Assembly: GCA_038279365.1 (NCBI GenBank)
Contig: JAYODI010000085.1
Span: forward strand, 1 to 24,593
Length of the DNA: 24,593 nt
Direction of reading: 5' to 3'
DNA from: Candidatus Latescibacterota bacterium
Lineage (GTDB): Bacteria > Latescibacterota > UBA2968
The position numbers were made by a program, and so were the translations under genes. A model generated the notes under the pieces. The model did no database searches, had not been told where the DNA came from, and saw only the letters and a program-made list of their open reading frames with translations. Every line of letters begins with the position of its first letter. The stretch's first letter is position 1. Shown here one piece after another: positions 1 through 24,593 of the stretch.

Positions 1-440
<440 letters not shown>

Positions 441-560
441 TGGAGACCGTATGTGAAGTCACTGACGTTCACATATACTCTGTAAGTCAATGCCAAGTTT
501 TGGCATATGCACGTTATTTGGTTTTTAAGAAAACCAGACTTATATGTCTGGTTTTTTAAC

Positions 561-637
561 GGGTCTATAGCTCAGTTGGTTAGAGCGCGCGCCTGATAAG
601 CGCGAGGTCAGTGGTTCAAATCCACTTAGACCCACCA
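561..637 (+). tRNA. tRNA-Ile(GAT)
   Basis: Cloverleaf GGGTCTA...TAGACCC-A-CCA, anticodon GAT at 595-597, T-loop GGTTCAAATCC, encoded CCA. Standard 16S-23S spacer position. Confidence 0.98.
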
Positions 638-659
638 TATTGATAATTTTACATATTTC

Positions 660-735
660 GGGGATATAGCTCAGCTGGGAGAGCACTGCCTTTGCAAGGC
701 AGGGGTCACCGGTTCGATCCCGGTTATCTCCACCA
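660..735 (+). tRNA. tRNA-Ala(TGC)
   Basis: Acceptor stem GGGGATA/TATCTCC with the G3:U70 Ala identity pair, anticodon TGC at 693-695, GGTTCGATCCC T-arm, encoded CCA. Confidence 0.98.
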
Positions 736-769
736 AAAAAGTTTTATTATTTATACTTTTATATATTTA

Positions 770-798
770 GGGGATTTTTCCCCAGTTGTTCTTTGACA
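770..798 (+). promoter_or_regulatory. rrn spacer antitermination element (boxB hairpin + boxA)
   Basis: Hairpin GGGGA-TTTT-TCCCC (770-783) followed by TGTTCTTTGACA (787-798), matching the boxA consensus TGCTCTTTAACA upstream of 23S. Confidence 0.8.
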
Positions 799-906
799 AT
801 TGAATACGGAAGTAGTGGGAAACAATTTTGTAGTGCCAATTTGTTTTTTCAAGCACAGATTCTCAATCTTGCAGAGCACAAACGTGATCTGCTGAAAACC
901 TGTTTT

Positions 907-3929
<3,023 letters not shown>

Positions 3930-4010
3930 AATTTTTAAACTTGTTTTCAGCAGATTGCGTCTGTGCTTTACAAGAAAATTTACCATCTTCCGTATTCAAT
4001 TTGATATTTT

Positions 4011-4128
4011 TCCTGGTGGCTATGGCAGAGGGGTCACACCTCTTCCCTTTCCGAACAGAGAAGTTAAGCCCTCTTGCGCCGATGGTACTGCTTGGGAAAC
4101 CTTGTGGGAGAGTAGGGCGTTGCCAGGA
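4011..4128 (+). rRNA. rrf: 5S rRNA
   Basis: Terminal stem TCCTGGTGGC/GTTGCCAGGA, conserved CCGAAC, GAAGTTAAG, GCCGATGGTA and GAGAGTAGG motifs, ~118 nt. Confidence 0.97.
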
Positions 4129-4135
4129 ATACTTT

Positions 4136-4173
4136 AAAAGGCCTTGGATCTGAATTGATCCAAGGCCTTTTTT
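4136..4173 (+). terminator. Rho-independent terminator of the rRNA operon
   Basis: AAAAGGCCTTGGATC-TGAATT-GATCCAAGGCCTTTTTT perfect stem with T-tract directly after 5S. Confidence 0.92.
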
Positions 4174-4198
4174 ATGTTGTGTTTGTCCAAAAGATTTC

Positions 4199-4227
4199 TT
4201 GACAAGTTTACCTAATTTGATAATCAT
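4199..4227 (+). promoter_or_regulatory. Putative sigma70 promoter for the EF-G paralog
   Basis: TTGACA (4199-4204), 17-nt spacer, AATCAT (4222-4227). Lies between the rrn terminator and the GTG start. Confidence 0.5.
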
Positions 4228-4342
4228 GCTGTTCAGTATATTCGCTGTTCTGGTGAAATATTACGGGGAAATAAATTTTGAACATCATTTTAAGAACACT
4301 CTCGTTGTAATTTGTGAAGGCTTGTTCGAAGGAGGGTTGACC

Positions 4343-6427
4343 GTGGGCAAATATGCATCCGATAAGATCCGGAATCTTGTATTGGTTGGGCATAGTGGAA
4401 CTGGGAAGACATCTTTGGGGGAAGCGGCTCTTTTTGTCGCTGGTGTTACCAATCGCTTGGGGTCTGTAGACGAAGGGAATACCGTTTCAGATTTTACGGA
4501 GGCAGAGGTAGCACGGAAAATTTCTCTGAGCACATCTTTGTTGCATTGTGATTGGAAGGGCACAAAGTTTAATATGCTTGATGCACCTGGATATGCAGAT
4601 TTTATTGGCGATACAAAAACCGCTATTTGGGCTGCTGATATTGCAGTTACATTGGTCAATGCGACCAATGGTGTGGAAATTGGCACGGATAAGGCTTTTG
4701 GTTTTGCTGAAGAATTTAAGCGTGCCAGCGTTTTTTTTATTAACCATTTAGACAAAGAATTTGCTGACTATGATAAGGCATTGATGGGGCTTCAAGAGCA
4801 TTTTGGAAATGGTGCAGTTCCATTTCAAATACCTGTGGGTGTGGGCGATGGTTTTCATCAAGTTATTGATATATTAAAAATGAAGTTATTTACGTATGGT
4901 GAAAATGGCAAATCCTCTGCGTCAGATATTCCGCAAGCATATCAAGAGCAAGCAGAAAGTTTGCGAGAGCATATGATTGAAAGTGCCGCAGAAAGTGATG
5001 ATGAATTGACCGAGCGGTATTTAGAAGAAGGGTCCTTGACGGAAGAAGAGATTGCACGCGGCCTAAAAATTGGTATGGTCAATCGCACTTTGTTTCCCAT
5101 TTTTTGTGGGGCCGCTCGAAAATGCATGGGTGTTGATGTGTTTTTGGACTTTTTAGTCACATTTGGACCAAGCCCTGTAGATTTGCCATTGCCAGTTGCC
5201 CATAAAGAAGGTTCGGATGAAGATGTTGTGATTTCGCCAACAGACGAAAGCCCATTGGCGATGGTTGTTTTTAAAACGATTTCAGAATCCGTTGGGGATT
5301 TGTCATTTGTGCGGGTTTTTGCTGGAAAGTTGAATTCGGGTGAAGATGTCTTTAATGCCAATAGGCGTGCCACGGAGCGTATTGGGCAAGTTTATTCAAT
5401 GAATGGTGGTAAACGCGAAGAAATGGACGGCATTGGTGCTGGCGATATCGGTGCTTTGATTAAATTGAAAGATACCCATACGGGCAATACATTGTGCAGC
5501 AAGAATGTGCATCTTGAGATTCCACCGGTTGCGTTTCCACATCCTCTTATTCGGGTGGCTGTGGAGCCCAAATCGCGTGGTGACGAAGATAAGATAGGTA
5601 CCGGATTGCAACATATTCACGAAGAAGATCCCAGTTTTTCGTCGCGTTTTGATCCCGAATTGCATCAAATTATAGCAGAAGGCCAAGGTGAATTGCATTT
5701 GACCGTTGTTTTTGACAAATTAAAAAGTAAATATGGGGTCGATGTGGATTTGGTTGTGCCGCGTATTCCCTATCGGGAAACGATTCAAGGCAGTGCGGAA
5801 GGGCATCATCGACACAAAAAGCAAAGTGGTGGACGTGGGCAATTTGGTGATGCTCATTTGCGTTTGAAACCCTTGCAACGTGGCGGTGGTTTTGAGTTTG
5901 TGGATGCCATTGTTGGTGGCGCTATTCCTGGTAAATTTGTTCCTGCCGTTGAAAAGGGGATTGTTGAAACAATGCAACGCGGTATTTTGGCGGGGTATCC
6001 AGTGGTAGATATTGAAGCAACTGTTTTTGATGGTTCATTTCACCCTGTCGATTCATCCGATATGGCCTTTAAAATGGCAGGTGCACATGCTTTTCAAAAA
6101 GCATTTTTAGATGCCAAGCCGATTTTGTTAGAGCCAATTTACAAAGTCAGCGTGACTGTTCCTGATACATTTATGGGTGATGTGATGGGTGATTTAAATG
6201 GACGACGTGGGCGCATCCAGGGCATGGATCCCGATGGCAATTTCCAAGTGATTCACGCAGAGGTCCCTTTGTCCGATTTGTATAAATATTCCACTTCTTT
6301 GCGTTCTATGACACAAGGAACTGGGGATTATGTGATGGCCTTTTCGCATTATGATCCCGTGCCACACGATGTGGCTCAAAAGATAATTGATGCATCAGAG
6401 CACAGTCGTGAATTGGTTGAAGCATAA
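4343..6427 (+). CDS. fusA: Elongation factor G paralog (EF-G2 / EFG II type), 694 aa
   Basis: GTG start with SD GGAGG at 4331-4335. Five-domain EF-G layout: G1 GHSGTGKTS, G3 DAPGYADF, GQGELHL, YRETI, domain IV KKQSGGRGQFG and HPVDSS, LLEPI, DLNGRRG, LRSMTQG. Divergent G-motifs and location outside the rpsL-rpsG-fusA-tuf operon indicate a paralog. Confidence 0.93.
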   Translation: MGKYASDKIRNLVLVGHSGTGKTSLGEAALFVAGVTNRLGSVDEGNTVSDFTEAEVARKISLSTSLLHCDWKGTKFNMLDAPGYADFIGDTKTAIWAADIAVTLVNATNGVEIGTDKAFGFAEEFKRASVFFINHLDKEFADYDKALMGLQEHFGNGAVPFQIPVGVGDGFHQVIDILKMKLFTYGENGKSSASDIPQAYQEQAESLREHMIESAAESDDELTERYLEEGSLTEEEIARGLKIGMVNRTLFPIFCGAARKCMGVDVFLDFLVTFGPSPVDLPLPVAHKEGSDEDVVISPTDESPLAMVVFKTISESVGDLSFVRVFAGKLNSGEDVFNANRRATERIGQVYSMNGGKREEMDGIGAGDIGALIKLKDTHTGNTLCSKNVHLEIPPVAFPHPLIRVAVEPKSRGDEDKIGTGLQHIHEEDPSFSSRFDPELHQIIAEGQGELHLTVVFDKLKSKYGVDVDLVVPRIPYRETIQGSAEGHHRHKKQSGGRGQFGDAHLRLKPLQRGGGFEFVDAIVGGAIPGKFVPAVEKGIVETMQRGILAGYPVVDIEATVFDGSFHPVDSSDMAFKMAGAHAFQKAFLDAKPILLEPIYKVSVTVPDTFMGDVMGDLNGRRGRIQGMDPDGNFQVIHAEVPLSDLYKYSTSLRSMTQGTGDYVMAFSHYDPVPHDVAQKIIDASEHSRELVEA

Positions 6428-6453
6428 TCTGTTTTGTGAATCGATCAAGGTCT

Positions 6454-6485
6454 TGGGGCACGATTTTCGTGCCCCATTTTTATTT
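6454..6485 (+). terminator. Rho-independent terminator after the EF-G paralog
   Basis: TGGGGCACGA-TTT-TCGTGCCCCA perfect 10-bp stem followed by TTTTTATTT. Confidence 0.85.
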
Positions 6486-6495
6486 GAGGATGTGT

Positions 6496-7068
6496 ATGGC
6501 CAAACGCAAGAAAAGTGTCCGTTTTGTTAGTCGTGGAGGGGACAAACTCGATGGTGCATTGGATGTTTTTCAATTGGATGTAACTGGACAAAATGCGGCT
6601 GATTTAGGCGCAAATGTGGGAGGATTTACCGACTGCTTGCTTCAACGAGGTGCCCGTTGTGTTTATTCTGTTGACACGGGGTATGGTGTTTTAGATTGGA
6701 AACTTCGGCAAGATGATCGGGTTGTTGTGATGGAGCGAATGAATGCCCTGCACGTTTCTTTGCCAGAGAAAGTTTTTTTGGTGGTGGTGGATGTGGGCTG
6801 GACGCCTTTGGTTCGTATTGTGCCTGTAGCGTTAAATTTGGTGAGGGCCGATGGGTATGTGGTGGCGCTTTTAAAGCCCCAATACGAGGCCAATGACGAT
6901 GAGTTGCAAAACGGTGTGGTGCTGGCCAATTGTGTTGAACGTGTGGTTGGGCGTGTCGTTGAGGCACTTCAAGATATGGGTATCCAAGTTCTCAAACAAA
7001 CACCATCCTCTGTTGCGGGCAGCGGTGGGAATCAAGAGCATTTGTTGTTGCTAAAACACGCCGTTTAA
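6496..7068 (+). CDS. tlyA: TlyA-family rRNA 2'-O-methyltransferase lacking the N-terminal S4 domain, 190 aa
   Basis: SD GAGGA 6486-6490, ATG 6496. Motifs FVSRGGDKL, DLGANVGGFTDCLLQRGA, VDTGYG, LKPQYE, GNQE (K-D-K-E tetrad of the RrmJ/FtsJ fold). Confidence 0.88.
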   Translation: MAKRKKSVRFVSRGGDKLDGALDVFQLDVTGQNAADLGANVGGFTDCLLQRGARCVYSVDTGYGVLDWKLRQDDRVVVMERMNALHVSLPEKVFLVVVDVGWTPLVRIVPVALNLVRADGYVVALLKPQYEANDDELQNGVVLANCVERVVGRVVEALQDMGIQVLKQTPSSVAGSGGNQEHLLLLKHAV

Positions 7069-7080
7069 AAGACTTTTCTA

Positions 7081-7109
7081 TTGCTCAAATATAGACTTGT
7101 GGCTACATT
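7081..7109 (+). promoter_or_regulatory. Putative sigma70 promoter for yebC-ruvCAB
   Basis: TTGCTC (7081-7086), 17-nt spacer, TACATT (7104-7109) in the AT-rich intergenic region. Confidence 0.55.
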
Positions 7110-7170
7110 ATCAAAGGGTTAGGTCTGTTTTGTATTTTTTAAAATGTATCATTTTGTGAGGTGATTGTTT

Positions 7171-7920
7171 ATGGCTGGGCATTCTAAATGGGCAAATATT
7201 AAACATCGCAAAGGCAAACAAGATGCGGCTCGAGGCAAGACTTTTACGAAGTTGATTCGAGAGATTACTGTTGCAGCACGAGAAGGCGGCGGAGATGAGT
7301 CTACCAACCCACGTTTGCGTTCTGCTGTGTTGGCTGGCAAGGCGGTAAATATGCCAGCGGCAAACATTGAGCGTGCAATTAAAAAAGGGATTGGAGATAT
7401 TGACGGAGAGTCATACGAAGCTGCCATTTATGAAGGATATGGGCCTGGTGGTGTGGCCATGTTTGTCGAAGCATTAACCGATAACAAGAATCGAACAGTT
7501 TCGGAAGTGCGCCATATTTTTAACAAATACAATGGCAATATGGCTGAAAGTGGGGCTGTGGCTTGGGTTTTTGAACAAAAAGGGTTGGTGGTGGTGCCCA
7601 AAGAAGGTGTTGAAGAAGAAGATTTGATGATGATTGCCTTAGAAGCTGGTGCGGAAGACATTTCTGAGGAAGAGTCCACCTTTGAAATTTATACGCCCAT
7701 GTCGGAAACGGATGTTGTGCGCAAAGCCATAGAAGAAGCGGGCATTCCGGTTGAACGAGCGGAATTGACACGTATTCCCCAAAACTCAGTGAATGTTGAA
7801 GGCAAGATTGCACAGCAATTGTTGGTTTTGATGGAGATGCTTGAAGATAATGATGATGTACAGCGTGTTTACGCTAATTTTGACATTGATGATGAAGAGT
7901 TGGCAGCACTCACTGCTTAA
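7171..7920 (+). CDS. yebC: YebC/PmpR (TACO1) family protein, 249 aa
   Basis: Signature MAGHSKWANIKHRKG, NPRLR, YEGYGPGG, TDNKNRT, DDVQRVYAN. SD GAGGTG. Classic position upstream of ruvC. Confidence 0.96.
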   Translation: MAGHSKWANIKHRKGKQDAARGKTFTKLIREITVAAREGGGDESTNPRLRSAVLAGKAVNMPAANIERAIKKGIGDIDGESYEAAIYEGYGPGGVAMFVEALTDNKNRTVSEVRHIFNKYNGNMAESGAVAWVFEQKGLVVVPKEGVEEEDLMMIALEAGAEDISEEESTFEIYTPMSETDVVRKAIEEAGIPVERAELTRIPQNSVNVEGKIAQQLLVLMEMLEDNDDVQRVYANFDIDDEELAALTA

Positions 7921-8006
7921 ATCCTCCCATAAATTCCCCTCAAGTTACCCCAAAACGCACACCAAATTTGCTCCCCCATCCTTTTCGTCTGTGAAAGGTG
8001 GCCTTT

Positions 8007-8639
8007 GTGGTTATTCTGGGAATCGATCCTGGCAGTGTTATCACGGGATATGGTGTCTTGTCACATCAGAACCGTAAAAACAAACTGCTGCGTTGCGGCA
8101 TTATTCGCCCAGAAAAAGATGTATCGTTTTCACAACGCCTGTTGCACATTTACGATCATCTCTTAGAGTTGGTTGCCGATGTTTCGCCCGATGAGGTTGC
8201 CATAGAGTCTGTGTTTTATGGTGCGAATACCCAGTCTCTTATCAAACTGTGTCAGGCGCGTGGTGCCATTTTGACGGCCCTTGCCAATTCCAATTTGCCC
8301 ATTTTTGAATATGCACCCCGCGAGGTCAAAAAAGCTGTGGTTGGTCGAGGGGGGGCATCAAAAGAACAGGTACAGTTTATGATGCAACGCCTGTTTGGAC
8401 AACGTGCTTTGGCTGAGGCATTTGATGCCACAGACGGTGTGGCTATCGCACTGTGCCATGCACATCAAAGGGTTGGATCTTTGGATGTGGGGGGACAAAA
8501 GAACAATTTGGCAGAGAAAATTGAAGCACTCAAACAAGTGCGTCGAAGTGCCAACAGGTTTGAAGAGAAACTGAAAGAGGCAGGTGTGGATGCAAAGGGG
8601 CGGCAGAAGTTGATATTGCCTCCAAAGCGCAATCGTTAA
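8007..8639 (+). CDS. ruvC: Holliday junction resolvase RuvC with C-terminal extension, ~210 aa
   Basis: ILGIDPGS..TGYG, VAIES, QARG, EYAPREVKKAVVGRGGASKEQV, DATD. GTG start at 8007 after SD AAGGTG (alternative GTG 7998). Confidence 0.95.
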   Translation: MVILGIDPGSVITGYGVLSHQNRKNKLLRCGIIRPEKDVSFSQRLLHIYDHLLELVADVSPDEVAIESVFYGANTQSLIKLCQARGAILTALANSNLPIFEYAPREVKKAVVGRGGASKEQVQFMMQRLFGQRALAEAFDATDGVAIALCHAHQRVGSLDVGGQKNNLAEKIEALKQVRRSANRFEEKLKEAGVDAKGRQKLILPPKRNR

Positions 8640-8679
8640 GTTTTTTATGAACCCATAACATGAAGAGATCTGAGTTAAA

Positions 8680-9276
8680 ATGATTGCCTACTTAGATGGT
8701 CGCTTGGCCGAAAAACATCCCACGCATTTTGTGGTTGATGTGGGGGGCGTGGGGTTTCATATTCAGGTGCCATTGTCGAGTTACGAGGCCATTGATGCCG
8801 TAGATGGCAATGTGCGGATTTTAACACATTTGCATGTGCGTGAAGATATCATGGCCTTGTATGGGTTTGCTACGGTTGCCGAACGTGATCTGTTTGAGTT
8901 GTTGATAGGTGTGTCCGGCATTGGCCCACCTATGGCACTCAAAATATTGTCTGGCACGCCCATTGCCGATTTTAAAAGAATGGTTGCCGCAGAAGATTCT
9001 AAGGGATTGACACGCATAAAAGGTGTGGGCCCCAAACTTGCACAACGATTGGTCTTAGAAATTCGAGACAAAATAGATACCATTGCACCTGAAGAATTTC
9101 GCCCCGATGCAATGGGTTCGGCAGATCCTGATATTTTGAATGAGGCCACTGCGGCATTGGCGGGTTTGGGTACCAACCCTGTTCAAGCGCGCAAAGTGGT
9201 TGCGATGGTTTTGCAGGAAATGGGTGGTGAGGCAACCATTGAACAAGTGATCAAAAAAGCGTTAAGAAGCATATAG
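8680..9276 (+). CDS. ruvA: Holliday junction branch migration protein RuvA
   Basis: MIAYLDG, DVGGVGF, HVRED..LYGF, HhH motifs VSGIGP and IKGVGPKLAQR. Confidence 0.97.
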   Translation: MIAYLDGRLAEKHPTHFVVDVGGVGFHIQVPLSSYEAIDAVDGNVRILTHLHVREDIMALYGFATVAERDLFELLIGVSGIGPPMALKILSGTPIADFKRMVAAEDSKGLTRIKGVGPKLAQRLVLEIRDKIDTIAPEEFRPDAMGSADPDILNEATAALAGLGTNPVQARKVVAMVLQEMGGEATIEQVIKKALRSI

Positions 9277-9339
9277 CTGGCCATTTTGTATCTATTGCAA
9301 CTGTTATGTTTGGTATGGGTTTTATAGGGTAATGCTTTT

Positions 9340-10365
9340 ATGAATGACAGAACAAATGATCCCAATCATCAAGATGGGGATGTTCTTGAGTTGGATCAAC
9401 GTCTTCGCCCCATTCGGTTTCAAGATTTTACTGGGCAAGAAAAAGTAAAAGAACATCTGCTTATTGCAGTAGAAGCAGCACGCCATCGTGGGGAGGCAAT
9501 GGATCATGTGTTGTTGCATGGCCCTCCTGGGCTTGGTAAGACCACCTTGGCTTCTGTGATCGCTCATGAATTGGGTGTTGAAGCGCAATTGACTTCAGGG
9601 CCTGTTTTGGAGCGCCCTGCTGATTTGGCTGGTATCTTGACCAACCTCAATGAAAAAGATGTGTTGGTGATTGATGAAATTCATCGTATGAATCGCGTGG
9701 TTGAAGAGCATTTGTATTCTGCCATGGAAGATTTTACTTTGGATATTATGATTGACAGTGGTCCCAGTGCACGGTCGTATCAAATTCCTTTGGAACCGTT
9801 TACTTTGGTGGGCGCAACGACCCGACTGGGTTTGCTTACAGCGCCTATGCGTTCGCGGTTTGGTATTATTGAACGGTTAGATTTTTATACACAAGAGGAA
9901 TTAAAAACGATAGTGATACGTGCTGCAAAGATTTTGGATATTGATGTGGATGAAGATGGGGCCGATGAAATTGCACGCAGGTCACGTGGAACAGCACGCA
10001 TAGCTGGTAGGCAATTGTCGCGTGGGCGCGACTATGCGCAAGCGCGTGCCGATGGTGTAATCACGAAAGATGTGGCCATTCGCGCACTGGAGCTTTTGGG
10101 TGTCGATCAATTGGGGTTGGATGAAATGGATCGTCGGCTTTTGGAAACGCTGATCGATAAATTTGGTGGGGGCCCTGTTGGTTTGAACAATTTGTCGGCT
10201 GCATTGAGCGAAGAAAGTGATACTCTTGAAGAAGTTTATGAGCCTTATTTGATACAGCAAGGCTTTTTGGTGCGTACACCACGGGGGCGGCAAGCCACCG
10301 AAAGAGCTTATTTGCATTTGGGTAAAACGCCACCCGAAGGTGGTGTGCAGAGTTCATTGTTTTAG
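9340..10365 (+). CDS. ruvB: Holliday junction branch migration ATPase RuvB
   Basis: LRP..FTGQ, Walker [10 protein letters not shown], Walker [36 protein letters not shown]. Confidence 0.98.
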
Positions 10366-10386
10366 AATATTTTGGGTGATCTGAAT

Positions 10387-11088
10387 ATGTTGCTTTTAAG
10401 CATTGAAACATCCACACCTGTTTGTGGGGTTGCGCTTGTTGATGATGGTCAGGTTTGTGCCCAATATACTTTAGATTTGGGCATTCATCATTCGACACAT
10501 TTGTTTCCCATGGTCGAGCGTGTTTTGGCAGATCGCCAAGCCGATGTCACAGACTTAGATGGCCTTGCCGTGGCTTCTGGCCCTGGTTCTTTTACGGGTT
10601 TGAGAATTGGGATGGCATCAGCCAAAGCGTTGTGCTTGTCGGCCAATGTACCATTGGTTGGTGTATCGACATTGGCAGGCATGGCGTATTCTATTGGCTG
10701 TGAGGGTATCCCTGTTTGTGCGATGTTGGATGCGCGACGCGATCAAGTATATGCGGGCATTTACGAATGGAAAGAGGAGGCATTTGTTGCATCGGTGCCA
10801 GATTTTGCCGTGAACATCGAAGATTTATTAGACCTTTTGCCGCACCCTGCGTTGTTTATTGGCGATGGCGCGTGGGCGCATCATCATACCATTAAAGCCC
10901 GTTTGGGTAAAAAAGCATATTTTGCAGGACGGGAATTGGGGCGTCCAAATGCGGGTGCGATTGCCTTGTTGGGATGTATTCAGCTTCATCTGGGAAAGCA
11001 GGTCGATATCGATACATTTGAGCCACAATATCTTCGTGCTTCTCAGGCAGAAAAAGTGCTTGAAGCCCGTTTGGCCAAAGAATCATGA
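10387..11088 (+). CDS. tsaB: tRNA threonylcarbamoyladenosine biosynthesis protein TsaB, 233 aa
   Basis: LSIETS, HS..L.P, GPGSFTGLRIG, DARRDQVY, EPQYLR. ATG 10387 after GGGTGA. Confidence 0.95.
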   Translation: MLLLSIETSTPVCGVALVDDGQVCAQYTLDLGIHHSTHLFPMVERVLADRQADVTDLDGLAVASGPGSFTGLRIGMASAKALCLSANVPLVGVSTLAGMAYSIGCEGIPVCAMLDARRDQVYAGIYEWKEEAFVASVPDFAVNIEDLLDLLPHPALFIGDGAWAHHHTIKARLGKKAYFAGRELGRPNAGAIALLGCIQLHLGKQVDIDTFEPQYLRASQAEKVLEARLAKES

Positions 11089-11585
11089 CGGCAGAAGGGG
11101 ACAAAGTTCTGCTTGAGCCTATGCAGATTTGCCATTTGACAGGGGTTGTAGAAATTGAAAGAATGGTGTTTTCCAATCCTTGGCAACACGGGGATTTTAA
11201 ATCTGCGCTTGAGCGTGAAAATGCATATTGTCGTATTGTTGTTGTGGATGGGCAATTATTGGGTTATGTGATAGGTTTTTTTATAAACAAAGAATTTCAT
11301 CTTGCAGATTTTTCGATTCACCCCAACCAGCAACGCAAAGGTTTTGGGCAGCGAGTTTTAGACATCTTATGTAGCGAATTACATGATTTGTCGCAGGTGA
11401 TTTCTTTGGAAGTGCGCATGTCTAATGTGGCAGCACTCGAGCTTTATAAAAAAAATGGCTTTCAAACAATGGCCATTCGGAAAAATTATTATACCCATCC
11501 ACAAGAAGATGCTTTGGTGATGTTAAAACCCTTGCATGGCAAGTTATCCGATTGGATTACGGAAGCATTGTTGGATACATCATAA
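11085..11585 (+). CDS. rimI: Ribosomal-protein alanine N-acetyltransferase RimI (GNAT)
   Basis: IE..FSNPW, QRKGFG acetyl-CoA motif, LEVRMSN..A..LY...GF, RKNYY..EDALVM. ATGA overlap with the tsaB stop. Confidence 0.92.
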   Translation: MTAEGDKVLLEPMQICHLTGVVEIERMVFSNPWQHGDFKSALERENAYCRIVVVDGQLLGYVIGFFINKEFHLADFSIHPNQQRKGFGQRVLDILCSELHDLSQVISLEVRMSNVAALELYKKNGFQTMAIRKNYYTHPQEDALVMLKPLHGKLSDWITEALLDTS

Positions 11586-11599
11586 ATTGGTGAAATTAC

Positions 11600-11628
11600 T
11601 TGACAAATAGTCAAATAACGTGTATCAT
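11600..11628 (+). promoter_or_regulatory. sigma70 promoter upstream of the leader ORF and holB-metG operon
   Basis: Perfect -35 TTGACA (11600-11605), 17-nt spacer, -10 TATCAT (11623-11628). Confidence 0.8.
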
Positions 11629-11678
11629 TTTTGCATCTTTTGGCTGTATTTTCATGTGTATTTAGGAGTATGTTTTTT

Positions 11679-11783
11679 ATGCCAAGCACAATTGACTATA
11701 TGATGCATATGATGATGCCCTTGCATACACCTGTAAGGGCTATGCGTGTTGTTGGCATCCATGTTAGAAAGGTATGTGTATAA
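11679..11783 (+). CDS. Putative Met-rich leader peptide, 34 aa: MPSTIDYMMHMMMPLHTPVRAMRVVGIHVRKVCV
   Basis: SD AGGAG 11664-11668, ATG 11679 (in-frame upstream ATG at 11670), five ATG codons within codons 8-13, TAA at 11781-11783. Lies between a promoter and a terminator. Too short for the supplied ORF track. Confidence 0.7.
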   Translation: MPSTIDYMMHMMMPLHTPVRAMRVVGIHVRKVCV

Positions 11784-11804
11784 ACAGATATTCCGGGCAG
11801 TTTG

Positions 11805-11857
11805 ACATGTTTAAAAAGCCGTTGGAATGCACTGTTCCAACGGCTTTTTAAACATGT
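11805..11857 (+). terminator. Terminator/attenuator hairpin upstream of holB
   Basis: Perfect 23-bp inverted repeat ACATGTTTAAAAAGCCGTTGGAA (11805-11827) / TTCCAACGGCTTTTTAAACATGT (11835-11857), 7-nt loop, GC-rich core followed by TTTTT. Confidence 0.85.
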
Positions 11858-11880
11858 AGGGATAAAAAAGAGGTGATGGT

Positions 11881-12927
11881 TTGGCTGCTGTAATAGGACA
11901 AACGCGTGCGACGCATTTTTTAAGTGGGCTTATAGAAAAAGAACGTGTGCCACATGCCTTGTTGTTGTGTGGTGCCAATGGTACGGGGGCTGCTGCTGTG
12001 GCACTGGCATTGGCGCGTGTATTGCACTGCGAAAATGCGAACAGTGTGCCGTGTTTGCACTGTGTAGGGTGCCGAAAAACTGCAGGACTCAATCATCCTG
12101 ACTTTTCAATTTTATTTCCATTTGCCTCCCGCATAAAAGAAGAAGCCCAACAAATAACCTTGCGACAACTGGTCGAAGATCCTTATGGATATGAATTGCC
12201 CGATGACCATGCAACCATTGCTTTAGAACAAATTAGAGGATTACAGCGGCAGTTTGCTTATGGTGCCTACCAAGGTGCTTGGCGAACTGCCGTTATCATG
12301 CATGCCGAACGTATGCGCCCCGAATCTTCTAATGCTTTGTTAAAAACTTTGGAAGAACCGCCTCCGCAATCATTAATGATCTTGGTGACGGCCCACGTAG
12401 AAGCTTTGTTGCCAACCATTGTATCTCGGTGTCAATTTTTGAAACTGCCACCTTTATTGTCTGAAGATATTGAACAAGCTTTGGTTGATAAAGGCCTGGA
12501 TGCCACAATGGCCAGAACGGTTTCAAGATCGTGCGGAGGAAATTTTCGCCTTGCGTTGGAAATGCAAACGGGCAATTTGGTTGAATCACAAGATCGTGCA
12601 TTCCGTTTTTTAGATGCATTGGTCTGGGGAGCAGATGGGCTTACGTATGCGGCACTTGAGCAGTTGGCCTCAGATCGACAGGCAGTATTTGATGTGATCA
12701 AACATGCCGAAGTGTGGCTTCGTGATGCCCTTTTGTTGCAAGCTGGTATGGAAACAAATGTGGTTCATGCACAGCGCATAGATGATGTGAGACGGTTGGC
12801 TGAGGCATTTGATGTTTGGCGCCTGAGCGAAACCATTGCCCAATTAGAGTCTTTGCGTGAAATGAATATGCGAAATGTCAATTTACAACTGAGCTTACTA
12901 TCTCTGTGGCGAAGTATCAGGGGATAG
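11881..12927 (+). CDS. holB: DNA polymerase III delta' subunit, 348 aa
   Basis: TTG start with SD GAGGTG. VIGQ, PHALLLCG, Zn module C..PC..C..C, NHPD, SNALLKTLEEPP, LLPTIVSRCQ. Degenerate Walker A as expected for delta'. Confidence 0.93.
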   Translation: MAAVIGQTRATHFLSGLIEKERVPHALLLCGANGTGAAAVALALARVLHCENANSVPCLHCVGCRKTAGLNHPDFSILFPFASRIKEEAQQITLRQLVEDPYGYELPDDHATIALEQIRGLQRQFAYGAYQGAWRTAVIMHAERMRPESSNALLKTLEEPPPQSLMILVTAHVEALLPTIVSRCQFLKLPPLLSEDIEQALVDKGLDATMARTVSRSCGGNFRLALEMQTGNLVESQDRAFRFLDALVWGADGLTYAALEQLASDRQAVFDVIKHAEVWLRDALLLQAGMETNVVHAQRIDDVRRLAEAFDVWRLSETIAQLESLREMNMRNVNLQLSLLSLWRSIRG

Positions 12928-12951
12928 GCGGTTTGATGAAAAGAGAATCCT

Positions 12952-14877
12952 ATGGGAACATTTTATATTACCACACCGATTTATTATGTCAATGATGAGC
13001 CCCATATTGGGCATGCCTATACAACCATTATGGCTGATGTGTTGGCGCGCTACCATCGCTTGGCTGGTGATGATGTTTTGTTTTTGACAGGTACGGATGA
13101 ACATGGGCAAAAAGTAGATGAAGCTGCGGCCAAACGCGATATGCCCCCGCAACAACATGCAGATGAGATGGTTGTGCGTTTTAAAGATTTGTGGAAGATT
13201 TTGAACATTTCGAATGATGACTTTATCCGTACAACAGAAGATCGCCATAAAAAAGTGGTTACCGAAATTCTTCAACGTATTTACGATGCGGGCGAAATAT
13301 ATGCTGCGGATTATGAAGGTTGGTATTGTATTCCCGACGAACGATTTTGGACCGAAAAGGACTTGGTAGATGGCAACTGCCCTGATTGTGGTCGGCCCGT
13401 TGTGAAAATTACCGAGAAGAATTACTTTTTTAGGATGAGTAAATACCAAGATTGGCTGATTGAACACATACAAACACATCCTGATTTTATTCGGCCAGAA
13501 AAAAGACGAAATGAAATTTTAGGGTTTTTGCGTCAACCACTGGGTGACTTGTGTATTTCTCGCCCAAAGACAAGGTTGAGTTGGGGCATTGAACTCCCCT
13601 TTGACAAAGACTATGTGTGTTATGTGTGGTTTGATGCCTTAATTAATTATATTACGGCACCGGGTTATTTGTCTGATGAGACCCGTTTTAATCATTGGTG
13701 GCCTGCATCTTGTCATTTGATTGGCAAAGATATTTTGACCACGCACTGTGTGTATTGGCCAACTATGCTCAAAGCGATGGGCGTGGCTTTGCCCGAGACT
13801 GTGATGGGGCATGGATTTTGGTTGGTGGATGATACCAAAATGGGTAAGTCATTGGGCAATGCCATTAAACCACTGGATTTGGCCGCCAAATATGGTGTGG
13901 ACGCATTCCGTTATTTCTTGGTGCGAGAAATGACTTTGGGGCAAGACAGTAATTTTAGCGAGTTTGCTTTTGTACAACGCTATAACACCGAATTGGCCAA
14001 TGAGTTGGGAAATTTGTTGAATCGGTCTGTGGTGATGGCCGACCGTTATTTAAACGGTGTGATTCCCCAAATTGATACATCTCACCCTGCGCTTACAGGT
14101 TTGAAAACACAAAGTGCCCAAACGTTGGAGGCTGTTGCACAGGCCATTCACGACTTAAATCCAAATGCATTATTAGATGCGGTATGGCAGTTGGTACGCG
14201 AGGCCAATCGGTTTGCTGAAGTGCAAGCACCCTGGCATTTGGCCAAAGATGACAACAGGCGTGAAGAATTGCACGTGACCATTTATGGTTTATTAGAAAC
14301 GATGCGCCAATTGGCTGTTACCTTATTTCCTGTTATGCCGACAAAGGCTTTAGAAATTTGGCATCAAATTGGTGCCAAGGGATCCCCAGAAGAGATAAAT
14401 GTTGCAGAGTTGAAACAGTGGGGCGGTTTAGCTGCCAATGGTGTGGTTAAGCCAGGTGACCCTGTTTTTCCACGTATTGAGGAGGTTGTTGTGTCTGAAG
14501 AAACAAAAACAACAGAACCCGTTAAAGAAGCACAACCTGAAAAACCCAAAGAAAACTTGATTTCTTTTAAGGAATTTCAAAAACTTAAACTGCGCGTGGC
14601 ACGAATTGAGTCGGCAGAAAAGGTAGATGGTGCAGATCGGCTTTTGAAATTGCAGATTAGTTTGGGAGAAGAAAAACGCCAATTGGTAGCAGGGATCGCA
14701 CAACATTATGAGACAGATGCTTTGATTGGCAAACAGATCGTAATTGTTGCCAACTTAGAACCTGCAAAAATTCGTGGTGTTGAATCTCAAGGGATGTTGT
14801 TGGCCGCGTCCGATGACAGTGGGTTAACCCTTTTAACACCCGAAGGTGATATTGCCGATGGTGCAGAGGTGCGATAG
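12952..14877 (+). CDS. metG: Methionine--tRNA ligase with C-terminal tRNA-binding (Trbp111/EMAP-like) domain, 641 aa
   Basis: FYITTPIYYVN..PHIGH, TGTDEHGQK, FIRTT, YVWFDALINY, IGKDI, KMGKSLGN. C-terminal OB fold with NLEPAKIRGVESQGM. Confidence 0.98.
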   Translation: MGTFYITTPIYYVNDEPHIGHAYTTIMADVLARYHRLAGDDVLFLTGTDEHGQKVDEAAAKRDMPPQQHADEMVVRFKDLWKILNISNDDFIRTTEDRHKKVVTEILQRIYDAGEIYAADYEGWYCIPDERFWTEKDLVDGNCPDCGRPVVKITEKNYFFRMSKYQDWLIEHIQTHPDFIRPEKRRNEILGFLRQPLGDLCISRPKTRLSWGIELPFDKDYVCYVWFDALINYITAPGYLSDETRFNHWWPASCHLIGKDILTTHCVYWPTMLKAMGVALPETVMGHGFWLVDDTKMGKSLGNAIKPLDLAAKYGVDAFRYFLVREMTLGQDSNFSEFAFVQRYNTELANELGNLLNRSVVMADRYLNGVIPQIDTSHPALTGLKTQSAQTLEAVAQAIHDLNPNALLDAVWQLVREANRFAEVQAPWHLAKDDNRREELHVTIYGLLETMRQLAVTLFPVMPTKALEIWHQIGAKGSPEEINVAELKQWGGLAANGVVKPGDPVFPRIEEVVVSEETKTTEPVKEAQPEKPKENLISFKEFQKLKLRVARIESAEKVDGADRLLKLQISLGEEKRQLVAGIAQHYETDALIGKQIVIVANLEPAKIRGVESQGMLLAASDDSGLTLLTPEGDIADGAEVR

Positions 14878-15645
14878 ATGATGTTGGTAGATACACATGC
14901 CCATTTGTCTTTTGAAAAGTTTGACCAAGATCTACAAGATGTTCTGGATCGAGCAAAAGAGGTGGGTGTAACGCGTATTGTTGATGTGGGAACCAACATG
15001 GAAACAAGTTTGAAGGCTGTTTTTTTGTCTGAATCTGCTGATGGCGTTTTTGCTTCGGTAGGATTTCATCCAGCAGATTCAGACAAAGCTGACACACACG
15101 GTCTGAGTCAACTTCATACGTTATTAAAAAAAGAAAACGTGGTTGCTGTTGGTGAAACAGGTTTGGATTTTTATAGAGATTATGTGGCATACGACATACA
15201 AGAGAAATCATTTCGGGCGCATATCCGATTGGCAAAAGATTTTGGGTTGCCTTTGATTATACACAGCAGAGCCGCTGAAGAAAGGGTGCTTGAGGTGTTA
15301 GCAGAAGAAGGTGCTCAAGATGTGGGAGGGGTTTTGCATTGTTTTGCTGGCAGTGATCAAGAAGCCCAGCGTGCGTTGGACCTAAACTTTCATTTGGGTT
15401 TTGGCGGTATTGTCACATTTAAAAATTCACCCGCATTGGAGGTTGCACTTCGCGTGCCTGCTAATCGGTTGTTATTGGAAACGGATTGCCCTTTTTTGGC
15501 TCCTGTGCCCAAACGTGGCAAACGCAATGAACCTGCTTACGTTTTGCATGTAGCCGAGTATTTGGCTGAGCATGGTGATGTTGCATTTGATCAACTTTGT
15601 CAGCAAACCACGGCCAACGCAGTGTCGTTATTTGGTCTATCTTAG
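14878..15645 (+). CDS. tatD: TatD-family deoxyribonuclease
   Basis: DTHAHL, GFHP, VGETGLDF, IIHSR, LHCF, LLETDCPFLAP, RNEP. Abuts the metG stop. Confidence 0.95.
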   Translation: MMLVDTHAHLSFEKFDQDLQDVLDRAKEVGVTRIVDVGTNMETSLKAVFLSESADGVFASVGFHPADSDKADTHGLSQLHTLLKKENVVAVGETGLDFYRDYVAYDIQEKSFRAHIRLAKDFGLPLIIHSRAAEERVLEVLAEEGAQDVGGVLHCFAGSDQEAQRALDLNFHLGFGGIVTFKNSPALEVALRVPANRLLLETDCPFLAPVPKRGKRNEPAYVLHVAEYLAEHGDVAFDQLCQQTTANAVSLFGLS

Positions 15646-15654
15646 GGGTTGGAT

Positions 15655-16455
15655 GTGAAGGCAAAAAAGTCTCTTGGGCAGCATTTTTTAATTGATGGTC
15701 ATTCGATTAGACAAATAATAGATGAAGCTCAGATTGGCACAGATGATTTGGTGGTTGAAATTGGTCCAGGAAGAGGGGCTTTGACCGAATTTTTGGTGCG
15801 CGTTGCGGGTCAAGTTGTGGCTATTGAAATAGATAGAGATCTTTGTGGTTTGCTGAATAGAACGTTTGTAGGCCATAAAAATTTTCGTTTGATTGCCAGT
15901 GACGTATTAGATGTTGATTTGGTGCAATTGGTGAAAGAGTCGGGTTTTTCACGTGCCATTTTAATTGGAAATCTACCCTATCAAATTACGGGTATTTTGA
16001 TGCGACAAATTCTCGAAGCGCGTGATGCTTTTCAAAAAGCAATTATTATGGTGCAAAGAGAGGTGGCGCGCCGTTTAACGGCCAACGCAGGCAATAAAGA
16101 CTATGGTGTTTTAACAACGGTTACACAGATAAATTGTGTGCCCCAATTGTTGTTTGATTTGCCCCCGTCCTTTTTTGATCCCCCCCCACAAGTACACTCT
16201 TCGGCTGTGCGGTTGCAGTTTGATTGTGATCCGCTTTATTCGGTTGTTGATCGCGATCTGTTTTTGAAGGTGGTGCAGGCCGCTTTTCAACAAAGACGTA
16301 AGATGTTGCGCAATACCTTGCGCCCTTTATTTGGAGATGATGTTCTGCTGGGTGAAATATTGGGAGAGGTTGGTATCGAGGCGACATTGCGAGCAGAAGC
16401 CGTTTCGGTAGATGGGTTTGAAAAAATTGCACGTGCTTGGCAAAAAAGGCGTTAA
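15655..16455 (+). CDS. rsmA: 16S rRNA m6,2A1518/A1519 dimethyltransferase RsmA/KsgA
   Basis: KKSLGQHFL, VEIGPGRGALT, EIDRD, GNLPYQIT, MVQREVA, F.PPP.V.S, FQQRRKMLRN. Start GTG 15655 or TTG 15649. Confidence 0.96.
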   Translation: MKAKKSLGQHFLIDGHSIRQIIDEAQIGTDDLVVEIGPGRGALTEFLVRVAGQVVAIEIDRDLCGLLNRTFVGHKNFRLIASDVLDVDLVQLVKESGFSRAILIGNLPYQITGILMRQILEARDAFQKAIIMVQREVARRLTANAGNKDYGVLTTVTQINCVPQLLFDLPPSFFDPPPQVHSSAVRLQFDCDPLYSVVDRDLFLKVVQAAFQQRRKMLRNTLRPLFGDDVLLGEILGEVGIEATLRAEAVSVDGFEKIARAWQKRR

Positions 16456-16466
16456 AGGAGTATATA

Positions 16467-18188
16467 TTGGCCAGATCTATGCTTGATCGTCGCGTTGAAC
16501 CGCGCTGGGTTTTTGCAGAAAATCCCGATGGTGATATTTTGGCAAAAACCAAGTTGGAATTGAATATTCCTACTGTTATGGCCAAGATTTTGATTAATCG
16601 GGGCATTGCCGATGTTCAGGCTGTTCGAGACTTTCTGGAACCGGCATTGGAACATTTAATAGATCCTTTTTTGCTAAAAGATATGGATTTGGCCGTAGAC
16701 CGCATATGGCAGGCGATTGATGCTGGTGAAAAAATCATGGTTCATGGCGATTATGATGTGGATGGCGTGACGGGCACATCTGTATTGGTGCGCACATTAT
16801 CTGCTTTGGGTGCTGATATTACGTTTTATATTCCTCACCGATTGGAACAAGGTTATGGCATCTCTCACCAAGGAATTGATTGGGGAATTGCGAGTGGTGT
16901 GACGGTATTGATTTCTGTGGATTGTGGTATTACAGCCATAGATGAAGTGCTGTATGCAAAGAAACAAGGCATGGACGTGGTGATTACAGATCACCATCAG
17001 CCCAGTAGTTTACCCGAAGCCGTTGCTGTTATTAACCCCAAACGCGACGATTGTCCTTACCCATTTAAAGAATTGCCAGGTGTGGCATTGGCGTTTAAAT
17101 TGGCAGAAGCGGTGTATCGGAAACGCAATTGTGACCTTGAGCCTGTATATGAAAATTTAGATTTGGTGGCATTGGGCTGTGCTGCAGATATTGTGCCATT
17201 GGTGGGAGAGAACCGTATTTTGGTTATGCATGGATTGCGGCGTTTACGCCAGACGACCAATAAGGGTTTTATCGCATTGTTGAAGAATGTCGGGTTGTGG
17301 GGGCGTGAGTTGGGGACGGGGCAATTGATTTTTGTTTTGGCGCCGCGTATTAATGCTTTGGGGCGCTTAGATAGTGCGATGGGAGCTGTTGCAATGTTAA
17401 CGACAGATGATGCACGTGAGGCCCAAAACATTGCAAAGGCATTGGAGACACAAAACGTAAAGCGTCGAAAAATTGATAGTCAAATGCTGTCTGAGGCGCT
17501 GACTATGGTTGAAGAACAGGTTGATGTGTCTAAAGATTGTGCCGTGGTTTTAGCGTCAACGTCATGGCATCCTGGTGTCATTGGTATTGTGGCTACGCGC
17601 ATTGCTGAAAAAATGCATTTGCCAACGGTGCTGATTTCTATTGATGGAGATTGTGGTAAAGGGTCGGCACGTAGTATTCCTAATTTTGATTTGTTTCAAG
17701 CTTTGTCCTTGTGCCTTGAACACCTCATGGCTTTTGGTGGCCATAAATATGCTGCAGGTTTGACCATTGGTGCTGACCTGGTGGATACATTTCGCACACA
17801 TTTTTTGAAAATTGCTCAAGAATTAATGCATCAAGAATCTATGATCCCGTGTATCGATATTGAAAGTGAGCTGTCTTTGGATCAAATTGATATGCGATTG
17901 GTAAATGTGTTAAAGCGTTTTGCACCTTTTGGGCCAGAAAATCCACGTCCTGTGATGGTATCCAGAAACGTGGAGGTGGTTGGAGCCCCCTTGCAAGTGG
18001 GGAACAATCACTTGCGTTTTAATGCGCGACAAAACGGTCGTGTCTTTGACTGTATTGGGTTTAATTTGGGGCATTTGGCATATCGATTGGCACCGGGTGA
18101 GTCCAATTTGGATATGGCTTATGTGATTGAAGAAAATGAATGGCGAGGCCGAAAAGGAATTCAGTTGCGTATAAAAGACCTGCGATAA
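16467..18188 (+). CDS. recJ: Single-stranded-DNA-specific exonuclease RecJ
   Basis: [74 protein letters not shown] start 6 nt after SD AAGGAG (alternative ATG 16479). Confidence 0.97.
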
Positions 18189-18231
18189 CATTGTTTGCAG
18201 GATGATCATTACATTTTTTGAGGATTTGTAT

Positions 18232-19152
18232 ATGCCTATTCCAAAGTCTGAAAAAATTTGGTTTAACGGAAATTTGGTCGGATGGGATGATGCCAAAATT
18301 CATGTTCTCTCGCATGTCGTGCATTATGGTTCGAGCGTGTTTGAGGGTATGCGATGTTATGACACACATAAGGGTGGTGCTTGTTTTCGATTGCAGGATC
18401 ATATCAATCGGTTGTACGATTCGGCCAAAATTTATCGCATGGAAATTCCATTTAAACGCGATGAACTTGCCCAAGCTGTTTTAGATACCATTCGAGCGAA
18501 CAACTTAAAAGCGTGTTATGTACGTCCCATTGCGTTTCGAGGATATGGCGAATTGGGCGTCAACCCAGCACCTTGCCCTGTCGAAGTGGTTATTGCTGTG
18601 TGGCAGTGGGGGAAATATCTGGGCCCTGAAGCATTGGAAAAAGGTGTGTCTGTTCGCGTGTCGTCTTGGAATCGGCCTGCGCCTAATACCATGCCTTCAT
18701 TGGCCAAAGTGGGGGCCAATTATATGAATTCCCAGTTGATTAAAATGGAGGCCTTGGCCGATGGGTATGTTGAAGGGATTGCATTGGATACATCGGGGTA
18801 TGTGAGTGAGGGCAGTGGAGAGAATATTTTTATTGTGAAAAATGGTGCGATCTATACCCCATCCACGGGATCTTCCATTTTGCCTGGCATCACGCGGCAT
18901 TCTGTGATTACGTTGGCCGAGTCTTTGGGGTATCGCATTACAACACGGCCAATACCCAGAGAATCTTTGTATATAGCCGATGAAGTATTTTTTACGGGGA
19001 GTGCAGCAGAAATAACACCTATTGCAGAAATTGATCATATTCAAATTGGTTCTGGCACGCGAGGCCCTGTTACAAAGGCATTGCAAGACGCATTTTTTAA
19101 TTTGATTGAAGGTAAAGAAGATGACAATTACAATTGGTTGACGTATGTTTGA
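18232..19152 (+). CDS. ilvE: Branched-chain amino acid aminotransferase, 306 aa
   Basis: [17 protein letters not shown] lysine in [45 protein letters not shown]. Confidence 0.96.
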
Positions 19153-19192
19153 TTGTGGATGGCAAACGGAAACAACTAAATAGTTGATTAGG

Positions 19193-20020
19193 ATGGCTCT
19201 TTTGGGTAAAACAATAAAAAATGTGAATATAGCCGTTATTGGTGCTGGTAATATGGGCGGCGCACTCATGGCAGGTTGGGTGCGATCTGGACAAATTGTG
19301 CCGGAACACCTGACGGCGGTGGATGTGGTTGCCGATTTGTTGACTCAGCGTCAAACCGAATTGGGTGTGCGCATATCCACGGATGCCTTGGCGATTATAG
19401 ATGCCCAAGATATCATTTTTTTGGGTGTAAAACCACAATATTGGTTGTCCACAGTTGCTTCTTTTAAGGCGCGGTTGCGCCCCGAACAATTGGTGGTATC
19501 TTTTATGGCAGGCGTGCGCGTTGGCGTCTTGGAAGCCGAGTTGGGAAATGTGCCAGTGGTTCGCATGATGCCAAATATTTTGGCACAAATTGGTGCTTGT
19601 GGGGCAGGAATTTGTGCGGGTAAACACGTTTCCCAAGATCAATTGTCTTTGGTGCTTGATTTGTTAAACTTGGTGGGTACTGGCATTGTTGTCGATGAAA
19701 AACAGATGGATGCCGTCACTGGGTTGGCTGGGAGTGGGCCGGCTTATGTGTATGCAATGATCGATGCTTTGGCCGATGGGGGCGTGCGCGTGGGATTGCC
19801 CAAAGAGGATGCCTTAAAATTAGCAGTGCAAACGGTATTGGGCGCTGCTCAAATGGTGCAAGAAAGTGGTTTGCATCCTGCCGTATTAAAAGATCGTGTA
19901 ACGTCTGCGGGAGGGACAACAATCGCAGGGTTACATGCCTTAGAACGAGGTGGTGTTCGGGTGGGGTTGATGGATGCTGTGGAAGCGGCTACGCGTCGGT
20001 CTGAAGAATTGGGGAAATAG
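19193..20020 (+). CDS. proC: Pyrroline-5-carboxylate reductase
   Basis: IGAGNMG, VKPQ, RMMPN, AGSGPAY, VTSAGGTTIAG. Start uncertain. Confidence 0.95.
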   Translation: MALLGKTIKNVNIAVIGAGNMGGALMAGWVRSGQIVPEHLTAVDVVADLLTQRQTELGVRISTDALAIIDAQDIIFLGVKPQYWLSTVASFKARLRPEQLVVSFMAGVRVGVLEAELGNVPVVRMMPNILAQIGACGAGICAGKHVSQDQLSLVLDLLNLVGTGIVVDEKQMDAVTGLAGSGPAYVYAMIDALADGGVRVGLPKEDALKLAVQTVLGAAQMVQESGLHPAVLKDRVTSAGGTTIAGLHALERGGVRVGLMDAVEAATRRSEELGK

Positions 20021-20021
20021 T

Positions 20022-20621
20022 ATGATTGCAATTGTGGATTATGGGATGGGAAATTTGCGCAGTGTTCAAAAAGCATTTCAACATGTTGGGGCACAGGCAG
20101 AAATTGTGAATCAGGTAAAAGAGATTGAAAAAGCAACACACATCGTTTTGCCGGGTGTGGGCGCTTTTGGTGATGCCATGCGCAATTTGAAAAATGCAAA
20201 ATTAATAGACCCTATTGTGACGGCCATTTCTGATGGCCGCCCATTTTTAGGCATTTGTTTGGGGTTGCAGTTGATGTTTTCTGAAAGCGAAGAGATGGGA
20301 AAACACCGTGGATTAGATGTCTTATCGGGACAAGTTCGTAAATTTCCAGAGGGAGAGCGGATTCCTCAAATAGGGTGGAACCAAGTGCGTCTTCAAAAAG
20401 AAACACCATTATTTAATGGTGTGCCCGATGGGTCTTATTTTTATTTTGTTCACTCATTTTATGTGGACGCGCAAAATAGGAAGGACGTGGTGGGCATCAC
20501 AGATTATGGTATTGATTATACGTCTGTGGCGGGTAATGATTGTGCATTTGGGGTTCAATTTCACCCAGAAAAAAGCCAAGATGCGGGTTTGAAGATTTTG
20601 CAAAATTTTTCACGGTTTTGA
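20022..20621 (+). CDS. hisH: Imidazole glycerol phosphate synthase glutaminase subunit HisH, 199 aa
   Basis: MIAIVDYGMGNLRSV, LPGVGAF, LGICLGLQ, PQIGWN, YFVHSF, QFHPEKS. Confidence 0.97.
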   Translation: MIAIVDYGMGNLRSVQKAFQHVGAQAEIVNQVKEIEKATHIVLPGVGAFGDAMRNLKNAKLIDPIVTAISDGRPFLGICLGLQLMFSESEEMGKHRGLDVLSGQVRKFPEGERIPQIGWNQVRLQKETPLFNGVPDGSYFYFVHSFYVDAQNRKDVVGITDYGIDYTSVAGNDCAFGVQFHPEKSQDAGLKILQNFSRF

Positions 20622-20706
20622 GTCGCGCGGTTATCTGTTACAGGTTAGTAGGTCACAAGTCTGAATCTAAAAAGACCTGCGACCGTTTTTCGAAAGGCTT
20701 TTTGAG

Positions 20707-21501
20707 ATGTTGGCCAAACGCATTATTCCTTGTTTGGATGTTAAAAATGGTCGCAATGTGCGAGGTATAAAGTTTTCGGCTGACATGGATGCTGGAGACC
20801 CGATTGAGTTGGCGCGCCGTTATGATGCAGAAGGGGCTGATGAATTGGTGTTTTATGATATAACAGCATCGGCGGAAAAGCGTGATATTGTGGGTGATTT
20901 GGTCCGACGGGTTTCAGAAGTCGTATTTATCCCATTTACAGTAGGTGGCGGTGTGCGTACATTTGAAGATATTCGCACCATTATAGAAGGGGGTGCCGAA
21001 AAAGCGTCAATCAATTCGGCGGCCCTTCACACGCCAGAGTTAATTACACAGGGTGCGGAAAGCTTTGGTTCGCAGGCGATTGTAGGATCGATAGATGCCA
21101 TTCGGCGTATTGATCCAAATCAGCCTGAATTGTTGCGTTGGGAAGTGGTGATTAATGGTGGGCGCACAGCAACGGGCAAAGATGCCCTTGAATGGGCTGA
21201 AGAATTGGTGGACCGTGGTGCGGGTGAACTGGTGCTCAATAGCATAGACGCCGATGGTACCAAAGATGGATATGATATTGCCTTGAATCGGGCGGTGGCA
21301 GAACTTGTTGATGTACCTATTGTTGCTTCTGGTGGTGCAGGAAGCCCTGAAGACATGTTCGAAGTGCTTTCATCTGGCCAGGCCAGCGCGGCTTTGGCAG
21401 CTTCCATCTTTCATTATGAGCAGTATAGCATACCAGAAGTTAAAGCCTATTTGTCTGATCGCGGTATTGTTGTGAGACCCAAGGTTTCAATTGCACTTTA
21501 A
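20707..21501 (+). CDS. hisF: Imidazole glycerol phosphate synthase cyclase subunit HisF
   Basis: [59 protein letters not shown]. Confidence 0.97.
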
Positions 21502-21531
21502 TCCTTTTACATTGGTATATGGACAGCTTAG

Positions 21532-22686
21532 ATGACGGCATTTGCACAAACTGAAGCGATTCCGAATCGCAAACAACTCTTGTCTACGGTGAGGCGTGTG
21601 GTGGTCAAATTGGGCACGCGTGTGGTTACAGTACAAGACAACGAACTGAACATGGATGTTATTGCGCATTTGGCGGCCGATGTGGCCCAATTGCGTGCGC
21701 GTGGTATTCAGGTGGCCGTTGTGTCATCGGGCGCTGTGGGGGCGGGGATGGGGCGGTTGGGGCTTGCAAATCGCCCTAAAAAATTGGCGGAGTTGCAGGC
21801 TACGGCGGCGGTAGGACAGGGATTGGTGATGCATGCTTATCAGCTGGCATTTGCGAAGTACAATATGTCTGTTGGACAAGTGTTGTTAACTTCTGATGAT
21901 TTGGACCATCGCCAACGGTATGTCAATGCACAAAATACCTTGGATCAATTGTTTCGTTTGGGTGTGGTGCCTATTGTGAACGAAAATGACAGTGTGGCAG
22001 TGGAAGAGTTGCAGTTGTCGGTTGGGGAAAACGATCGTTTGGCCGCATTGGTTTCTTATTTGGTGGATGCACAGTTATTGGCTATTTTGACGGATGTGGA
22101 CGGTGTTTTCTCCGATGACCCAAGCCATAATCCCGATGCACAGTTAATTCCTTATATTAAAGGTATTTCTAAAGACCTTTATGCACTGGTGGGTTCCCGA
22201 GGCAGTTCTGTTAGCAGAGGGGGCATGCGTACCAAAATACGCGCTGCCGAAATAGCTGCGCAAGGTGGGCGTATGACATTAATTGCCAATGGACGAAAGA
22301 ATCGTTTGGCCGACATTTTGGCTGGTAACGATGTGGGAACTCTGGTTGTTCCTGATGATAAAAGTCTCAGTGGCAAAGAAGTGTGGTTGGCGCAATCTCG
22401 CCGTCGGGGTGTGGTGGTAGTCGACGATGGGGCAGCAAAAGCTTTGTTAGAAGGTGGAAAGAGCCTCTTGCCTTCTGGAATTGTTGGTGTCGTGGGTGAT
22501 TTCGATGCTGGGGATTTGATCGGGGTAGAAAACCTGCAACACGTAGAGATTGCGCGTGGCTTGGTTCGTTTTGGATCATTTGAAGTAGACAAAATTCGCG
22601 GCAAACAAACTGGTGAAATTGGGCATCTTTTGAAAGATGCCCAAAGTATTGAAGTTATTCACAGAGATCATATGGTGGTTTTTTAA
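21532..22686 (+). CDS. proB: Glutamate 5-kinase with PUA domain
   Basis: VVKLGT, VSSGAV, AAVGQ, PIVNENDSV, NDRLAA, LTDVDG, GGMRTK. PUA domain with VDDGA and SLLPSG. Confidence 0.97.
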   Translation: MTAFAQTEAIPNRKQLLSTVRRVVVKLGTRVVTVQDNELNMDVIAHLAADVAQLRARGIQVAVVSSGAVGAGMGRLGLANRPKKLAELQATAAVGQGLVMHAYQLAFAKYNMSVGQVLLTSDDLDHRQRYVNAQNTLDQLFRLGVVPIVNENDSVAVEELQLSVGENDRLAALVSYLVDAQLLAILTDVDGVFSDDPSHNPDAQLIPYIKGISKDLYALVGSRGSSVSRGGMRTKIRAAEIAAQGGRMTLIANGRKNRLADILAGNDVGTLVVPDDKSLSGKEVWLAQSRRRGVVVVDDGAAKALLEGGKSLLPSGIVGVVGDFDAGDLIGVENLQHVEIARGLVRFGSFEVDKIRGKQTGEIGHLLKDAQSIEVIHRDHMVVF

Positions 22687-22713
22687 ACAACAGATGAGGT
22701 AAAAACATATCGT

Positions 22714-22745
22714 CATGTGCCAAGTGTCAGGTACGTGTTTTCTTT
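22714..22745 (+). terminator. Possible weak intrinsic terminator after proB
   Basis: CATGTGCC / GGTACGTG 8-bp stem with two G-U pairs, followed by TTTTCTTT. Confidence 0.4.
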
Positions 22746-22763
22746 AAATAAAAAGGGTCACTT

Positions 22764-23114
22764 GTGAAACGCAGCCTTTATCGAGGAAATCGCCCCGTAT
22801 TGCCTACGTGGGGCAACAAACGCATGAAGCAATTTTTGCTTGTTGCCCCTTTCTTTTTGTTGGTGTATTTGTTAACAACAGGTGATAGCGGTATTTATCA
22901 AATTAGGCATCAAGCACAACAAATTGTTGCATTGGAAAAAGAGATTGCCGATTTGAAGATTGAAAATGCGCGCTTGGAAGAAGATGCTGAATTGTTGACC
23001 AAAGACTTAACAGAGATTGAACGCATTGCACGAGAACGGTATGGTATGGTCAAAAAGAATGAATGGGTTTATATGGTGTATCCAAGTTCACCGGCAAAGG
23101 TAACAACACCATGA
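22764..23114 (+). CDS. Septum formation initiator (FtsB/DivIC family)
   Basis: Basic N-terminus, one TM helix, GDSG, coiled coil, then IERIARERYGMVKKNE signature. Start GTG 22764 or ATG 22824. Confidence 0.88.
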   Translation: MKRSLYRGNRPVLPTWGNKRMKQFLLVAPFFLLVYLLTTGDSGIYQIRHQAQQIVALEKEIADLKIENARLEEDAELLTKDLTEIERIARERYGMVKKNEWVYMVYPSSPAKVTTP

Positions 23115-23902
23115 TTGTCAAAACTGAGGGTTTGGTTTTGCGTAGCTTTCGCATGAGCGAAAGCAGCAAAGTGGTGGTTCTTTATACACATGACTTTGGC
23201 AAGGTGCGTGTGGTGGCCAAAGGCGCACGACGTCCAAAGAGCAAATTTGGTGCAAGCCTCGAGTCGATCACTTGGGGCCGGTATGTGTATTACCAACGCC
23301 ATAATCGGGAGCTTCAAACACTCAGTGAAGGAGATATTGTTTATCCTTTTGAGTTGGTCAAAAAACACAATGGTCGATTAGCCGCTGGCAGTGTGGTATG
23401 CGAACTGTTGGATCATATGACGGAAGATGAAGAACGAAATCCCATGTTGTTTCGGTTGGCATTGGATACTTTACAATGGATTGGTCATATTGAAACGATG
23501 GCCTTAGATATGCCCGTATGGTATTTCCAATTGAAAGCTGCAGGTGAGTTGGGATATCGCCCCCACTTGGGTGGGTGTGTGCAATGTGGCAATCTTTTAG
23601 ATGGTGTAAACTTGGGATTTAGCCCAGTCTTGGGGGGAGGGTTGTGCACGCAACATGCTGGACAGGGAATGGCTATTTCTAAAAACGTGGTTGAATTTTT
23701 GGCACAATTGCAAGTTTCTCGCCCCGATAAGATGCCGATTGAAAGTATAAATTCTGTAAACCAAGTAGAAGTGACGCGTCTTTTGAGGTCTTTTTTGGAT
23801 TATCATATGTCGTCTCAATATCGTCCTAAAGCGTTTGATTTTTTTGAGCAAGTGATGGCTGCCGAGCGTGCAACAGCTTATCAAACTGTGAGAGAAGGAT
23901 AA
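23111..23902 (+). CDS. recO: DNA repair protein RecO (Zn-finger type), 263 aa
   Basis: MIVKTEGLVLR, ESSKVV..T...GK, AKGARRPKSKFG, GY.P.L..CVQC...LC..H. ATGA overlap with the upstream gene stop. Confidence 0.94.
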   Translation: MIVKTEGLVLRSFRMSESSKVVVLYTHDFGKVRVVAKGARRPKSKFGASLESITWGRYVYYQRHNRELQTLSEGDIVYPFELVKKHNGRLAAGSVVCELLDHMTEDEERNPMLFRLALDTLQWIGHIETMALDMPVWYFQLKAAGELGYRPHLGGCVQCGNLLDGVNLGFSPVLGGGLCTQHAGQGMAISKNVVEFLAQLQVSRPDKMPIESINSVNQVEVTRLLRSFLDYHMSSQYRPKAFDFFEQVMAAERATAYQTVREG

Positions 23903-23905
23903 TCC

Positions 23906-24439
23906 ATGTTAAAAAAATTACTTCAGCGTGGGTTGATGCGAGATACGCCAATGATGAATGTGTTGCGCGAAATACCATTGTTTCGGGAATTGAGTCGTCG
24001 AGAATTGCGCGAAGTGGCACAAACGCTTGAGATTGCCGATTTTGCCATTGGCGATACCGTTTTTAAGCAAGGAGATGCTGGGCGAGGTATGTATATTGTG
24101 TTATCGGGGGGGGTAGATATCGTTCAGGTTGATGAAGCTGATGGGGCACGGTTGCATTTGTCGCGATCGGAGACAGGGTCTTTTTTTGGGGAGACGGCTC
24201 TTTTGGATGACTCCCCACGTACTGCGTCTGCCATTGCATTTGATGAAGCGGAGTTGGCTTTGTTTTCGCGTTATTCCTTGTTAAATTTGGCTGAGCAAAA
24301 GCCGCATTTGGGGGTGAAAATTGCGATGCAACTGTCTCAGATTATTGCTGAGCGTTTAAGGCGCACCAACAGAGGACTGCGTGAGGCACGTGATGAAGTA
24401 GAATCCGCACAAAAGGTCAAAGAGGAGGGCGCAGCATGA
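23906..24439 (+). CDS. Stand-alone cyclic nucleotide-binding domain protein, 177 aa
   Basis: IPLFRELS, VFKQGD.G..MYIVLSG.V, phosphate-binding cassette FFGETALLDDSPRTASA, C-helix ERLR. No HTH after it. Confidence 0.9.
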   Translation: MLKKLLQRGLMRDTPMMNVLREIPLFRELSRRELREVAQTLEIADFAIGDTVFKQGDAGRGMYIVLSGGVDIVQVDEADGARLHLSRSETGSFFGETALLDDSPRTASAIAFDEAELALFSRYSLLNLAEQKPHLGVKIAMQLSQIIAERLRRTNRGLREARDEVESAQKVKEEGAA

Positions 24440-24593
24440 ATGAATCTCGATCGGGTGGTATGACGGTTGCCCAAATTGTGCGCTTGGTCTTATTTGTATC
24501 TGCTATTTGTGTGGTGGCTTGGTTGGTTTATACCATTCGAGGTACATTGCTTCCATTTGTGATTGCATTTGTTTTGTCTTATTTGCTCATGCC
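24436..24593 (+). CDS. AI-2E (UPF0118/PerM) family membrane transporter, N-terminal part (runs off window)
   Basis: ATGA overlap with the previous stop, SD GAGGAGG. Translation MNESRSGGMTVAQIVRLVLFVSAICVVAWLVYTIRGTLLPFVIAFVLSYLLM(P) shows the PFxxAxxLxYLLxP pattern typical of the family. Confidence 0.7.
   Translation, partial: MNESRSGGMTVAQIVRLVLFVSAICVVAWLVYTIRGTLLPFVIAFVLSYLLM

Follow-up and report, generated by a model that had tools for sequence, protein, structure and literature searches.

A conserved attenuator-like leader ORF element upstream of the holB-metG operon in Latescibacterota

In several Latescibacterota genomes, a promoter, a short open reading frame (ORF), and a terminator form a conserved unit directly before holB-metG. 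Judged from its sequence, this leader is a new, conserved leader-ORF attenuator-like element that is absent from Rfam; leader and hairpin together probably throttle the holB-metG operon. We tentatively interpret the leader as a ribosome-mediated transcription attenuator of the operon, conserved in a Latescibacterota clade, and hold this reading to be somewhat short of an even chance. The narrower proposal that it is the first Met-sensing leader-ORF attenuator is more tentative still; here, the pace of the ribosome across a small number of Met codons would determine whether RNA polymerase passes an invariant terminator into an operon headed by the genes for the clamp-loader subunit delta' and MetRS. 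Termination, the structural switch, and the signal are what we infer from this arrangement.

Ribosome-mediated attenuation is textbook knowledge for Trp, His, Phe, Leu, Thr, and Ile/Val and for a few aminoacyl-tRNA synthetase genes (pheST, trpS, leuS, and hisS). Known regulation of metG/metS and met genes relies on T-boxes, SAM riboswitches, or MetJ. A first-pass annotation of the DNA proposed a Met-sensing attenuator and stated that no characterised Met-codon leader peptide was known; likewise, no leader-ORF attenuator for Met was found in the literature that we searched.

Organization and occurrence of the leader

The window, i.e., the whole 24,593-nt stretch of DNA that was analysed, contains the following features.

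11600..11628, + strand: sigma-70-type promoter (TTGACA 11600-11605, 17-nt spacer, TATCAT 11623-11628)
11662..11797, + strand: predicted long closing helix between the Shine-Dalgarno (SD)/start region (11662-11687) and the segment 11772-11797, which comprises the end of the ORF, the stop codon, and the post-stop region
11664..11668, + strand: SD sequence AGGAG of the leader ORF, read from the sequence
11679..11783, + strand: leader ORF MPSTIDYMMHMMMPLHTPVRAMRVVGIHVRKVCV, 34 codons plus stop (ATG 11679, TAA 11781-11783), with 7 Met
11700..11717, + strand: Met-codon cluster ATG ATG CAT ATG ATG ATG, candidate control codons
11716..11741, + strand: internal hairpin P1 (GCCCUUGCA / UGUAAGGGC), which begins at the last Met codon; possible pause hairpin that may supply segments 1 and 2
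11789..11798, + strand: post-stop segment D (UAUUCCGGGC), candidate antiterminator strand, which resembles the terminator 3' arm
11805..11857, + strand: terminator-like hairpin with a perfect 23-bp stem (G+C core 11818-11827 / 11835-11844; UUUUU 11845-11849)
11881..12927, + strand: holB, DNA polymerase III delta' (TTG start; SD GAGGTG 11870-11875; NCBIfam TIGR00678, E = 1.9e-52)
12952..14877, + strand: metG, methionine--tRNA ligase with C-terminal tRNA-binding domain (NCBIfam NF008900, E = 3.9e-262)

The promoter, the SD sequence, and the 34-codon ORF, with five of its seven Met codons in 11700-11717, were found at the positions given in the first-pass annotation. The promoter matches at 11 of 12 positions and is the top promoter-like site within 9000-16500. 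The same -35 box occurs at equal spacing from a TATCAT or TATTAT -10 box in the related loci L004, L023, L001, L002, and L015, where the identity of the promoter block to the window is 0.65-0.89. The leader ORF starts 51 nt downstream of the -10 box. An extra in-frame ATG lies at 11670, 1 nt past the SD sequence; the relatives conserve ATG 11679 instead, and GGAG or GGA is located 7-10 nt 5' of this conserved ATG in all five ORF-bearing leaders (the window, L004, L023, L001, and L002). The annotated order of holB and, 24 nt later, metG was confirmed by the NCBIfam matches and the gene spacing. Downstream of metG follow tatD, rsmA, recJ, ilvE, and proC, with gaps of at most 31 nt. For the whole 225-nt leader, the folding energy is -79.6 kcal/mol (z = -5.4), which none of 200 shuffles reached.

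Of 23 related loci, five have the leader before holB: L004, L023, L001, and L002 with the short ORF, and L015 with the promoter and the hairpin but no ORF. The DNA-level comparison covers five leaders from three lineages; the peptides P0002 and P0005-P0014 lie outside it. The genes upstream of the leader differ in L001 and L002 and lie on the opposite strand (an IS110 transposase and a CBM9 protein). Because the leader is kept despite these different, oppositely facing neighbors, we assign it to holB-metG. In both loci, the leader promoter is the sole promoter-like site found; therefore, holB-metG must be read through the hairpin. A separate promoter between the hairpin and holB had been named beforehand as an observation that would speak against attenuation, and no promoter-like site was found there in the window, L001, or L002. 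In L023, metG is broken (the remnant lacks MetG residues 1-416 and contains stops). L023 is the only ORF-bearing locus with a broken metG and also has the fewest leader Met, one in the six-codon stretch before P1. This single case, on a metagenome-assembled contig, hints that the Met count may follow the intactness of metG.

At the gathering score, the Rfam search of the whole window returned rRNA and tRNA only, with no T-box, SAM riboswitch, or amino-acid leader. At E up to 10, the region 11500-11950 gave 17 weak matches, all below the gathering score. Twelve of them overlie the hairpin (microRNA, VR-RNA, and rliD tails), and no T-box, SAM riboswitch, or amino-acid operon leader model (such as the Thr, Trp, His, Leu, and Phe leaders) is among the 17.

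The leader ORF and its methionine codons

The ORF behaves as a leader ORF: the frame is kept, the amino-acid sequence is not constrained, and the substitution pattern is unlike that of a protein. The frame is open in all five leaders, and the SD sequence, start codon, and stop codon are kept. An open frame arose by chance in shuffles of the single leaders with frequencies of 0.105, 0.086, 0.121, 0.414, and 0.478; the remaining plus-strand frames contain 2-4 stops in the three A+T-rich leaders. ORF length changes in multiples of three, by 9 nt between lineages. Public collections call the window ORF as a 34-aa gene (P0001), and 15 distinct homologous leader peptides of 31 or 34 aa were obtained. 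Between-leader differences at the first, second, and third codon positions were 9/12/6, 20/16/10, and 19/9/9; in none of these comparisons does the third position vary most. Between the window and L004, 16 of 18 codon changes are non-synonymous. Leader peptide identity across lineages is 29-32%, and none of eight leader peptides had a Pfam or NCBIfam match at E up to 10. The peptides share a semi-conserved core, M-P...V-R-A-M-x-V-V, and the ending (E/K)-V-H-G. Several of the differences in the core codons for P, A, and V affect the third position alone.

Of all residues, Met shows the highest enrichment in the 15 distinct peptides (4.55-fold relative to the window proteome), and His (3.3-fold), Pro (2.4-fold), and Val (2.1-fold) are also enriched. 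The Met codons cluster just 5' of the conserved hairpin P1. The six codons before P1 include 5, 5, 4, 3, 3, 1, 2, 2, 2, 1, 1, 1, 2, 3, and 3 Met in the 15 peptides; at least two Met occur in 11 peptides and a single Met in four. In-frame ATG codons exceed the shuffled expectation in the window (P = 0.0001) and in three other leaders (P = 0.0046, 0.0037, and 0.0031) and are at chance level in L023 (P = 0.51). The six internal in-frame ATGs of the window were matched in about 1 in 10,000 of 20,000 shuffles, and seven ATGs lie in the ORF frame vs one in each of the other two.

The first-pass annotation had proposed, as a check, that related genomes be examined for a short ORF with a Met cluster and a terminator. 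ORF and terminator are conserved in L004, L023, L001, and L002, and the run of five Met in six codons is not. MMHMMM is confined to the nearest relatives of the window, and the six-codon motif varies (MMHMMM, MMYMTL, RVHHTM, IPQMAM, and IPQMAT, among others). Since the Met run is only partly conserved, Met sensing is plausible rather than shown. Several leader ATGs sit in helices of the predicted consensus fold; hence, RNA pairing could account for part of their conservation. On the sequence evidence, Met sensing by the leader is partly supported. Val sensing was also considered, given ilvE among the operon genes and a conserved VV pair. It was not adopted, in view of a Val enrichment of 2.1-fold only and Val codons that overlap the strand pairing with the Met codons.

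The hairpin and candidate antiterminator strands

The hairpin is a perfect 23-nt inverted repeat (11805-11827 / 11835-11857) with a 7-nt spacer, located 21 nt past the stop codon, and is the only perfect inverted repeat of at least 20 nt in the window. It folds at -33.2 kcal/mol and ends 23 nt before holB in the window and fewer in L001 and L002. The stem and its distance from the stop codon agree with the first-pass annotation, whereas the placement of the U-tract needed correction. UUUUU 11845-11849 lies within the extended stem, paired with AAAAA 11813-11817, and for this reason the terminator proper is taken to be the 10-bp G+C-rich core 11818-11827 / 11835-11844 plus UUUUU. The U-run is short, with five U in the window, four in L001, and three in L002. 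A simple terminator scan did not list the hairpin in the window, L001, or L002; it is called a terminator from its anatomy and its conservation.

The identity of the 37-nt hairpin core to the window is 0.97 in L004, 1.00 in L023, 0.86 in L001, 0.81 in L002, and 0.76 in L015. The corresponding values for holB DNA in the same comparison are 0.56-0.74; neither holB nor metG is as well conserved as the hairpin. Of the 24 hairpin pairs, 17 are invariant, and no compensatory change occurs in any of them. The terminator 5' arm (T5) is invariant in genomes whose HolB proteins are just 49-76% identical, as would be expected if the arm must pair with several partners. Passages of PMC1262725 describe the multi-partner pairing segments of attenuators as unusually conserved.

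Two other origins of the hairpin were rejected. A dispersed repeat was dismissed as the arms occur once in the window and, in related loci, only at the leader. For a tRNA-Met anticodon mimic serving MetRS autoregulation, the hairpin loops (UGCACUG and UGUUCCG) and the P1 loops are unconserved, and by eye no loop contains CAU.

Upstream of the hairpin, P1 was found in five of five leaders, with two-sided changes that preserve pairing. The closing helix 11662..11797 appeared in the RNAalifold consensus of two independent alignments; three of its 13 pairs are changed on both sides. In this consensus fold, the SD sequence pairs with the post-stop segment 11790-11797. Segment D can pair alternatively with the SD sequence or with T5, and the D:T5 hairpin has a predicted energy of -10.8 kcal/mol in the window and -6.0 kcal/mol in L004. 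A ribosome at the stop codon would be expected to cover segment D. Both the P1 3' arm and D are compatible with T5 pairing in the five ORF-bearing leaders: 85.7% of cells are paired for the P1 3' arm vs T5 (slid controls, 8.6-68.6%) and 77.6% for D vs T5 (slid controls, 34.7-59.2%). In all five leaders, local minima of the T5 duplex scan fell on the P1 3' arm as well as on the stop/post-stop region.

The best duplex between T5 and an upstream segment (-9.5 to -11.2 kcal/mol) is no better than the shuffled median (-10.0 to -11.6 kcal/mol). The terminator, at -22 to -33 kcal/mol, is far stabler than any candidate antiterminator. Folding with a ribosome mask in five states (free, stalled at two positions, stalled plus initiating, and at the stop codon) gave no consistent change in T5 pairing, and the values in the window were 0.62, 0.62, 0.63, 0.65, and 0.64. 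The attenuator reading of the first-pass annotation is upheld in its conserved promoter-ORF-hairpin unit before holB-metG and its Met enrichment, and not in an antiterminator that exceeds chance or depends on the ribosome. A 5'-end segment, UCUUUUGGCU, pairs with T5 in the window, L001, and L002 in all ribosome states; it was rejected as mismatched in L004 and L023.

Proposed attenuation and alternative explanations

In the proposed mechanism, transcription would start about 7 nt past the TATCAT box, and the short ORF would be translated while RNA polymerase nears the hairpin 11805-11857. Without translation, the SD/start region would pair with the ORF end and the post-stop region, P1 would form, and T5 would be free for the terminator to form. 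A ribosome reaching the stop codon at 11781 would cover D (11789-11798), and the terminator would likewise form. A ribosome slowed on the Met codons 11700-11717 would open P1. The P1 3' arm AAGGGCUAU and/or D UUCCGGGC would then be free to pair with T5 AAAAGCCGUUGGAA, whose sequestration would block the terminator and allow transcription of holB-metG. Because a stall on the Met codons would free the antiterminator strands, the likeliest signal would be the supply of charged elongator Met-tRNA, and MetRS would gain a feedback loop such as the pheM leader gives pheST. A complication for a pure Met sensor is that MetRS is also required, through fMet-tRNA, for initiation of the leader ORF.

A translation-coupled attenuator need not be Met-specific. 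Readthrough could report general leader translation, i.e., ribosome and charged-tRNA supply, and would tune holB, metG, tatD, rsmA, recJ, ilvE, and proC to translational capacity. We consider this unlikely, even though it accommodates an ORF, SD sequence, start, and stop that are kept while the Met count ranges from 1 to 5, the additional enrichment of Val, His, and Pro, and a long mixed operon with short intergenic gaps. Sequestration of the SD/start region by the ORF end in the consensus fold, which would limit translation to a co-transcriptional window, also suits such a device. The distribution of Met argues against it: Met is the most enriched residue, occupies one defined place beside P1 in 15 of 15 peptides, and matches metG. 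T5 pairing that is no better than shuffled and is unchanged with the modelled ribosome position also tells against it.

The hairpin may instead act constitutively, with the ORF not serving as its sensor. It could terminate leakily and hold output at a fixed low level, could serve in RNA processing or stability, or could be bound by a sequence-specific protein. This explanation, which we also regard as doubtful, draws on L015, where promoter, hairpin, and holB occur with no ORF; the hairpin can therefore exist without a translational sensor. The sequence, including part of the loop, is conserved far past the needs of a plain terminator, with 17 of 24 pairs invariant and no pair changed on both sides, and no significant antiterminator was found. 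The hairpin could also end ruvB-tsaB-rimI transcripts in the window, L004, L023, and L015. However, it is still present in L001 and L002, which have no co-directional upstream gene. A constitutive hairpin also leaves unexplained the ORF frame, SD sequence, start, and stop kept in three lineages, the conserved structure with compensatory changes in the ORF domain, and the Met codons piled up by P1.

That the leader is an independent small gene, encoding an sRNA of about 215 nt and/or a functional 34-aa peptide (e.g., a Met/His-rich metal-binding one) with holB-metG expressed separately, is very improbable. The leader does have its own promoter and terminator, its ORF is called as a gene in public collections, and attenuated leader RNAs and peptides of other bacteria can act in trans, as is reported for peTrpL/rnTrpL. 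Separate expression of holB-metG is opposed by the lack of a promoter-like site in the 23 nt between the hairpin and holB (fewer in L001 and L002), and a functional peptide by the 29-32% identity between lineages, the substitutions that are not protein-like, and the missing Pfam and NCBIfam matches. The Met/His motif is not conserved; together with the substitution pattern, this leaves without support the Cu/Ag-binding micropeptide that the first-pass annotation had offered as an alternative. The leader may have a trans role alongside a cis one.

A leader peptide that works as a nascent-peptide sensor, as TnaC and SpeFL do, is the least credible and scarcely to be expected. Such a peptide would arrest the ribosome upon binding of a small molecule, for example Met or one of its derivatives, in the exit tunnel. 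The length of 31-34 aa resembles that of such peptides, and the semi-conserved core and ending with several third-position-only changes would suit one, but the residues that are conserved fall in RNA helices (P1 and the pairing of the start codon with a CAU triplet near the ORF end), and the peptide is poorly conserved overall, whereas arrest peptides normally keep their sequence.

The ribosome-mediated attenuator proposed here has parallels among known systems. Passages of PMC1262725 and PMC2965389 place classical attenuators before trpS and leuS (both in Streptomyces, predicted), hisS paralogs (bacilli, predicted), and pheST. Like pheM-pheST of E. coli, the leader combines a promoter-proximal ORF rich in candidate cognate codons with a putative intrinsic terminator and then a synthetase gene, whose product, charged tRNA, would feed back on its own transcription. 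Unlike pheM-pheST and trpS/leuS/hisS, the amino acid here would be Met, the first gene is holB and not the synthetase gene, and the ORF is longer (31-34 codons), with 1-5 candidate control codons that are not strictly conserved. The antiterminator here is only a candidate, and the host belongs to an uncultivated phylum.

As in the trp and his attenuators of E. coli and Salmonella, the candidate control codons lie at, or immediately ahead of, the first hairpin's 5' arm (here that of P1), and three states are expected, namely no, full, and stalled translation. The ribosome-binding site of the trp leader can be sequestered by a distal leader segment, and the predicted closing helix resembles it in this respect. 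In contrast to these attenuators, the P1 3' arm and T5 lie about 75 nt apart, and a simple 2:3 hairpin would therefore have a very large loop. Two further differences are the second candidate strand, D, right after the stop codon and the unusually long and stable terminator (23 bp, -33 kcal/mol). T-box leaders and SAM riboswitches similarly are 5' leaders that end in an intrinsic terminator before Met-related genes; unlike them, this leader has no Rfam match and carries a conserved, translated-looking ORF.

If true, a Met-codon leader upstream of metG would extend ribosome-mediated attenuation to an amino acid missing from its list and would also show the mechanism in a candidate phylum, Latescibacterota, without cultured members. 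Met would be a special case, as MetRS also charges the initiator tRNA that starts the leader ORF, and the separation of initiation from elongation would be instructive. The promoter-hairpin form in L015 would then be either an ancestral module that predates insertion of the ORF domain or a derived loss. Whatever the signal, the leader is a new conserved cis-regulatory RNA outside Rfam, with an invariant arm that offers a handy marker and a testable multi-partner pairing constraint. Should Met sensing hold, the charging of Met-tRNA would set the level of its own synthetase, together with that of replication and rRNA-maturation genes.

Organization of the holB-metG leader

The leader preceding holB-metG comprises the following features (window positions, forward strand).

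11600-11605 and 11623-11628, +, promoter TTGACA and TATCAT, 17-nt spacer
11664-11668, +, SD AGGAG
11679-11783, leader ORF, ATG at 11679 to TAA at 11781-11783, 34 codons, 7 Met
11700-11717, Met-codon cluster ATG ATG CAT ATG ATG ATG
11805-11827 and 11835-11857, arms of a hairpin (perfect 23-nt inverted repeat), beginning 21 nt past the leader stop
11881, TTG start of holB; metG begins 24 nt after holB

A reading of 11400-12100 located the promoter, SD, 34-codon ORF, Met cluster, hairpin, holB, and metG where the first-pass annotation had placed them. An additional ATG, in frame with the ORF, lies at 11670, 1 nt past the SD. The promoter ranked first in a consensus promoter scan of 9000-16500 (11/12 matches). 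The annotation had also claimed a 23-bp terminator stem with a U-tract. The stem is perfect, but the U-run (11845-11849) belongs to its extended part; the actual terminator consists of a G+C-rich core of 10 bp and the UUUUU after it. A simple terminator scan did not list the leader hairpin in the window or in two related loci, L001 and L002. The hairpin is the sole perfect inverted repeat of at least 20 nt in the 24.6-kb window. The 225-nt leader fold was -79.6 kcal/mol (z = -5.4), and none of 200 shuffles folded equally well.

Upstream of the leader are an rRNA operon, fusA, a tlyA-like gene, yebC, ruvC, ruvA, ruvB, tsaB, and rimI; downstream are holB, metG, tatD, rsmA, recJ, ilvE, and proC. 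All are encoded on the + strand, and the gaps between them are short. Positions 1-4128 hold the 3' end of 16S rRNA, a spacer with two tRNA genes (561-634 and 660-732), and 23S and 5S rRNA. The 23S gene is flanked by a 39-nt, 82%-complementary inverted repeat (867-905/3937-3975), as expected for a processing stem. The EF-G ORF (4199-6427) is listed with a TTG start about 50 codons before its profile match (residue 51 onward), and its true start is probably further downstream. The TlyA-like methyltransferase ORF (6436-7068, 210 aa) covers TlyA profile positions 52-228 only, scores 140.8 bits, below the family cut-off of 185.8, and seems to lack the N-terminal part. The tatD coding region holds a perfect 17-nt inverted repeat with a 30-nt spacer (15024-15087).

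Distribution among related loci

MetG was used to scan one genome per species, giving 110 pattern matches and 23 confirmed loci. The nearest MetG loci are labeled Candidatus Latescibacterota (MetG identity 84, 79, 78, and 68%). The adjacent pair of hairpin arms was found in 5 of the 23 loci and was absent elsewhere in those five and in the window. Four of them keep the ORF; the conserved ORF and terminator anticipated by the annotation are borne out there, whereas the long Met run is not. The hairpin and promoter are better conserved than the genes, and the leader ORF is no better conserved than the genes.

Identity of each relative to the window, by block
Block: L004 / L023 / L001 / L002 / L015
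Terminator core: 0.97 / 1.00 / 0.86 / 0.81 / 0.76
Promoter: 0.89 / 0.84 / 0.70 / 0.68 / 0.65
Leader ORF: 0.77 / 0.60 / 0.51 / 0.52 / -
holB DNA: 0.74 / 0.73 / 0.58 / 0.57 / 0.56

In L004 and L023, rimI is followed by a gap of about 295 nt and holB, with promoter, ORF, and hairpin as in the window. L001 and L002 have the same arrangement before holB, but are preceded by other genes, encoded on the opposite strand (glycosyltransferase, Cpn10, and IS110 transposase in L001; AAT and CBM9 proteins in L002). The sequence upstream of the leader is rearranged in this lineage; since the leader is kept before holB despite the changed upstream genes, the element belongs to holB-metG. The holB SD lies directly 3' of the hairpin in both. 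A separate promoter before holB, which would speak against attenuation, was sought in L001 and L002: in the 700-1000 nt scanned, the leader promoter was the sole promoter-like site, and the operon must therefore be read through the hairpin. In L001, the minus-strand transposase gene (IS110 family, 1321-2403) is located some 300 nt before the leader promoter. Inspection of L002 by eye showed two copies of a direct repeat, each about 45 nt long, 5' of the leader (2390-2600).

L015 (2801-2900) carries a window-type promoter, the hairpin core about 25 nt further on with a different loop, and then holB; the short ORF is absent, and the hairpin is bracketed by an outer helix (AAUCGGU/ACCGGUU). In L014, 30 nt separate rimI from holB and the leader is absent. 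In the complete-chromosome record of L015, a stop codon interrupts the metG linker in frame (5528-5552; PVFPRI* vs. PVFPRIEE in the window), leaving a core of 509 aa and, as a second ORF in that frame, a C-terminal domain of 125 aa.

The short ORF and its methionine codons

All five ORF-bearing leaders have GGAG or GGA 7-10 nt before the ATG and a reading frame that runs uninterrupted to a stop codon at the equivalent position (34 codons in three, 31 in two; a 9-nt difference). In the three A+T-rich leaders, the other two + frames are interrupted by 2-4 stops. The odds of an open frame in shuffles were 0.105, 0.086, 0.121, 0.414, and 0.478, values that are not independent as they come from three lineages. 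Gene callers predicted the window peptide, which is present in the protein collection (P0001) with one relative, P0002 (88% identical). A six-peptide profile against 1.84 billion representatives gave five matches at E ≤0.001, each of 31 or 34 aa, and a cluster look-up contributed seven further sequences, giving 15 distinct peptides overall.

Relative to 15 window proteins, Met is the most over-represented residue in the 15 peptides (4.55-fold), followed by His (3.3-fold), Pro (2.4-fold), and Val (2.1-fold). The ATG triplets favor the leader frame (7 vs. 1 and 1 in the window; 5 vs. 2 and 0 in L004). The internal in-frame ATG count exceeded shuffles in four of five leaders (P = 0.0001, 0.0046, 0.0037, and 0.0031), and in L023 it did not (P = 0.51). 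Met codons gather in the six codons 5' of a conserved Pro codon, where P1, a hairpin inside the ORF, begins. Counts in this stretch were 5, 5, 4, 3, 3, 1, 2, 2, 2, 1, 1, 1, 2, 3, and 3: at least one Met in all 15 peptides, at least two in 11, and a single Met in four. A smaller Met cluster before P1 is a general trait of the peptides; the long run (MMHMMM in the window and P0002, TMHMMM in P0005) is, from these counts, confined to the peptides closest to that of the window. A translation sensor without specificity, for which the His, Pro, and Val enrichment may be weighed against the larger excess of Met, is unlikely.

The L023 leader has the lowest number of Met codons, and the metG downstream of it is broken. 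Directly after holB, a remnant (4001-4666) lacks MetG residues 1-416 and carries in-frame stops and a frameshift in residues 417 to about 500. An intact 147-aa ORF (4223-4666), highly similar to its counterpart in the window, encodes the C-terminal tRNA-binding domain. Either the gene has genuinely decayed to a stand-alone Trbp111-like protein, or the contig is misassembled. The coincidence is suggestive, a lead from a single metagenome-assembled contig.

RNA structure and proposed mode of control

The RNA consensus structure agreed between two independent alignments. Positions 11662-11687 (SD and start codon) pair with 11772-11797 (ORF end, stop codon, and post-stop sequence), and the start AUG pairs with a CAU triplet close to the ORF end in four leaders. 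P1 (11716-11724 with 11733-11741) adjoins the Met codons on their 3' side, and the terminator lies further 3'. In alignment A3, 86.3% of cells were paired vs. 38.9-44.6% with slid partners, and both-sided changes occurred in 8 pairs vs. 1-3 in slid controls; the structure was derived from the same sequences, which favors it. In the terminator helix, 17 of 24 pairs are unvarying and compensatory changes number zero. The terminator 5' arm (T5), AAAAGCCGUUGGAAUG, is invariant, resembling segments with multiple pairing partners in classical attenuators, as described in PMC1262725. A hairpin that acts constitutively or binds a protein, with the ORF being incidental, draws its main support from this invariant stem and from L015; we regard this reading as improbable.

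T5 can pair with two upstream segments in all five leaders. Pairing with the P1 3' arm comprises 7 pairs (85.7% of cells paired vs. 8.6-68.6% in slid controls). Pairing with D, the segment after the leader stop codon (UUCCGGGC, almost a copy of the terminator 3' arm), comprises 10 pairs (77.6% vs. 34.7-59.2%); C-to-U changes preserve G·U pairs, and the local D:T5 hairpin is -10.8 kcal/mol in the window and -6.0 in L004. The best upstream T5 partner (-9.5 to -11.2 kcal/mol) was not better than in shuffled upstream sequence (median -10.0 to -11.6), T5 pairing did not vary consistently with the modeled ribosome position in ribosome-mask folding, and terminator stability is -22 to -33 kcal/mol. 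These results are therefore compatible with a candidate terminator/antiterminator switch but do not demonstrate one. The methionine-attenuator interpretation of the annotation is supported in part, by the architecture; conserved control codons and a ribosome-dependent antiterminator, which weigh most for the Met reading, are candidate features.

With moderate confidence, we favor a translation-coupled attenuator of some kind; a Met-specific, three-state leader-ORF attenuator of holB-metG is proposed more tentatively. Without translation of the leader, P1 and the long helix would form, leaving T5 free for the terminator. A ribosome at the stop codon would probably cover D, as the usual footprint extends about 12-15 nt downstream; here too the terminator would form. 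A ribosome slowed on the Met codons would open P1 and expose D; the P1 3' arm and/or D could then pair with T5, and polymerase would continue into holB-metG. Charged elongator Met-tRNA would be the best-fitting signal.

Peptide identity across lineages is 29-32%. Differences by codon position were 9/12/6 between the window and L004 ORFs (16 of 18 changed codons non-synonymous) and 20/16/10 between the window and L023 (24 of 28), and Pfam and NCBIfam gave zero matches to the leader peptides at E up to 10. Such a pattern fits a leader ORF, or a structured RNA whose frame is open by chance, rather than a functional micropeptide, one alternative raised by the annotation. An independent small gene is very unlikely, and a nascent-peptide sensor slightly more so.

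The leader has the architecture by which leader-peptide attenuators are recognized. metG is otherwise under T-boxes, and met genes are under SAM riboswitches or MetJ. No Rfam family matched the leader, and the full-text literature search, within the texts covered, found neither a Met-codon leader attenuator nor leader-ORF control of metG, in agreement with the annotation. PMC1262725 describes predictions of classical attenuators ahead of trpS and leuS in Streptomyces, as ahead of pheST in gamma-proteobacteria, and reports no RNA structure before methionine operons in Actinobacteria; in bacilli, hisS paralogs are preceded by a His leader peptide (PMC2965389). The holB-metG leader is genuine and conserved in this Latescibacterota clade, had not been described before, and most likely acts like a leader-peptide attenuator; feedback on MetRS via Met-tRNA would resemble pheM-pheST.
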